Part shown: positions 1 to 64,000 of the stretch, piece after piece
Layout: each line of letters begins with the position of its first letter
How positions within the stretch are numbered: position 1 is the first letter of the stretch
Assembly: GCA_000165345.1 (NCBI GenBank)
Contig: CM000433.1
Coordinates: 480,001 to 544,000 of the forward strand
Length of the DNA: 64,000 nt
Direction of reading: 5' to 3'
Position numbers and translations under genes: made by a program
The notes under the pieces: model-generated
Told to the model about the DNA's origin: nothing
The model's input: only the letters and a program-made list of their open reading frames with translations
Databases searched by the model: none

Positions 1-832
<832 letters not shown>

Positions 833-1173
833 ATATTATGGAACAGAAAAACCCTGTCAAAGTAAATTAAATTAACTAGCCAAGTGTACATCTGAGGGAA
901 GGAAGAGAAACGGATTTTTTCCCTGTCTTGGTCTACATTCAAGGTAGACAGCTGTTGTCAATAGAGATGGCAGTATTACTCTAATTTTAAAAAATAGGTA
1001 CGCTTTAAAGTTACTATTCGGCTTTGATCGAAAGACTTTTTCTTATTCTTGTATTCTTTCTTTTTTTCTCATCCTCGCTATGCCCACACTCTTTTTCCTT
1101 TCCTTTACGGAGTGTTCAGAGCCCGCCTAAACTTATGCATGCATTTCTCAGAGAGTGAGAAAAAAAAAGTACT

Positions 1174-2448
1174 CTATTCGAAGAAAATCCTGAAGAAAGG
1201 AGAGTACCTTACGAAGAACCCAAAAATACTTGAAATGATCTGGATAACCAATAGGTAATAAACTAACTGCCTTTCTGTTAAAGGGCCCGTGACCTCCAAA
1301 ACCAGATTAAGAAGAGTAAGATTCTTAGAAGATTCTAGCTTTCCTGTCTTTTTATTTAGTTTAGGAACTCTATGTCTTGGGCAATGAACAATTCCAAAGA
1401 GTTGTGGAATTGAAATAATAAAGTTCAAAATTTGTGGGAGAAAGAAAAGAAGAAGAGTCTTTGAAAAATGCCCCAAAATACTTACAATAGCAAAACAAGC
1501 TCCTGCAAAGTAAGTATAAGTATCGCCAACAAATACCAAAGAAGGATACCTGTTAAAATGGAATAGCGACAGACTTGAAGCTGTAAAGGGAAGTAAGAGT
1601 AAAATTGAAAAAAAATGGTGGTTTGATTTAAAGCTGAATTGCCAATTTGGTAGTATTGTAAGCATCTCAATTATGTTATAAACAATTATTGAAGCTGAGA
1701 TTATTATCGATTGTCCAACTTCTAGACCATTCACTCCTGCATATATATTTATGGAATTTGTACAAAATACTGTCAGGCATAACATATAAAGGTAATAAAA
1801 ATACCCCAAATCTATCAAAATCCTTGCTGAATAGTCTCCACCTGTCTGAAATAAAGGCAAAACTATTTGAGTACCTCCATTATAAGAAACCAAAGTTGGT
1901 AAAGCTGCAAATACTGGTAATACCATCTTATATCTCCATTTCAAATTTAATACATCATCCACAAATCCAAGAAATGTCATCATACAAATTGAAAACAATC
2001 CTGAATTATACTCTAATAATTTTACTGGATCATTACTAAATAGAATTTGGCTGCAAATTGCTGTCATCATAAACATACTTGCCGGTACTATACCTAATGA
2101 TTCTGGTATCTTCTTCTCTACTATATCTTTTTTATCTAATATTACAAGTTCATTGTTTTTACATTCATTTTCTTCCAATAAATTCGTCTTTGAATTAATG
2201 TTACTAATACTGTCACTTCTTTTGTTAATGTCTATTCCAAAAAGACCATTCTCAAGAAGTTTCTCTCCGAATGTTGGAATCAATTTGCTACAAACCAAAT
2301 AAGTTAGCAAAGAAGATATTGAACATATTAGTGTATGTAGAAAATAACTTGTTTTGAATAGAGAAATATTTGTAATCACCAATAATATAATTAATATTGT
2401 TATTATAACAAATTCTCCACTTCTTTGAAATTTATTATTATTTACCAT
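1174..2448 (-). CDS. ALG7: UDP-GlcNAc:dolichyl-phosphate GlcNAc-1-phosphate transferase (ALG7/DPAGT1 family)
   Basis: The start is ATG (plus-strand cat at 2446-2448). The product is a multi-TM protein with FLGFVDDVLNLKWRYKMVLPVFAALP and NSINIYAGVNGLEVGQS, matching DPAGT1 motifs VGFVDDVLDLRWRHK and NAINILAGINGLEAGQS. The C-terminal PQLFGIVHCPRHRVPKLNKKTGKLE is also conserved. Confidence 0.85.
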   Translation of the reverse strand: MVNNNKFQRSGEFVIITILIILLVITNISLFKTSYFLHTLICSISSLLTYLVCSKLIPTFGEKLLENGLFGIDINKRSDSISNINSKTNLLEENECKNNELVILDKKDIVEKKIPESLGIVPASMFMMTAICSQILFSNDPVKLLEYNSGLFSICMMTFLGFVDDVLNLKWRYKMVLPVFAALPTLVSYNGGTQIVLPLFQTGGDYSARILIDLGYFYYLYMLCLTVFCTNSINIYAGVNGLEVGQSIIISASIIVYNIIEMLTILPNWQFSFKSNHHFFSILLLLPFTASSLSLFHFNRYPSLVFVGDTYTYFAGACFAIVSILGHFSKTLLLFFLPQILNFIISIPQLFGIVHCPRHRVPKLNKKTGKLESSKNLTLLNLVLEVTGPLTERQLVYYLLVIQIISSIFGFFVRYSPFFRIFFE

Positions 2449-3030
2449 TATAATTAAGGCTTTAAAGAAGAAAAAAAAATCTGAAATTTTCTATTACTTC
2501 AAATCTTAATAAAATTATTTTAAAAACAAAAAAAGATATATCTTTCTTTATTAATTATTTAGTTTTCAATTCCTTTAATAATCACGTTTTGCTTCTCTCT
2601 TAATAATTTATCAATCATTCATTATACTGACTTGGAAGATATATTCAATAGTTCATAAACTATTTGGTACAAATTCAAGCTTCTTTTTATTATGATCAAC
2701 TTATTAGCTCATTTTATTATTATTGCAATAATCTTATTCTAATTTCTGACTGTTTTCCTTTATATTATTTCCAGTAAATCAGCCAGTATTTCTCCTTATA
2801 TTAGCACACAAACCTGAACAATTTGTCTTTTTTTCAGCCTTAATTACATTACTTTCTTATGTTATTTAATTAAATTTTTATAATAAAATAAATATTGACC
2901 AATTTAAAGCTTAAACAAAAAAAAACCCTCCAGACTTTTTTCTTCTTTTTCCCCCCCTCAACATTTTTTTTTCTCTTCTCTCTCTTTCTCTTTCCCCCCC
3001 CTCCACTCAAATGAACAGCCATGCAATAAT

Positions 3031-6000
3031 TCAATTTCTAGCTTGGCCAGGGGGATAAAAATAAAATGATCCTTGATTTTTGTTAGTTAAACCTTCAACA
3101 TACATATATCTTTTGACTTCTTCAGATCCTCCAGATTTCCCACAATAATAGTTAACATGATAGTTACTTCTTCCTAATTCATTAACATACTTATTATTAG
3201 GTTTGATAAAATATTCGGGATATTTTATTTGAGTATGATTATCTCCACCATTATAGTAGTAACTGCTGGTATTAACGTTATTACTATTACTGTTACTAAT
3301 ATTACTAAAATCCCGAATATTCGAATAATTATTGGATGTTGGGGAATTAGAATTACTACCCAAATAGTAACTGTAATAGTTTTTGGTATTATTAATAGGT
3401 TCTAAACTTTTAGGTGAAATATGATTATAATCTTCATATTCGTAATTGTATTTGGGAGTATTTTCTATAATTACTTGACTGTTTTTTGGGATGTTATAAT
3501 TATTTTTTGGACTAAATACTTTAATAGATTCTTCAGAATTACTTTCTGGATAATCTTTTATATATCTTCTACTAGTTTCTTGAGTAATAATATCATATCT
3601 ATTATTACCTGGCTTAATGTATCTTTCCCTATTGTATTTAATATTTGAGCTGGTACTATTTTTAAAGTTATGATCAGTTTCTATTTCAACTTGATCATTG
3701 TTAGCATATCCAGATTTTAATCTTTGAGCTTTTTTGACTAATCTAGTATTATCAAGAATCTTATATATTTCATTTCTAAATATTGAATCAACTTTTTTAT
3801 CTTTTTCAAGGAAATTGGTTGTTTCAGGAACTTGAGAAGAAGTTGATTGATTTTGATCTTCTTTAATATGCTCAAAATGGGTGTTAACACCTTTTTCTTG
3901 GTAATTATTATTAAATTTTGGAATAATTTCTGTGTTAACTGAAGCATCTAAAAATATCTTAGGATTAAAAATTTCATGTGTTGGTAGTATTTCTTCTATG
4001 ACAATATATCCTTCTTCTTTATTTAAAGACGGTCTTTCATTAATATAATTAGAAGAATCAGGCTGAATATCATCAAATTTTACTTTCAAATCAATATCTT
4101 TTTTAGTATAACTTTCTTCTTGATTAAATATAGAGATTTTGTTGTTAATTTCTCTAAATTTCTTATTAAGCTTATTATTAATTCTATAAAGTTTATTAAA
4201 CTGTTTAATTTTATTAACTTTACTACGAGAATGTTGAGTCTTTAAAGCTTCAGATATAAATTCAGAAGATATGTTTGGATGATCATTTTTTCCTGAACAA
4301 CATTCTAATGCTTGAAAAGAATAACCCACCATACCATGTTGATTCTTGACTTGTTTCTCAGAAATAAGCATTGTATTCTCAAATAAGAATTTGTCTGAAG
4401 ATATACTCATAAACAATGAATCATCAATCTCTTGAATACTAACTTGTTGATATAAATGAGGATGATCTTTGTGTAAATCTTGTTGAAGTTGAAAATTAAA
4501 GTGTGTATCCTTTTCTTCAGCTTGATTTTCAAGGCTATTCATATTATATTCATCAGAATTAAGATTTGCATGAGTATGTAAGTTATTAAATAGCTCATTA
4601 TACTCGTCAATATTTAAATTAGTATTCAAGATTTCATCTTCCATTCTTTCAACCATTGTTTGAGTAGTGTCAAAATGATTTTGATGTAAAAGATGAGTTT
4701 CTTCCTCTTCTTTTTCTTCTTCTTCTTTATTAATAATCGAATTATATTCATTTAAGGAGCTTTCCATTGAAGCTTGAATTTCATGATTAATTTCTATATG
4801 CTCTTGATCTGGAGGCTTTTCAATTGTTCCATGGAAGATATTAAGACGATTAGAGTCAATAATTTCTTGGATTAAAGAAATCTCTGAGAGATCTGGAATT
4901 TGTATGATATTTGTATGATCTTGCTTGTTTGCTATGCTGATATGGCTTAATTCTTCCATAATTGTATTTGAATCTGTTGCTATATTTTCTAGTATCTCAT
5001 CCAAATGATTTGTTTCAAAATTAATCTGATCAACTTCTTTTTGTTGATCTTCTGAATAATTTGAATTACTTACAATATTTAAGTAATTTTGTTCGTCTTC
5101 TTTGCTATTTTGGTTCTCTGTCTCTTTTTCTTCTAATTCTTTTTCTTTGTTTTCCTGATACTCCTTTTCGTCTTCCAATTCTTCTTTGTTTTCCTGTTCT
5201 TCTACTTTGCTTTCCTGATCCTCTTTTTTGTCTTCCATGTCATTATTTTTCTCCGGTTCTTCTTTGTTTTCCAAATCTTCTTCTTTGTTTTTCAGTTCAC
5301 CTTTTTCGTTTTCCAGGTCATTCCTCTTTTCCAATTCCTCTTTTTCGCCCTCCAATTCTTCTCCATTTTCCATGCCATCCTTTTTATCCAAATTTTCTTC
5401 CTTTTCCGTCTCTTCTTCTTTATTTTCCTTCAAATCTTCTTCCTTGTCTATCTCTAACTTTTCAACAGGATTCAATTCTAACTCTGAATCAAGTGAATTA
5501 ACTTGTAACTCTGGATTTATTATGTTTGTTTGAGATTGCTTATTTTCCTCAATAATCTCCTTTTCATTATCTTCTTGTAAAGTGACTGAAGTATGATCTT
5601 TATTTCCTTCTTCTGATAAAGTTTCTACCAAAGGAAGATGTATTTCTTCTATATTGGTTTCTTTTTTCATTTTTCCATGAATAACATTCAGAGGTAATTG
5701 ATTCTTATCATTATTTTTTTCCTTTTCAAAGCAATCAACATCTTGTTTTATATCAACATTTTCTTCTTTATTAATCTCTGAATACAAAACAAATTCATTC
5801 TTCTCTTCCTTATTATCTTCCTCTTCTTCAGTATCATGAATATAAAATTCTGAATCAGAAACTTCATCATTTAAAAAACTACTCTTCTTCAGTTCATCAA
5901 TTGGTTGATTAGAATCAACATTTAAATCATTATTTGTTTTCCTCCTTTCCTCTAATTCATCCAAACTTACTGGCTTTACATAATCCCAAATAGAGTTTGC

Positions 6001-7314
6001 AAAATTATAAATAATTTGTCTTTTGGACTTCCTTATTGGAGTGCTTACCAAAGAACCATTGTGAGAATTACTCAATTTTGTACTTGTATTCATAAGAATT
6101 TCCTGATCATTTATATTACCATAATTATTCAAATGACTTATTATTTCTTGAGATTTGCTTCTTTTTAAATCTTCTACTTTATTCAATTCCACTTTTTCAT
6201 CAAGTGATTCATTATTATTTTCAAATGTCTTATTCTCTTCTAATTTTACATTTGAATTATTAATCTCTTTAGTATTCAATTCAACTTCTTCTATATGACT
6301 TTTAAGCAACTCAGATTCATCATTATCCTTATTTTTACTCTCGCCTTCTATAGTTTTTGACTCACTTTGTTTTCTCTCCAATTCATCCAAACTTACTGGC
6401 TTTACATAATCCCAAACAGAATTTGCAAAATTATAAAGCATCTTTCGTTTAGAAAACTTTTTTGGTGAAGAAGATTCTGATTTACTTACTTCTTGAATAC
6501 TATCGTGATTCTCTTCTTTTTTTGTAGATAAATCCATATCATCTAATGATGAATTAACAATTTCCAATAAATTTCCATGTTTTTTGTCTTTTACTACATC
6601 ATCATTCTTTTTTATGTCATTAATAAATTGATCATTAATATCATCATTTTTCTTTGGTGTTAATTCTTTTTCTTTCTTAATTTTGTCATCTAATATTTCA
6701 TCAAACAAATTTTCATATGTATCTATCTTTTCTTCAGGTTTTGTAAGATCAATAACAACATTATCTTGTTTCAAATTATTAATAATCTCTTCATGTTTCT
6801 CTTCAACTATATCCAATAATTCATCATTATCTGAAGAACTACTACTTTCACTAGAATCTGTATCAAACGAACTATTGTTATATTCACTTACACTTCTAAA
6901 TGAGTCTTCCAAACTTAAAAAACTATTAGTTTTTACTTCTTTATCATCATTTCCATCTTTGATTAAACTTTTGAAATTATTGGAATTTGCAACCATTTTC
7001 TTAGATAATTCTCTTATCATCTTTAATTCATCATTTTCTGTTAGAGTTGTTGATTTCTCTTCTTCAGACTTATTTTTATTCTTATTCAAAGACTTTCTTT
7101 TTTTTTCTGCTTTTTTTAATTCTGATTTAGTCATTAATTTCGTCTCTTTTTCAAAATTCTCATTTTCATTATCATCAGAATTTATAGAATTCTTTTTGAT
7201 CTTTCTTCTTTGCTTATAACTTAAATCATCTAATTCAAATATTGGCTTTGGCTCCAAACCTACGTCACTAAATGATAACTTTTTTGAAGATTTGGCCTTT
7301 TTTAATTTGGACAT
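3031..7314 (-). CDS. large acidic low-complexity (N/E/K/S/D-rich) hypothetical protein of about 1427 aa
   Basis: The ORF-track start at 7326 is TTG; the first ATG is at 7312-7314 (MSKLKKAKSS...). There is no signal peptide. It has E/K-rich heptad-like repeats and an internal duplication encoding NFANS(V/I)WDYVKPVSLDELE. The stop is TGA at 3031-3033. Confidence 0.6.
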   Translation of the reverse strand: MSKLKKAKSSKKLSFSDVGLEPKPIFELDDLSYKQRRKIKKNSINSDDNENENFEKETKLMTKSELKKAEKKRKSLNKNKNKSEEEKSTTLTENDELKMIRELSKKMVANSNNFKSLIKDGNDDKEVKTNSFLSLEDSFRSVSEYNNSSFDTDSSESSSSSDNDELLDIVEEKHEEIINNLKQDNVVIDLTKPEEKIDTYENLFDEILDDKIKKEKELTPKKNDDINDQFINDIKKNDDVVKDKKHGNLLEIVNSSLDDMDLSTKKEENHDSIQEVSKSESSSPKKFSKRKMLYNFANSVWDYVKPVSLDELERKQSESKTIEGESKNKDNDESELLKSHIEEVELNTKEINNSNVKLEENKTFENNNESLDEKVELNKVEDLKRSKSQEIISHLNNYGNINDQEILMNTSTKLSNSHNGSLVSTPIRKSKRQIIYNFANSIWDYVKPVSLDELEERRKTNNDLNVDSNQPIDELKKSSFLNDEVSDSEFYIHDTEEEEDNKEEKNEFVLYSEINKEENVDIKQDVDCFEKEKNNDKNQLPLNVIHGKMKKETNIEEIHLPLVETLSEEGNKDHTSVTLQEDNEKEIIEENKQSQTNIINPELQVNSLDSELELNPVEKLEIDKEEDLKENKEEETEKEENLDKKDGMENGEELEGEKEELEKRNDLENEKGELKNKEEDLENKEEPEKNNDMEDKKEDQESKVEEQENKEELEDEKEYQENKEKELEEKETENQNSKEDEQNYLNIVSNSNYSEDQQKEVDQINFETNHLDEILENIATDSNTIMEELSHISIANKQDHTNIIQIPDLSEISLIQEIIDSNRLNIFHGTIEKPPDQEHIEINHEIQASMESSLNEYNSIINKEEEEKEEEETHLLHQNHFDTTQTMVERMEDEILNTNLNIDEYNELFNNLHTHANLNSDEYNMNSLENQAEEKDTHFNFQLQQDLHKDHPHLYQQVSIQEIDDSLFMSISSDKFLFENTMLISEKQVKNQHGMVGYSFQALECCSGKNDHPNISSEFISEALKTQHSRSKVNKIKQFNKLYRINNKLNKKFREINNKISIFNQEESYTKKDIDLKVKFDDIQPDSSNYINERPSLNKEEGYIVIEEILPTHEIFNPKIFLDASVNTEIIPKFNNNYQEKGVNTHFEHIKEDQNQSTSSQVPETTNFLEKDKKVDSIFRNEIYKILDNTRLVKKAQRLKSGYANNDQVEIETDHNFKNSTSSNIKYNRERYIKPGNNRYDIITQETSRRYIKDYPESNSEESIKVFSPKNNYNIPKNSQVIIENTPKYNYEYEDYNHISPKSLEPINNTKNYYSYYLGSNSNSPTSNNYSNIRDFSNISNSNSNNVNTSSYYYNGGDNHTQIKYPEYFIKPNNKYVNELGRSNYHVNYYCGKSGGSEEVKRYMYVEGLTNKNQGSFYFYPPGQARN
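5951..6437 (-). repeat. intragenic 61-bp near-identical direct duplication (copies 5951-6011 and 6377-6437)
   Basis: tc(t/c)aattcatccaaacttactggctttacataatcccaaa(t/c)aga(g/a)tttgcaaaattataaa occurs twice with 4 mismatches, about 426 bp apart. Confidence 0.8.
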
Positions 7315-8363
7315 TTTTTTTACCAATTTCCTCCCTTTAAGTTGAATATTTCAACACTTTTTTTATATGTAAAATTGGTCTTGCAAGTTAATTAATTCAA
7401 CTATTTGTTATTTTAAATCATACATTAATAACCTTTAAATATTTATTATTAATTATCTAAATGTAATTTTCTCTCAGATTATTTCCACATATACATATAT
7501 ATATATATATTTTTTTTAATTTGGTTTTCCTTAGTTAATCTTGTGCAAATAACTTATTCCTTAATATTATATTCTTTCATTTAATTCTGATGTATTGCTT
7601 TAATACATTAATGCATATTCATTTAATATATCCAACGTTATTTGTCTTTAATTTATTCAATTCTTTCTTTATATTGTCGTTTGACTTTTCAGTCTATTTC
7701 TAATTACTTCTTTCTTTTATATTTAAACATGGTACCATATTTATTTTTTTTACTATTAATAAATACATGTAATTTTTGGCGCCGACTCAATGCAATTTTG
7801 ATCAGGCGTATTTTGTCTTAAATTGACTAAGATAACAAAAATTGATTTGTTTATTATTCTTTATCTTTTTTCTTACATATGGTTGAATTTAGAATATCCT
7901 TTGCTTTCTCTTTAATATATCACTTGAATTCTTGTTATATTCTTTTTGATTTAAGTTTCCTTTCAAACTCATAGTTTGTAGTTATAATATAATAAATGTC
8001 AAAAAAAAAAAAATTCTTTTTTTAATTAATTAATTAAATAATAAATTATTGTCATTTCAGGCCCTTCTTATTATTATTCAAGTTTTAATTTTATGTGGAC
8101 AATTTAGTTTACATTGCATGCAAATTGTACATTCACGCAATACCGGTATGCAATAAAAAAAACTTTTTTCTCTGAATGTTAAAAAAACCGCATGCAAAAA
8201 AAAATGAGAAAAGAGGTTTTAAATATGAAAATATATTTGTTTTTTCTTAAAACAGTTATAAAATCTAAGTTTTGAAATTTTGATATTGTTGGTAAATAAT
8301 GCCAATATATTATTAATTTTCACTTATTTATTTTATTAATTGAAAAGCCACCTTAAGCGGCTC

Positions 8364-9245
8364 TTAAAATAAATAATTCTTTAATATTTTTGAAGTATTG
8401 ATATTTTTATCTTCTTCATACTCATCTCCCTCATCTTCACTCTCATATTTACTCTGATTTTTTATAGGATATGATATCATAGACTTTGATGAAACTTGCT
8501 TAACCTGAGAAAGATGACCTTTATTATTAGAATTTAAAGTTTCATCATTTTCTATGTCTTCAGAAGTAGTATCAGTATCAACATCACTATTAACGGCTTG
8601 ATGTTGATTATAAAGCATATTATTTCTTGCTTGATTTCTCATTTCTTTGAATTTTTCAAATGGATCTTTTTTTACTTTATTTTGCTCAACCGACTCCTTT
8701 GACTTCTCCTCTTTCAAATTTTTACGTTCATTTTCTTTGGCTTCATTTTCCATTTCTTTTGCTTGTTTTTTCTGAAGACGCTCTTGTTTCTTTCTTTCTT
8801 GTTCTTCTCTTCGTTTCTGTCTCTTTAGTTCCTCCTCTCTTTTTTTCTCCAGTTCTTTTTGTTTCTTTAACTCCTCTTCTCTTTTTTTCTCTTGCTCTTT
8901 TTGTCTTTTTAACTCCTCTTCTTTTTTTATTTCTTCTTGTTTCATTTTCTTCTCCATTCTTTCTTGCTTCCTTTTATTTATTTTCTTTTTTTTCATACGT
9001 TTTTCTTTAGTAGATACTCTCTTCTTCGATTTTTTTTTGTCATTTCTTGTACTCTTTTTGTTTTTCCTTTGCTTCTTTTGCTTTTTTTTCTTATTCCTAG
9101 ATTTACCTCTTTTTCTTTTCATCAATTCTAAAATTGAGACTTGTGAAGAATATTTGACGAGGCCTTTTTCCTCCACATCTTTTTCCAAGCTTGTAATATA
9201 AATCAATATTATTGCAATTAATAGCCAAAACTTTGAAATATTCAT
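8364..9245 (-). CDS. secreted, highly charged K/E/R-rich coiled-coil protein (hypothetical)
   Basis: The start is ATG (cat at 9243-9245). The N-terminal signal peptide is MNISKFWLLIAIILIYITSL. The body has (KKREEELK[RK]QKE[LQ]E)x3 tandem repeats and a poly-K/R region. It ends with an acidic S/D/E tail. Confidence 0.5.
   Translation of the reverse strand: MNISKFWLLIAIILIYITSLEKDVEEKGLVKYSSQVSILELMKRKRGKSRNKKKKQKKQRKNKKSTRNDKKKSKKRVSTKEKRMKKKKINKRKQERMEKKMKQEEIKKEEELKRQKEQEKKREEELKKQKELEKKREEELKRQKRREEQERKKQERLQKKQAKEMENEAKENERKNLKEEKSKESVEQNKVKKDPFEKFKEMRNQARNNMLYNQHQAVNSDVDTDTTSEDIENDETLNSNNKGHLSQVKQVSSKSMISYPIKNQSKYESEDEGDEYEEDKNINTSKILKNYLF
8790..8935 (-). repeat. about 45-bp tandem coding repeats (3 units) inside the K/E-rich gene
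   Basis: The plus strand reads ctctttttttctccagttctttttgtttctttaactcctcttct and a near copy. These encode EEELK+QKEQEKKR repeats. Confidence 0.7.
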
Positions 9246-9670
9246 TTCCTCCTCTTTCTTAAACGAGTTATTATTAAAGGTAATAAATTATTACTTGTAT
9301 GAATATCTTTCTTTTGATCTCTATATTATATGCATGTGAATTTATTAATACTATTAAAAGAGGGAAACATTTTCGAAATTCATTCCCACATATTTAAAGT
9401 ACACAAAAGAAAAATATTACATGCATGCATACATGAATTCAATTTTTACATAAAACTACATGCAAAACTTAAGAGTGAGCATGATGAACCAATCAAATTA
9501 AAAAAAAAAAAGAAATAAGAAATTATGTAAGATTTAAATTTCTCTATATTGTGTGGAAAAATCTAAATAAAATTTTTCCTCTTCTTTGTTTTTATTGCAA
9601 TTCATTTTCATTTCATGTTTAATTTGCTTAATTGTTAAGCAGTCATGGCATTTTTAAATAGCAAATTTAG

Positions 9671-9682
9671 TTTGGCGCCAAA
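9671..9682. promoter_or_regulatory. palindromic E2F-like box TTTGGCGCCAAA
   Basis: This is a perfect 12-bp palindrome. It lies in the 1.4-kb divergent intergenic region between the K/E-rich gene (-) and the kinase gene (+). Confidence 0.5.
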
Positions 9683-10674
9683 TCCTCGTCTTGTCGATTT
9701 GATTAAAAATATTAAAAATAAAAAAAAAATTATTTTCTGTTTTTTAATTGAATATTTATAAAATGAATTTTAATAAATAAAAAAAGTAATTTATAATTTA
9801 TTAATGTAATTAAGCAGCAAAGATGTGTTTGTTAATCAGATCTATTATAATCTGATGGTATCTAAAGACTAATAAGAAATTAAGTTATGAAACTTGGAAA
9901 AAACTAAATATCCAGGTCAAAAATGACAATTTTCGTTATAAATCGAAAATAATAATTTCCGATTTTATTCATATTCTCCATATAATTTGGACTGATGTTT
10001 ATTAAATAAAACATTTTTATTGCTTTATAATTTTACTATTATTTTTATTATATTTACTACCAAATATTTTTAATTTGTATATTTCAGACGCATAACCATC
10101 TAATATAAAGTTGGCAAATTATTTAGATGATATTAAAATGATGATAAACAAAAACAATTTGGGTAATTTGCGTCTGAAATTTAATAAGATGCATAACGTT
10201 TTTTTTTATCTGATTAATTTTCATTTTAATAAAAAGCCAAGCTCTAATTGGAACAAATCACTGATATTTTATAACATGAAAATATAATGTTACATTTCTA
10301 TTCTATATTTTTATGTTCACGACAAAGATTTAAAAATGATTTCAGAAGATTATTTTATGACCAATTTGAAAGCTTGACAAAAAACTTAGTGTTTATTGCA
10401 TGTTGATTGTAGCATATTAATTTGACAGATGCCCGCCTTTTATGTCTAGATATTTATATCCATGTAAATCTCAAAATATAAAATAAAGTGATTGAAGTTA
10501 GTTTGAAAATATTTTTATTATTAGATAGTTTTCTTAGATTTAAAAAATATTTGAAATTATGTATGAGGATAGTTGTTGATACTTTGTATAGGAAATCAAA
10601 TATTTCACGGAGAAGAGTGTGAGAATTGAAGACAGTTCATCAATAACTAATTCATCATTATTGAACTAATAATT

Positions 10675-11658
10675 ATGAATTGTACTTTGCCCATTTTAAA
10701 GTATAGCAGAGAATTACAACAAGATCTGCTACTCAGAAATTATGACATTCTGTGGGATGTAGACTTAGGAGGGAGCGAATTTTGTAGAGTAAAACTGGGC
10801 GTTCGCAAATACAATGGTGAATTGGTTGCAATAAAGATAGTAACAAAAACGTTCTGCAGTAACTTTGAAAAGGATGTTGTGTTATATATCCAAGACAAAT
10901 TAACAAGTAATACATCTTTATCCGAACCATTAAATACGAAAAGTTACAATGAATATTTTCCAAAAATTTTTGATACATTTGAAGATATTGATTTTATTTA
11001 CATTGTAATGGAATTGAGTTTTGGTGGTGAGCTTTTTCATTTACTGGTTAGATCTGAAGATAAATTAAGCGAAGAAACTGTGTCACTAATTTTCTCTCAA
11101 ATTTGTAGTGCTTTAAAAGCTCTTCATTCAATAGGAATAATGCATGGAGATATTAAAGCAGAAAATATTACGTTTTCTAAAGAAAGCCGGCTTGATTCAA
11201 TAAAGCTATTAGACTTTGGAAATTCTTGTCTGATGTTAGCTAACGAAAAATCAAGCTTGGGAAAAAATAATGTAGAAACACCAATTTATAATCAATGTTT
11301 TGTATTTAATGATTCAAAAAGAGAAATCCAATTTAATCAAACATATTTTGACTTTTGGTCTTGTGGAAAGCTTCTATACTTGATGCTTACAGGCAAATAT
11401 CTCGAAATAGATTTTTTTGAATGTTTTGACTTTAGTGATAGTACTAAAAAAAAGCTATTTGAGTCGTCAGAATTAAAACTTTGTAGTGACCTTGCTAAAG
11501 ATTTGTTATATAAGCTTCTTTCATATAGTTTTTATCAAAGTGAATCACTTACAATGGACAAAGTTTTGTGTCACCCGTGGTTTAATTTGGCTAAGAATAC
11601 ACCAATAATTAATCATCATATATATCCACACGACGAATTAATCAAAGTAATATCTTGA
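10675..11658 (+). CDS. Ser/Thr protein kinase (CAMK-like, non-RD type)
   Basis: ATG is at 10675. Kinase subdomains are VAIKIV (catalytic Lys), HGDIKAENITF (HGD instead of HRD), DFGNS, and a degenerate glycine loop LGGSEFCRV. Confidence 0.75.
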   Translation: MNCTLPILKYSRELQQDLLLRNYDILWDVDLGGSEFCRVKLGVRKYNGELVAIKIVTKTFCSNFEKDVVLYIQDKLTSNTSLSEPLNTKSYNEYFPKIFDTFEDIDFIYIVMELSFGGELFHLLVRSEDKLSEETVSLIFSQICSALKALHSIGIMHGDIKAENITFSKESRLDSIKLLDFGNSCLMLANEKSSLGKNNVETPIYNQCFVFNDSKREIQFNQTYFDFWSCGKLLYLMLTGKYLEIDFFECFDFSDSTKKKLFESSELKLCSDLAKDLLYKLLSYSFYQSESLTMDKVLCHPWFNLAKNTPIINHHIYPHDELIKVIS

Positions 11659-11723
11659 AAAAAAAAGTTTGATGAGTAATTTATTAATAATATTTTTATA
11701 TATTAATATGCTTTATAGTTTTT

Positions 11724-12353
11724 TCAATGTTTAAAAGTTATTGATTTAATTGTCGAAGGGGACGAACATGTATCAGTATTATATTGAATAGACTCTGACG
11801 ATATATTATTTGAAATTGCTGTGAATAGTTCTATTTGATCTGGAGATTGAAGTTGATTATATAGACTACGACTTATATCTGCTTGAGAAGATACTGGGCT
11901 CGATAAAGGACTTATAAAATCTTTTTTTAACCTAAATGGGATTTCCAAAGTTCTTATCGGGTATTTTTCTCCTTCATTATATTTTGATTGCCTTCCTGCT
12001 TCTAAAGTATTCTTAAATTTTGTATTTACGTTTTCTGTCAAGGGAATTCTCAAATGACTTATTTCACGACTATCAAACCTCTTTATTATTGATTTTATTG
12101 CTACTGCAAGTAGTCCTAATATTGGAGCTGAAATAAGTAGTGACAATATCAATATTGTAAAAATTATTCCATTCGAGTAATTAGCAAGCTTTGTTGAATT
12201 GAATGATATTTCTAAATTCCCAATCCAGAGGACTTTTTCCTTTAATACATACAAATTGCTTGAAAGTAAATTACTCATCGAAACGTGATTATCCTTACAA
12301 GAAATTTTGTAATTGATAGAGATATTACTGTTATTTTCGTTGATAATCATCAT
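11724..12353 (-). CDS. hypothetical membrane protein fragment containing a TM helix. It may be the C-terminal part of the upstream ORF.
   Basis: The product is 209 aa with one clear TM helix, FTILILSLLISAPILGLLAVAI, then a basic stop-transfer KSIIKRF. The start MMIINEN lies only about 66 bp downstream of the stop of the 12420..13628 ORF on the same strand. Confidence 0.4.
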   Translation of the reverse strand: MMIINENNSNISINYKISCKDNHVSMSNLLSSNLYVLKEKVLWIGNLEISFNSTKLANYSNGIIFTILILSLLISAPILGLLAVAIKSIIKRFDSREISHLRIPLTENVNTKFKNTLEAGRQSKYNEGEKYPIRTLEIPFRLKKDFISPLSSPVSSQADISRSLYNQLQSPDQIELFTAISNNISSESIQYNTDTCSSPSTIKSITFKH

Positions 12354-12419
12354 GTTTATTATTGAAAATAATTTATAATTACTTGAAAATTTGTGTAAAT
12401 AATTGAATCCTTTGTTTTT

Positions 12420-13628
12420 TTATACATTTTCAATCATCTCCAAATCACGAAATTCATTGTTTTCTTTATCAAAAATCTTAATAATCAAAGATTTTCCGTC
12501 ACTTGATCTTGTATATATATTAATTGAATACTTCCCTAAGCATTTAATTATTTTATTAAATGAAATGTTCAAATAAGTAACAGAATTGCGATTAACTATC
12601 AAATTATTGCTTTTTTTATCAGTTTCAATGACAGAAACAGTATTTTTTTCAAAAAATCTTGTTCCATTTTCGTACTTTGTACATGATTCGGGGTTAATTA
12701 CCTTATTTTCCTTAGAATTTTCTTCCAAATTCTTATATTCATCCTTAATCCAAAATGTATTTGGTGGTACTATCTTAATTAGCAGATAGTATTTATCACT
12801 TTCCAATTTCCCAAAGAATCTAATTCCAAAATTAATAAATAGAGATAATCCCAACTCATTTGAAAGAAGTAAATATCTATTCAAGTGAATCATTTGATCA
12901 TTGTAAATATTGTGGGCGTTAAACAGCGTAATAAATTGCTGATCAAACTCTAAATAGTTAATAATTGGAATATTCAAGCTTGCAAGAACATTAAAGTATT
13001 TCATTTTGTCACCATACATATATTTTTCTGAATATTTATAATTACAAATGTGATCTTCACTTAATAATAAATAGTCATTATTGATGCATTGAGTAAATTC
13101 ACAAAAGTTATTAAAGTGATAAAAATTTAAGCTTGGAAGGTAATTTCCATAAATACAACTTAAATTAATACTCGAAAGTTTTTTAGGCATTATTTTTGGA
13201 GAATCTTGAAAATTTCCTAAATAAAGTTGAATTCTTGTTTCTTTTAATGCTTGCACAACCCGATTAATTTGCAATCCAGAAATTGCATCATTCACAAAAT
13301 CTCCAGATGTTCCTGCAATTGACTCCATTATTCCAAAAAAGTGGGAACTTAAATATATATTTTCTAAAGGCAATAACTTGTTTGTGTGTGTTTCATTTTT
13401 AGTCACTTGACTTGTTTTGTCCAAAAGTATATATCCATTATATTTTGAACATTCAAGAAGATCTGCTGCATCAATTGGGAATAAGGTCTTGTTACTTTTA
13501 TCATTGAATTCAATGACTTTTGTTTTATTTTCATGGTGAAATTTGGTATCATGAGCAATTCCGAACTTATTTTCTAATATAGAAAATAATAACAGAATAG
13601 CAAAATAGTACACACCCAGAAAAATCAT
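12420..13628 (-). CDS. hypothetical secreted/ectodomain protein with an N-terminal signal peptide
   Basis: The start is ATG (cat at 13626-13628). The signal peptide is MIFLGVYYFAILLLFSILENKFG. The body is Cys- and N-glycosylation-site-rich with no recognisable domain. The stop TAA is at 12420-12422. Confidence 0.5.
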   Translation of the reverse strand: MIFLGVYYFAILLLFSILENKFGIAHDTKFHHENKTKVIEFNDKSNKTLFPIDAADLLECSKYNGYILLDKTSQVTKNETHTNKLLPLENIYLSSHFFGIMESIAGTSGDFVNDAISGLQINRVVQALKETRIQLYLGNFQDSPKIMPKKLSSINLSCIYGNYLPSLNFYHFNNFCEFTQCINNDYLLLSEDHICNYKYSEKYMYGDKMKYFNVLASLNIPIINYLEFDQQFITLFNAHNIYNDQMIHLNRYLLLSNELGLSLFINFGIRFFGKLESDKYYLLIKIVPPNTFWIKDEYKNLEENSKENKVINPESCTKYENGTRFFEKNTVSVIETDKKSNNLIVNRNSVTYLNISFNKIIKCLGKYSINIYTRSSDGKSLIIKIFDKENNEFRDLEMIENV

Positions 13629-14012
13629 TCATTGAGTTTGAAGCAGTTTTATTTTAAGATTAAAATATGTTCCAATGTTTCTTAAAAATAGAAATCCAAT
13701 ATTCTTTTTAGGAACACTAATCTTAAAATTTATGTTACCCCAATTAGTACTCGATACTAGTGATGCGCCAATTATTTAAATTATTGAAAAAAAAAAATTC
13801 TTAAATATTACTCGCTTTAATATTATTAAGAATTGTCGATTTTGTGTGTTTAGAAATATAAACACTTTTTAATACTTGCTCTGACAATAAAAGGTAATTC
13901 TCTGGTTTTATCCTGGTCCAGTTTAACAGACTAAAAATCAATTCAATAATTAATCTTTATATATATATATATATTTTCTCCCATCGCTGATTCACTCTTA
14001 AAAGTTTTAAGT

Positions 14013-14411
14013 ATGAAAAAGTCAACAAATAGCAAGACCCCAAACTCAGAAGTTTCCAGTCCAAAGGTTCCAGCATCAAATAATATATTGGATGTATTTC
14101 AAGAAATGAAACAAGCCTATTTCTCAAAAGTTCCTGAAAATATCCAAATTTTGGATTCTTTTATATTATTTATGGCTTTAATTTCCATTATTCAAATTAT
14201 TTATTGCCTACTTATTCGAACAACTTATCCAATAGACTCTCTGATTGGCGGAGTGTTTTGCACTACTGGAACAGCTCTTTTAGTCTCTGCCCTCAGAATT
14301 CAATTAACTTGCCCTTCATATTTTGGTGACGTTTCTCCAAAAACTGCATTCACTGATTTTGTCATTTGCTGCATTGTATTCTTTATTGGATGCGCATCTG
14401 TATTAGTATAG
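14013..14411 (+). CDS. DAD1: oligosaccharyltransferase subunit DAD1/OST2
   Basis: ATG is at 14013. FILFMALISIIQIIYCLLIRTTYPIDSLIGGVFCTTGTALLVSALRIQ aligns with human DAD1 [44 protein letters not shown]. It has three TM helices. Confidence 0.8.
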   Translation: MKKSTNSKTPNSEVSSPKVPASNNILDVFQEMKQAYFSKVPENIQILDSFILFMALISIIQIIYCLLIRTTYPIDSLIGGVFCTTGTALLVSALRIQLTCPSYFGDVSPKTAFTDFVICCIVFFIGCASVLV

Positions 14412-15299
14412 TTGTTCACTAAATACTTATTGTTATTTCTTTTAATTAATTTGTCATATTAAACACCTATTAAACTAATCATTTTATCTCAAATATATTA
14501 AAAAAATTCTTTGGCCTCAATTAAGTAAAGTTCCTAGAATTAAAGAAAAAAGCAATATTTACATGAAGTTTTTTTCTTATGTGGATAGAAATTATGCAAG
14601 TTATGCACGTACCGGCATTTGCATGCAGAACTAGCAAATAAAAACCCACATAAATAATACACGTAATATGATTTTAAAAAATTATTAAAAGAAAATGAAT
14701 TAAAATTTTCATTAAATAGATAACATCTTTTTTTCTTTTTTTAAAAATTTAAATAGATAGTTTGAAGGTTTTAATTGGAAGTAATGAAAAGTAACGTATA
14801 AACCACAAAAGAACCGAATTATTCACGAAAGTTATCGAGGAGAAATTTGAATTTAATATCACACGTAAAAAAAAATCTGACTTTTGAAAACAGTAATAGC
14901 ATGAAAAAAAAATAGATCAGGTTAGTTTGGGAGAATATATTAAAAAAAAAAAAAGAAAGTTAAAGCAATTCATAGTAAGACATTAAATATAAGAAAGATT
15001 ATTAATTTCTTAAGCAAACTATCACAACCAGGCTTAATTGGAAAGTTTTTAGAGAATTATGTTGCAAAATCAAAACAAAAGACAAATTCAATGTGTATGC
15101 TAATATAGACTGATCTTTAAAATGGCGCCTTGTGGGACAATTGGATACTGGAATGCCCGCATGAATGCGTTAAATGCTAATTGTCAGTTAAGCTTCAAGA
15201 TCGGGAGGAAAGGAATTAAATCAGAAAATAGACAAATAAAGTAGTTGTAAGACTACAACTGCGAAATAATACCAGAACCTTTTGATTAGTGGTGGAAAG

Positions 15300-18200
15300 A
15301 TGGATTTGGCGAGAGATTATTTATCCCGTTTACGAAGTAAATGTGGCGAGGACACAGAACTTTATCAAGAATTTCTCAGAATAATGAGAGATTTTAAGCA
15401 TGGAAGCATTAATGCAAGAATGGTTATAGATCAGGTTGCAGAGCTATTTAAAAAAGATACAAGTTTGATAGCAGAGTTTAATAATTTCCTTCCAGAGGAA
15501 CTTAGACTTCAAATTCCTCAAAATGATTGTGAATATGCAGCAGCCTTTGTTAAAAAAGTCAAAGATATCGCACCTGCAATATATAATGATTTTCTAATGT
15601 TACTAAGTAAATATAAGGATGGAGAAAAGTCAGTTAATGAGGTTTGTGAACTATCATCTTCTCTTTTTGCATCATATCCTGATCTACTCGAGGAATTTGT
15701 ATTATTTATTCCTGAGCTTTCGGGAAAGACAGAATCTTTGATATCATCAAACAAACAGTCTACCGAAAAGAATTTATCCGATTCTCAGAATGATTATTTA
15801 GATAAATCTGAATTCTTAAGTTATTTGGCTAGCACTGTACACTCAATTTCAACAAAGAGTGAACCACCAAAGGTGGTAACAAGAAAAGCTTCATCCAACC
15901 TTCCATATGAAATGACAGTTGTTCCTGAGTTGGACAGAATATTAGAGGACCAAAAGAAGAGACTTTCAAATGCAGAGGAAGGCAGTGGAATAACTGATAA
16001 TTTAAAATCAGAAGGAGTTAATCAAGGAATAGTTAGTAATGAAAAAGGATATTCTACTCAGAAAGCTGCACCTCAAAGCTATTATTATAACCCAGAGGAT
16101 ATGTCCATTTGGGAAGCGGATTATCGAATCTTTGAAGAGGTTTACATAGCTTTTGGTGAGAACTGTCAAGATTATTATCAAGATTTTTTGAAGCTTATAC
16201 ACCTTTATACAAGAGGAGTATTAACTGTTGTAGAAACTTTATTAGCTCTTGAGTTCTTCTTCCCAATGGATAGTGGAGATCTACCTTATGAAGTGAAAAG
16301 AATGATAGTACAGAGAGAGTCAGCAAGGAGGAAATATTCGTATTTTTGCTGTAATTTTGCTCAGCTGGATTATACAAACTCTGCTAGGAATGGTAGTAGT
16401 TACCTTCATTTACCTAAAGACTATCCAATAGCGTCATGTACTGGAAGAATTAAAAGCGATCAGGAAAATTTGAATGATAAATGGGTAAGTATCCCTCAAG
16501 GATCTGAAGATTTTTCATTTAAGCATATGCGTAAAAATGTTTATGAAGAAAATCTTTTTAAATGTGAAGATGAGAGATTTGAATTGGATATGGTTATTGA
16601 AAATAATAGATCAACAATAAACGCCTTGGAACCGATAGCAGAAGAAATTAGCAAGTTGTCTCCCGAAGATAAAAAGAATTTTAAACTAGTTAAACCACCA
16701 TTTTCAATTATTCATCTCAAGGCAATTTCTAGAATTTATGGCGATAATGGGCCTGAAATATTGGAATTACTTAAAAGGACACCATATAGTTGTATCCCAG
16801 TAATTTTGAATCGACTTCGTCAAAAGGATGAGGAATGGACTCATGCAAGACATTTAATGAATCAAGGTGTATGGAGAGATATTCAAACTAAGAATTATTT
16901 TAAATCCTTTGATCATCGTTCATTCTATTTCCGACAAGTAGATAAGAAAAACACAAATGTTAAAGGGTTCCTATGCGATATTAACAAGGCTTATATGCAA
17001 AATAGAAGGATTGAAACTGAATCACATAATATTACAGAAACTAATTCTGAGAAAGTTTCAAATCAGCAAGTTGATTCTCAAAATTGTGAAAAAGATAATC
17101 AGATTAAGGAAACGGGAAATGATAAAACTAAAAATATTCCTCTTAGATTCAAAAATGAGTCCAATAGTTGGAGCGTGGACTCAGAATTTACATCTCAAAT
17201 GCCAGATTTGGAAGTTCACAAGGAAGTAATAGAACTTATTAGCTTTACAATTTATCGTCAGGCAAATGGCCCAGCAGCTGGATCCAAAGCCAGAAACTTT
17301 TTACAAAGATTTGTCCGTTCATTATTCTTACAAACTGGATATGGCTCTTTAGATAATGGATTAGTCACGTTAAAAGAGTTGCAAAGCGAAGGAACATCTT
17401 TTAAGGCAGGAGTTAGTAAAAGCATTCAAGGTGGGTCTTCTAATAGTAGTTTTAGCTCATCTTCACTTAGTGGAGCAGGTGAAAAATCTTTACTTACTGT
17501 GGAAGCTTATGTAAATGCAGTCACTGAAGGTAATGGTTCAACAGGATCCATTTCATTTAACGGTAATTCGATGTCTAGAGGAAGAAGGATGACCAGAAAT
17601 CATTTAAGGAAGTCAAATATTTCAGGTCAGATTTCTGAAAATGTCAAGGGTAAATCACAATCAGGGGATTATGCTAATGATTCAGAGGATCAGAATGCTT
17701 CAAAGATTACAGATTTGGTGGCTGGGGTTGGTGAATCTGCTTCAGTTGATGAGACAAATGGAGGCGGAAATTCTTCAAACTCAAATGGTTCAGAAAATGC
17801 TTCTTCAAATGAAGAAAATGATTTGAGTACAATATTTAAATCATTTTCTTCGACTTATGATTGCAGAGGTGGACTTAAGTATATTTGGAATGATAATTGT
17901 AAGGTAAATTGGCATAGTAATAATTTATCTCCAGATTGGTTTTATTCAAAAAAGGTACAATATAACAGCGAAGGAAGAAGAATAAGTATGGAGCCTTTGG
18001 ATATTGGCGAACTAAATACATCATCAACCTCCAATGATTCAGAAGATATGGTTAGGTATATTATGGGTAATGATCATGTTTGTTGTTTTATGAGATATTA
18101 CCAGATAATATATGAGCGTTTGAAAAAGGCAAAAAGTACTATAGAGCAACGCGAGCAGAATCCTCTTCCATTCCAAAGATGGTCTCCAAATGGTCCTGAT

Positions 18201-19574
18201 GTTCCGAGACCAACGTACAAACAAGTGATTTGGTGTTGCTTTGGACTTTTATCTGGAGAATTAGAGCTCAGTTTATTTGAAGACATTTGTAGAGATGCAA
18301 TGGGGAATGATTCATATTGGCTTGGAACAATAGACAAGGTGTTGCAGGGTATTTCGAAGGTGGTTATACATATAGTTAATGATTTAGCTACTTGTAGATT
18401 AATGGCTATGAACTTGGCATACAGAGATACAGTTTTTGATCATTATAAGAAGTTAGAGGAGTTTATAGCAGCATCTAGGTCATTACTTCCAACAATTCAA
18501 ACATCATTCTATATTATTACTTGGTCCCCTGGTAACTCTGTATTGAAAATTAGGATGAGACAGTTGGAGGATTATTCAATGACTTTTGTACCTTTTATTC
18601 AAAATGACTCGAATAATATTGAAAACTTGGATGAACAAATGAAAATTAATGACCAAAAAGGGGAGATATATTCATCTGATTCAGCGAAAGGAATACTGGA
18701 AGAAAATCAAGTGACAAATTTAAGTAATTTTAATGAATTAAATCAGGAATCTAAACCTGAAGTAGAAAAAGAAGGCATAGATAAAGTAGAAGAGGAGAAT
18801 TCAAAGACTGTTAATGAAAATCATGACGATGATCAAAATTCTAAATCGGCTAGTAGTGGCTTAAAATTATTATCTGAAATGAAGTTATTGCCTCCAGAAA
18901 AAGCATTAAAAGACTTAGGAATGGAATCAAACCAAATCGAGGTTGGACAAGCTGTAGATTTAACAAACCATGTAGAGCTTTTACAGCAGATTTTAGTTCA
19001 TCAATTAAGTAATGTTAGTGATGAGGCTATGGAATCTTCTGAAACAATAAAACTGAACCAATTTTCCGATAAAGAAAACGCTAAGATATCCAAGTTATTA
19101 TTAAATAATCCCGTTTCATTCTTTGTATGTATGGAGCAAACCTTTGTAAAACCCTTATTATATTATTCACCAAAAATGAAGTTTATCGCAAAATTGGCAG
19201 CTTCTGCTCAATGGTTAGGATTCTTACCAGATAATAGTCATAGAGATATTGCAAGATCTCCATCAATACTTCGCGAATCCACTTCGACTAATTCCATAAG
19301 AAATAATGCTAATGAGCCAAGAAAAGCGAACCGTCGTGGCTTATTATCTGCTGAAAACCAAACTCAGACAGATGATGATAAAGGACATTGGTCTGAGGAG
19401 TCAGCTGAATCAAATAGTCGAACGATGATATCTACTAATGCTGGGCGAAAAGGAACAGGAAAGAAGAGAACTAGGGGAATGCCAAGCGATATTGTTACTG
19501 AGATTGATGATCTGGATATTAGAGTAACGAGAAGAAGAGCAGGAAATGCTTCAAAAGGTGGATTCAGAAGGTAG
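15300..19574 (+). CDS. SIN3: Sin3-family transcriptional co-repressor (PAH domains plus HDAC-interaction domain)
   Basis: The ORF-track start at 15282 is TTG; the first ATG is at 15300 (MDLARDYL...). PAH1 is YQEFLRIMRDFKHGSINARMVIDQVAELFKKDTSLIAEFNNFLP, and PAH2 is IYNDFLMLLSKYKDG...LLEEFVLFIP. The HID-like region IPVILNRLRQKDEEWTHARHLMNQGVWRDIQTKNYFKSFDHRSFYF matches Sin3 HID. Confidence 0.8.
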   Translation: MDLARDYLSRLRSKCGEDTELYQEFLRIMRDFKHGSINARMVIDQVAELFKKDTSLIAEFNNFLPEELRLQIPQNDCEYAAAFVKKVKDIAPAIYNDFLMLLSKYKDGEKSVNEVCELSSSLFASYPDLLEEFVLFIPELSGKTESLISSNKQSTEKNLSDSQNDYLDKSEFLSYLASTVHSISTKSEPPKVVTRKASSNLPYEMTVVPELDRILEDQKKRLSNAEEGSGITDNLKSEGVNQGIVSNEKGYSTQKAAPQSYYYNPEDMSIWEADYRIFEEVYIAFGENCQDYYQDFLKLIHLYTRGVLTVVETLLALEFFFPMDSGDLPYEVKRMIVQRESARRKYSYFCCNFAQLDYTNSARNGSSYLHLPKDYPIASCTGRIKSDQENLNDKWVSIPQGSEDFSFKHMRKNVYEENLFKCEDERFELDMVIENNRSTINALEPIAEEISKLSPEDKKNFKLVKPPFSIIHLKAISRIYGDNGPEILELLKRTPYSCIPVILNRLRQKDEEWTHARHLMNQGVWRDIQTKNYFKSFDHRSFYFRQVDKKNTNVKGFLCDINKAYMQNRRIETESHNITETNSEKVSNQQVDSQNCEKDNQIKETGNDKTKNIPLRFKNESNSWSVDSEFTSQMPDLEVHKEVIELISFTIYRQANGPAAGSKARNFLQRFVRSLFLQTGYGSLDNGLVTLKELQSEGTSFKAGVSKSIQGGSSNSSFSSSSLSGAGEKSLLTVEAYVNAVTEGNGSTGSISFNGNSMSRGRRMTRNHLRKSNISGQISENVKGKSQSGDYANDSEDQNASKITDLVAGVGESASVDETNGGGNSSNSNGSENASSNEENDLSTIFKSFSSTYDCRGGLKYIWNDNCKVNWHSNNLSPDWFYSKKVQYNSEGRRISMEPLDIGELNTSSTSNDSEDMVRYIMGNDHVCCFMRYYQIIYERLKKAKSTIEQREQNPLPFQRWSPNGPDVPRPTYKQVIWCCFGLLSGELELSLFEDICRDAMGNDSYWLGTIDKVLQGISKVVIHIVNDLATCRLMAMNLAYRDTVFDHYKKLEEFIAASRSLLPTIQTSFYIITWSPGNSVLKIRMRQLEDYSMTFVPFIQNDSNNIENLDEQMKINDQKGEIYSSDSAKGILEENQVTNLSNFNELNQESKPEVEKEGIDKVEEENSKTVNENHDDDQNSKSASSGLKLLSEMKLLPPEKALKDLGMESNQIEVGQAVDLTNHVELLQQILVHQLSNVSDEAMESSETIKLNQFSDKENAKISKLLLNNPVSFFVCMEQTFVKPLLYYSPKMKFIAKLAASAQWLGFLPDNSHRDIARSPSILRESTSTNSIRNNANEPRKANRRGLLSAENQTQTDDDKGHWSEESAESNSRTMISTNAGRKGTGKKRTRGMPSDIVTEIDDLDIRVTRRRAGNASKGGFRR

Positions 19575-19683
19575 TAATTAAACTAAATTACTAAACGATA
19601 GCTTTGCTATTGGAATTGGAATAAAAGTGAAGAAGGTATCTTGAATCTGTGTTTATTATATACAAAACAACAAATACTACCAT

Positions 19684-19766
19684 TACTACTACTACTACTA
19701 CTACTACTACTACCACTGTTATTACTACTATACTACTATTAATACTATTACTACTATTATTACTAG
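19684..19766. repeat. (TAC)n microsatellite, 10 perfect units then degenerate TAC/TAT/TAA units
   Basis: tactactactactactactactactactac at 19684-19713, continuing as attactactatactactattaatactattactactattattactag. Confidence 0.9.
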
Positions 19767-20123
19767 ATCAAAGTCTTGAGTTATATTTTAAAAAAAATGA
19801 AAAAAGCTGAAAATCCTAGAAAATGTCTAATAAATTATTCTCTTTGTTCATTTTCATTATACATTGATTTAGCCATATCTCAATAATATTAAATCTAATT
19901 TTCAAATATATCCAAAAGAAATATGCTCGTATTACTGCTTATTTTAGTTCCCATACGTTTTAAAGATCCATAATAAATTTCTATTTCAAATTTTTAAAAA
20001 TTTCTATCTTATAGTAATTAGTATTGCTATCCGCTCTTCAAAGTCAAACTTAGTTCTGGAGATTACTAATCAACAATAAATCTGTCATAATTAAATTATC
20101 TACTTTATACCTGCTCGTGTAAT

Positions 20124-20197
20124 GCCGCGATAGCTCAATTGGATAGAGCGTTGGACTTCTAATCCAGAGGCTCGGGGTTCGATTCCCCGTCGCGGTG
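20124..20197 (+). tRNA. tRNA-Arg(TCT): tRNA-Arg (anticodon TCT)
   Basis: A hand-folded cloverleaf fits. The acceptor is GCCGCGA/TCGCGGT. The D-arm is GCTC-AATTGGATA-GAGC. The anticodon stem TTGGA/TCCAG encloses loop CTTCTAA. The T-arm is CGGGG-TTCGATT-CCCCG, with discriminator G. A T6 run follows immediately (pol III terminator). Confidence 0.85.
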
Positions 20198-20290
20198 CTC
20201 TTTTTTATATATATAACAAATTATGTGGTTTGGCGGGCTCCAGTTTTTTATAATTGTATAGGCAAACAGTCACTTTTGATTGTACGTGAT

Positions 20291-20364
20291 GCGGGCTTGG
20301 TGTAGTTGGATATCACGTCTGCCTACGGAGCAGAAGGTCAGGAGTTCGAGTCTCTTAGCCCGTG
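20291..20364 (+). tRNA. tRNA-Arg(ACG): tRNA-Arg (anticodon ACG)
   Basis: The acceptor is GCGGGCT/AGCCCGT. The D-loop is AGTTGGATA. The anticodon stem TCTGC/GCAGA encloses loop CTACGGA. The T-arm is AGGAG-TTCGAGT-CTCTT. A T5 run lies downstream. Confidence 0.85.
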
Positions 20365-21029
20365 TATTTTTGCAATTTAGTTTTGTTTAGTTGTACTTAT
20401 TTTATGGAATTATTATTATTATTACTTTAATTCAAGATTAATTTTTAAATAAGGCTGTTCCTATATGTAAGAATTGAAATAAATTGACCAAGGTTTTGAT
20501 TATTTCCTTTTCTTTTTAATTATAGAATTCTAATTTACATGCATGCAAAACTGCAATAAACATTATTAATGACGTGTAGAATTTTTTTTAGTACCGACAT
20601 ATAATAATAATAATTTATAATTAAACTTTTTAAGATTTAAATTTAAATTAAAAGTATAAAGATTATTTTCATGGTTCGAGCGTGAAAAGTACTTGACTTT
20701 TTGGTTATTGTAGCTTAAAAATAGCCATTGGTTGAAAAGAATTGCGAAGCTTTGTAAAAAGTTAAGTCAAGTCTTTACCGTAATTTAGTTTTCAATAATT
20801 GCCACAGTAATATTGTTGGATAAATTTGAATGAATTTTTATTTGGAATTTAATATTCAAAATATTTACCGGTAAAAAAAATACAAGTATGAGGGGAGTAA
20901 ACAAGAGGTGTTAGAATTGATGGAATTGTAAGTCTAGCATTGACATAAATTACCTATATAATTGTATTACAATCGAATAGTGAGTTTTCATTATTTTAAT
21001 GTCTAAGATCCAAGTAGCTTGCATTTTTT

Positions 21030-21872
21030 ATGTCGAGAATTGAAAAAGGTTTTAACATCTTAGCTAACTTGGGGATAATGCTGGTTGCAGGTGGAAGCAT
21101 TTTGGCGTCTAATAGTATGTATAACGTAGATGCTGGGCACAGAGCAATAAAGTTCTCAAGAATACATGGAGTTCAAAGAAGGATTTATGGAGAAGGAACC
21201 CATTTTATGCTACCTTGGATTGAAAGACCAGTGATATTTGATATCAGAGCAAGGCCCCGAGTTGTTGTATCTCTAACGGGAAGTAAAGATCTTCAAATGG
21301 TGAATATTACGTGTAGAGTTTTATCAAGGCCTGATAAAGAGAAGCTGGTGGAAATATATAGAAATATAGGGCTGGATCACGATGAGAAGATTCTTCCATC
21401 AATAATTAATGAAGTGTTAAAATCAGTAGTGGCTCAGTATAATGCTTCTCAACTACTAACTATGAGAGAAGATGTGAGCAAAACAATCCGAGATTTACTG
21501 GTAAAAAGAGCCCAAGAGTTTAATATTATTCTGGATGATGTCTCTTTAACCCATTTAAGCTTTTCCCAGGATTATGAGAAGGCTGTAGAGTCCAAGCAAG
21601 TTGCTCAACAACAAGCAGAAAGAGCGAAATATCTTGTTCTCAAGGCAAACGAAGAGAAAAAAAGTACTATTATTAAGGCTGAAGGCGAAGCAAAAGCTGC
21701 AAAACTAATTGGAGATGCAATAAATGAGAATCCTGCCTTTATTGCTCTTAAACAGGTGGAGACTTATAGAGAAATCTCTAATATTTTAGCAAAATCAACT
21801 TCCAAATCGCTTATAAATCTTTCATCATTCTTGCCAAGCCTCCCAAATAGTAATTTACAATCATCTTGTTAG
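21030..21872 (+). CDS. PHB1: prohibitin (PHB1-type, band-7/SPFH family)
   Basis: ATG is at 21030. [19 protein letters not shown]...[24 protein letters not shown]...[37 protein letters not shown] is near-collinear with human PHB1. Confidence 0.85.
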
Positions 21873-21945
21873 AGATAAAATAATTGAAATATTGAATAAT
21901 CCGTTGATCATGTTTTATCAATTAGTCCTGTTGATTTCAATTTCC

Positions 21946-23133
21946 TCAAATGGTTTTTGAGTGAACAATATTAGGACCTTCCTCCATAAATTCTTGCTTA
22001 GAAATCCAAATGGTTTTAAATGTAGCTAAAGACCCTAAAATAGATCCTCCTATCCAAGGCAACAGGTTTCTGTCGCTAGATGCATTAATTCGGATCTTAA
22101 CATCTTTAGGAAGGGCTTTTCTAAGTTCAAAAAGAAGTCGATCTCCAAGTCCTGGAAACATAGTTGACCCTCCAGCTAATACTATTTGAGATGCAAGAGA
22201 TCTTCGTATTTCCAAATCGCACTTGTTAATTGTATGAGTCAGAACTTCATGAATCCCTGGATACTCATATCCAATTAAGCTAGGCTGGAAAAGAAGTTCC
22301 GGCGCTCTAAATCTTTCTTTGCCCAAGTAAATTACTTGACCGTCTGGAAGTTTATAAGGATAGCCCGAAGCTACTCTATTACCGGAACTTGTAACAGCAT
22401 CAAAGGTTGAATTCCCCATTTGGTTCTCATCATTTTCATCTTTCTGAATATTAGAAGAGACAAAACAAGCTGTTTCTTTAATATCTTTAACAATTTCCAT
22501 TTCAGATTTAGTATGGAATACTGTCCCTGCAATTCTAAGCTGTAAATTAAGATACTCAGTAATATTTCGACCAGCAATTTCACTTCTAGTGATTGCATTA
22601 CTTAGAGCAAAGCCTTGATATATTGGTACAGCATGAGTCACTCCATCCCCACTGTCTAAGACAACTCCGGTTGTTCTTCCTGAAGAGTAAAGTGATAAAA
22701 CTGCCTGAGTCGAGATAAATAATGCAGGCACTCTATAAACCTCAAAAAATACTTCTGCCATTTTCTCTCTATGTTTTCGTGGGTTTAAAGCTGCTTCTGT
22801 TAGTAATACTGGATGATCCTCCGATGAAGTTTTCATTTCAGAGAAACAATAGGTCCAGAGAGCTTCCATATCATACCAGTCGGTAATAATTCCATTTGTA
22901 ATTGGATGAGAAATTGACAAAATTCCTCTATTTTCTGTGCACTTACTTCCCACAAAAATATCCCCTTCTAATGCTCCTGCCATGCATCTCTTGTACTTTG
23001 GGCGTCCTACATAACTATTCACAATCACTCTTGGAGCTTCTTCTCCTGCAAATCCACACTTAATCGTGCCAGAACCGTTATCTATGATAGCCGGCTGGCT
23101 TGTGATTACATCATCATAATGTAATGTTGCCAT
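21946..23133 (-). CDS. ARP1: actin-related protein Arp1 (centractin-like)
   Basis: ATG is confirmed (cat at 23131-23133). [48 protein letters not shown] matches centractin [47 protein letters not shown]. An actin-fold C-terminus is present. Confidence 0.75.
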
Positions 23134-23957
23134 TATTCCAAGTATTTAAAGTTAACTTTTTTAGTGTTTGAGGATGATTACTATTTCATGCATATAATCA
23201 TACATGAATTAATTAATCAAAGCTTTTAAATTTAATTTCAGGGCTATTTACAGTTTCATTCAAATTTGGCTTGCTCAATTTTATGAATGTCTAAATCCTA
23301 TTTCTGAGTATTTACTTCCAAGACTTTTTTTTTTTAATAGGGTTTCAAATAGAGTAATAAATAATTGTATTTAATCAAAATTCTTATACTGAAAAAAATT
23401 CCTAAATTAATGCAAGGTTTACTTTGTCAATTCCTTCTGCATATAGTATTTTTCAAGTATTAAGAATAAACATCCAAATAATTCCGAAATAACTATCTTA
23501 TGAAGAAATGAATAATAAAAATTAGCGAAGCAATTTTTTGAACTATTTTTTATTACATGCGCAAAATTATAATGAACCCCACACGGCGCGCGTTGACACG
23601 TGTAATTACAAAATTTTTTATTTTAAAAACTTGCAACGCCGGTATAGGAAGGAAATAAATGTGGAAATAAAGTAAATTAAAATTTTCTTTTTTTTTTTTT
23701 TTTTTTTTTAATTTATTAAAAACAAAATAAATAAATAATTAATTATAGTAAATTTATTTTTTAATAAATTAACTACGAGGGCAAGACATTTCAAAGGAAA
23801 TAAATCCTCGTTTCTATAATTTTCAACACATACAAAGAAATTCTGGAGAATAATTTAACACCAAATTTAAAGTAAAATGGATTTATGAGAATTTGTTCAT
23901 GCTCTTAGAATAAAAGGTAACATTAGATGATTTTAAAGTTATATTAATGGAGTTATA

Positions 23958-25532
23958 ATGGATAGCAACTTTTTGGAAAAAACGGAAGATATGGGTGGAG
24001 AATTAAATTGTATTTTTAGAAAAATCAAATTTGATATCCCTACAGAATGTGAGGAAAATAAATCAGATTGTGTATTCATAAAAAGTCAAACTTTTAACAT
24101 ATTAAATTCTCCATGCCAATCCCCAATTTTCTTAATTTTGAAACCAGAAATACCCAAAGAATCAGAAGAAATCAATCAGCCAGACCGTAATTATGCAAAC
24201 TACAGTGTGAGCATTTCTATTAAAGTTAGTCCTATTCTTCAAAATGATAATAAACTATCGGCTTTATCAGAAAGTTTGCAAGGAGTTATATCTAAAAGTG
24301 GAGATAACACCTCGGAGAACTTCACACTCTTCAATGATGACGAAAATTCAGGTAATTACAATTCAAGAAATATTACAACTGGTTCAACACCTGTTGTTAA
24401 TGACAAAATACAGATATCAGATAAGTATCCCTTTGATGTTGAAGAAGTTTCTGTACATTTTATGGGTGAAACGAGCGATCGATCTATACAAGAAAAAAAA
24501 TTGGAAAGTAAACTAACCAAAAGACTTTCTACTATAAAATCCAGTATTAAAAGACAGCTTACAAACAACAGGTACGTTGATATATGCAGAAATCCAGAAT
24601 GGCCATTCATTAAACAAACGAGCAAAGTCTTTTCAAAGAATGAGCAAGCAGGACTTAAGTCTCAAAGAGGCAGAGAAATTATTCAAAAAGGAACAGAAAT
24701 TGACTCGAGTACTGAAGATAAAGATTTAAACTTAGCTTCAAAGAGTTCCTCTAGAGGTAGGACCAGGCAATGGTTGGAATCACTTTCAACTTTATTTGAT
24801 GGAGTGTACACACAAAGAAGCACTTTAGGACGTAGTGCTGGTTTGGGACTTTTTTCAGATCGCCATTTCCGGAAAAACGATATTATCACGGAATTTGTTG
24901 GATGGGTTATTGATCGTAAGGAAGCTCTTAGACTTAGATCTGAAGGAAAAGCCACGCATATATGTGATTTGGTAAAGCCGAGCCTATATTTAGATGGTGA
25001 GAAGGATCCAAAACCATATATTGGTGGAGGTTCTTTTGCTAACGATGGAAGCGCATTTTTGGGAGGGCCTGGGAACAACTCCAGATTTTGGAAGTGGTAT
25101 GACGAAAGAGAAGGTAGATCTAGAGTTTTTCTCAAAGCAACACAAGATATTCAACCTGGTGAAGAGATTTTTGTTGGATATTGTAAGGATTATTGGGTTG
25201 ATTTTGCGGAGAAAGACTCCACCAGCTTAAGCAACAAAACTCATCATGTTAGTTTAGCTCCAAGAAAGCCAAACAAAACTATTCCAGGCGGCAAAAAGAG
25301 AGGCAGGAAACGATCTATCAAAGTATTTGAACCTATCGATAATGTAGAGATGATAGATTCTAATCTAACTGATGATGGAAAATGCTCTTTAGAGTTTGTT
25401 CATGAAATGTATTTGAGCCCTTCAATGAGTGAAATTCAAGACGAAGCTGAATCAAAAAGGAAAAGAAAATCTCTATATTGGGATACTGTATTCAACTGGT
25501 CCACTTCAGATGATGATGAAGGTGATAAGTGA
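23958..25532 (+). CDS. SET-domain protein, a putative protein-lysine methyltransferase
   Basis: ATG is at 23958. The C-terminal region has GLGLFSDRHFRKNDIITEFVGWVI, YIGGGSFANDGS (in the NHSCxPN position) and VFLKATQDIQPGEEIFVGY (in the EELxxDY position). The N-terminal half is low-complexity. Confidence 0.5.
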   Translation: MDSNFLEKTEDMGGELNCIFRKIKFDIPTECEENKSDCVFIKSQTFNILNSPCQSPIFLILKPEIPKESEEINQPDRNYANYSVSISIKVSPILQNDNKLSALSESLQGVISKSGDNTSENFTLFNDDENSGNYNSRNITTGSTPVVNDKIQISDKYPFDVEEVSVHFMGETSDRSIQEKKLESKLTKRLSTIKSSIKRQLTNNRYVDICRNPEWPFIKQTSKVFSKNEQAGLKSQRGREIIQKGTEIDSSTEDKDLNLASKSSSRGRTRQWLESLSTLFDGVYTQRSTLGRSAGLGLFSDRHFRKNDIITEFVGWVIDRKEALRLRSEGKATHICDLVKPSLYLDGEKDPKPYIGGGSFANDGSAFLGGPGNNSRFWKWYDEREGRSRVFLKATQDIQPGEEIFVGYCKDYWVDFAEKDSTSLSNKTHHVSLAPRKPNKTIPGGKKRGRKRSIKVFEPIDNVEMIDSNLTDDGKCSLEFVHEMYLSPSMSEIQDEAESKRKRKSLYWDTVFNWSTSDDDEGDK

Positions 25533-25795
25533 GCTTCTGCTAGCAAATTACTAAAAGCTTACTGGATTCAGGTCATATACTATTTATACTTACATCTATC
25601 CTTAATATACTACCCTTGCAAGTATTTCAGTTTTAAAAATGGTGAATAAACATGCATAGAGAATGCCTCAAAATATATAAATTATATTTAATTATAGATA
25701 CCTTTTTAGATCTACAATATATGATATGATTTGCGCCATTAAATATGGTAAATTGGTACTTTTTCCTAAAACGACTTAAAAATATATAATAACAT

Positions 25796-26062
25796 TTAAT
25801 TCTTAGAATTTTCTTTTATTGCTTCATTTTTTTTATTGATTGAACCTTTGTAATTTATACTCTTGTCTACACTTGGATCTAATGTAGTGAATGACTTTAG
25901 ATCCAGCAGATTCTTTTCTGCAAGCTCCTTGTTTAGACATTGTTCATATATTTTCCACTCATTCACACAGAGACTGCCAAACTCTCCAGTAAGTAATCCA
26001 TTATTCAACCACTCTTTAAAGCAATCTTCAAATTTTTTTTTCTCTTCAATACAAGTTTCCAT
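25796..26062 (-). CDS. TRIAP1: TRIAP1/Mdm35-family twin-Cx9C (CHCH) protein
   Basis: The ORF-track start at 26083 is TTG; the first ATG is at 26060-26062 (METCIEEKKKFEDCFKEW...). The protein has two Cx9C motifs, C-IEEKKKFED-C and C-VNEWKIYEQ-C. This matches TRIAP1 ACTDMKREYDQCFNRWF...PCTDLFKRYQQCV. Confidence 0.65.
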   Translation of the reverse strand: METCIEEKKKFEDCFKEWLNNGLLTGEFGSLCVNEWKIYEQCLNKELAEKNLLDLKSFTTLDPSVDKSINYKGSINKKNEAIKENSKN

Positions 26063-26249
26063 GTCTACGGTAAAGTCATTCAATAATAGTTACACAATGC
26101 TAATAATAAATTATCTAGATTAGAAATTGAGTGGCATATAATACTTAAAAATTCAGAATGTGAAATCTCCCAATATTATAATTTTTGATTTTCTGCCACG
26201 TGCTTAAATTCTATGCCAGATTTTATTTATTTTTTAATATTAAAATATT

Positions 26250-26261
26250 ATTTTGGCGGGA
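26250..26261. promoter_or_regulatory. E2F-like G-box TTTTGGCGGGAA in the divergent TRIAP1/USP39 intergenic region
   Basis: TTTGGCGGGAA resembles the canonical E2F TTTSGCGC consensus. It lies 83 bp upstream of the USP39 ATG. Confidence 0.5.
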
Positions 26262-26343
26262 ACTTGTAAATTTAATTTTACCAGGAGATCTAGTTAACTA
26301 TAAGAAAGCTGGAAAAGGATAATAAAAAGTAGTTCTTGGAGTA

Positions 26344-27840
26344 ATGGGTGACCACTCTGAGAAGGATGGAGAGAGATGCCCGTACTTATCTAGCATTAAA
26401 AGAAGTGTGTTAGACTTTGACTATGAGAAAATCTGCAGCGTGACATTAAGGGAGGAACATATATACTGTTGTCTAGTATGTGGAATAAATTACCAGGGGA
26501 AAGGAAAGGGTTCTATGGCATATAAGCACTCTCTGGAACTAAAACACCATTTATTTATTAATTTAACTAACTCAAGCATAATTTGTCTTCCAAACGATTA
26601 CGAGATTTATGAACATTCTCTTGAAGATATTAAAGGATACCTACAGCCAAGATTTAATTCTGAGATCATCTCCTCATCGCTATATGACGTGTCAAGAACT
26701 TTTGATGGGATTGAGTTTTCTCCAGGATTTATTGGTTTGAGTAATTTTGGTAATAATGACTCTTTAAATTCAATCATTTTAATACTATCTCGAATCACTG
26801 AATTTAGAGACTTATGTCTTAGTTACCAGCTTTATAGCAAGGAAATTGAGAAAAGAATTCCAGATCCACTCTTATTCAGTATCATTGAGTCGATTCAAAA
26901 AATCTATAATCCAAATAATCTTAAAGGGAAATTTTCTCCATATAACCTTGTAAAAATTATAGAGAAGAAATCTAATGGAAAATTTTCATTTTCAAAAATA
27001 TCCAATATTTCAACGTCTTCTAATTCATTCATACAATCAAATGTTGGTACCCAAAACTCAACAATTATTGATCCAATGGCACTATTTTCTTGGATAACAT
27101 ATAATTTAAAGAAAAAGATTGATAAATATCTCAGAAAATTTCAAATTAAATTCATTCCAGATATTGATAAGAATACTAATAAATCCAATATGAATATTTT
27201 TGATGTATGCATTAAGGGAGAACTATATAACAAAGCCAGTAAATATCCAAATAACAAAAAATCTGAATCTAGTACAGATAATTTAATGAAATCTAAAAAA
27301 TGTTCTGAATTAAAATCTACTGCAAGTATTTGTTTTAACTGCCTATCCCTAACTCTACCTTCAATTATTGAAACTACAATGGGTATATCAAATAGTGCTC
27401 AAAGTAATGAAGATAAGACAATTTCCCAGATACCAATATATCAGCTACTAGACTCCAAGTTCTTCTCTTCCTCTTCTAGTTCCCAATTAATATCGAAACT
27501 ACCTTATTACTTATTTATTCATTTTTCCAGATTTTCAAAGGCTAATTTAAATCTGGAAAAAAACAAAACTTTGGTTTCTTTCCCACTTATAGACTTAGAT
27601 CTTTCTTCATATATTCATCCAGATTATATTTCATTGAACCCATGCACTAAATATAACTTAATTGCTAATATATCTCATAAAGGTACAATTCAAAGTGGAA
27701 AATTCCTAACTCAACTCTTGCATCCTACTAGAAACGAATGGATTGAAATTGAGGATATCAATGTCAAGGTCGTTCTTCCTCAGGAAATACTTCTTAACGA
27801 AACTTATATAATCGTTTATAAGAGATCTGACTTAATTTAA
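26344..27840 (+). CDS. USP39: U4/U6.U5 tri-snRNP protein USP39/Sad1 (zf-UBP plus inactive UCH domain)
   Basis: CPYLSSIKRSVLDFDYEKICSVTLREEHIYCCLVCGINYQGKGKGSMAYKHSLELKHHLFINL...ICLPNDYEIYEHSLEDI is collinear with human USP39 CPYLDTINRSVLDFDFEKLCSISLS...ACLVCGKYFQGRG. The C-terminus ...YIIVYKR is UCH-like. Confidence 0.8.
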   Translation: MGDHSEKDGERCPYLSSIKRSVLDFDYEKICSVTLREEHIYCCLVCGINYQGKGKGSMAYKHSLELKHHLFINLTNSSIICLPNDYEIYEHSLEDIKGYLQPRFNSEIISSSLYDVSRTFDGIEFSPGFIGLSNFGNNDSLNSIILILSRITEFRDLCLSYQLYSKEIEKRIPDPLLFSIIESIQKIYNPNNLKGKFSPYNLVKIIEKKSNGKFSFSKISNISTSSNSFIQSNVGTQNSTIIDPMALFSWITYNLKKKIDKYLRKFQIKFIPDIDKNTNKSNMNIFDVCIKGELYNKASKYPNNKKSESSTDNLMKSKKCSELKSTASICFNCLSLTLPSIIETTMGISNSAQSNEDKTISQIPIYQLLDSKFFSSSSSSQLISKLPYYLFIHFSRFSKANLNLEKNKTLVSFPLIDLDLSSYIHPDYISLNPCTKYNLIANISHKGTIQSGKFLTQLLHPTRNEWIEIEDINVKVVLPQEILLNETYIIVYKRSDLI

Positions 27841-28219
27841 AGTAATTCCAGTCATTTCTCATATTATTAATTACATGGCTTTGCCGCTCAACTGAATAAC
27901 ACTGCAATTATTACCCGCCAAATTTAGCATATAATGATTTATGTAGAGTGAAAGATTTAATATATCAATAGGATATTTAAGCAGATAAAACTTACTTAGG
28001 TGAAATTGAGTAACTTTTAGTATAGTTTGTGATAGATCTAACTTTAAATTGTTTGGGTAATTTTTTTTTGCTTATTATTGCATGTTACCTTTATTTTATT
28101 CATCATGTATTAATTCTCAACTCAATTTAATGAGACTAAGGCGCGCAAAAATGTGATTTTTTTTTTTTCTAACTGAAGAATGAAATACTAATAATACTAG
28201 ATATAATATTAATGTAAAT

Positions 28220-28933
28220 ATGGAAGAATTAGCAAAGAGAAAGGGTGAAATAGAGAAGGAGGTAAGTGAATTAACGGAGTTCTTGAATTCATGTGGTCCA
28301 GATGTTGGTATTTCTGGAAAGCTTGTAGATAGTGAGGGGTTTCCAAGGTCAGATATAGATATATATGCAGTAAGAAGAGCAAGAAATAGGATTGCATTAT
28401 TAAACACTGATTATTCGAATGTTATGAAAGAAATTGAAGAAAAACTATTTGATATTCATAGCAAAGAGAAGACTTATGTTCCAATTAATAAGTCAGAAAA
28501 AAGCCAAAGATGCAATGCTTCAGAATGTCTAAATTATCCATTTGGATATGTAAATAGTGTTTTGGAAGGATCACCAGCATTTCAAAGTGGTATAAGGACA
28601 GGAGATTTATTATTGGAATTTGGAAGCCTTAAATCAGAATCCGAGTTACATTCACAAGAAGAATCAAAACATCTGATAGGTCAATTGCCGGGGATTGTAC
28701 AAGATAATTTAGATAAATCAATCAAAGTTACTCTATTAAGAAGCAATAGCAAACAACCTGAGGAACTTCTTTCCGAGTTTTCAACATTTATAGATAATTC
28801 TAACTTAAGCTATAAAGACCTAAATTTACTTGAATTCGAGAAAAAGAGTATCGATCTAGTTCCCAAAAAATGGCAAGGAAAAGGTTATTTGGGATGTAAT
28901 ATAGCGTTCTTACACAAGTTTGTAGAAAAATAG
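28220..28933 (+). CDS. PSMD9: 26S proteasome regulatory subunit p27 (PSMD9/Nas2), an assembly chaperone with a PDZ domain
   Basis: LVDSEGFPRSDIDIYAVRRARNRIALLNTDYSNVMKEIEEKL matches PSMD9 [40 protein letters not shown]. A PDZ-like segment NSVLEGSPAFQSGIRTGDLLLEFG is present. Confidence 0.75.
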   Translation: MEELAKRKGEIEKEVSELTEFLNSCGPDVGISGKLVDSEGFPRSDIDIYAVRRARNRIALLNTDYSNVMKEIEEKLFDIHSKEKTYVPINKSEKSQRCNASECLNYPFGYVNSVLEGSPAFQSGIRTGDLLLEFGSLKSESELHSQEESKHLIGQLPGIVQDNLDKSIKVTLLRSNSKQPEELLSEFSTFIDNSNLSYKDLNLLEFEKKSIDLVPKKWQGKGYLGCNIAFLHKFVEK

Positions 28934-29046
28934 AAATATGTGTAGGCAAGATAATAAGGTCTTAAACAACAATACTATAGTTAACTAACAATTCTAGTGT
29001 CATTGTTGAATCAAAATCGTTCTCCTTTAACTTATTTAAAGTAAAT

Positions 29047-29415
29047 TTAGTCGAACAATGAGAAACCTAAATCACCTTCTTCTTCCTCCTCTTCTTCCTT
29101 CTTCTTCTTGTCATCAGCAGCAGCAGAGGCTCCAGAATCTTGAGCAGCACCTGCACCTGCACCACCAGCAACTGGTACAGCAACGGAAGCAGCTCCACAG
29201 CCTGCTACGATGTCACTGACGTTAGTAGTGGACAAAGCCTGAGCGAACAAACCTGGGAAGTATGGCTCAACGCTTCCGCCAGCTGCAGAGATAATCTTCT
29301 TGATGTTTTCAGATGTAACTGGAACGCCACCGTCGGATAAAACCAAAGCTGCATAAGAGCAGATTAACTCTTGAACCTGAGATTGTGGTAATTCATTCAT
29401 TGAAACAGCTGCCAT
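29047..29415 (-). CDS. RPLP1: 60S acidic ribosomal stalk protein P1
   Basis: MAAVSMNELPQSQVQELICSYAALVLSDGGVPVT...VEPYFPGLFAQAL...KKEEEEEEEGDLGFSLFD. The terminal EE..D.GF.LFD is the stalk-protein signature. Confidence 0.85.
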   Translation of the reverse strand: MAAVSMNELPQSQVQELICSYAALVLSDGGVPVTSENIKKIISAAGGSVEPYFPGLFAQALSTTNVSDIVAGCGAASVAVPVAGGAGAGAAQDSGASAAADDKKKKEEEEEEEGDLGFSLFD

Positions 29416-29952
29416 CTTGGATTATTAAGTTAACCAACAAAGCGTTTTAAGCTATTTTTAAACTAGGTCTTTTTTATCAACTAATTAAGACTATAAAGAT
29501 CTTAACTTTGAATTTTAAGTGTCCTGGTTAAATGGCAACCTATACGTAATTTTTTTTTAATAGTAACTTTAATAAATAATTATTACTATTTAATTAAGTA
29601 CTATACTTAATCTATATAAGAGACGCCTTTTTTATATTGAAGTTTTAAAAATTAACTTTTTTTCTATATCAATATATATTTCATTATTTTAGGCGTCTCG
29701 CTCATTTTACCGCGTAATTTTTTAACATGAAATTTACTAAAAAGTTTGGCGCAATATTTTGGGGTAGCCCAAATGTTAAATATAAATAGAGCATGCAAAA
29801 AACAGCTTAACTATTAAACGCGCAAAATAAGTGGAAAAAAAGGGGAGAAATAGTTAAAATGATATTAAGCGTTTATATGAAATTAGAATAAAAAATAAAA
29901 ACTGAAAATATACACATGTTTGATATGTTAACAAATATATATAGTGAGAGAA

Positions 29953-31038
29953 TTATTTTTTTTTATTTGATGTTCTACGGCTCAACAAGGCTTGAGCCTC
30001 AATAAGTTCAACCTTTAATTCGTTAATTAGCTTAGAATCTCCTGGTGAATCAGCTTCTAATGTTTTTATTTGACTTTCTAGAGCTGTAACTAGTAGTTCA
30101 TAAAGTTTGCTTTCCTCCATTTTAATTAAATTTGAATAACATGGCTTGTTTTCTTTGGGTCTTAAATCATGGGCATTACCCTTTGAGTCTCTGAAAACAC
30201 CAATATACTCAGATAGCTGGTAAACCTTTGAAAATCCATCTTCATCAACATCAGGAGCTTCTTCCCAATCATCGATAGAAACGAGCCTTAGATTTCTTTC
30301 CTTAAGTAGTGCTTGGTAATCAGTATCTGGTGGAGGCCAATCTGGGAGTGCATGCCACCATCTACATAAAATGGCAGCAACTAATATTTGCTTATGGTCA
30401 CGATCTCTTCGAGGAACATAAGCAGTATTTTCTTCTTCGTCAGAAGAACAGTCTTGAGAATTCGGATCTTTTTCTACAGAAACTCGCTTCTTTTTAACAA
30501 CAGATTTTGTTTTATTTCCAGTATTACCTTTTGCCTTAGATTTAGTTTTAGAACCTACATTAGATTTAGACTTAGTAGAAGCTTTTTTACTTGTTGAAGT
30601 TCCTTTTTTTTGCTTGTTTTCACTTTTAATTTGCTTTGATATAACTGGAGTACCATTTTCAGTTTTAACTAATTTTCTTCTACCTCTTGTAGACAAAGAA
30701 GAATCTGATTCATCATCGGATTCGTTGTCTGACGACTTATTATCTGATTCATCCTCAGATGTTGTATAATTTGATGGTTGTGATTGAAAATTACTAGCCG
30801 ACTCTTCGCTCTCATCTCCTGAAGATTTGCAGCCATCACTACTATCAGAACTGAGAACCCTTTTTGACCTTGTAGATTTGTTAACCATAATTTGTGGGGT
30901 AGATTCTCTTGATGAAACATCAGCATTTTCTTTTATGCTAACTTCTAATTGTTTGATGGGGGTTTCTTCATCATCGGAAGATAGTCGCCTCTTCCTTCCG
31001 GAAACCCCAGCATTCAACCCCATAGCACTATCATCCAT
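29953..31038 (-). CDS. hypothetical nuclear protein. It has an N-terminal S/K/D/E-rich region and a conserved Trp-rich C-terminal domain.
   Basis: The start is ATG (cat at 31036-31038). The product is 361 aa. The basic/acidic serine-rich stretch has KKRV motifs. The C-terminal ILCRWWHALPDWPPPDTDYQALLKERNLRLV...LRPKENKPCY looks conserved, but I cannot name the family. Confidence 0.5.
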   Translation of the reverse strand: MDDSAMGLNAGVSGRKRRLSSDDEETPIKQLEVSIKENADVSSRESTPQIMVNKSTRSKRVLSSDSSDGCKSSGDESEESASNFQSQPSNYTTSEDESDNKSSDNESDDESDSSLSTRGRRKLVKTENGTPVISKQIKSENKQKKGTSTSKKASTKSKSNVGSKTKSKAKGNTGNKTKSVVKKKRVSVEKDPNSQDCSSDEEENTAYVPRRDRDHKQILVAAILCRWWHALPDWPPPDTDYQALLKERNLRLVSIDDWEEAPDVDEDGFSKVYQLSEYIGVFRDSKGNAHDLRPKENKPCYSNLIKMEESKLYELLVTALESQIKTLEADSPGDSKLINELKVELIEAQALLSRRTSNKKK

Positions 31039-31457
31039 ATTGATACTTTCCCAATCCTCTTGTTATTTTAATTTTTTCACCCAAATTAACTTATTACCTT
31101 AACAGATTACATAAAATTCTTATTCTAAAAACTGCGCGCCAACACTAGCAACTTTTTGTTTAGCATACGTATTAAAAAAATTGATTAATAGATAAAAATT
31201 GCACTTTTCATCTAATTTGAATATAAACCATGTTATTGTTATTATTAATATTATTTAATAATCGGTGTTGATTATAGAAATATTCAAGTTATTAAAAATA
31301 ATTATTCATCCTTTAAAGTTGAATTTTCAGTTTATTTTTTGAATTTAATGCATTGATTTTTTATACTAGTTAATAAATATATTACTTATAATATTGAATT
31401 ATCAATTAGAATATTTTGTATGCACCAGTATATTTAATTTTTAGTATTTAATAAAGA

Positions 31458-31500
31458 TTATAAATTTGCATGCATTGCAAAAGCGCATGCAAATTTATAA
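31458..31500. promoter_or_regulatory. perfect 16-bp inverted repeat with an 11-bp spacer, each arm containing GCATGC
   Basis: The sequence is TTATAAATTTGCATGC-attgcaaaagc-GCATGCAAATTTATAA. It sits in the divergent intergenic region between 29953..31038(-) and TRM6(+). Confidence 0.6.
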
Positions 31501-31827
31501 ATTTTCTATAGAGTCCCTATGATTGTAATTTATCATTATTATTTGTATTACTATAGTAATTTTTGCAGCTTAGAAATTACGAATTAATGAGACTTTAATA
31601 AGTGATGTGGTTTTTCAAAAAAAAAATAGCATGATATTTAACAACTAATACAAGTTAAATCCTTAGAGTTTTAATATTTTTAATTTTGTTTTAAATAAAT
31701 ACGCTTTGTTTCAATTATGCTCCGACTTTTTTATTTACCTTTTTTAGTAGTAACTTTCTCTTAGATCTTAATTTACTATTTGTAAGATAGCCAAATAAAA
31801 ATTTTGATATTAAAAAAAAAATAAGTT

Positions 31828-31840
31828 GATTTGGCGCCAG
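31828..31840. promoter_or_regulatory. E2F-like box ATTTGGCGCCAGA about 120 bp upstream of TRM6
   Basis: A TTTGGCGCC core. The same motif class recurs upstream of most genes in the window. Confidence 0.5.
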
Positions 31841-31960
31841 ACTCTGGCAATACAATTGAGTGTTGGTCAAAAAAAACCATAAAGGTGGAGAAAAAAAATC
31901 GAAAGTAAATATTGTGAAAAACAAGAATTTTGATTTGAAAGAGTCGAGTGTTTTCTGGAT

Positions 31961-33607
31961 ATGACAGGAAATGTAATAAATTTGGGAGATTATGTAGTTA
32001 TTAGGGAGATAACAGGTTCACAGAAACTTATCCAAATTAAGGATAGTTCTCAAAACTTTTATTTGGGAAAATATAGCATCAAAGGTTCAGATATAATAGG
32101 TAAAAACTACTATAGTACTTTAAGCTTAGAAGATGGAAAATGGGTAATTGGTTCAATTTTAAACAGTGAGGAAATATTAAAAGATATCTTGAGTATAGAT
32201 GCTAATGCCGAGAATAATCAAGTAGATGAAGAAAAAAGTATTAATAATATGCAAGAATTGAAAAAGAAAAGAACAAGATATAATCAGCTTTTAGGTAGAG
32301 AGGTTGAGGTAGATTCAGATGACTCCAATTCTGAAAAGGAATCAGGAGATGAACAAGATAAATTAGAAAAGGTAAAAAGAAAAAGAAATGAAATTTTATC
32401 ATTAAACAAGGCAAATGATAGTAACTTGATCAGATCTTTAGCATTATCAAGTAGTTCTTTTAAGAATAAGACAAACTTTTCTAAAGAAAAGTACATTAAG
32501 AAATTGCAATTAAGATATTTAAAACAAATTATATTACTGCCATCTACACTATTGAATATTATAGAAACTTCAAGCTGTCAACCAAAAATTAGATCTGATA
32601 AGCTAAGTCCAAATTCAGTTGGGCCAAGATGGGGTCAATGTACTGTTAGAATTGAAACAATAGGAAACATATTAACTCACGGTAACGTTTCATCTGGTAG
32701 TAAAGTACTTTTATATGATAATTTGAGTAATGGTGTAGTTGGAGGATCAATATATCGTCAGTTATGTAATATTGGAAGTTTATATGAAATATCAATGAAT
32801 AAATTAACTTTTGATACTTTTGAAGGGTACTTTCATGGAAAGCTTGCAATAAACTTTGAAGCAATAGTAAATGATCAAAAACCAAAAGTACACTATCATA
32901 CAATTCCAATGTCAGCATTAGAAATATTTTATAAGGAAATGGAAAAATTACCTGATGAATTTTATGATGAAAATCAAGGTTTTCTAACAGAAAAATTAGA
33001 TATAAAACATGAATGGCTTAATTATAAAATTAATACACATTCAAAAGGAGATCTGAATGACGAAAAATCCCAAAATAAAAAGAAAAGAGTTTACAATAGA
33101 ATTAATATGCTTGAAAACCTATATTCAGAAGGAGTAGATACAGTTATTCTAGTAATTGATCAAGTTAAATGGCAAACAACCGTGAACTTGCAAAATAATA
33201 GAAAACAAAATTCGATAGAAAACACTAAAAATGATAGCAATGATATCAACAATAACCATTCTAATCATATCCAAGATGATAATTCCGAGTCTAATCGTAT
33301 TATTGATGAGAAAACTATTTATTTCGATATAGAAAAGATGATACAAGTCACGCAAGAATATCTCAAGCCAGGAGGTAAGCTTCTCATTTTCACTCCTTTT
33401 ATGACAACAGAGCTACTCCAAATCCACCAAGATTTATCTCTCTCAACAAGAGTTGATAATTCGAAATTCCACCCTTTTATTGGTATTAAGCTTGAAGAAA
33501 CCTTTATTAGAGAGCATCAAATTATTGACCAAAGGACTCACCCCACAATGGATGCAAATCTACCAATTTTTTCAGGTTTTTTGCTCTCTGCAATTCATAT
33601 TTCATAG
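31961..33607 (+). CDS. TRM6: tRNA (m1A58) methyltransferase non-catalytic subunit TRM6/Gcd10
   Basis: ATG is at 31961. The N-terminal DYVVIREITGSQKLIQIKDSS...LGKYSIKGSDIIGKNY and central FKNKTNFSKEKYIKKLQLRYLKQIILLPSTLLNII match human TRMT6 FRDKTEFAQDKYIKKKKKKYEAIITVVKPSTRILSIMYY. Confidence 0.7.
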   Translation: MTGNVINLGDYVVIREITGSQKLIQIKDSSQNFYLGKYSIKGSDIIGKNYYSTLSLEDGKWVIGSILNSEEILKDILSIDANAENNQVDEEKSINNMQELKKKRTRYNQLLGREVEVDSDDSNSEKESGDEQDKLEKVKRKRNEILSLNKANDSNLIRSLALSSSSFKNKTNFSKEKYIKKLQLRYLKQIILLPSTLLNIIETSSCQPKIRSDKLSPNSVGPRWGQCTVRIETIGNILTHGNVSSGSKVLLYDNLSNGVVGGSIYRQLCNIGSLYEISMNKLTFDTFEGYFHGKLAINFEAIVNDQKPKVHYHTIPMSALEIFYKEMEKLPDEFYDENQGFLTEKLDIKHEWLNYKINTHSKGDLNDEKSQNKKKRVYNRINMLENLYSEGVDTVILVIDQVKWQTTVNLQNNRKQNSIENTKNDSNDINNNHSNHIQDDNSESNRIIDEKTIYFDIEKMIQVTQEYLKPGGKLLIFTPFMTTELLQIHQDLSLSTRVDNSKFHPFIGIKLEETFIREHQIIDQRTHPTMDANLPIFSGFLLSAIHIS

Positions 33608-34036
33608 TTTGTTTACACAATTTCTTGTATATACTTATTTTTTCTTTTTATTAACTTTAAAATTTATTTTATTTATAAGGAAAGGAATTGACACGTATGG
33701 CGGTAAAACCCTACCACTAATTGATAGATAAAGTGCATGCAAACATTGTCACCGGTAATATCAGTGGTGTGTTAGAGGCTTCCAGTGGATAAATATAATT
33801 AAATTACTTTTTTCATTTTATTTAATTAATAAATTTTTTTATTTTCTATTTTTTTGTGTTAGTCTTTTTACGAGTAATTAAACTTTGTAAATAAATAGAC
33901 AATAATTTTATGATTTATAAAGGAAAGAAAGAATCAATCAAACAATTGAAGTAAAGAGAGAAGTTCAAAGTGAATAAAGGAGGAGTAATTTTTTTATGGA
34001 TAAGGAAATAAGTCGATAAATTGTTCTTAGAAATAA

Positions 34037-37000
34037 ATGAATGAGCTAGATTCTTGGAACAGAAAATGGAGAACATTATGGTGTTGGACTCATATATATG
34101 TTCATTACAAAAGAGCTCAGATTTATACAAGAAATTTACCTGAGGAAGTAAAATATATATATTGGAATAGTAAGCATTCTCAGTTTGCTGAATTGATATG
34201 GAGAAATATATCAGAGTTACGAGGATGGTGGATTAAAGTGGGGCAGTTTTTGTCAACAAGAGGAGATTTACTTCCAAGAGAGTATGTGACATATTTGGGT
34301 AAATTACAAGATATAATGCCCTGTATGGAGTGGAATATTGTGGAAGGAATATTAAAGGAGGAATTAGGTAAGGATATTGAAAAAGTGTTTAAAGAGATAC
34401 AAGAAAAGCCAATTGCAGCAGCATCAATATCTCAAGTACATAAAGCAGTATTGAGTGAAGGAGAGAAAAAAGTAGTGATTAAAATACAGTATCCAAATAT
34501 TCAAGAGACTCTTAATCATGATATGAAGAATTTGGAACAATTAACATGGGCTTTTGGTCTGTTAGAAGATTATTCTGATTCTATTCATATTCTAAATGAA
34601 TGGAAAAGCTCTGCGTATTCAGAACTTGATTTTAAGAATGAGCTAAAGAATCAAAAGAGAGCATATGAGATGTTTGAGGATTCAGGGATAGAAATAATTA
34701 TTCCTAAAGTTTATACAGAATATACAACTGAAAAGATATTAACAATGGAATATATTAAAGGTTTTAATATATTAAATAAAATGCTATTAAAAGAAAATAG
34801 AGTTAATAAAAGGGAATTATTGGAAATATTATGTGATTCCTTTGCTTATCAGATTCATATTCATGGTTTTTTTCATGGTGATCCTCAGCCAAGTAATATT
34901 TTAGTGGTTTATGATGAACTAAAGAGAAAATACATTCCAGCAATTTTGGATTGGGGAATGGTTAAGATTTTTGATAAAAGTAAACAAATTGCATTTTCAA
35001 AGTAAGTTTTCTTAAAAATTGTTATTATTATTTCTTAATTTACTATTTAAAGAATGGTATATAGTATTTCAACATTAAATTTGATGGGATTTATAGAATC
35101 ATTTGAAGAAATGGGATTTAAATTCAAAAATGATCATAGAAATTCTATAGATCCTGAAATGTATATGGATGCTTTGAGAATAGTTTTTAAAGAAATTGAA
35201 ATAGATAAAATAGATCAAAGTTCAATAAGGGTAAGTTGAGAGATTATAAATGTTATGTTTCTTTATTAAAACATAAAGAAACATAAACAGGAAAGAGGTA
35301 ATTATTAATTCATTCAATAGGAGTCAGGATATGCAGCGTATAAAACAGCAACGGAACTTTCATATATGAAAAGTGGACAAATTAATGATTTAAATCTAAT
35401 GGATTACTGGCCAAATGATATAATATATTTTGTAAGGATTTTATCGTTATTACGTGGTATATGTGCTGAATTGAATGAGAGTATACCGATTTTGAAAATA
35501 TTATCCAGAAGAGCACAACAATTCTTATATTTAGAGTCAATTAATTTAGAATTAAATAAACAACAGTTATTAAAAAGAAGATTTACAAATAAATTTGAAA
35601 GGAGATTAAGCGATTACATTGAAAAAATAATGAATGAAAATAATGTATTGGGATTACAAATAGCTGTTATAAAGAATGGAAAGAATTTAGTAAATATTTC
35701 AAAAGGTATTAAGGGAGAATTAAATGGAAATCAGATTGATGAAAATACATTATTTAATGGCTTCTTTATCAATCTTGGAATTTTGGTAATTGCAATATTA
35801 ATATGTGTGGAAAAGGGTTATATATCTCTGGATGATCCAATTTGTCATTATTGGGATGGTTTTATAAGATATGGAAAGAGGAACATAACATTAAGGCATG
35901 TTCTTAATCATAGATCTGGTGTAATATCGTTTTTTCCAGAGGATATGGGTTTAAAAGAATTGTTAAATTATGAAAAGATGGTCCGAATAATTGAAGATTC
36001 TGCTCCACAGGTTCCAATAAATCAAATTACACGATATAATCCTTATTTTTTAGGTTGGATATTATCGGAATTGATAGCATTATTAACAAATCAATCAACA
36101 GCAAAGTTTATAGAGGAAAATATAATAAACCCATTTAATTTATCTGATGGTATAAAGATGTATTTACCTGAGTATAGCTTGAATAATGACCAAGTAAGTA
36201 TTTATCAATCTGAAAAGTATGATGAAACAAATATTGGGACTAATAATAATAATAATAAGTTCTTATTTCCTCTATTTTCCCCACGTTCTTCATCATCATT
36301 TTTTGCTCAAGAAGAATTTTCTTCAAGTATAATGAGATTATCAAATATTAAAAGTAAATTAGAAAATAGTAATGGTACTCAATTGATGAATGAAATAAAA
36401 GATATAATAATTCAAAAGTTAACCCCAAAAAGAATAAATAAGGAAGAAAAAGAAAAGGAAAAAGAGAAGGAAAAAAATATTAATGATTATAATGAAGAAG
36501 ATAATAATGATGAGAATGCTAATATGATTGATTTTTATGAAAGATGTGCATTGGTAAATAGAAAAATGAAGTTTTCTTCAATATCTTTTAAACAAGTACT
36601 TGAAAAACTTAAATCATCTGACTTATATAAATTAAAAAATTATGGTTATCAAGATTTTAACAAAACAAAAATCAATTTTAAATTATCAACCTTGGAGTAT
36701 TTTTTTTTAAAACCACATATATTAGATCCCTTAATATATAATTCAAAAAAATTAATAAATAAATGGATACCACCTACAAATGGAAGATATACATCTTTAT
36801 CATTAGCAAAATTATATGACCACTTAATTAGAGGAGAGATTATAGGAGATGAATTATTAAAACAAGTTATTAAAAATGAATCAATTACTTTTGATAATTC
36901 TATCGAAGGATTAATATTAACATATGGAGGTCCTAGAAAATGGTCTCTTGGGTTTCAAATTTTAGAATGTAAAAAACTTTATTATCATCAAAATAATCAA

Positions 37001-37210
37001 AAAGATGATGATCAACCTTGTTTTAAAGGAATCGGTCAATTTGATACTGGTGGTAATTTATCATTTTGTTTTCCAGAAATTGATTTATCTATTGCCATTC
37101 TAACAAATGATTATGTTAAAGGATCTTATATATCACAATCAATATTACGTTACATATTAGAAAACTTTGGATTATATCTGAACAATTACGTTCCATTACA
37201 TTTTTCTTAG
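34037..37210 (+). CDS. ABC1/ADCK (UbiB-family) atypical kinase fused to a C-terminal beta-lactamase-like domain. Three exons: 34037..35001, 35053..35230, 35321..37210.
   Basis: Three consecutive ORF-track fragments join in frame through GTAAGT donors at 35002 and 35231 and AG acceptors at 35051-52 (tttaaag|) and 35319-20 (tcaatag|). ABC1 motifs are WWIKVGQFLSTRGDLLP, AAASISQVHKAVL, VVIKIQYPNI and HGFFHGDPQPSNILV. Downstream are LGLQIAVIKNG...HVLNHRSGV, which resemble beta-lactamase/serine-hydrolase motifs. Confidence 0.8.
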
Positions 37211-37541
37211 TTATTTTATTACATATAATATCGCATGCATGCATACGATACCTATTAGGTAACTAGGCGGGAAGATCCACGTAATTCACTGATAAAGAAA
37301 TAAAGAAAATTCGCAATTAAGTTTGAGAAACATGAGATATAGATAAATTATAAGAGCACTAAGAAGCAGTATTATTATTATTTATTATAATGATGTAGTA
37401 AATTGTTGGGAAATAACTATTATTGTTTTAAAAACCATCATTCATTGTCTTATCTAATGTTTCTGAAACAAAAGATATAATTATTTTTGTTAATCTTTCT
37501 CCTTCATTTCTTGCTTTTCTCTTATACTCCCTATTTTGGTT

Positions 37542-40500
37542 TCAGGGGACTGCTCTATGGGGCGCGATTGGTGGGTTGGAGATTCCTCCATCGAGTTTAC
37601 AAAGGTTAGGGGAAGTCTTAGTTAAATTGTCTCCGCATATATTGTTGTCATTATTAGAGTTGTTACTGTTCTCCGTTCTATTTCCGCTGTGATCAGAATT
37701 ATCGATACTTGATTGGGTAAGTCTTCTATTAGGGGAATTTGTTTCAATGGTGGATGATGAGATTGAGATCCCTGGACAAGTAATGGTAGAGGGGGAAAAG
37801 TGATGGATTAATTTCCCTTTGAGATCATCCTCCATCTTCGTCAAAAAATTTGGTTCTTTTGATGGAGTTAGATAGCTACCATTTAAATTACTAATATTAG
37901 GGAGAGTTAGATTATTTTGTTGGTTGGTATCAATTACTTTGGTGGGAAATGCTATAGGAGGGAGCAAAGGTGAAGAAACTGTAGTTGTGGATGCGGTTGT
38001 GGTACTAGAATTAAGGCCAGTAGTAGCAGTAGTAGTGTTAGTAGTAATAGCAGTAGTAGCATTAGTAGAATTAGCAATGACTGTAGCGATATCATTAGTA
38101 GTAACAGTGGAAGCAGCAATATCTGGCACATTGTTGGTAGTGTTGATCATGCAAGTGGTAGAGGATGAGGAGTTATCATCAGTTCCTGTACAGGTCTTGA
38201 TAGCCTGTACGTTTTGTTGTGATTTCTGAATTAGATCTAAATACAGCTTATTGATATCAGCTCCTCTAATCATCTTTGAATCACATAAGAACTCATCTTT
38301 TGTGGAAACAAGCCTAAATAGCTCTCCTTGCTTCTTAAGCTCCTTCCTTAAGCTTTCCCTTGTGCTTGGGCCAATTCCTGTTTTGGCTTTCTTTCTATCC
38401 ATGTTACATGGTAAATCCATCCAAAAGGAAAGTTTCTCTTTTGCAACCATTTTAAGTCCTTCTCCTCCACAAATGCTGGACAATATATCCGGAACAAGTT
38501 TTGAGAGATGCATCTCTTGCTGCATAGATCCATCTTCTCCTTTATTATTATTATTATTCTCATTGTTACAATCGGCATTGCTACTTTTAACTCTTCTAGA
38601 TCTGAGTCCTTGAGAAATGCTTCCTCCTTCCTGTTGATTTCCTTGTAATCCTCCTCCCTCTCCTCCTTTATAATGATGGTTTTGCGAACCACTACCACTA
38701 TTGTTAGAATAATAATATTCAGAATAGTCTCCTGTAGAAGATGATCCATCCAAAGGTGGTTGTGGAAGGAAAGCAAATTTCCCAGAAAATGCTGGGACAT
38801 AATCCTTAACTAAATGAGGTACAGTCTCCACACTAAAATGAAGATTCTCAATTCTGCTTAATTCTGAAGGGGAAATAATCATTTGGGAGCCATTAATACG
38901 ATTACTTCCGCCATATCTTCCGTAGGTACTACCAGTAATGTTTGTAGAGGAGGTAATAGCATTACCATTACTTTTTATCATACTAGAAACTGTGTGGTCA
39001 CTAAGATCCATCATTCCTTCGCTGCCTATAGAAATCCCTCCCTGTTCTGATTTTGTATTGATGCCGGTACTATCTTGTCCGCCTCCCTTAGAAGATATAG
39101 AATTCAGATTTGAGTTTTGGGTACCCTTTATAGCTTGTTCACTTTCAATAATTGAAAGTAAATTAGAAGCTTGGAATCTACCTGAACTCCTCGATGCTCC
39201 TGTTCCTCTACCTGCAGCTCTCCTACTCATTCTCCTCCCTACAGAACTTTGAGCTGTTGTACCAGAACCAACTATTGATGAAGAGGATGAAAGAGCTGAA
39301 ATTGTAGCCTTTCCCTCCAAATCATCAATCAACATTTCTCCATTTCCTGAACCATTTATTAATCTAGATGAATTATTGCCCATTCGAATATTATTAGATC
39401 CACCTAGCCCAGAAATCAAATCCATAGCATGACTACCACTACTTCCATGGCCATCTAATAGGCTCTCTGACCCTCTTCTAGAGGAAGCTAACTCCTCTGG
39501 AGTCTGTTGTTTACTTACTTTAACTCCTCGAATTGCTGAAGCACTTAAACCTAAAACCGCGCGCAACTCGTCTCCTATCAATGAGTGATGGTGAGTACTA
39601 TGTAGTTGTTGCTGTTGTTGCTGCTGCTGTTGAAAATGCTGTTGCTGCTGCAGTTGTTGTAAGTCTCCAATTCCTCCCCCTTGTCTTGCACCTACTCCTA
39701 CTGTCCCACAACCACCAACTATAGGAATGCAGCCAGGGGCTGGGATAGCAACAGGAACAGATACTGAGTTAGAAGCAGAAGCTGCCATAGACTGTAATGA
39801 CTGTTGTAGCTGGATCTGTTGTAACTGAAGTTGTTGCTGAAGATGATGTAGTACCGGCTGAAAACCTGGATGCAACCCGCCCGCCCGCTGCATTTGAGCG
39901 CCAATGTGGGGAAATGATTGCATGTGATGCATTCCTTGAATGGGCGCCAAATTTTGAAGAGCGTGGAGTTGCTGAAGATGGGGATGATTATGAAGCTGTT
40001 GTTGTTGCTGTTGCTGCTGTTGTTGCTGCTGCTGCTGTTGTTGCTGTTGTTGTTGTTGCTGCTGCTGCTGTTGTTGTTGCTGTTGTTGTTGCTGTTGCTG
40101 TTGTTGTTGCTGCTGTTGGGTTAGATAAGCTGCAGCCAAAGCCCATTCTTTCATCTGTAACTGTCTTTGTAACATCTGTTGTTGTTGAGCGAATGCGAGC
40201 ATTTGAAGATGTTGGTACATTTGTTGTTGTTGTTGCTGCTGCTGTTGTTGCTGCTGTTGCTGTTGTTGCTGTTGTTGAACCTCCTCAAACTTTTCTTGCT
40301 GTTGTTGAGACACCAGATTTTCTTGCTGATCCTGGAGCTCTATTTTGCTGGAGGTATTCTCTTCACCCATCATTTTGGAATCAATTTCCATCCCTTTCAT
40401 ACCACAATCTTCTTTGTCAATTAACTCATCGGCGCTCGTCGCTTTTTGTGCTGAAATATTCTCAGTTTCTACTATAGGCCTTACCTCGGCTTTTGGTTCA

Positions 40501-41456
40501 TGCTCTTCAAGCGCAACACATAACTGAGATTTAGAATCCGTTGTTTCCGTTGACTGAGGTGGTTGACTTATTATGTCTAAGAAATTAGCAGCATTATTAG
40601 GAGGATTAGAGTTTAATGCGTAAGAGTTGTTCGCATTCTGGAGATTCTGGATTTGTCTTTGAACCTGGAGTAGTTGTTCTTGGCTTATTTGTTGTTTATT
40701 TGATTGGCTCTGGGGAAGAGAAGGTACTGAAGGATTTAAGCCTTGAAACTGGTGGTTACCAACAACTTTGGGAAGTATTGGGATTAGTCCTAAAGGAGTA
40801 AGCGCCAGTGTTGGTTGAGGAGGAACAGTCTGTGCTGAAGTAGATAGATCTTCATTGGAGCCCAGTATTTGAAACTGGCCATTCAGTTGAACTTGTGAAA
40901 GAGCTGGTTCTGTTATTCCCGCATTTCCTCCTCCTCCTCTTCCATCTCCAGCGATTGTATTTGTTGCATTTGGATGTAATTGATTACGATTCTTATTAAT
41001 CTCATGAAGAATCATCTGTGCTGCAGCAGCTTTTAATGAGTTCGATGGTTTGGTTCCATCTTCTTCTCCAAGTTCAATTTTCTGACCCTGTTGACTACCA
41101 TTATTAGGAAAATTACCATACATAAAAGGAAAAGAAGGATGGCTCCCTCCTCCCATTGCAATTTGTTGGGCCAAGAATTGATTGGCTGCTGTAACTGCAT
41201 TCATCTGAGAATGTGGACCTTGGATAGAAATACCTCCATTTTGTCCTAATAATCCTCCTCCTGCAACCAAAGGTAGACCATTTTGGAATCCTAAAGAAGC
41301 TGATGACGCATTTAAGCATGTAACACCTCCTCCAACTCCACCATTATTACTATTACTACTATTATTACCAATATTATTGTTACTATTATTCACATTACCT
41401 ATGCATGCTCCAATCATAGGATTCAAACCTTGTATTCCAATGTTAGAGTTCTCCAT
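37542..41456 (-). CDS. large poly-Q/N/S/G-rich low-complexity protein (1304 aa), a likely nuclear regulator
   Basis: The start is ATG (cat at 41454-41456). It has several Q runs of 20-46 residues, plus N-, S-, T- and G-rich tracts. A short conserved-looking basic segment is DRKKAKTGIGPSTRESLRKELKKQGELFRLV. I recognise no catalytic domain. Confidence 0.55.
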   Translation of the reverse strand: MENSNIGIQGLNPMIGACIGNVNNSNNNIGNNSSNSNNGGVGGGVTCLNASSASLGFQNGLPLVAGGGLLGQNGGISIQGPHSQMNAVTAANQFLAQQIAMGGGSHPSFPFMYGNFPNNGSQQGQKIELGEEDGTKPSNSLKAAAAQMILHEINKNRNQLHPNATNTIAGDGRGGGGNAGITEPALSQVQLNGQFQILGSNEDLSTSAQTVPPQPTLALTPLGLIPILPKVVGNHQFQGLNPSVPSLPQSQSNKQQISQEQLLQVQRQIQNLQNANNSYALNSNPPNNAANFLDIISQPPQSTETTDSKSQLCVALEEHEPKAEVRPIVETENISAQKATSADELIDKEDCGMKGMEIDSKMMGEENTSSKIELQDQQENLVSQQQQEKFEEVQQQQQQQQQQQQQQQQQQQMYQHLQMLAFAQQQQMLQRQLQMKEWALAAAYLTQQQQQQQQQQQQQQQQQQQQQQQQQQQQQQQQQQQQQQQQQLHNHPHLQQLHALQNLAPIQGMHHMQSFPHIGAQMQRAGGLHPGFQPVLHHLQQQLQLQQIQLQQSLQSMAASASNSVSVPVAIPAPGCIPIVGGCGTVGVGARQGGGIGDLQQLQQQQHFQQQQQQQQQLHSTHHHSLIGDELRAVLGLSASAIRGVKVSKQQTPEELASSRRGSESLLDGHGSSGSHAMDLISGLGGSNNIRMGNNSSRLINGSGNGEMLIDDLEGKATISALSSSSSIVGSGTTAQSSVGRRMSRRAAGRGTGASRSSGRFQASNLLSIIESEQAIKGTQNSNLNSISSKGGGQDSTGINTKSEQGGISIGSEGMMDLSDHTVSSMIKSNGNAITSSTNITGSTYGRYGGSNRINGSQMIISPSELSRIENLHFSVETVPHLVKDYVPAFSGKFAFLPQPPLDGSSSTGDYSEYYYSNNSGSGSQNHHYKGGEGGGLQGNQQEGGSISQGLRSRRVKSSNADCNNENNNNNKGEDGSMQQEMHLSKLVPDILSSICGGEGLKMVAKEKLSFWMDLPCNMDRKKAKTGIGPSTRESLRKELKKQGELFRLVSTKDEFLCDSKMIRGADINKLYLDLIQKSQQNVQAIKTCTGTDDNSSSSTTCMINTTNNVPDIAASTVTTNDIATVIANSTNATTAITTNTTTATTGLNSSTTTASTTTVSSPLLPPIAFPTKVIDTNQQNNLTLPNISNLNGSYLTPSKEPNFLTKMEDDLKGKLIHHFSPSTITCPGISISSSTIETNSPNRRLTQSSIDNSDHSGNRTENSNNSNNDNNICGDNLTKTSPNLCKLDGGISNPPIAPHRAVP
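39996..40127 (-). repeat. (CAG/CAA)n poly-Q microsatellite. Further tracts lie at 40220-40278 and 39601-39660.
   Basis: The plus strand reads as (CTG/TTG)n. It encodes Q runs of about 40+ residues within the 37542..41456 CDS. Confidence 0.85.
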
Positions 41457-42500
41457 ATCTCTGACTTGTTATATTTATGTGATCACTTTTATATTAAACT
41501 AAGTATTTATCTATTAAGGTCTTTAAATTACTTGAATGATCAATCAATTTTAGTACTATAATTTACCTTTCTCATATAGAAAGGAAGAAAAATTCACTCT
41601 CTCCTTGCTGATATATAATATATATATTATATATATCTTTTCAATAACTTGATTATTCCAATTTCCATATAAATGTTCATACACGTATTAATATATTATA
41701 TTATATATAAGCAAAAATATACATACATTATATCTTTTACATATTCATCAAATATATTTTTATAAATATATATATCTTGTTATTGCTCTTGAATGTAACC
41801 TTATTATTATTATTATTATTATTGTTTAACAAAAAAAATACAATCAAACTTTTCTTTCTAAGTCTGGAATTTAATCTTCCCTCTAGTTACATTCTCAATT
41901 ATCACGATTTGAACAAATTCTTAACCAAAAATATAGTCTGCTTTGTCAACCAATACTTGCTTTTCCCTCACACAAACCAATAAACACGATTTAATTTAAA
42001 CTTGAGATATATGTAAATTCTGCTTTTTACGTATTAATTGTACTTTAATATAACTTTAAGACCTGTACCAATACGTATTTTTGCTTTTTATTTGATATAA
42101 TAATGTATTTTCTCCTCACTATAATATTAATTGTTGTGTTTTACTGCCATTACCAATTTTGATTTTATAATCTTTTGCAGTTAAAAATTTGGAGCCTATT
42201 AAAATTAACTTTCAGTCTGAATTATTACTATTATTAAATACATAAATTTGACTTTTTAAATTCAATATACCCAATTATTAATTATTTACTTACGTATACT
42301 TTTTTAAGTGTGACCTTTAAATTAACTTATATATATTATTTAAATATGTAAATATTATTATTTATATAATATATATGTATCATATTACTCTTTTCCGCCA
42401 ATACCTTATTTCTATCTCTTTTTTATTTATTAACTTATTTGCACAATATGTGCAAAACCTTTTTTTTTCTTTCCCCTATTTCCCACCCCCTTCCTCACAT

Positions 42501-42511
42501 TAGGCGGGAAT
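42501..42511. promoter_or_regulatory. E2F-like G-box TAGGCGGGAAT in the 2-kb divergent intergenic region (poly-Q gene / prefoldin)
   Basis: GGCGGGAA core. A second GGCGCGC box lies at 43122-43128. Confidence 0.4.
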
Positions 42512-43536
42512 CTCATTAGTACCGGCGCTATACAAATATTGCAGTGTCTTTATCAAAATTTGAGCGCTTTTATTGGCGTGGGGAATTAATTTAAGAATAA
42601 ATTTTTAGTTATATTTTATAATATTTGGCTGATTTTATATTAATATTTTATGTATTTTAAAAGAATTGGGATGATTAATAAGAAAAGGAATATCTATTAT
42701 TGTGATAGTTGCGGTAAAAGTATATGTATACTTGGTACTGATAACTTGTGATACTAGAAATTGATCCACTTTGTTATTGTAAGTCTCTTTTCATTGTGTA
42801 GAGTTCCCATTTTTATTCTTAAATTGTTTCACACTCTATTCTTCAATTATTTTCAGCTTACCCACTTATTATCTTCTTCTTATTAGACGCCATTGCCATA
42901 ATTAAACTCTCCCTCAGATGTCACAATATGACACGTGGTAAGCTTTAGTATTCTAATAAGGTTAAATTTGGACGGCAATTCACTTTATATAAAATTGATT
43001 CCATTTTTAAATATAACTCACTTTGTGTTTAGAGTATAACCATAGTTTAATTTTATTGTTACTATATTTTTTTGTTGGATTTTTTTTTTTTCCTTTCCTC
43101 CTTTATTAAACTTTATTCACAGGCGCGCTTCTTGTCTCCACCAAGAAACTAGAAGAAAAGGAAGGAAAAAGAAAACAAAGAATAAGTCTTAATCTTACAA
43201 TATTAAGTGGTTAAATAAATTAGTAAAAGAATTTCTTATCATTCTTAATGCCATATTTCTTTAAATAATCATATCCAAGTGATAATCTGAAAAAAAAAAA
43301 CCAATTAAAGAGAAGATTTAATAAAGTATATTTATATTGAAGAAATAATATATAAATATATCATATATTTCATCAACAATATAATTTATTCAACCACGAA
43401 TTACTTGGAATTGTATTGAAATTCATTTTTTATTTTTCTTTAATTAAACCAAAGATTTAACTCCAGCCCTGATATAAACTGAATATTTTTATTTATTAAT
43501 CATTTAAAAATTTGATATAGGTATTCTCTGTAAATC

Positions 43537-44025
43537 ATGACAGCTTCAAATGCACCAAATAATAGTGGAAATAAAGTTGAAACCATACAACTTAGTTCAC
43601 TTCCTCCAGCAAAGCTGTTTCAACTTAGAGATCAAACCCAAGATGAAATGAACGAGCTTTCAATTAGAATCCAACAATTAAATGTTGTTTTGAATAGATT
43701 TAATGGATCCAGAGAAGCATTGGAACAACTTAAACCTGAAAACAAAGATAATACCATTTTAGCTCCAATTAGTCAATCAATTTATGTAGATGCAACCATT
43801 TGTGATGTTGAGAATGTATTGGTTGATATTGGTACTGGTTATCATGTTGAAATGAGAATCGAAAAGGCTAAAGTACATTTTGATAATAAAATTGAAATGA
43901 TCAAAAAATCGATTGAAAAGATTTCCAAATCCTTTAATGATAAGAATAAGATTTTCGATGCCATAAATTCCATCCTTATGGAACAAATCAAGGCCCAACA
44001 ACAAGGTATTGAAGCTAAAAAATAA
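43537..44025 (+). CDS. PFD5: prefoldin alpha-type subunit (PFD5-like)
   Basis: ATG is at 43537. LSSLPPAKLFQLRDQTQDEMNELSIRIQQLNVVLNRFNGSREALEQL...YVDATICDVENVLVDIGTGYHVEMRIEKAKVHF matches PFDN5 [30 protein letters not shown]...[26 protein letters not shown]. Confidence 0.75.
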   Translation: MTASNAPNNSGNKVETIQLSSLPPAKLFQLRDQTQDEMNELSIRIQQLNVVLNRFNGSREALEQLKPENKDNTILAPISQSIYVDATICDVENVLVDIGTGYHVEMRIEKAKVHFDNKIEMIKKSIEKISKSFNDKNKIFDAINSILMEQIKAQQQGIEAKK

Positions 44026-44556
44026 TAATTATACCATTATTTTTTCATCTTTTACAATATTTTCTTATTCAATCCTTTTTTAACTCACACATATATATGC
44101 TTATTCATTAATCTGATGATAAATTTAAACCATTTAATTAATAATTTACACATTATTTCATCTTCTTTAATAAGCTAACTTATAATTTTTAAATATTCTT
44201 CCATTTTATCCTCCACATTCTTCAACTATTCCCTCTAATATATATGTTTGTTTAATTATAATTATCTATTTAATTCATTAACATTTTAATACAAATATTT
44301 TCCCTCCAAAATTGGTAATTTATTATTTTGCATGCATTGCCATCTTTTTTCTCCTTATGACAACCTCTATACCGGTCACTGTTGGCGCCAACACGTCACC
44401 TTTGAAATTTATATATAAATAGTCAAATTTGTTGAATTATTGAAACCCAATTTAAATTAAAAATAAACTTGTTAGGTAAAAGAAGGTGTATAAATTACTT
44501 TATAAAAAGCTGGAATTGGAATTCGGGATTTTAGGTCATTATAACTCTGAAAAAAT

Positions 44557-46680
44557 ATGGGGGAACCATCCAATGAAATCCCAATAGATTCAGAAAGAAG
44601 GGACTATGTAAAAAAATGTATAGAAAATAGTGAAGCCCCAATAATGATGGAATACTTGAGTCCTTTAATATCATCGAAATGTCAGAATGAGACTGGAATT
44701 TCAGAAGTGAAAAAACTGAAGGAAGACCAAAATGAAGCCAATTCTTCAAAGAAAAGAAGTATTAGAGGATCTTTTAAAGCCAGTGAGAGGTCTCAAAATC
44801 TGAATTATATTGCAAAAATGGATGACTTAGATCGTCTTTGCTCAAATATTGCAATTTTTGGAGAATGTAAGCTTGATCATAATACTTGTAAAAAAAGCCA
44901 CAACATTGAAGAATTCTTAAAAATTAAACGTGAAGAAGCTGAATCGAAAATTCGTGATCATGAAGAATCTCTTCTAATTCAAAAGTCATGTCCTCTTTTT
45001 GAAAATTATGGAATTTGTCACCTTGGACTTAATTGTGAATTTGGACTTTCACATTTTAATGAATCTATTATGGCAAATGTTAACAGTAAAGGTGAAAAAG
45101 TTACTCCTGAGCATCTTGAAGAATTCTTTAATTCATTTGAGAAGAATACTATTGATATCCAATTAAGAACTGGGTTAAGAAAAAAAACGATGAATTTTCC
45201 TAAAACCAAAGATTTTTTTGATAATTACGCTTTAAGTACAAATAAAACTTTAAAAGATTGTGAAAAAAATAATCCAAAACCAAATTGTAAAAAAGCCCAA
45301 AACTTTGACAATCCCTTATTAGTAGGTTTAAAAAACACTGATAACTCAACATCTCTTGATGAAAAGGGCCCAAAGACTATTACTGAAATAAATAATCAAC
45401 CAAATATTGAAATACAACAAGAATTAAAGCTTTCAACTGAAGATATGCTGATTGGAATCTCCATACATGAAAAAGAAAAATGTAAGCATAAAATCTTTAG
45501 AAATAAACTCATCCTTGCTCCACTTACTACCGTTGGAAATCTTCCATTTAGAAGACTTTGTTTAAAATTTGGAGCTGATGTCACTGTAAGTGAAATGGTA
45601 TTATGCAATGAAATCCTTTCTGGGAAAGCTTCTGAGCTTGCATTACTTAAAAAAAGCCCAGAAGAAAAATATTTTGGTATTCAACTTGCTGGTGGTAACA
45701 AATCTACAATTATTAAAACTGGTGAATTCATTAATGAGCATTGTGAATTTGACTTTATTGATATTAATGCTGCTTGTCCATTAAAATCTCTTCATGATAA
45801 AGGCGCTGGAAGTATACTTGTTGATCGAGTTTCAGAACTTGAAACTATGGTTAAAGGGCTTAAAAAAGTTATGGATGGTAAACTTGTTACTGTCAAAGTT
45901 AGAATGAGTCATGGAGGATCACCTATTAATAAAAATCTTTCTGAAAAGGATTACTTTGAAAATTTTGAAAACTGGCCAGTAATTTACCACAATATGAAGA
46001 CTCACAAAATTTTAAATATTCTTTGTGACTCTGGAATTGATGCTTTAACTATACATGGTAGAACTTCATTCCAAAGATATACCAAAGAAGCTGATTGGTC
46101 CTATATTAAATATTGTTCAGTATTAAATTCCAAATTATATTCAAACAAAGTTGTCAATAATATTCAAAATAGTAATCATTCTCTTATTTGTCCTTCAATC
46201 ATTGGATGTGGGGATATTATTAATTTTCAAGATTACCAACAACATATCCAAAATGATCTTGTCGATTCTGTAATGATTGGAAGAGGAGCTTTACTAAAAC
46301 CCTGGATCTTTACTGAAATCAAAGAAAATAGGAATTGGGATATTTCTGCTAGTGAGAGATTTGATATTATCAAGCAATATGTCAATCTTGGACTAGAACA
46401 TTGGGGTACCGATAAAAGGGGAATTGCGCTTACTAGAAGATTCCTACTTGAATTTCTTTCATTCTTCCACAGGTATATCCCAATTGGTATTCTTGAACAG
46501 CCTATTCATACTCAAAACTTTAATTGGAGAACACCCAAATATATTGGTAGAAATGATCTGGAAACTATGTTAGCATCAAGTAACTCTAGTGACTGGATCA
46601 AAATCTCTGAAATGATACTCGGAAAAGTCCCCAGTGATTTTGTTTTTATCCCCAAACATAAAGCCAATAGCTCCCATTAA
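44557..46680 (+). CDS. DUS3: tRNA-dihydrouridine(47) synthase DUS3 (tandem CCCH zinc fingers plus DUS TIM barrel)
   Basis: ATG is at 44557. Two C-x-C-x-H fingers are CSNIAIFGECKLDHNTCKKSH and CPLFENYGICHLGLNCEFGLSH. The Dus core is LILAPLTTVGNLPFRRLCLKFGADVTVSEMV...DINAACP...GRGAL. Confidence 0.85.
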   Translation: MGEPSNEIPIDSERRDYVKKCIENSEAPIMMEYLSPLISSKCQNETGISEVKKLKEDQNEANSSKKRSIRGSFKASERSQNLNYIAKMDDLDRLCSNIAIFGECKLDHNTCKKSHNIEEFLKIKREEAESKIRDHEESLLIQKSCPLFENYGICHLGLNCEFGLSHFNESIMANVNSKGEKVTPEHLEEFFNSFEKNTIDIQLRTGLRKKTMNFPKTKDFFDNYALSTNKTLKDCEKNNPKPNCKKAQNFDNPLLVGLKNTDNSTSLDEKGPKTITEINNQPNIEIQQELKLSTEDMLIGISIHEKEKCKHKIFRNKLILAPLTTVGNLPFRRLCLKFGADVTVSEMVLCNEILSGKASELALLKKSPEEKYFGIQLAGGNKSTIIKTGEFINEHCEFDFIDINAACPLKSLHDKGAGSILVDRVSELETMVKGLKKVMDGKLVTVKVRMSHGGSPINKNLSEKDYFENFENWPVIYHNMKTHKILNILCDSGIDALTIHGRTSFQRYTKEADWSYIKYCSVLNSKLYSNKVVNNIQNSNHSLICPSIIGCGDIINFQDYQQHIQNDLVDSVMIGRGALLKPWIFTEIKENRNWDISASERFDIIKQYVNLGLEHWGTDKRGIALTRRFLLEFLSFFHRYIPIGILEQPIHTQNFNWRTPKYIGRNDLETMLASSNSSDWIKISEMILGKVPSDFVFIPKHKANSSH

Positions 46681-47081
46681 TTTATTGCAATTTTATTAAA
46701 TATTATAATAAATCGCATGTAGGCGGGCTTTTTCTTATCTATAGTCTTTTTCTATATATTATATATTAGCTCACAGGTAAATATGCACTTTAATATCAAA
46801 AATATTTTTTCATGATTGCGAGCAAAAAAAAGAGATTCTTTTAATATTTTCACACTTTACTCTTTAATCTTGGTTTGTTATTTTTGAATGTCCCAATTTC
46901 TTATTGTCCAAAATTTTCAAAATATTACTTGAGTCTTCTACCGGAAATATTATATTATTTATTATATATTATAATAATATAATTACTTATATTTATATAA
47001 CATAAATATAAGTAATTATATTACTCTTAATATATATTACTTTTAATAGTAAATTTATGTATAATTTAGACTATTGGTAGC

Positions 47082-47091
47082 ATTTGGCGCC
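47082..47091. promoter_or_regulatory. E2F-like box ATTTGGCGCC about 190 bp upstream of the 47284 gene, with a GGCGGAG box at 47119
   Basis: TTTGGCGCC core. Confidence 0.45.
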
Positions 47092-47283
47092 TTTTGGTGA
47101 TCAACAAAAAGCTCTAGTAGGCGGAGAAAAATTAATGAAATTAAATTAGCACCAATTCCTTCACGAATTTATGAGAGATGAGAATATCTTGATTAATTTG
47201 AATACTTGAATCTGCTAAGAAGCTTATTATTGTTAGATGGAAAGAAATTCGAAAGCTTTGCAAATTTTATTGTTAATAATAAA

Positions 47284-50200
47284 ATGTCAGTTTTGGAAGT
47301 TTGTAGTAAGCTTAGAAAGCCAGGATTACAGCTTTCAGAGCTATGTACATTAATTAACACTCTTGGAGACTGCTTGTTGTTTGAGATCTTGGATGGAAAT
47401 CAGAATGTAGCTCAAATCAAATCTGGTTGGGAACAACTTATTGAGATTCTTATTCAAACAAACCACCCCACAGTGAGACATATTGCATTTCAGAATGTCA
47501 AATATATTCTAAATGGTAAAAATTGGATTACTGAAAATAAACATGCTCTTTCTGAAATCTGTTCTGGAGTTATTAAACTTTTATATCATTGGAATGAAAA
47601 TATTCAACTGGAGATTTTGGATATAATTCTTCAAGATGAGTTTCCTATTGGAAAAAACAAGTTACCTCTAACCCAACCATCCATCTTATCTTCTCTAATC
47701 AACTCTGATATTGAGATTTTGAATTACTTGCTTTCTTTGATGGTACAATATAATAACTGTCAATTTTACTTTGTAGTTCTGAAGATGCTTAATTCATTCA
47801 AATTTGCAATTAAAGATATTCAAACAAAAGAAGCTGTAAAGAGTATTGTTGATCAATTGTGTCAGCTCGAAAAGAATTTGAGCTTGGATGAAATTAATAG
47901 AGAAAATACTTTAAATGATGAAAATCTCCAATGCATTAAAATGAATTGTGAATATTCAAATCAAGAATTTCTTGTCATCATTTTTGAAATCTTTAATAAC
48001 ATCCCAAATAAGTTCCAAGATGTCAAGGTTGTATGTTATAATATGATTAAGGACGAATTGAATCTTTTGCTTTCTGAGGATTTACTTGGAACTATTAATT
48101 ATTGTCCATATTATAATCTTATTGAAAGTGGATTTAAAGCTATGACTAAAACTTCCTTGTATCATCCTTTAGTTTCACTTGATCATATGAAATGGATGAG
48201 AGGTATTTGGAATCTGATCAGCTTTAAGATTTTTGGTAATAGCTCAAGTAAATACCCTAAGGAGGAACATGAGTCGATTCTTTTCAAGATTTTAAGTCAA
48301 GCGATGAAGTCAATATTAACTTTTTACTTGGAAATGGGCCAGGTATTATTTATATGGGATTTTGAACTGAAAGAAAATAATATTAATATTGAAGTTGATA
48401 ACAAAATTGTCAAAGATGAAACCATATTCATATTTAACTTAAATCAAATTGTCCAAGAATTCATTGAATTTATTTCTAATCTACCAAAAGAATATTTCTG
48501 CTCAAATGATGGAGTTTGTGAGTACATTTCAATTCTCTCTTCCATAATTAATATAGGACTAGAACTTGATCATGGAAAAATTTTGGGTACCCATAAATTT
48601 TATTATGATAGATCTTTTATCAAATTGGTGCTTTCTATAGCTCATTTTTTGGAGGGTATCAAAGAACTTGAGATATTTCAACCATTTCAAGAAAAAAATC
48701 CTAAACTTCTTGAATCTTACTTTATACTTAACTTTATACTCTGTAAATCCTATTATTTGCTCAATATTGTTGGTAATTACCATCAAGTTGATATAAAAGA
48801 CCAAAGTCTTATTAGAGAATTGAGCTCAAACTTTATTGAATGGATAATTTCTCAAAGTAACTTACATATGGATAAATTTTTGTTATTCTTTTCAGAAAAA
48901 ACCATTAAAGCTTTATATTTTGACTTAATCCCAAGTTGGATTACTCAGAAAAATAAATACCGAAGAATTGGTTTATCCTATAATAATAATCCTGAAATAA
49001 TGTTCTTGACCTTACTTAGAAATCTATACAAATACGCTTTTTTGGATGGTCAGAATGATCTCCCAATTAATGAAACTCTTAACCAAGAAGAAATAACCAA
49101 ACTTTTGTCCAATTTTTATTTTTGCTGTCTTTACTTTCATAGATTAGATTCAATGGTTAGAAAAGAAACTTTAAAAGACAAAATTGAGCTTCAAGAATGT
49201 GATGAAGAAATGATTCTGTCATTTTTACCATGTTTACATATAACTAATACCTACAAATATGCCAAGTACTTTGCAGTTATTAGAAGATACAAAATTTCTA
49301 AAGCAATGTTCGAATCAATAAAGCTCTATACTCTTGAAAGTCGTGCTTGGATTCATATTTTAGTATATATTACCCAATTTTATGATTGTATTATGTCGTT
49401 TTTAAGAACTAATGAAGCTTCTGAATATCAAAGTAACTCATCCTTACAATTAACTTTGCAAAAAGACCTTGTTATCCAACTCAGGTACATCATAATAAAT
49501 ATCGAGTCTGACTTCAAATTTATTAATAACTCCAATATCTGCTTCTTTTCGAGTATATATTTCTTAGCAATCCATAAGATTAATGAATTTTTCTCAAAAA
49601 GCTTCAATTCAAGATTCAATGATGAATCAGATAATCAACAAATTGATCATTTTGTAACTCTTTCTTATTTAGTGGACATTCTTAAGACTTTATTTGGACT
49701 TGCAAATATTGCAAAACCTATTTCCACACATACCTACCAAATTATAACTCAAATTTACTGGTCATTTAAAAAGATTACTCTGAAAGTTCTTATTTCTTAT
49801 ATGAAATTTGCAATGGAGTCCTTCTCTGAAATAGAAGATAACCCAAATAATCAAAAATCTATTAATAAGAGCTCAGACTTATTAAAACAGACTCTGCTCT
49901 TGGCCTTGGGCCAAAAAATACCCAAATTTAATATTCTTATTGAAAAAAGTTTTATTGATAATGCTTTCAATATATTCAAACTTATTGAATTTAACACTTT
50001 TCCCCAGGTAAAGTGGCAGTTTGTTCGAAGAAATGTTAGTTCCGAAAACCTTGCAAACATTTTTCTATTAAACCTAAGAAAACATCCAAATGATCTTTTG
50101 ACTTCTCTTTCAAAGAATCCTCGCAAACCTGGTGAAAAATCATCCTTTTCACTAGTTTATCTCCGAAACTCCATCCTTAACAATGATAATCCTTCTTCAT

Positions 50201-50763
50201 CTTCTTTGTCAGAAAACCACTCAAAATTCCCCGAAAATGCTTATTCTATTGACTTAGAGTCCCGCCTATGGCAAAATGTCAGACCTGACACAATTTTGCA
50301 TGCATGCATGCATTTACTTGCGCATGTGGGGAGATTCCCGCCCATACTGCTTGTACAGAAGACTCTTCCACATATTTACTTAAGGGGTGAAATTCTGGGT
50401 TTACAGAACAACAAAGATTGTGTTAATCCTTCAGGAACTTCTTCTGAAACTGCAAATGTGGGTAATGACCACCAAGTGGTTCCAGTATTGAAACTATTTG
50501 GATTCTTTAAAAGTGGTTTCCAAAAGAATTTATCGGAAGAGTGCCATTGGGTTAGGATAAAGCTTTCTTATTTATTTAAGGAGGGTGAAGAGCTTCCAGC
50601 TTCACATATTTTGGACTTATCTATAACTGAAGCTCACTTTTCTTGGGCACAACCAATTGTAAGAATTCCAAATGCTCAAAAACTTAAAATTATTTCAGTA
50701 CCTTTAAATCGGTACAAGATTTGTATCGGAATTCCTTATACAACCTTTATCAACATCCTTTAG
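47284..50763 (+). CDS. large hypothetical protein of about 1160 aa, probably an alpha-helical/HEAT-like scaffold
   Basis: The ORF-track start at 47206 is TTG; the first in-frame ATG is at 47284 (MSVLEVCSKLRK...). It is long and leucine-rich with no low-complexity tract. I recognise no domain. Confidence 0.5.
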   Translation: MSVLEVCSKLRKPGLQLSELCTLINTLGDCLLFEILDGNQNVAQIKSGWEQLIEILIQTNHPTVRHIAFQNVKYILNGKNWITENKHALSEICSGVIKLLYHWNENIQLEILDIILQDEFPIGKNKLPLTQPSILSSLINSDIEILNYLLSLMVQYNNCQFYFVVLKMLNSFKFAIKDIQTKEAVKSIVDQLCQLEKNLSLDEINRENTLNDENLQCIKMNCEYSNQEFLVIIFEIFNNIPNKFQDVKVVCYNMIKDELNLLLSEDLLGTINYCPYYNLIESGFKAMTKTSLYHPLVSLDHMKWMRGIWNLISFKIFGNSSSKYPKEEHESILFKILSQAMKSILTFYLEMGQVLFIWDFELKENNINIEVDNKIVKDETIFIFNLNQIVQEFIEFISNLPKEYFCSNDGVCEYISILSSIINIGLELDHGKILGTHKFYYDRSFIKLVLSIAHFLEGIKELEIFQPFQEKNPKLLESYFILNFILCKSYYLLNIVGNYHQVDIKDQSLIRELSSNFIEWIISQSNLHMDKFLLFFSEKTIKALYFDLIPSWITQKNKYRRIGLSYNNNPEIMFLTLLRNLYKYAFLDGQNDLPINETLNQEEITKLLSNFYFCCLYFHRLDSMVRKETLKDKIELQECDEEMILSFLPCLHITNTYKYAKYFAVIRRYKISKAMFESIKLYTLESRAWIHILVYITQFYDCIMSFLRTNEASEYQSNSSLQLTLQKDLVIQLRYIIINIESDFKFINNSNICFFSSIYFLAIHKINEFFSKSFNSRFNDESDNQQIDHFVTLSYLVDILKTLFGLANIAKPISTHTYQIITQIYWSFKKITLKVLISYMKFAMESFSEIEDNPNNQKSINKSSDLLKQTLLLALGQKIPKFNILIEKSFIDNAFNIFKLIEFNTFPQVKWQFVRRNVSSENLANIFLLNLRKHPNDLLTSLSKNPRKPGEKSSFSLVYLRNSILNNDNPSSSSLSENHSKFPENAYSIDLESRLWQNVRPDTILHACMHLLAHVGRFPPILLVQKTLPHIYLRGEILGLQNNKDCVNPSGTSSETANVGNDHQVVPVLKLFGFFKSGFQKNLSEECHWVRIKLSYLFKEGEELPASHILDLSITEAHFSWAQPIVRIPNAQKLKIISVPLNRYKICIGIPYTTFINIL

Positions 50764-50800
50764 GTAATGACCAAATGTTTAGGGGTTTTTCCTCCTCGAA

Positions 50801-50812
50801 TTGGCGCCAAAG
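50801..50812. promoter_or_regulatory. palindromic E2F-like box ATTGGCGCCAAA in a convergent (3'/3') intergenic region, with GCGCATGCA 10 bp downstream
   Basis: It lies 38 bp after the stop of the 47284..50763 gene. Its position in a 3' region is unexpected. Confidence 0.35.
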
Positions 50813-51273
50813 TTTGCGCATGCATTTCAGATTTGAATTAGGCTTGCAAAGCTCCATATGCTAAAGTTTAGAATCTTTAAATTAACAAACTTTAATCTTA
50901 ATCTTCTCATTCGCAACAAATATAAACTGAAAAGAAAGAAAAGTCTTAGTTTAACTAATTTATACTGGCATAAATATATACTTAACTTATCCTAATCTAA
51001 TGGCTAGGCTTAGCTTCCTCACATTAAAGCTACTGTAAGATTTCTCAATTTAATATATAATATAATAGTAATGTAGTGTTGGAGAATTATATACTTTTCC
51101 AATACTGAATTGATCATTTCTTATAATATTAAAAAATAAAAAAAACTGATATTTAGGTGGTGGAAGTAGTGGTAGCCATGGTAAAAGTAATACATACTTT
51201 CTAGTTATGCATAGTACCGATTAATAATATAATGCTCATTTTCCAAGAAATGGCAAACTCTCTATTTGCGTTT

Positions 51274-53847
51274 TTATCTCCTATTACTCCTCCTTTCCCA
51301 TCCTCCTCTTTCTGCTAATGACCTACTCTCTCTATAAGAATTCTTAGACCCTCTTGAGCCATTATTACCACTGCTACCGCCTCCGCCGGAGCTTCTACCT
51401 TCCCATGGCTTTTCCTTTGACGAATTTGAAGAAAATTTACCCAAATCTTTCCTAACATGTTTAGAAGATGACTTCCTTTGAGGACTTCTACTCCTAGAAC
51501 TTTCACTAGATGATCTATGTTTTTTCAAGGAAGATTTGCTAGACTTTCCGTACTCTAAAGAATTTCCGCCTAGAGTAGTAGATCCTCCCGAAGATTTCTT
51601 ACTATTAGCACCGCTTCCTCCTCCGCTCCCTCTCTCAGAGCCTTCCTTCATATTAGAAGTTACCATTGATGACCCTCCTGATCCTTTATTCGTTGAACCT
51701 TTTTCCTGATCTCCACTTCTATCTCTTTCCCAATCTTTATCTCTGTGTCTTTCCTTTTCAGACCTCTCAGCCTTAATATCTCCCTTATCTACCCGATCTC
51801 TGTCGTTCTTTTCTCTATTTCTATCCCTATTTCTATCTCTTTCTCCTCGCTCTCCTCGCTCTCCTCGCTCACCTCTTTCTCCTCGATCTCTGTCTCTATC
51901 TCTATCTCTATCTCTATCTCTGTCTCTATCTCTATCTCGATCTCGATCTCGATCTCCTCGATCTCCACGTTCCCCCCTTTCTCCTCTTTCTCCTCTTTCA
52001 CCCCGATCCCCTCGTTCCCTGTCTCTCTCAAGCTCACCTCTTTCCGCGCGATCTCCTCCTCTTTCTCTATAATCACGTCTTTGGCCAGCAAACCTTCTGC
52101 TACTTTGGCCACCTCCTCCTGATCCAGATCCTTGTCCTCCGCCAGTATTGAAATGTTCGTTATCATCCCTAAATGAATTAACCATATCTCCATTATTACT
52201 TTCACATCCTCCGCTTTGTCCTGTTGAGTGGTGATCAGACAAACCATGTTCATATTTAACAGACTTAGATCCACGTCCACTATTACTATATTGATAACTC
52301 TCTTCCATACTTTGATTATTATTATTATTAGAATTGTTATAGTTACTACTCAAATTTGGTCCTGAGCTACTATCATGACTCTTTTTTAATCCCTTATTTG
52401 GATGGTCTCCTAAAGCAGAATTTGTATGGTGATTGGCATTATTATGAGATAAAGTCGAATCTTTCATTTCTCCACTGTTTACTCCTCCAATATCTTCATC
52501 AAAGTGATTTAATTGATCTGAATCGCTTTCAATATTAACATAATTTGAATTGGTAATACCAGCATTATTAGAAATATTGTTAAAGTTGGATCTTGCCTTG
52601 GATGAAGGATGTTTGGTTGAAGCTGTTGCTGCTGGTCTGTTTTGAAGTCTAGATGGAGGAATTAGATCTTTTAAATGCTTAAGTGCTTCAACATATAAAG
52701 GAGGAAACCAAGACGGAGTACCATCAGGGAAGTAGTATGATGCATAATCAGCAAATCTAGGCTGTACAAAACCAACAATAGTGCCTGTCTCTGGCTGGAT
52801 CTCTAGACCTGCAGTCTGTACATCAACTCCAACTAATTGGCATATCATTGCCAAAATCTCCTCAGTAATAATTCCGCCCCTACTCCAATGAGGAGTAATA
52901 TTATCCAAAGCAATATGTAACTCTCCGTGAAGAGGTAAAGGAACCACATATAATGGGCGGCCCTCAAACTTATTTGCAAAGCTTGCTGATATACCTTGTA
53001 GTGCTTTAGGAGCACTATCTGAATTAACATATTCAATTAAACAAATTCCCAAAGACCTTCCATCCTTAGGCCTTTCTATTATCCTTACTGCTCTTATAGC
53101 TCCAAATTCAGTAGCTAGCTCACGTACATGTATATCATTAATCCACCACATTAGATTTGAAATAACTATGATTGATCCCACTCGAGTCATAGCTCCTCCT
53201 GTTCCTGGATCAGGGTTCACTCTCTCAGGTAATTCTGGGGGAGATCCAAGGAATACTACTCGGTCTCTTCTTACAAATGAGACAGATTTACTAGCTTTTG
53301 GAGCTATTGAAACTCCTTTACCATATGGAATGTTTGTGTAACTCCTACTGTTAACCTCCTCTGCAAGTATTACTCCTCCTATATCCTCCTCTTCTTCCTC
53401 CTCCTCAAGTATTGTAGTTGAAGCAATAACTTTTTCATTTTCTTGAATTTCACCATGGAAATCCTCCCCTTCATGTCTAGCTTTCAATCCAGCAACTCCT
53501 GATCTTGAAACTAAGTCAAATCCTTCTTGATTAGTGCCAGAATATGCATTGTTTTCTCTTTGATTTTGATTTAAATGTCCCAATTCACGGCCCAAACTCA
53601 TATCTGACATGGAAACATCCTCTATTCCATGATAATTTCCTCCAGATGCAACCCCATGCTTAGTTAAATCTTCATTCAATAATTCACTGTCTCGATGGTC
53701 AGCCTCACGAGCCATATTAGATTCAGCTGCCACCATAGAACCCTGAATTGGAGCCGATGAATATGTCTTTTCCAATGATATTGGAACCACTCCTAAACCT
53801 GCATACCAATCATCCTCATCAATATTGTCACAATCCCTATTGTCCAT
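51274..53847 (-). CDS. CPSF6: CPSF6/CFIm68-like RNA-binding protein (RRM plus C-terminal RD/RE/RS dipeptide-repeat domain)
   Basis: The start is ATG (cat at 53845-53847). The RRM segment SIIVISNLMWWINDIHVRELATEFGAIRAV matches CPSF6 IALYIGNLTWWTTDEDLTEAV. The C-terminus has (GERGER)n, (RD)14, RNRDRN and an RS-rich tail. Confidence 0.65.
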   Translation of the reverse strand: MDNRDCDNIDEDDWYAGLGVVPISLEKTYSSAPIQGSMVAAESNMAREADHRDSELLNEDLTKHGVASGGNYHGIEDVSMSDMSLGRELGHLNQNQRENNAYSGTNQEGFDLVSRSGVAGLKARHEGEDFHGEIQENEKVIASTTILEEEEEEEDIGGVILAEEVNSRSYTNIPYGKGVSIAPKASKSVSFVRRDRVVFLGSPPELPERVNPDPGTGGAMTRVGSIIVISNLMWWINDIHVRELATEFGAIRAVRIIERPKDGRSLGICLIEYVNSDSAPKALQGISASFANKFEGRPLYVVPLPLHGELHIALDNITPHWSRGGIITEEILAMICQLVGVDVQTAGLEIQPETGTIVGFVQPRFADYASYYFPDGTPSWFPPLYVEALKHLKDLIPPSRLQNRPAATASTKHPSSKARSNFNNISNNAGITNSNYVNIESDSDQLNHFDEDIGGVNSGEMKDSTLSHNNANHHTNSALGDHPNKGLKKSHDSSSGPNLSSNYNNSNNNNNQSMEESYQYSNSGRGSKSVKYEHGLSDHHSTGQSGGCESNNGDMVNSFRDDNEHFNTGGGQGSGSGGGGQSSRRFAGQRRDYRERGGDRAERGELERDRERGDRGERGERGERGERGDRGDRDRDRDRDRDRDRDRDRDRDRDRGERGERGERGERGERDRNRDRNREKNDRDRVDKGDIKAERSEKERHRDKDWERDRSGDQEKGSTNKGSGGSSMVTSNMKEGSERGSGGGSGANSKKSSGGSTTLGGNSLEYGKSSKSSLKKHRSSSESSRSRSPQRKSSSKHVRKDLGKFSSNSSKEKPWEGRSSGGGGSSGNNGSRGSKNSYRESRSLAERGGWERRSNRR
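51885..51960 (-). repeat. (TCTCTA/TCTCGA)n hexanucleotide repeat encoding (RD)n in the CPSF6-like gene
   Basis: tctctatctctatctctatctctgtctctatctctatctcgatctcgatctcgatctc. Confidence 0.85.
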
Positions 53848-54093
53848 TTTATCGATCTATTCCTCAAAACAAACAATAGCTTTGTCTTTCTCCAATAATT
53901 CCACTTAGTTGAGCAAACTCAACTCAAACTCCGCAAAGGAAAAAACAAATATTTCCTCTTATCCTCAAACTTCCTTTATCCGCCTTCTCTATCTTGAAAG
54001 ACCCAACAAATCTCAATTAATATTCCAATTTTTCTCCTCTTCTTTTTCTTTATATATAATTAGTTTGATACAATATTTTTTGTGGCGGTATCA

Positions 54094-54105
54094 ATTGGCG
54101 CCAAT
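54094..54105. promoter_or_regulatory. palindromic E2F-like box ATTGGCGCCAAT in the divergent CPSF6-like/TRM61 intergenic region
   Basis: A perfect 12-bp palindrome, about 175 bp upstream of the TRM61 ATG and about 250 bp upstream of the CPSF6-like ATG. Confidence 0.5.
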
Positions 54106-54278
54106 GAAGAATTTTATTTAAAGTCAATTTTGATAAACTGGTAACAGATTAAAATAAAGATTTTCAGAATAAATAGGGAAGAGCTGGTTATATTTTGATT
54201 CGTTGTTTTGAGCTCTTGACACTCTAGGGCTTATATCCAGTATTCATTTTAAGTAGCTTGTTTAATAAGGAAGGAATA

Positions 54279-55217
54279 ATGAAGGAGGATGAAGGAATAC
54301 CGGAGCCAACAAACTTAGGAAATGTATCAGCATCTCTTGAAGACTTGGAGGAAAACTTTGAGGGAAGTAATATAGTGAATAAGAGTTATACCCAGAGAAG
54401 AAGGTATGAGATGTGCAAGAATGGAGACCTGGTGGTTTTGTTTGGAGGATACGAAATGGTTATACAGGTCTTTCTGGAACAAAATGGAAGAACTCAGACT
54501 AGAAATGGGGTCTTCTTACATAATGAGATTATTGGGAAGAATTTTGGAAGTCGAATATTTGATACATCCAAATCAAAGTGGATGGTAGTTTTGAAACTTT
54601 CTCCTGAACTTATCTCAATTTCCCTCAATCATCGTACCCAAATACTCTACCAAGCTGACATTTCATTAATATGTGTGCTCTTGGATGCATCCCCTGGAAA
54701 AAACATTATTGAAGCTGGAACTGGAAGTGGATCTCTTACTGTTTCACTATGTAGGTCAACAAATCCTGGTGGAGCTGTTTATACTTTCGAGTATGATCAG
54801 AAACGCCATTTGGAATCTATCCAAGACTTTCAAAAATATGGTATTTCCAATGTTGTCTGCCAGCATAGAGATGTATGCAAGGATGGCTTTATATCTCCTC
54901 TTTTAGATATTACGAAAACCACTATTCATGGAATTTTTCTTGATCTTCCCTCCCCATGGATTGCCATTAAACATGCAGACCAAGTTCTTCAAAAAGGAGC
55001 AAGTATTGTAATTTTCTCGCCATGTATCGAACAGGTATCCAAGAACTGTAATGAACTTAACTTACTCAAATATATCCATATAAGAACTTTTGAAGTACTT
55101 TATAAACCTTGGGGAATTGTTAGAGGATCTTCAAAAAAGTTCCCTACAAAAGGTCTAAGGTATCAACTTCCAATGAGAGGCCATACAGGTTATTTGTCTT
55201 TTGCTATTAAATCATAA
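54279..55217 (+). CDS. TRM61: tRNA (adenine58-N1)-methyltransferase catalytic subunit TRM61/Gcd14
   Basis: The ORF-track start at 54258 is TTG; the ATG is at 54279. GDLVVLFGGYEMVIQVF...TQTRNGVFLHNEIIGKNFGSRI...HRTQILYQADISLICVLLD...IIEAGTGSGSLTVSL...FLDLPSPW...FSPCIEQV...GHTGYLSFA is near-collinear with human TRMT61A. Confidence 0.85.
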   Translation: MKEDEGIPEPTNLGNVSASLEDLEENFEGSNIVNKSYTQRRRYEMCKNGDLVVLFGGYEMVIQVFLEQNGRTQTRNGVFLHNEIIGKNFGSRIFDTSKSKWMVVLKLSPELISISLNHRTQILYQADISLICVLLDASPGKNIIEAGTGSGSLTVSLCRSTNPGGAVYTFEYDQKRHLESIQDFQKYGISNVVCQHRDVCKDGFISPLLDITKTTIHGIFLDLPSPWIAIKHADQVLQKGASIVIFSPCIEQVSKNCNELNLLKYIHIRTFEVLYKPWGIVRGSSKKFPTKGLRYQLPMRGHTGYLSFAIKS

Positions 55218-55810
55218 AATGTGATCTCATAAAAACATTTCTCTCATTTTTTTTTATTGAGCTGAGCATGTAGCTTAAATAATATATATTATTATTCATG
55301 TATTATGCAATTTACCGATGGAATTCAAAATAAAAGGGAAAAAAAGAAGCCATAACTTTTTTTCAATACATTATAAGAATTATCTTTCAATTCAATCCCA
55401 ATCAATTTATTTTTTTCTTTCTCTTAATCCAATTTTAAATTTTCGATCAAAAATTGCATGCATGCAATTTGAGACAGGCTATTATTTTTATTAATACGGT
55501 ATTGAATTAATAAAGGTTTTTCATTACTTTGTTTCTCTTCATGATCTTTTTCAACTATTGTACCATTTCAGGTAATATTAGTTTTCTTATAAACAAATAT
55601 TAATTATAATGCAATTAAATCCTCAAATATTAAAAATATATATATTTATATATTACACTTATTTCAAGCCTTGCTTTTCCATTATTGCATATTTTATCCC
55701 CTCATTGCCAAAATCGATTTAAGCGGGAAATTTGATTTGTTTGGAAAAAAAATGTATTTATTTGAATGCAAAAGTAAATTAAACGAATAAATCTGAATTC
55801 CAACAAGTAC

Positions 55811-56211
55811 ATGAGCTGCCAAATAACTCGAGTTACCAAAGAGATTAGTTCGATTATTCAACGTTTCTCTTGTCCAAACCTTCGTTCATACTTCAACAGA
55901 AACGTAAGTTTAAATCTCTCATTTATCTAACATAAACTGAAGCTATTCTCCCTTTAAACCAAACTGGAATTCACCATTTTAAATCAACTGATTCTTTTTT
56001 TTAATTATTTTTATTTTGTTAAATTCTTCTTTTTTCCTTTTTAAATCCAAAGTTCCTTGCACTTTATAATAGGTATCATGTAAAGCTTAACAAAGATCTC
56101 AAAACAAAGAATGAGTTTTGTAAGGAACTCAATGATTACAAAGAAATGCTTGAAAGACAAACCACCATTAGTAATATTTATTATACTGGAATGCTCAATA
56201 CCACTAAATAA
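55811..56211 (+). CDS. ISD11: ISD11/LYRM4-like LYR-motif protein. Two exons (55811..55903 and 56053..56211); not in the ORF track.
   Basis: ATG is at 55811, followed by 31 codons and a GTAAGT donor at 55904. A 149-nt AT-rich intron ends in a polypyrimidine tract plus AG (tccaaag|) at 56052. Exon 2 (57 codons) runs to TAA at 56209-56211. The joined product is MSCQITRVTKEISSIIQRFSCPNLRSYFNRNFLALYNRYHVKLNKDLKTKNEFCKELNDYKEMLERQTTISNIYYTGMLNTTK. RFS..N.RSYF..N......R, NDYKEMLERQTTISNIYYT aligns with human LYRM4 [24 protein letters not shown]...[22 protein letters not shown]. It also aligns with yeast Isd11 FREYFLSKTRTTFRKN...KNDLGVLKRQSVISQMYT. Confidence 0.6.
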
Positions 56212-56857
56212 TTTGCTTTAGTCATTATAATCCTTTATATTTGTAATAACTCAACTAACACTCTTCTTTCGCTCTCTCTCTTTTCCTCTCTATCTTTGTC
56301 TCTATTTCCTCACATCTTACACACACACCCTCTTTTTATCTCCTATTCATTTCCTTATCATCCCAGTTATTCTTCTCTTTTTTCGTAATTTTCTCACAAG
56401 CACGCCCAATCTTTATATTTTTATTACATATTCCAAAAAAGGCTAAAATTTAGTTTCCCGCCCAATCGACTCTGACTTATTCTTGTTACATTTTAAACGT
56501 GTATATAAATATATATATTATAGGAAATATATATATTGAAAGGTATTTTGTGCGTGAGATAGATAGATTGGCCATATATATCGAATAAGACAATTCTCTT
56601 GCATTGATCTTGCTAATTCCAAAAGCAGTAATTGAGAATTTGGAACGCAAATTGAGATTGTGGAAATTGCTCTCAAAATTCAAATAATTTGAAAGTTATG
56701 TGATCTTTCAATCCCACACACTCAAGACTGGTTGTTTAATTCTTACCAATACATAAGTGAAAAGTTTAATAACAATTAGTTGAATAAATACTGAGCATTG
56801 AGATTTCTTATATGAAGTTCTGAAAATTGGTAGAAAGCATAATTGATTCCATTAAAG

Positions 56858-59800
56858 ATGAGTAATATATGTATTGAACCAGAACTTGAAGGATGGAAGG
56901 AATTTTTGGATGAAAAACTTACAGAAAATATACTTAATACTGGTTACTTATGTTTGGAAATCCCAGAAAGTTTCAAATTATCAAAAGTGACTCCTGAAAA
57001 TAGTTCAAATTACCAATATAGCGTAATGTACACTCCTTGTGATATACGAGAACTTGCTCTTTATTGTGGAGAAGAGCAAGGTAAGTACGTCTCACAACTC
57101 TTGAAGCTAGTATTTGAAAGGCTACTTCAACTTGTTGGAATTAATGATATTTTTCTTCATAATAATAACACAAAGATACCATTTCAAAGTTCCAGAGAGT
57201 GTAAGAAGCTCAAATTGGATGAAGAAAACTGTGATCAAAGTAAATTAGATCCTCTCTTGAAATTAGAATTATCTTCAAATCATGAAAATAAATCTAAAGA
57301 AGAAACTGAATGGTTTCTTTGTAGAACTGTGAGTGTAAATAGCCATAGCCTTCCATTATCTACACCAATTAATTGGATTAGCTGTGAAGATATTGAACAT
57401 ATCCTTCATACTGTAAAAGATGCATTCCACTTACATGATATGTTTTATTTATGCTTTCCATTAAGATTGAAACACTCATGTACTCATGAAGATAAGGATA
57501 GAATTGGAATTAATGTTTCTGCTCAAAAGGAAATGGTCATTTTGTTAACAGAAAAGTTTTCTGAGTTTTCAAATCATGTTAAAAAAAGTATATACTTTAA
57601 TAGTTTAGTTGGTGAAGATCTTGAGAATGGAGAAATTAATGTTGAAACAAATCCCAAAGTTGATCAAGTGAAACTGATTGAATCAAAAAATTGGAATAGA
57701 TACTATCCAATGAATTCCCTTCGTGTTGGACTTTTCATGACTTTAAAAATTTCAACAGTGAATTTATTTAAGATGAATCCCGGACTCTTTCAAACCCCAC
57801 TTTTCATTAATCCCTTTTATAACTCTACTTCTTGTCCTTCATGTTATTTTTCATGGCTAAGACTTATTAATTCCAAAAATGGTGATGACAATAATTCATC
57901 AAATTCCAGCACTTTTGACGATATTGAAAAGGTACTAAATGATGAAGAAATGCTTATTCTTGCACTTGAAACCAAAGTTAGAATATTTCTTAATGGCTCA
58001 TCCCCACATGAGGAATATATCAAAGTCAGAAAGGTAATTCAAAATAGTACTGAAACGAATGGAGAATTAGCTGAAAATATACCAAATATTTACGCAGGCG
58101 AAGCAATTTGGCCAGGAATCACTTCTAAAGGAGCATTTAATCCAAAAGTTTTGATTGGATTGATCAACGCTAATTCCATGGTTCTTGGAGCCAAGTTAGT
58201 TAATAAAACCCATGAAAATGAGCATGAAAATGAGCATGAATATGAAGATGAAAATAACAATAATGAAATGAATACTGAGAATCAGATCAATGTTGAAGCT
58301 CGAACGTCAATAATTGAGGGTGCTGATCAATGGACCCAAGGAGGAGAGATTGCATTTCAAAGTAAATACAGTGATATTGAATTATATGAGAAGAACTTGG
58401 AAGACTTTATTTTCGAGAAAATTCATGATGAAGATCTCAATTGTTGTGGATCAAAAAGAAAAGAAGAATTTCCTAATGATATAACCATTGGTAGTACCAG
58501 ATTAATTAAAGTTTGCAGTAAATATACAATGGTTCCATACTTTGGATCCAGGAGCATTGTAAAAATCAATGATTCTCAAGTACATGGCTGTTCTGCATTA
58601 GGAATTTCTCGTGATAAGAAAAATCTGAGTAAAAATATCTCTGTGAACCTTCTTTCTCAGATATGCAGCTATCTGCCTCTAAAGGACTTTTCAAATTTCA
58701 GATTAGTTTGCAGAACTCATTGCTGTCGTACAATCTTCAATTCTTATGTTCAAAATTTGACTTTATTCGAATCTGATTTGTACCTTCCAATTCTTGGTCA
58801 GCTATACCCACTTTTATCAAAAGCAAAATCCATTTCAGTTATTCAAACCTTTGATGAGAAGTTTAACCAATTTGAAATGTTTAACTCAGAATTTAATGGT
58901 AGTGTTGCTAATCTTCATTCTCAATATTGCAGAATTCCTCCAATTGCAATTCAGTGTTTGGCTGCTTATACTCCCAAAGTTAAGAAGATGATCTTTACCA
59001 ACCATTCTAATGCTAATCTTGCGAAAATAATCTCAAGAGCATCAGGAAGGAAACCTGAGACTATTGTAGTTTCCCAAAACTTTGCAAACAATCAGTCTCT
59101 TGGAATTAACTTTAATGCTGATGAAAATCAAGATAATTATGGAGATGAACAAATTAGTCAAGAGATCATCGATTCTCTAGAAAACTCTGGCCAAACAATC
59201 AATTTTCCAGATGGCCTTAATGGTGGTGATATTGCTGGTGAAATTGGGGATGAAATTAATGGTGGTAATAGTAGTAGTGATGTTAATGGTGGTAATTTAA
59301 ATGGTGATATTATTAGAAGTAATACCAATATGATTAATAATGGCAATAACCAAGATATGAACGAAAATACTCAATTTTCCAACTCAAATCTATCAAGTAA
59401 TCCAGGTCAAAACTCGCAAGAAACTGAACTTTCAAATACTGATCAATCACTATTATTAAACTTGCAAACATTTCCAGAAAGTGGAACTTCAATATCACCA
59501 AGTCTCATAGAAATTCATATAATCGGAAGCATTGAATCTTCAAACAGTCTTCCAACAAGTCTATTCAGAATACCAATCACAGCTCCTTTCAGAAAGCTCA
59601 TTAGGTATTTTAGAGATGTTGCAGCTATTCATGAAGGTATAATTGACCTATATATTCTTAGATATGGAATCAAAGATAGACTTATTCCAGATTTATCTCC
59701 AATTGACTATGGAATATTAAGAGGTCCAACAGTATTGTTTGCAATCGGCTATAAAACGCTTCAATACTCTCAAAAAATATGGATTTCTCTTTTTCTTGTT

Positions 59801-60082
59801 GGTTCTGTGCATTTTCCATATCTTCCAAAACTCAGGTTTAATGCATCTATGAGCACTCCCTTTTCTAGGTTGGCAGAAAGCTACTCAAGAAACGTTAATA
59901 TTTCTGTCACAGACGTAATGTTCATATATAAAGACTCTGAAATCGATCTCAATCTTTCTCCCTACGATTACAATGTTTCCGAGAATGACACAATTGAGGT
60001 TATTCTCCGAACTAGGATTAATAATGATAATGTTAGCAATTCAATCATTTCCGACTTCAACAATGGAAGCAACGCCCTTTAA
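56858..60082 (+). CDS. hypothetical protein with an F-box-like motif
   Basis: The ORF-track start at 56843 is TTG; the first ATG is at 56858 (MSNICIEPE...). An F-box-like segment is NISVNLLSQICSYLPLKDFSNFRLVCRTHCCRTIF. The C-terminal region is N/G/D-rich and low-complexity. Confidence 0.45.
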   Translation: MSNICIEPELEGWKEFLDEKLTENILNTGYLCLEIPESFKLSKVTPENSSNYQYSVMYTPCDIRELALYCGEEQGKYVSQLLKLVFERLLQLVGINDIFLHNNNTKIPFQSSRECKKLKLDEENCDQSKLDPLLKLELSSNHENKSKEETEWFLCRTVSVNSHSLPLSTPINWISCEDIEHILHTVKDAFHLHDMFYLCFPLRLKHSCTHEDKDRIGINVSAQKEMVILLTEKFSEFSNHVKKSIYFNSLVGEDLENGEINVETNPKVDQVKLIESKNWNRYYPMNSLRVGLFMTLKISTVNLFKMNPGLFQTPLFINPFYNSTSCPSCYFSWLRLINSKNGDDNNSSNSSTFDDIEKVLNDEEMLILALETKVRIFLNGSSPHEEYIKVRKVIQNSTETNGELAENIPNIYAGEAIWPGITSKGAFNPKVLIGLINANSMVLGAKLVNKTHENEHENEHEYEDENNNNEMNTENQINVEARTSIIEGADQWTQGGEIAFQSKYSDIELYEKNLEDFIFEKIHDEDLNCCGSKRKEEFPNDITIGSTRLIKVCSKYTMVPYFGSRSIVKINDSQVHGCSALGISRDKKNLSKNISVNLLSQICSYLPLKDFSNFRLVCRTHCCRTIFNSYVQNLTLFESDLYLPILGQLYPLLSKAKSISVIQTFDEKFNQFEMFNSEFNGSVANLHSQYCRIPPIAIQCLAAYTPKVKKMIFTNHSNANLAKIISRASGRKPETIVVSQNFANNQSLGINFNADENQDNYGDEQISQEIIDSLENSGQTINFPDGLNGGDIAGEIGDEINGGNSSSDVNGGNLNGDIIRSNTNMINNGNNQDMNENTQFSNSNLSSNPGQNSQETELSNTDQSLLLNLQTFPESGTSISPSLIEIHIIGSIESSNSLPTSLFRIPITAPFRKLIRYFRDVAAIHEGIIDLYILRYGIKDRLIPDLSPIDYGILRGPTVLFAIGYKTLQYSQKIWISLFLVGSVHFPYLPKLRFNASMSTPFSRLAESYSRNVNISVTDVMFIYKDSEIDLNLSPYDYNVSENDTIEVILRTRINNDNVSNSIISDFNNGSNAL

Positions 60083-60401
60083 ACAATTTACAAACATTTC
60101 AATTCGATTATTAATTTTGTGTTGATCCAACCATCATTACTTCCCTAATTTTTTTTTCACTTCTTCTATTCCCAGTTACAATGCATTCACTTGGATATTC
60201 TGCATACAAACCTTCTCTTAAAACTTAATTTCAAACTTTATTTTTTTCTCGATTTTTATTACTATTTAACTATCTTCTCTTTCTTTTGAATAATTTGTAC
60301 ACATCCTAATTGCATGCGAATTCTTCTACAACTGCTTCTATTTGCAATATGCATGCATTTTTTATTTATTACGTGTACTATTTTTTATGATACCCCACAT
60401 C

Positions 60402-60413
60402 TTGGCGCCCAAT
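60402..60413. promoter_or_regulatory. E2F-like box TTGGCGCCCAAT about 420 bp upstream of the Yip1-family gene
   Basis: GGCGCC core with flanking CAAT. Confidence 0.45.
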
Positions 60414-60831
60414 GACGTGTCAATTATAAGAAATAAATAATTTTTTTTGGGATATTAAAATTTGAATAATTAACTGAACAAGCGGATTTTTTCTTTTTAA
60501 AAGATCAGATTAGTTTGGAGAAGGAAAATAATAAGAAGGAAATAACTATTTCAAATTTCTATATACTTTTTTTGTGGCCAAATTTAGTAAAAAAGAAATT
60601 CAGATTTGCAAAAATACTTTAATTCAACTAAATCAGCAATAAAAACAAAAAAAAAAAGAGGATACAAATTGCCATAATAAAATTTTTTAATTAAACTCCT
60701 CTTTCCTAAAAGGAATCTCTGTACAGGACTAACTATAACATTTTAAAACTAAGCAACTTTGAAATCTTACTATTGTAAATTCTCCTATTCTCTAGCCTTT
60801 ACTATTTATTAATCAGCTCATATTGTTAATA

Positions 60832-61794
60832 ATGAATGTGGACGACTTAAATTTCAATATAGAAACTGTGAATTTAGATTCAGAGCTGGAATTTGAGACC
60901 TTTGATAGAAAAACTCACGTTGAATCTCAACCCTTAAAGAATTCTGGTTATTTGGGTAGAATTGATGAGTTTGAACCAGGAACTTCTATAGGTGGTGAAA
61001 TAGGACAATCTTACATGAGTGGCCAAACTCAAAAAGGGCTTGAAGGTGAGGATTTAGTCTCTAGGTTCCTTGGATGGTTTAATCCGGTCAATTGGCAAGT
61101 ACTTAAAGGACACTTTAACGTTACAACTGAAGAAATTAAACAGAGATTAATTAGCATTGCATTAGTCACATTTTCAAAGAAAAGTATATTGAAAAATATT
61201 AATACATTTATGACAAATATAAAAAATCCTGCAATTAGTGGAATTTCTGTTTTCCCTCATAAAGGACAAAATGACTTATTTGAAAATGGCTTCGAACTTT
61301 TTTACTGTAAAAGTCTTGACCAAAATAAACGTAGTGATCTTTATGGACCTTTTTGGCTAAATATAACTATGGCTATGCTCATTGGTACATACTCAACTAT
61401 TCTTCCACATCTCAAATCCAAGTACGTCTTAAATCCTGATATTACTCGTCTTACAATGTCTTTCTCATATATATTCACCAGCCTTGCCATTACTTGCTCT
61501 GTTATTTATGGAATTCTACTATACAACAGAGAGAATCTTCCAATAACTTTGATTTTCACTATATATGGATACAGTTCCTTGACGTATTTTCCCGGAATAT
61601 TACTTATTATATTGTTTAACCATACCATCCTGAACTGGATATTTCTTACTATATCATCACTTTTCAATATGATGTTTCTCTATAATTCACTATTTATCAA
61701 TGGGAGTAGAACTCACACCCACTTAAACGTGGCCTTATGTGTTATCATCCCTAATATTCTCCATATTATTCTCCTAAAGTTCCTATTCTTTTAG
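60832..61794 (+). CDS. Yip1-domain family membrane protein (Golgi YIPF-like)
   Basis: The ORF-track start at 60823 is TTG; the ATG is at 60832. The cytosolic N-terminus is followed by about 5 TM helices. The DLYGPFWLNITMAMLIG motif matches the conserved Yip1 DLxGP motif. Confidence 0.55.
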   Translation: MNVDDLNFNIETVNLDSELEFETFDRKTHVESQPLKNSGYLGRIDEFEPGTSIGGEIGQSYMSGQTQKGLEGEDLVSRFLGWFNPVNWQVLKGHFNVTTEEIKQRLISIALVTFSKKSILKNINTFMTNIKNPAISGISVFPHKGQNDLFENGFELFYCKSLDQNKRSDLYGPFWLNITMAMLIGTYSTILPHLKSKYVLNPDITRLTMSFSYIFTSLAITCSVIYGILLYNRENLPITLIFTIYGYSSLTYFPGILLIILFNHTILNWIFLTISSLFNMMFLYNSLFINGSRTHTHLNVALCVIIPNILHIILLKFLFF

Positions 61795-62140
61795 GAGTTG
61801 AATATTTCTATCCATAATAAAAGTTAGGAATTGTGAAATAGTCAAAGAATATTAAATGAAATGAGAAGTAAAGAGTAAATAGAAAGAGGAGTAGATTAAT
61901 AGATATAATATACAAAGACCTATAAATAGGATGTATTTAGGTAAAAAAAATAAGTTTTTAAATAACAAACCTAAATAACGATGTTATTGTATAAATAGCA
62001 CTAATACAATGCCAAAGCTTAAATGTTTCAAAAACTTGCCGAATTGACTTTTTATGTGTTATCTCTACTTGTTTGTTTAATCCACAAGATCCACTAATCC
62101 CCACTTAATCCAGGGAAGCCAGAAAATTGATTGAATGGCA

Positions 62141-64000
62141 TTACGGCGTTGTACAATGTTTGCACGGAAGTAGCTTGTTACTGCACTTGTATCTCAAATA
62201 TTTCTTGTAAATACTGGCAATAATCTCCTCTTTGTCCTTTTTGACTTTATTAAATAATACAAAGGAAGTTATCTTTCTACTCCTCTGCTCCTCCAATGAC
62301 ATAAACTCCTCTAGCAACCTCAGAGGAATCAAAATCACTGTCTTACCAGAAACTTTTGATCTCACATATGATCCATGTGGACATTTTGCCGAACCTAATG
62401 CAATATCTTTTGACCAATCCTGCACTCTATTAGTTGATTTATATAATCCATTTTCAATACTTGCAGCTTGAAAAGAATGTGAATCAGATGCATTATGAAG
62501 TTGAAGAAGCATCTGTTCACTTGTATTTCCATTTCTCTGAATATCTCTTTTAATATCAGTAAAAATTGATCTCCAGTTATAATCAAAATCTATTGTGGAG
62601 CTCTCGTTCTGACTAACTATCCCAAACTTATCATTAAGTTGGCTTTGTTTCCTTTGAAACATTTGCACAGGATTTTTATGCTTCAAGTCAAACTTTGCTA
62701 TCAAGCTATTAAACATCCTAGTGCTGGTCAAGCAGACCTCGCTCTCATTAGTAATGTCAGTCCTCATAATCTCGTAAATAATTCTTGACTGCTTTAAAGA
62801 AATATTTAGAATTCCATATAAGCTTTCCACGCATTTTAAGCACATACTCTTGCTCAAATTCAAACATTCAACTTGAGTTTCAGAATCAAAATTAAAAGTA
62901 TCTGCTTTCTTGGAATTTTCCTGTTTAACTGAGTCATTGGTTACGTACCCATCATCCAAAGAATAATACTCTCTAAGCAGAGAGTTTTCCTTGGAGATAC
63001 ATTCAACCAAAGCGCTAAGAAGTTCAGGAGGAAACAACTTCACCCGTCCCTCCCAGAACAAAAATGGGTCTAAAAATTTACTACCTTCTGCTTCCTCATG
63101 TTTTCCTTGCTTTCCTCCTTCAACTACAGAATGTTTGCAATATAAATTCTCATAGCTCCAAAATTTGATGAATTCACCAGAGTTATGACACAAAATCTTC
63201 TCTAAGTCATCTCCGTGAACATAGCACATCCACCAATCATTGGGTATTGCCAAAAACCCACCAAACAAATAATTCTTAACTAGCTCATTGTCATCATCCT
63301 TTGATGCCTCAAGTCTTTTAGTCCACTCTTCTCGCCATCTATCTATAGAAGGTCTTAATATAACATTCTTTAAAAATGTCACATTCTGCTTCCTCAAGTT
63401 CAAAACACTCAACTTCTTCAAAATTAAATTCTTTTCGCACTCTTTCACACCCAACTCCCCGCCTAATGACATTCCTGGCACCAAACCCATATTTGTGTCC
63501 ACATCAGTGCATGCATTCGTAATACCGGTATTGCATGTGGGTTGTCGTGGCGCCCAATCTTTTCTTTTATAAATGAGCATATACCCAGTTCTAGTGACCA
63601 TTCGATTGATATTAGAGTTATTGCAGAGGGAAAACTTGGGAGTCCATTCCTGAACTTCGCTATCATCAAAATGTACCCATTTCCATCTTTTTTTGGAATG
63701 GTTACATTGTTCAGTTGTGCTGGAGTCTAATTTAGAGTCAAGCTTTTGGGAAGGTAATTTCAGTTTGGAATTTTGGTTAGCTGGTGCTCCTCCTCCCTTA
63801 AGACCTTTTTCTTCAGAGTTTTGAAAGTTGATTAGAGGAAAACGAGTTTGAGTTTGTTGTCCTTTATCCAACAAGGATGAGTCATTTCCGGGTTGTCTGC
63901 CTACAAAATGTTGTTGTAATCTCATCTGTTCCTGATGTTTTTGGAGCTGGAGTTGGTTCTGAATTTGATTTTGGATTTGATTCTGCTGACCATTTCCTTG
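62141..64000 (-). CDS. 5'-partial gene whose N-terminal region resembles the end of a USP/UCH fold. It continues upstream of the window.
   Basis: The minus-strand frame stays open to nt 64000, upstream of the ATG at 63923-63925 (Q-rich QNQIQNQIQNQLQLQKHQEQ). WKWVHFDDSEVQEW...TGYMLIYKRKD resembles the C-terminal His-box region of ubiquitin-specific proteases (W.FDDS.V ... AYvLFY.R). The GHY motif is not evident. The rest, about 480 aa, has no recognisable domain. Confidence 0.35.
   Translation of the reverse strand, partial: QGNGQQNQIQNQIQNQLQLQKHQEQMRLQQHFVGRQPGNDSSLLDKGQQTQTRFPLINFQNSEEKGLKGGGAPANQNSKLKLPSQKLDSKLDSSTTEQCNHSKKRWKWVHFDDSEVQEWTPKFSLCNNSNINRMVTRTGYMLIYKRKDWAPRQPTCNTGITNACTDVDTNMGLVPGMSLGGELGVKECEKNLILKKLSVLNLRKQNVTFLKNVILRPSIDRWREEWTKRLEASKDDDNELVKNYLFGGFLAIPNDWWMCYVHGDDLEKILCHNSGEFIKFWSYENLYCKHSVVEGGKQGKHEEAEGSKFLDPFLFWEGRVKLFPPELLSALVECISKENSLLREYYSLDDGYVTNDSVKQENSKKADTFNFDSETQVECLNLSKSMCLKCVESLYGILNISLKQSRIIYEIMRTDITNESEVCLTSTRMFNSLIAKFDLKHKNPVQMFQRKQSQLNDKFGIVSQNESSTIDFDYNWRSIFTDIKRDIQRNGNTSEQMLLQLHNASDSHSFQAASIENGLYKSTNRVQDWSKDIALGSAKCPHGSYVRSKVSGKTVILIPLRLLEEFMSLEEQRSRKITSFVLFNKVKKDKEEIIASIYKKYLRYKCSNKLLPCKHCTTP

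Follow-up and report, generated by a model that had tools for sequence, protein, structure and literature searches.

A number of published observations come close to the locus described here. Audebert et al. (2020; Sci Rep 10:7316, PMC7193590) reported an A>C substitution at CM000433:492422, annotated as 'stop_lost' in cgd5_2290 and classed as high impact, in all three of their sequenced isolates (DID, TUM1, and CHR) relative to the IOWA reference; by their account, each of the 125 SNVs that they listed also occurs in other CryptoDB isolates. The base is identical to the one at issue in this study (position 12422 of our window plus 480000), and the stop at codon 403 is consequently not new but already known as a published 'stop-lost' variant. 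In that work, however, the isolates were treated as the variants and the substitution was placed among candidate virulence differences, whereas in our comparison the reference is the odd one out; moreover, the mentions of cgd5_2290 there (one place in the main text and the SNV tables) do not state any joining to cgd5_2280.

A second body of work concerns genes that appear broken in the 2004 reference and intact in the IOWA-ATCC long-read assembly, with 113 of the 114 pseudogenes of the re-annotated 2004 assembly repaired in the new one (Baptista et al., 2022; PMC8744675). The present locus belongs to the same class of problem but differs from those repaired models in that the newer DNA is intact while the newer annotation is still split. 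A third is the two-base deletion in ndh2, found at 30.5% in BG Iowa II (Buenconsejo et al., 2026; PMC13236581), which provides a precedent for a disabling allele segregating within a laboratory IOWA stock. The ndh2 allele is recurrent and occurs in most isolates, whereas the TAA described here occurs in no read set or assembly beyond the 2004 reference.

Further counterparts are existing 634-aa-type models annotated as 'putative transmembrane domain-containing protein', which share locus, synteny, and architecture with the gene studied here and are continuous open reading frames (ORFs) where the 2004 sequence has TAA at codon 403. They include KAL5368659.1 (C. parvum), WKS77883.1 (Cryptosporidium sp. 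43IA8), CUV06217.1/KAL3128129.1 (C. hominis), TRY51579.1 (C. tyzzeri), CmeUKMEL1_10175 (C. meleagridis), and cubi_01915 (C. ubiquitum). A literature search by accession number returned no match.

The locus and its reading frame

The window, meaning the whole 64,000-nt stretch of DNA that was analyzed, is CM000433:480001-544000 of chromosome 5 of C. parvum Iowa II, the 2004 Sanger reference. The features of the locus are as follows, in window coordinates.

11724..13628, minus strand: whole gene, in all other Cryptosporidium sequenced an ORF of 634 codons and a stop; annotated here as cgd5_2290 and cgd5_2280
12420..13628, minus strand: upstream ORF cgd5_2290; 402 aa plus TAA, exact match to EAK87958/XP_626166, with the presumed signal peptide and most of the ectodomain
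12420..12422, minus strand: in-frame TAA, codon 403; the variant base, window 12422, is T on the coding strand and A on the plus strand
12354..12419, minus strand: 66-nt interval between the ORFs; 22 sense codons (KNKGFNYLHKFSSNYKLFSIIN), part of the ectodomain
11724..12353, minus strand: downstream ORF cgd5_2280; 209 aa plus TGA (11726-11724), exact match to EAK87957/XP_626165
11724..12353, minus strand: content of cgd5_2280; last part of the ectodomain, transmembrane helix, and cytoplasmic tail
10675..11658, plus strand: synteny anchor, CDPK-like kinase cgd5_2270; Pfam Pkinase, E = 1e-31
14013..14411, plus strand: synteny anchor, DAD/Ost2 oligosaccharyltransferase subunit cgd5_2300; Pfam DAD, E = 7e-27

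The identifier cgd5_2290 was assigned through its CM000433 coordinates, 492420-493628 (Audebert et al., 2020; PMC7193590), while cgd5_2270 was taken from the C. parvum kinome paper and cgd5_2300 from PMC9713705.

Re-reading of the ORFs in the window reproduced exactly the coordinates of the original prediction, a note made on this DNA from its letters and a list of ORFs. Translated straight through on the minus strand, 11724-13628 comprises 635 codons, of which codon 403 is the only internal stop. The two ORFs accordingly lie in one frame, separated by one TAA and 22 open codons, as the ORF track had indicated; the 1-nt offset that had been suspected at the junction does not exist, since the frames are identical and the intact alleles are likewise 1905 nt with no gaps. 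The downstream ORF begins ATG ATG, and its ATG at 12353 is the next same-strand ATG after the TAA.

From the TAA at codon 403, 231 codons remain open until the next in-frame stop. The window holds 23 further ORFs of 250 codons or more, and behind each of these a second in-frame stop follows 0-38 codons on. At a stop-trinucleotide frequency of 0.068, an open stretch of this length has an expectation of (1-0.068)^231, or ~1e-7, and thus lies well beyond chance. A ciliate-type code, in which TAA would read as Gln, was ruled out for this DNA, as the long ORFs in the window end in TAA (14), TAG (12), and TGA (7).

Homologs, synteny, and selection

All 11 of the homologs found outside C. parvum are continuous, 620-638 aa in length, and align across the junction. 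Seven of these come from assemblies of C. hominis, C. tyzzeri, C. meleagridis, chipmunk genotype I, C. ubiquitum, C. canis, and C. felis, and the other four are two Logan-derived sequences and two more distant representatives. Aligned to the homologs, the joined translation is 98-49% identical with 93-100% of the query covered, the 22 'gap' codons included; the 66-nt interval is colinear and conserved in the orthologs, with small indels only in more distant species. A profile search against 1.84 billion representatives recovered Cryptosporidium proteins only, these being the full-length family and the 209-aa fragment, whose match covers profile positions 427-634 of that family. In each of C. 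parvum, C. hominis, C. meleagridis, and C. ubiquitum, the Sin3/DAD-Ost2 genes lie on one side of the gene and a CDPK-like kinase on the other.

Between C. parvum and C. ubiquitum, dN/dS is 0.18 upstream of the stop and 0.36 downstream of it, and Nei-Gojobori estimates of dN/dS range from 0.10 to 0.21 upstream and from 0.26 to 0.37 for the gap and the downstream part. Judging from these ratios, purifying selection acts on both halves of the gene across the genus. The codon corresponding to the stop is GAA in C. hominis and GGA in C. meleagridis and C. ubiquitum.

The original prediction had read the two ORFs as a single interrupted gene with the order signal peptide, ectodomain, transmembrane helix, and tail, and had called for a comparison with orthologous loci. 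That comparison was run and showed no ortholog split into two genes, and the reading is borne out by the continuous homologs together with the intact ORF in other C. parvum isolates. Taken together, the sequence comparisons strongly support the view that cgd5_2290 and cgd5_2280 are one gene, encoding a putative membrane protein restricted to Cryptosporidium.

Architecture of the joined protein

The joined protein carries the following features, again in window coordinates.

13572..13628, minus strand: N-terminal hydrophobic leader, residues 1-19, presumed signal peptide; 2.18 in a Kyte-Doolittle 19-residue window
12294..12689, minus strand: predicted beta-rich ectodomain module, residues about 314-445, from AlphaFold2; spans codon 403
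12096..12167, minus strand: single transmembrane helix, residues 488-511, IIFTILILSLLISAPILGLLAVAI; Kyte-Doolittle up to 2.66
11727..12095, minus strand: cytoplasmic tail, residues 512-634; Ser/Thr-rich, with the C-terminal motif SSPSTIKSITFK

The protein has been described in the literature as having a signal peptide. The single transmembrane helix that had been claimed agrees with the hydropathy analysis, in which residues 488-511 form the only internal hydrophobic segment of the joined protein, followed directly by KSIIKR; of the protein's 11 sequons and 9 Cys, 10 and 8, respectively, are located N-terminal to this helix. The ectodomain, of ~470 aa, has seven invariant cysteines and N-glycosylation sequons. 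The tail motif SSPSTIKSITFK is invariant across a 9-sequence alignment, is retained in the distant homolog P0015, and is recognizable in a second, P0016, as SSPSTFTSISF. These features suggest a type-I membrane topology for the 634-aa product, and that the protein is made is inferred.

Some details of the architecture first proposed need revision. The tail, described as short and basic, runs to ~122 aa and carries a net charge of just +3; 'Cys-rich' overstates the content of the first ORF, in whose 402 aa there are 7 Cys and 6 N-x-S/T sequons; and the ectodomain, taken to end at the stop, continues for ~85 residues into the second ORF.

The AlphaFold2 model is poor overall, with a mean pLDDT of 36, and the beta-rich module is its only moderately confident part (pLDDT 60-75), with strands on either side of residue 403. 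The existence of an ectodomain module spanning the stop is predicted with low to moderate confidence; the predicted strands on both sides of the residue argue against a natural protein end at this position. Foldseek searches returned weak and generic beta-sandwich matches (the SID-1 ectodomain, collagenase collagen-binding domains, and a GOLD domain), upon which we base no statement about function. Pfam searches of the joined protein gave sub-threshold noise only (DUF4022, E = 0.05, on the transmembrane helix; Str_synth, E = 0.08), and a profile search against PDB sequences gave no match. Expression of the gene after 24 h of intracellular growth has been reported to lie ~15-fold above that in oocysts.

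Codon 403 in other C. parvum sequences

An intact 634-aa C. parvum protein (P0011, identical to KAL5368659.1 and WKS77883.1) is present on 21 contigs, and its sole difference from the read-through translation of the window is Glu403. In all four of the copies for which DNA was compared, there is one mismatch over the 1905-nt gene, at base 12422, and there are no gaps. Codon 403 is GAA in C. parvum IOWA-ATCC, in 43IA8, and in the Logan isolates, and the 402-aa product is found on no Logan read-assembly contig.

The comparison extends to the IOWA lines. Window position 12422 corresponds to CM000433:492422 and to CP044418.1:514235, and over the 62,124 nt of the window that align to the IOWA-ATCC sequence (CP044418.1), this base is the only difference. 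For three BGF IOWA samples called against IOWA-ATCC, the uncut variant tables have no entry at 514235, which suggests that the BGF lines also lack the stop. On this basis the stop is absent from every other isolate that could be checked, including two other IOWA lines. The non-synonymous list of the T2T paper (BGF reads against CpIOWA II) contains no stop-lost variant in cgd5_2290, which counts against a consensus error; mapping direction or the gene models used may account for this silence, though perhaps not fully.

Origin of the stop

Among the four mechanisms that the original prediction had listed for the interruption, the evidence favors a single-base substitution, whether a wrong base in the assembly or a true nonsense allele; it does not favor an indel or frameshift, an intron, an evolved read-through, or two real genes. 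The stop is an ordinary reference-specific error or a private allele. We regard an error in the 2004 consensus as the most likely reading, and a probable one, with the uniqueness of the call to the 2004 assembly giving it indirect support. On the coding strand, one G-to-T change at window 12422 turns Glu403 (GAA) into TAA, and it is this TAA that divided the 2004 gene model into cgd5_2290 and cgd5_2280. Should the TAA be a base error and not something that the parasite itself carries, its real product would be the membrane protein at full length. Substitution errors are uncommon in multi-fold Sanger coverage, which counts against this reading.

The same base may instead be a genuine nonsense allele, fixed or frequent in the DNA sequenced in 2004 and lost or absent from the ATCC/Sterling and BGF lines, a reading that we consider possible but less probable than a consensus error. 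Carriers would then make at most a 402-aa product that ends inside the predicted beta-domain and has neither transmembrane helix nor tail, or the message could alternatively be degraded; in effect this would be a loss of function tolerated in calf passage. The 2004 sequence shows no other discrepancy against IOWA-ATCC over 62 kb, which indicates that its local quality is high and speaks for an allele as much as against an error. A random mutation could also easily have produced the TAA, as 5.8% of all possible single substitutions in the coding sequence create a stop. Segregating loss-of-function alleles are documented in IOWA stocks (ndh2; PMC13236581), and elsewhere, too, the CpIRef and CpIA assemblies are not identical, their gp60 sequences being four amino acids apart, for instance. 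Against an allele stands its absence from IOWA-ATCC, the three BGF samples, 43IA8, the other annotated C. parvum assembly, DID/TUM1/CHR, and the Logan read assemblies. Furthermore, the purifying selection estimated on either side of the stop across the genus and the invariant cytoplasmic tail motif imply that a nonsense allele should be disfavored.

Were the allele real, the loss of a membrane glycoprotein conserved throughout the genus would be compatible with propagation in calves, and IOWA sublines would differ in carrying the TAA, which would amount to a natural knockout for a gene with no annotated function.

A true TAA combined with stop-codon read-through, such that ribosomes yield both a secreted protein of 402 aa and one of 634 aa anchored in the membrane, appears very improbable. 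Its support is the anatomy of the locus, a single in-frame stop followed by a long open extension. That extension is conserved, but the stop itself is in no relative or other isolate, where the codon is GAA or GGA, and a stop that is not conserved cannot be an evolved read-through feature. The context is also unfavorable, being TAA followed by A, which in eukaryotes generally is an efficient terminator and would be expected to act as one here, unlike the leaky UGA-C or UAG-CAR.

We give equally little weight to two independent genes or a dicistronic pair, that is, a secreted cgd5_2290 product and a small membrane protein encoded by cgd5_2280. Iowa II, IOWA-ATCC, and a third assembly all carry this annotation, the downstream ORF has its own tandem ATG, and polycistronic transcripts have been proposed in C. 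parvum. In the IOWA-ATCC DNA, however, there is no stop between the two models, the 402-aa coding sequence being 1206 nt and the next codon GAA, and the BGF annotation started as a Liftoff transfer from IOWA-ATCC. In addition, all homologs are single ORFs in which the 66-nt interval is coding and conserved, and the predicted domain crosses the junction.

Least probable of all is removal of the stop by a short intron or by a frameshift or indel, for which the suspected 1-nt offset was the only argument, and against which stand the identical frames, the equal lengths (1905 nt and 1905 nt, with one mismatch and no gaps), and the colinear translation of the interval in orthologs, in keeping with the earlier failure to find a frame-preserving GT..AG intron in the 66-bp gap.

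A unitary pseudogene, or fixed loss, was also considered and ruled out: the lesion is a lone one, with no other difference in 1905 nt, and it is found in no other C. parvum sequence, IOWA-ATCC included.

Annotation state and consequences

The IOWA-ATCC annotation still carries the locus as QOY41662, a 402-aa coding sequence without a stop codon, and QOY41661, of 209 aa. The missing stop codon follows from the split models having been kept although the DNA reads GAA, and the lack of a stop between the models makes the annotation look inherited rather than based upon evidence. The 402-aa and 209-aa proteins under EAK, QOY, and WRK accessions might be taken as three independent assemblies confirming the stop, an interpretation that is ruled out by the GAA in the IOWA-ATCC DNA. 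The third assembly bearing the split models is, we assume, that of BGF.

The biological importance of the split gene is small and the consequences are practical. cgd5_2290 and cgd5_2280 ought to be handled as a single 634-aa gene, and the split models in IOWA-ATCC and in the third assembly need merging. Tagging, knockout, or antibody experiments directed at either 'gene' in IOWA-ATCC or BGF parasites would address one membrane protein. The published 'stop-lost, high-impact' candidate virulence variant probably reflects the reference and not the field isolates. In-frame neighboring models of this kind can also make 'species-specific' genes or dicistronic transcripts look more numerous than they are.

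A single base divides one gene in the 2004 reference

The window has a G+C content of 30.7% and densely packed genes, and all three standard stop codons terminate long ORFs within it. The locus is laid out as follows.

10675-11658, plus strand: protein kinase (cgd5_2270 in the literature)
11724-12353, minus strand: downstream ORF cgd5_2280 (EAK87957/XP_626165), 209 aa, opening with ATG at 12353, the next ATG, and ending in TGA at 11726-11724
12420-13628, minus strand: upstream ORF cgd5_2290 (EAK87958/XP_626166), 402 aa, ending in TAA at 12422-12420
14013-14411, plus strand: DAD/Ost2 protein (cgd5_2300 in the literature)

The published placement of cgd5_2290 at CM000433:492420-493628 equals the window coordinates plus 480000 exactly (Audebert et al., 2020 supplement, PMC7193590), which identifies the window as bases 480001-544000 of chromosome 5 in the 2004 C. 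parvum Iowa II Sanger reference. The 66 nt between the two minus-strand ORFs comprise 22 sense codons in the frame of both, and straight translation of 11724-13628 (minus strand) yields 635 codons with a single internal stop, codon 403. The original prediction had read both ORFs as lying in one frame from the ORF track, as this translation bears out; the 1-nt offset that it read by hand at the junction does not exist, the frames being identical. Beyond the cgd5_2290 stop 231 codons remain open, whereas the window's 23 other ORFs of 250 codons or more are followed by 0-38 open codons, so the arrangement is not due to chance.

An intact 634-aa C. parvum protein (KAL5368659.1, WKS77883.1) is present on 21 contigs, four of which (one chromosome of the Cryptosporidium isolate 43IA8 and three read assemblies) were compared at the DNA level. 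All four differ from the window at a single position of the 1905-nt gene, base 12422 of the window, with GAA in place of its TAA codon; a frameshift at the junction is thereby excluded. The long-read IOWA-ATCC assembly also reads GAA (aat gta GAA aaa aac), and in three overlapping stretches that together span window 1724-63847 (62,124 nt) base 12422 is its sole difference from the 2004 Iowa II sequence, with no indel and no other SNV. The complete variant tables of three samples of BGF, another IOWA line, against IOWA-ATCC hold no entry at the corresponding position, CP044418.1:514235 (consecutive chromosome 5 entries in one table are 496851 and 585457), and from this absence BGF appears to read GAA as well. 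The 402-aa product was found on no Logan read-assembly contig. The stop is thus a single G-to-T substitution on the coding strand, seen only in the 2004 reference.

Separately, C. parvum isolates assembled from reads (DRR7292xx, SRR19505511) depart from the window by a small number of SNVs and by poly-T runs of different length, at 9511, 10332, 14601, 14913, 14954, 15896, 30718, 31052 and 39904; this is ordinary low-level polymorphism of about 1 per 2-10 kb.

Origin of the stop

We consider the TAA to be probably a base error in the 2004 consensus. No other sequence carries the stop, sister IOWA lines included, and the gene is under purifying selection, with dN/dS far below 1 both before and after the stop (0.18 and 0.36, respectively, in the comparison with C. 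ubiquitum); in addition, of 114 genes that looked like pseudogenes in the 2004 assembly, the new one repaired 113 (Baptista et al., 2022, PMC8744675). That the TAA was instead a real allele in the DNA sequenced in 2004 is possible, though less likely: the 2004 sequence is otherwise flawless over 62 kb here, 5.8% of the single-base changes possible in this CDS yield a stop, and loss-of-function alleles do segregate in IOWA stocks, such as an ndh2 deletion at 30.5% in BG Iowa II (Buenconsejo et al., 2026, PMC13236581), but the same absence from every other sequence and the same purifying selection count against such an allele. The stop is not conserved and its context is TAA followed by A, which excludes evolved stop-codon read-through.

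Continuous homologues in other Cryptosporidium

Searches with the joined translation recovered full-length, continuous homologues from C. hominis (634 aa, 98% identical), C. tyzzeri (634 aa), C. meleagridis (633 aa), chipmunk genotype I (634 aa), C. ubiquitum (635 aa), C. canis (628 aa) and C. felis (636 aa), together with two Logan-derived sequences of 635 and 638 aa. Two homologues that lie farther away, also continuous (638 and 620 aa), emerged when 1.84 billion representative proteins were searched with a profile, and that search gave no match beyond the Cryptosporidium family; judged by sequence, the gene family is restricted to Cryptosporidium. C. hominis has GAA at codon 403, C. meleagridis and C. 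ubiquitum both have GGA, and the DAD/Ost2-to-kinase synteny around the gene is kept in orthologous loci. The 22 "gap" codons align uninterrupted with the homologues, and this straight alignment excludes both an intron removing the stop and, given the continuity of the homologues, two independent genes. The comparison of orthologous loci had been set beforehand as the test of the proposal that the ORFs are one interrupted gene; orthologues proved to be single continuous genes, the other C. parvum DNA compared carries the intact gene, one base apart from the window, and the proposal stands.

Architecture of the joined protein

Hydropathy analysis gives a hydrophobic leader (residues 1-19) and one transmembrane segment (residues 488-511) followed by KSIIKR. 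Eight of nine Cys and 10 of 11 N-x-S/T sequons precede the membrane segment, an architecture that fits a type-I membrane glycoprotein. The tail had been described as short; in the joined protein it measures about 122 aa, with a net charge of +3. The protein matched no Pfam family and no PDB relative by sequence. Overall, its AlphaFold2 model is of low quality (mean pLDDT 36), the sole moderately confident part being a beta-rich module at residues ~314-445 (pLDDT 60-75), whose structure matches are weak, of a generic beta-sandwich kind, and whose strands flank residue 403 on both sides. If the module is real, a product stopping at residue 402 would end within a domain and lack the invariant Cys444, which would make a natural protein end at 402 unlikely.

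At the end of the cytoplasmic tail, the C-terminal motif SSPSTIKSITFK (11727-11765, minus strand; residues 622-633) is invariant in a nine-sequence alignment. It is retained in one of the distant homologues (P0015) and recognisable in the other (P0016) as SSPSTFTSISF, and looks like a putative functional signal of the tail, for instance for sorting or phosphorylation.

Published variant and inherited annotation

What interrupts the gene is one base peculiar to the reference, a difference already in print as a variant, and no new biological mechanism is involved. CM000433:492422 A>C was listed as a high-impact "stop_lost" in cgd5_2290 in isolates DID, TUM1 and CHR relative to the IOWA reference, and all 125 SNVs of that study were also known from other CryptoDB isolates; fusion with cgd5_2280 was not remarked on where cgd5_2290 is mentioned (Audebert et al., 2020, PMC7193590). 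This "stop-lost" variant is better attributed to an oddity of the reference than to a change in the isolates. The gene is transcribed, since cgd5_2290 RNA is ~15-fold more abundant 24 h into intracellular growth than in oocysts (CryptoDB RNA-seq; Audebert et al., 2020 supplement, PMC7193590). In the T2T BGF paper (PMC12179316), the non-synonymous differences listed between BGF reads and genes of CpIOWA II include no stop-lost in cgd5_2290, although BGF appears to read GAA; the reason may lie in the direction of mapping or in the choice of gene models.

IOWA-ATCC models remain split into QOY41662 (402 aa) and QOY41661 (209 aa), despite GAA at codon 403; the CDSs occupy 3001-4206 and 4276-4905 of a CP044418.1 stretch (L005), matching window 11724-13628, and the first, of 1206 nt, has no stop codon. 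This split is inherited annotation and not a feature of the sequence. Identical 402-aa and 209-aa proteins occur in a third assembly (WRK32374/WRK32373), which we take to be the BGF telomere-to-telomere genome. The BGF annotation was begun by Liftoff transfer from IOWA-ATCC. The shared accessions were ruled out as independent proof of the stop, the IOWA-ATCC DNA reading GAA. The useful outcome is one of curation: cgd5_2290 and cgd5_2280 should be merged, also in IOWA-ATCC and the third assembly.

Another model discrepancy concerns an ABC1-kinase-like ORF (34037-35005, plus strand, 322 aa) and a beta-lactamase-domain ORF (35366-37210, plus strand, 614 aa), which IOWA-ATCC annotates as a single 1008-aa model (L010, 12077-15243), presumably joined by an intron, and which the 43IA8 annotation and read-assembly gene calls keep separate (12077-13045 and 13406-15250 of the counterpart stretch L011).

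What the first reader, a model, noticed from the sequence alone, without database searches (positions are those of the whole stretch)
34037..37210. Three ORF fragments are one spliced ABC1/ADCK kinase with a beta-lactamase-like C-terminal domain
ORFs 34037-35005, 35054-35239 and 35366-37210 are co-oriented. They are separated by two short segments that begin GTAAGT and end in AG, and splicing at 35001|35053 and 35230|35321 keeps the frame. The first intron is phase 2 and the second is phase 0. Exon 1-2 carry the UbiB/ABC1 signatures AAASISQVHKA, VVIKIQYP and HGDPQPSN. Exon 3 carries a serine-hydrolase / beta-lactamase-like domain. ABC1 kinases are normally mitochondrial and regulate CoQ biosynthesis. 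This kinase/beta-lactamase fusion architecture is unusual outside plants and alveolates. It is worth examining in an organism with a minimal mitosome.
Basis: partly seen in the sequence, partly recalled or inferred. Interest (0 to 1): 0.6.

Follow-up and report, generated by a model that had tools for sequence, protein, structure and literature searches.

The report
Spliced UbiB kinase, dead lactamase domain
The three reading frames are one three-exon Cryptosporidium parvum gene, already merged in current public annotation, that encodes an intact UbiB/ABC1 ATPase-like domain fused to a beta-lactamase-fold domain without its catalytic residues; it is probably not tied to the mitosome or to coenzyme Q synthesis.

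Summary
ORFs 34037-35005, 35054-35239 and 35366-37210 join through two GTAAGT...AG introns (35002-35052, phase 2; 35231-35320, phase 0) into a 1010-aa protein. It carries Pfam ABC1 (205 bits) and Beta-lactamase (97 bits) domains.

The window is C. parvum. ORF 1 is cgd5_2400. The joined protein equals GenBank QOY41673.1 ('UbiB domain containing protein') except for that record's missing last two residues, so the merged model is already public.

Both introns sit at the same position and phase in six Cryptosporidium species, with varying lengths. A solved ABC1 protein aligns continuously across both junctions.

- **Hydrolase domain is dead.** SxxK is F530-I-N-L533 and the third motif is QFD; only the Tyr remains. 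The domain is still under purifying selection (dN/dS 0.12-0.26).
- **The fusion is widespread.** It also occurs in red and green algae, a raphidophyte, a gregarine, Plasmodium, choanoflagellates and an ichthyosporean.
- **The mitosome/CoQ link is weak.** C. ubiquitum, reported to lack CoQ synthesis, keeps an intact orthologue. C. parvum has a separate COQ8-like paralogue (cgd8_3250). The listed Plasmodium orthologue is ER/VAP-proximal.

Verdict: real, already known, modest interest.

The parts
34037..35001 (+). Exon 1 (aa 1-321 plus 2 nt). Encodes the UbiB N-terminal extension and most of the kinase-like core. The start ATG is directly preceded by an in-frame TAA.
   Evidence: It is identical to XP_626177.1/EAK87965.1, which is cgd5_2400. 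Orthologues all start MNELDSWNRKW.
35002..35052 (+). Intron 1: 51 nt, phase 2, GTAAGT...AAAG, 14% GC.
   Evidence: It has the same position and phase in C. meleagridis, C. ubiquitum, C. canis, C. ryanae and C. serpentis, with lengths 51/112/55/67/171 nt.
35053..35230 (+). Exon 2 (aa 322-381). Encodes C-lobe helices of the UbiB domain (KMVYSISTLNLMGFIESFEEMGF...).
   Evidence: It aligns within the continuous match to solved ABC1 protein 7cy2 (query 51-442). It is conserved as far as coccidia.
35231..35320 (+). Intron 2: 90 nt, phase 0, GTAAGT...ATAG. A second in-frame AG lies 3 nt downstream (TAG|GAG).
   Evidence: It is conserved in six species with lengths 90/89/108/79/59/71 nt. The C. meleagridis model uses the downstream AG.
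35321..37210 (+). Exon 3 (aa 382-1010 plus the TAG stop). Encodes the end of the UbiB domain, a linker, and the beta-lactamase-fold domain with its internal disordered insertion.
   Evidence: Old Iowa II model XP_626178.1 (629 aa) starts exactly at 35321.
34235..34246 (+). KxGQ motif (K67-V-G-Q70), the UbiB family signature.
   Evidence: alignment. It is conserved in all orthologues except C. felis.
34415..34483 (+). Ala-rich loop AAASISQVH (aa 127-135) and VVIK149 with the ATP-binding Lys.
34874..34951 (+). Catalytic loop H280-G-D282-P-Q-P-S-N287 and the metal-binding D305 of the DWG (DFG-like) motif.
   Evidence: D282, N287 and D305 are invariant in alignment A4.
35585..36172 (+). Beta-lactamase-fold N-terminal lobe (aa 470-665).
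   Evidence: Pfam PF00144 at 96.6 bits. PDB family VIII carboxylesterases 8j5v and 7y3z match at E 1e-13 to 1e-12. AF2 pLDDT is about 90 or higher.
35765..35776 (+). Degenerate SxxK motif, F530-I-N-L533. Both the nucleophile Ser and the general-base Lys are replaced.
   Evidence: plant SVTK, coccidia CxxK, Cryptosporidium FINL/NACL. (aligned to S-C-T-K of 8j5v).
36035..36037 (+). Tyr620, the equivalent of the class C / family VIII catalytic Tyr. It is retained.
36173..36682 (+). Low-complexity disordered insertion (aa ~666-835, rich in K/N/S/E) inside the lactamase fold. It contains an FFAT-like SSSSFFAQEEF at 36287-36319.
   Evidence: AF2 pLDDT is below 50 at residues 686-803 of the C. meleagridis model. 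dN/dS is 0.36-0.45. Tandem repeats lie at 36446-36518. Motif scan.
36683..37207 (+). Beta-lactamase-fold C-terminal lobe (aa 836-1010). The third motif is degenerate: Q954-F-D956 at 37037-37045.
   Evidence: Second HMMER stretch to 8j5v. AF2 pLDDT is 87-98 with beta strands completing the fold. Foldseek alignments of ~530 columns cover both lobes. Motif.

Best explanation
**Gene structure (shown, about 0.95).** Positions 34037-37210 are one three-exon C. parvum gene. It merges old model cgd5_2400 with the adjacent 'esterase' model XP_626178 and equals QOY41673.1. It encodes a 1010-aa protein.

**Domains.**
- Residues 1-~460 are a complete UbiB/ABC1 atypical-kinase-like domain. Every residue needed for ATP binding and hydrolysis is present: KxGQ, the Ala-rich loop, K149, E202, D282, N287 and D305.
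- Residues ~470-1010 are a family VIII-esterase / class C beta-lactamase fold interrupted by a ~170-aa disordered insertion.

**Dead hydrolase domain (shown).** Throughout the genus the hydrolase domain has lost the nucleophile Ser (to Phe530), the general-base Lys (to Leu533) and, in C. parvum, the HxG motif (now QFD). It still evolves under purifying selection as strong as the kinase domain. I therefore read it as a pseudoenzyme kept for binding or scaffolding.

**Function (inferred, about 0.4-0.5).**
- By analogy with COQ8A and the mycobacterial ABC1 proteins deposited as ADP, AMPPNP and erythromycin complexes, the UbiB domain is probably a lipid- or small-hydrophobic-ligand-coupled ATPase rather than a protein kinase.
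- The dead esterase domain would supply a ligand pocket or a partner-binding surface.
- The protein belongs to an old, eukaryote-wide UbiB-lactamase fusion family that includes PF3D7_1414500 and TGME49_246600.
- It most likely acts at the ER or at ER contact sites, independently of CoQ biosynthesis, which would be served by the separate COQ8-like paralogue cgd8_3250.
For: **Splicing.**
- Frame and junctions check out.
- The joined protein is identical to P0126 (QOY41673.1/WRK32386.1) apart from that record's missing last 2 residues.
- Intron positions and phases are conserved in six species. Lengths vary and are not multiples of three. Every donor is GTAAGT and every acceptor AG.
- In the more distant species exons are more conserved than introns. 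For example, against C. ubiquitum the exons are 81-85% identical and the introns 43-62%.
- PDB 7cy2 aligns continuously to aa 51-442, across both junctions.
- A transcriptome-derived relative (P0017, GHVP01024931) carries both domains in one ORF.
- Synteny Gcd10p / this gene / large poly-Q gene is conserved.

**Domains.**
- Pfam hits both domains.
- The AF2 model of the 87%-identical C. meleagridis orthologue has pLDDT 79 and pTM 0.75.
- Foldseek finds COQ8A (TMt 0.75) and family VIII esterase 8j5v (TMt 0.77).

**Motifs.** Kinase motifs are intact and SxxK is lost.

**Constraint.** dN/dS is 0.12-0.26 for the lactamase lobes and 0.14-0.22 for the UbiB domain.

**Not COQ8.**
- TIGR01982 scores 218 bits against a cut-off of 487.
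- A cgd8_3250 fragment hits COQ8B best (50.6 bits against 37.3 for the mycobacterial protein). The homologous fragment of this protein gives the opposite order.
- C. ubiquitum is reported to lack CoQ synthesis, AOX and an electron transport chain (PMC5146892). It keeps orthologue P0003 with all kinase motifs.

**ER lead.**
- PF3D7_1414500 is listed as the orthologue in PMC3227725.
- It is a PfVAP proximity hit (log2FC 2.7, FDR 6e-9, no TM domain). [quoted passage not shown]
- TGGT1_246600 is labelled 'ER' in PMC10634940.
- The N-terminus has no hydrophobic anchor. The only strongly hydrophobic stretch (aa 524-544) is the buried alpha2 helix of the lactamase fold, modelled with pLDDT around 97.
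Against: **Splicing.** I could not obtain direct transcript evidence for the two junctions here. The exact 1010-aa product is not in the protein collection. Several public annotations still split the gene (C. hominis, C. tyzzeri, C. serpentis and newer C. parvum records WKS77895/6).

**Localisation.**
- I could not look up localisation in Cryptosporidium itself.
- The Plasmodium text does not say which of the six tagged hits gave the ER pattern and which gave perinuclear puncta.
- Orthology to PF3D7_1414500 and TGME49_246600 rests on a 2011 table plus my finding of Plasmodium and Hammondia fused relatives. It does not rest on a phylogeny.
- The Toxoplasma 'ER ABC transporter' label is the authors' shorthand and misnames the family.

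**Activity.**
- A dead SxxK does not exclude catalysis by other residues, since Tyr620 is kept.
- ATPase rather than protein-kinase activity is by analogy only.

**Structure.** The model is of the C. meleagridis protein, not the window's own sequence.
Confidence: 0.8

Rival explanations
1. One reading: a mitosomal ABC1/ADCK kinase that regulates CoQ biosynthesis, carrying an active serine-hydrolase (beta-lactamase-like) domain.
For: The UbiB family archetype COQ8A is mitochondrial and supports CoQ synthesis, and its structures match this protein. C. parvum retains CoQ biosynthesis genes and a mitosomal AOX (PMC12691609). Localisation in Cryptosporidium was not tested here.
Against: - SxxK and the third motif are lost.
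- C. ubiquitum lacks CoQ synthesis, AOX and an electron transport chain but keeps a constrained orthologue.
- A separate COQ8-like paralogue exists, cgd8_3250.
- The protein scores below the TIGR01982 cut-off.
- The N-terminus begins directly with a motif conserved family-wide, with no obvious presequence and no TM segment.
- The Plasmodium orthologue is ER-proximal.
Confidence: 0.08
2. Two independent genes, as in the original Iowa II annotation: a 322-aa ABC1 protein and a separately transcribed ~614-629-aa esterase-like protein. The 61-aa ORF between them would be non-coding.
For: Several GenBank annotations still show two genes. ORF 3 has its own ATG at 35366.
Against: - ORF 1 alone would truncate the UbiB fold. 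Solved ABC1 protein 7cy2 aligns through exon 2 and into exon 3, up to aa 442.
- The exon 2 peptide is conserved as far as coccidia.
- The introns are conserved in position and phase while their lengths drift.
- Fused proteins come from transcriptomes of relatives.
- Sequence upstream of ATG 35366, back to 35321, is conserved coding sequence (ESGYAAYKTATELS).
Confidence: 0.03
3. The lactamase-fold domain is still an enzyme that uses a non-canonical mechanism, for example Tyr620 or another residue acting as nucleophile or activating water.
For: Tyr620 is conserved in nearly all fused relatives. Purifying selection is strong. Coccidia have CxxK, which could be a Cys-nucleophile variant.
Against: In Cryptosporidium both Ser and Lys are replaced by hydrophobic residues: F/N at the Ser position and L/I at the Lys position. 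C. parvum also lost the His of the third motif. About 40% of fused relatives have independently lost S and/or K, which suggests that catalysis is often dispensable in this architecture.
Confidence: 0.07
4. The UbiB domain works as a genuine protein kinase that phosphorylates specific partner proteins.
For: All catalytic residues are present. A P. falciparum cross-linking study found the listed orthologue cross-linked to Pfs230, and its authors suggested a kinase-substrate relation (PMC13200099).
Against: The KxGQ N-terminal extension is conserved here. From my own knowledge of the COQ8A literature, which was not tested here, that extension occludes the peptide-binding groove in COQ8A, and COQ8A shows ATPase activity but no trans-kinase activity. 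The closest solved relatives were deposited as ADP, AMPPNP and erythromycin complexes.
Confidence: 0.1

Closest known systems
GenBank QOY41673.1 / WRK32386.1 'UbiB domain containing protein, partial' (C. parvum), plus fused orthologue models in C. hominis (OLQ17087.1), C. meleagridis, C. ubiquitum, C. canis, C. ryanae and C. xiaoi
   Same: Same gene. The C. parvum record is identical residue for residue over 1008 aa, so it uses the same two introns.
   Different: The record lacks the last two residues (FS) that precede the TAG at 37208. The C. hominis model OLQ17087.1 uses a different intron 1 acceptor and drops KMVYS. The C. meleagridis model uses the AG 3 nt downstream at intron 2.
COQ8A/ADCK3 and COQ8B (UbiB family archetypes; PDB 4ped, 5i35, 7udq, 9tvk)
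   Same: Same fold (Foldseek TMt 0.75). Same KxGQ, Ala-rich loop, Lys, Glu, Asp, Asn and Asp motifs.
   Different: Not the COQ8 orthologue. C. parvum has cgd8_3250 for that role. No N-terminal TM segment or presequence is evident. It carries a C-terminal lactamase-fold domain that COQ8 lacks.
Mycobacterial ABC1 proteins MSMEG_1954 / MABP-1 and Rv3197 (PDB 7cy2, 5yjz)
   Same: Best sequence match among solved structures (92.8 bits over aa 51-442). These are soluble UbiB-fold proteins, deposited as complexes with ADP, AMPPNP and erythromycin.
   Different: They are bacterial and single-domain. Identity is only ~20-23%.
Family VIII carboxylesterases / class C beta-lactamases / R61 DD-peptidase (PDB 8j5v, 7y3z, 5gkv, 1ci8, 1ikg)
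   Same: Same fold across both lobes (TMt 0.70-0.77). Pfam PF00144 scores above its cut-off. The catalytic-position Tyr is retained.
   Different: SxxK is FxxL and the third motif is QFD. A ~170-aa disordered insertion splits the fold. The domain is fused behind a UbiB domain.
Plant AT5G24810-type ABC1-beta-lactamase proteins (P0019 and the fragments named 'like AT5G24810')
   Same: Same two-domain order. The lactamase domain of the apicomplexan proteins is most similar to these.
   Different: The plant proteins keep SVTK and HSG, so they look catalytically competent. Identity is only ~26-28%. I found no functional study.
[quoted passage not shown]
   Same: They are listed as orthologues of cgd5_2400 (PMC3227725 supplement). 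Plasmodium and Hammondia proteins with the same N-terminus and both domains are among the top profile hits.
   Different: They are roughly twice as long (~1900-2100 aa in the Hammondia and Plasmodium relatives recovered here) because of large insertions. The localisation data (VAP-proximal, ER) come from those species, not from Cryptosporidium.

Membership tests
UbiB / ABC1 / ADCK atypical kinase-like family (Pfam PF03109) | Profile match above the curated cut-off | tested here: met
   204.9 bits against a cut-off of 22.9, aa 89-332.
UbiB / ABC1 / ADCK atypical kinase-like family (Pfam PF03109) | KxGQ motif in the N-terminal extension and the Ala-rich loop that replaces the Gly-rich loop | tested here: met
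   K67-V-G-Q70 and A127-A-A-S-I-S-Q-V-H.
UbiB / ABC1 / ADCK atypical kinase-like family (Pfam PF03109) | Catalytic Lys, alphaC Glu, catalytic-loop Asp and Asn, DFG-like Asp | tested here: met
   K149, E202, D282, N287 and D305 (DWG). They align to the corresponding residues of 7cy2.
UbiB / ABC1 / ADCK atypical kinase-like family (Pfam PF03109) | UbiB fold | tested here: met
   The AF2 model of the 87%-identical orthologue matches COQ8A at TMt 0.75, probability 1.00.
UbiB / ABC1 / ADCK atypical kinase-like family (Pfam PF03109) | ATP binding and ATPase activity | not testable with these tools
   Needs a biochemical assay.
COQ8 / bacterial UbiB orthologue (CoQ-biosynthesis support) | Equivalog-level profile score and best similarity to COQ8 | tested here: not met
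   TIGR01982 scores 218.6 against a cut-off of 487.55, and NF003404 scores 169.7 against 667. The homologous 65-aa fragment prefers mycobacterial ABC1 over COQ8, whereas cgd8_3250 prefers COQ8A/B.
COQ8 / bacterial UbiB orthologue (CoQ-biosynthesis support) | Co-occurrence with the CoQ pathway across species | tested here: not met
   It is retained intact in C. ubiquitum (dN/dS 0.16), which is reported to lack CoQ synthesis (PMC5146892).
Serine beta-lactamase / family VIII carboxylesterase / PBP-like hydrolases (Pfam PF00144) | Profile match above the cut-off, and the fold | tested here: met
   96.6 bits against a cut-off of 27. Foldseek TMt is 0.77 to 8j5v, with the alignment spanning both lobes.
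Serine beta-lactamase / family VIII carboxylesterase / PBP-like hydrolases (Pfam PF00144) | SxxK motif (nucleophile Ser and general-base Lys) | tested here: not met
   F530-I-N-L533 aligns to S-C-T-K of 8j5v and S-V-T-K of plant P0019. All Cryptosporidium species lack both residues.
Serine beta-lactamase / family VIII carboxylesterase / PBP-like hydrolases (Pfam PF00144) | Second-motif Tyr (YxN / Yxx) | tested here: met
   Y620 aligns to the Tyr of 8j5v and 7y3z. The Asn of the class C YxN motif is not present, which is also true of the esterase relatives.
Serine beta-lactamase / family VIII carboxylesterase / PBP-like hydrolases (Pfam PF00144) | Third motif KTG / HxG | tested here: not met
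   C. parvum has Q954-F-D. C. hominis has QSD, other Cryptosporidium species have H[SA]D (YSD in C. canis), and the plant protein has HSG. The assignment of this motif to KTG/HTG comes from my own knowledge of R61 and class C enzymes.
Spliceosomal introns | GT-AG boundaries that restore the frame, with position and phase conserved across species while length and sequence drift | tested here: met
   (six species).
Spliceosomal introns | Junction-spanning transcripts in C. parvum | not testable with these tools
   No RNA data were available. The exact spliced protein is absent from the assembly-derived collection.

The most novel reading that the evidence does not exclude
The protein is a VAP-tethered ATPase at the ER or at ER contact sites that handles hydrophobic prenyl-lipid or quinone-like ligands. 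Its UbiB domain supplies ATP-driven extraction. Its catalytically dead esterase-fold domain has been repurposed as the ligand pocket, and an FFAT-like motif in the disordered insertion (SSSSFFAQEEF in C. parvum, NDYFSAN in P. falciparum) docks it to VAP. This would define the function of an ancient, uncharacterised, eukaryote-wide UbiB-lactamase fusion family that acts independently of CoQ biosynthesis.
Probability: 0.2. Interest if true: 0.55.

Novelty: already known. Interest (0 to 1): 0.25.

Why it matters
For genome annotation, this is a clear case where the widely used Iowa II models (cgd5_2400 plus the neighbouring 'esterase') and several newer records still split one gene. Kinome and pathway tables built on those models under-describe the protein.

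Biologically, the gene is one of only two UbiB-family members listed for C. parvum, and it appears not to be the CoQ-related one. It belongs to a broadly conserved but functionally unstudied UbiB-lactamase fusion family whose hydrolase domain has lost its catalytic residues in many lineages. That makes it a reasonable but not urgent candidate for localisation and knock-down work.

It does not open a new window on the mitosome.

Tried and rejected
- **Structure of the exact spliced protein.** I modelled the 87%-identical C. meleagridis orthologue instead.
- **AFDB50 fold search for taxonomic distribution.** The library was not available. I used the 50%-representative profile search plus cluster look-ups instead.
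- **Literature.**
  - Searches for 'ABC1 + beta-lactamase + Cryptosporidium', 'ABC1K + lactamase', the old product name, and accession numbers returned nothing.
  - The UbiB + Cryptosporidium search returned only two unrelated papers.
  - The AT5G24810 papers were only gene lists.
- **Lactamase-domain profile search.** It mostly returned plant fragments and bacterial ~365-aa serine hydrolases. It showed affinity to AT5G24810-type proteins but was poor for judging architecture.
- **TM-helix reading of aa 524-544.** The Kyte-Doolittle score is 2.48. I rejected a membrane-spanning interpretation because this segment is the buried alpha2 helix of the lactamase fold and is modelled at pLDDT around 97.
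- **Alternative intron 2 acceptor at 35290.** Rejected: the next codons run into TAA (read directly from the sequence).
- **Motif enrichment as evidence.** GTAAGTT is not enriched in the window.
- **Not done.** I ran no further search on whether C. ubiquitum has lost the cgd8_3250 orthologue.


Full report
**1. Observation**

The three co-oriented ORFs are present exactly as described. GTAAGT begins at 35002 and at 35231. AG ends at 35052 and at 35320.

Joining 34037-35001, 35053-35230 and 35321-37210 gives a 3033-nt CDS with no internal stop, encoding 1010 aa. Exon 1 is 965 nt, so intron 1 is phase 2. Exon 2 is 178 nt, so intron 2 is phase 0. The introns are 51 and 90 nt, with 14% and 22% GC.

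The ATG at 34037 is immediately preceded by an in-frame TAA. All orthologues begin MNE[LF][DE]SWN. The donor heptamer GTAAGTT is not enriched in the window (10 found against 8.9 expected), so the motif alone proves nothing. The case rests on the evidence in section 3.

**2. Identity of the locus**

ORF 1 and ORF 3 are exact matches to C. parvum proteins: XP_626177.1/EAK87965.1 (322 aa) and WKS77896.1 (614 aa). The C. parvum kinome paper's alignment identifies the ORF 1 sequence as cgd5_2400, 'Atypical-ABC1' (PMC3227725).

The original Iowa II annotation split the locus into XP_626177.1 and XP_626178.1. The second of these is 629 aa and starts exactly at my exon 3 start. A newer C. parvum record is identical to the spliced product over 1008 aa and lacks only the final FS: QOY41673.1/WRK32386.1, 'UbiB domain containing protein, partial'.

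Full-length fused models also exist for C. hominis, C. meleagridis, chipmunk genotype I, C. ubiquitum, C. canis, C. ryanae and C. xiaoi. The merged gene model is therefore already public, although split models persist in several records.

**3. Evidence that the introns are real**

(a) *Conservation across species.* I fetched the orthologous loci of C. meleagridis, C. ubiquitum, C. canis, C. ryanae and C. serpentis.
- Both introns are at the same codon position and phase in all six species.
- Every donor is GTAAGT and every acceptor is AG.
- Intron 1 lengths are 51/51/112/55/67/171 nt. Intron 2 lengths are 90/89/108/79/59/71 nt.
- In C. serpentis the annotators split the gene, yet the same intron 1 restores AFSK|MVYCVSTLNL.
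- Against C. ubiquitum the exons are 81-85% identical and the introns 43-62%.

(b) *Continuity of homology.* The solved ABC1 protein 7cy2 aligns in one stretch to aa 51-442 and crosses both junctions. The two introns therefore interrupt the UbiB domain itself. ORF 1 alone would be a truncated fold, and ORF 3 starts inside the UbiB domain.

(c) *Transcript-derived relatives.* Several carry both domains in one ORF: GHVP01024931 (P0017), a gregarine, a raphidophyte and choanoflagellates.

(d) *Synteny.* The order Gcd10p(+), this gene(+), large poly-Q protein(-) is conserved.

I could not obtain direct junction reads for C. parvum with these tools.

**4. Domain anatomy**

Pfam finds ABC1 at aa 89-332 (204.9 bits) and Beta-lactamase at aa 478-657 (96.6 bits, profile positions 2-180 of 329).

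An AlphaFold2 model of the 87%-identical C. meleagridis orthologue has mean pLDDT 79.1 and pTM 0.75:
- Residues ~1-460 are a confident helical and kinase-like domain.
- Residues 471-665 and ~830-1005 are confident.
- Residues 686-803 are below pLDDT 50.

Foldseek matches the N-terminal domain to COQ8A (TMt 0.75) and to mycobacterial MSMEG_1954 and Rv3197. It matches the C-terminal domain to family VIII carboxylesterases (8j5v, TMt 0.77), R61 DD-peptidase and class C beta-lactamases. Those alignments run to ~530 columns, so both lobes on either side of the insertion form one fold.

The insertion (aa ~666-835) is K/N/S/E-rich and contains short tandem repeats.

**5. Catalytic motifs**

*Kinase-like domain.* All signature and catalytic residues are intact in C. 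parvum and in almost all orthologues:
- K67-V-G-Q70
- AAASISQVH
- K149
- E202
- H280-G-D282-P-Q-P-S-N287
- D305-W-G

*Lactamase domain.* The position of SxxK reads differently across lineages:

| Lineage | Sequence at the SxxK position |
|---|---|
| C. parvum and most intestinal Cryptosporidium | F530-I-N-L533 |
| C. ryanae, C. xiaoi | FINI |
| C. felis | FLNI |
| C. serpentis | NACL |
| An unidentified relative (P0009) | AVCN |
| Coccidia | C-x-x-K |
| A transcriptome relative (P0017) | SVSQ |
| Plant protein P0019 | SVTK |

The assignment is confirmed by the HMMER alignment to S-C-T-K of esterase 8j5v. Tyr620 aligns with the second-motif Tyr and is retained. The third motif is HSG in the plant protein, H[SA]D in most other Cryptosporidium species (YSD in C. 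canis), QSD in C. hominis and QFD in C. parvum.

The canonical acyl-enzyme machinery is gone.

**6. The dead domain is not decaying**

Nei-Gojobori dN/dS values against four species:

| Region | dN/dS |
|---|---|
| UbiB domain | 0.14-0.22 |
| Lactamase N-lobe | 0.12-0.20 |
| Lactamase C-lobe | 0.15-0.26 |
| Insertion | 0.36-0.45 |

The pseudo-hydrolase domain is at least as constrained as the kinase domain.

The very hydrophobic stretch at aa 524-544 (Kyte-Doolittle 2.48) is the buried alpha2 helix of the fold, not a membrane span.

**7. Distribution of the fusion**

A profile of eight fused proteins was searched against 1.84 billion 50%-identity representatives. More than 100 clusters had one matched stretch running from the UbiB domain into the lactamase N-lobe. 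Named examples:
- Apicomplexans: a gregarine (Blabericola), Plasmodium spp., Hammondia
- Green lineage: a liverwort, Chlorokybus, Mesostigma, Closterium
- A red alga (Cyanidiococcus)
- A raphidophyte (Chattonella)
- Holozoans: two choanoflagellates, the ichthyosporean Chromosphaera, and a protein whose identifier suggests Corallochytrium

The architecture is therefore old and widespread in eukaryotes, not a speciality of plants and alveolates. Among 169 aligned lactamase segments from about 150 such proteins, 83 keep SxxK, about 60 have lost S and/or K, and 25 were not aligned at that position. Non-catalytic versions are common.

**8. Function and the mitosome question**

The protein is not the COQ8 or UbiB orthologue:
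- It falls far below the NCBIfam equivalog cut-offs.
- C. parvum has a second ABC1, cgd8_3250. A fragment of cgd8_3250 prefers COQ8A/B (50.6 bits) over mycobacterial ABC1 (37.3 bits). The homologous fragment of this protein gives the reverse order.

Liu et al. 2016 report that C. ubiquitum has lost CoQ and polyisoprenoid synthesis, AOX and the whole electron transport chain (PMC5146892). C. ubiquitum nevertheless keeps this gene with every kinase motif and a dN/dS of 0.16. That argues against a role tied to CoQ synthesis.

The kinome paper lists PF14_0143 (now PF3D7_1414500) and TGME49_046600 (now 246600) as orthologues.
- In a 2025 preprint, PF3D7_1414500 is a strong PfVAP proximity-labelling hit (log2FC 2.73, FDR 5.9e-9, no TM domain).
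- It carries a candidate FFAT motif (NDYFSAN, position 1082).
- It was one of six hits endogenously tagged. [quoted passage not shown]
- A Toxoplasma phosphoproteome table labels TGGT1_246600 as 'ER'.

The C. parvum protein has no N-terminal hydrophobic segment. It begins directly with a motif that is conserved family-wide.

*My inference (about 0.4-0.5).* This is an ER- or contact-site-associated UbiB ATPase acting on a hydrophobic ligand. The dead esterase fold would serve as a ligand- or partner-binding module. The basis is analogy with COQ8A and with the mycobacterial ABC1 proteins deposited as nucleotide and erythromycin complexes. I tested no activity.

**9. Verdict**

The observation and the splice model are correct.

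The gene model is already in public databases, so novelty is 'already known'. What this work adds:
- The hydrolase domain is a conserved pseudoenzyme.
- The fusion is ancient and widespread.
- The gene is decoupled from CoQ biosynthesis.

Interest is modest.

Noticed in passing
window 35316-35326: Intron 2 ends in a tandem acceptor, TAG|GAG. Using the second AG (35323) would delete one Glu and keep the frame. The C. meleagridis public model uses the downstream AG. All the other Cryptosporidium models examined encode the Glu.
   Followed up: partly
window 36287-36319 (aa 704-714): There is an FFAT-like motif, SSSSFFAQEEF, in the disordered insertion. The P. falciparum orthologue has a scored FFAT candidate (NDYFSAN) and is VAP-proximal, and Cyclospora has LFYSANT. 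The motif is absent at this place in C. ubiquitum, C. canis and C. serpentis, so conservation is patchy.
   Followed up: partly
P0124 (C. hominis OLQ17087.1) compared with window 35053-35067: The C. hominis fused model reads ...QIAFSNISTLNL, dropping the KMVYS that every other species conserves. This is probably a mis-chosen intron 1 acceptor in that annotation.
   Followed up: no
P0008 (C. felis, 791 aa): In the C. felis orthologue model KxGQ is changed to RVGH. It also has HVD in place of HGD, and a GC/Pro/Ala-rich tail replaces the lactamase C-lobe. This is either real degeneration in C. felis or a faulty model.
   Followed up: no
window 37542-41456 (- strand): A convergent 1304-aa ORF with very long poly-Q/CAA-CAG tracts (tandem repeats at 39995-40277) ends about 330 nt from this gene's stop. 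A syntenic large gene with no Pfam hit is present in all five other Cryptosporidium species examined.
   Followed up: no
window 31961-33607 (+ strand): The upstream neighbour is a 548-aa ORF. Its orthologues carry Pfam Gcd10p (PF04189), and it is syntenic in all species examined.
   Followed up: no
Coccidian orthologues P0010, P0011, P0013, P0014 and P0255: Coccidia have C-x-x-K at the SxxK position: Cys replaces the nucleophile Ser while the Lys is kept. This could be a Cys-nucleophile variant of the lactamase fold rather than a dead enzyme.
   Followed up: no
P0126 (QOY41673.1 / WRK32386.1): The current C. parvum fused record is flagged 'partial' and stops two residues (FS) short of the TAG at 37208-37210, which is clearly present in the window.
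   Followed up: yes
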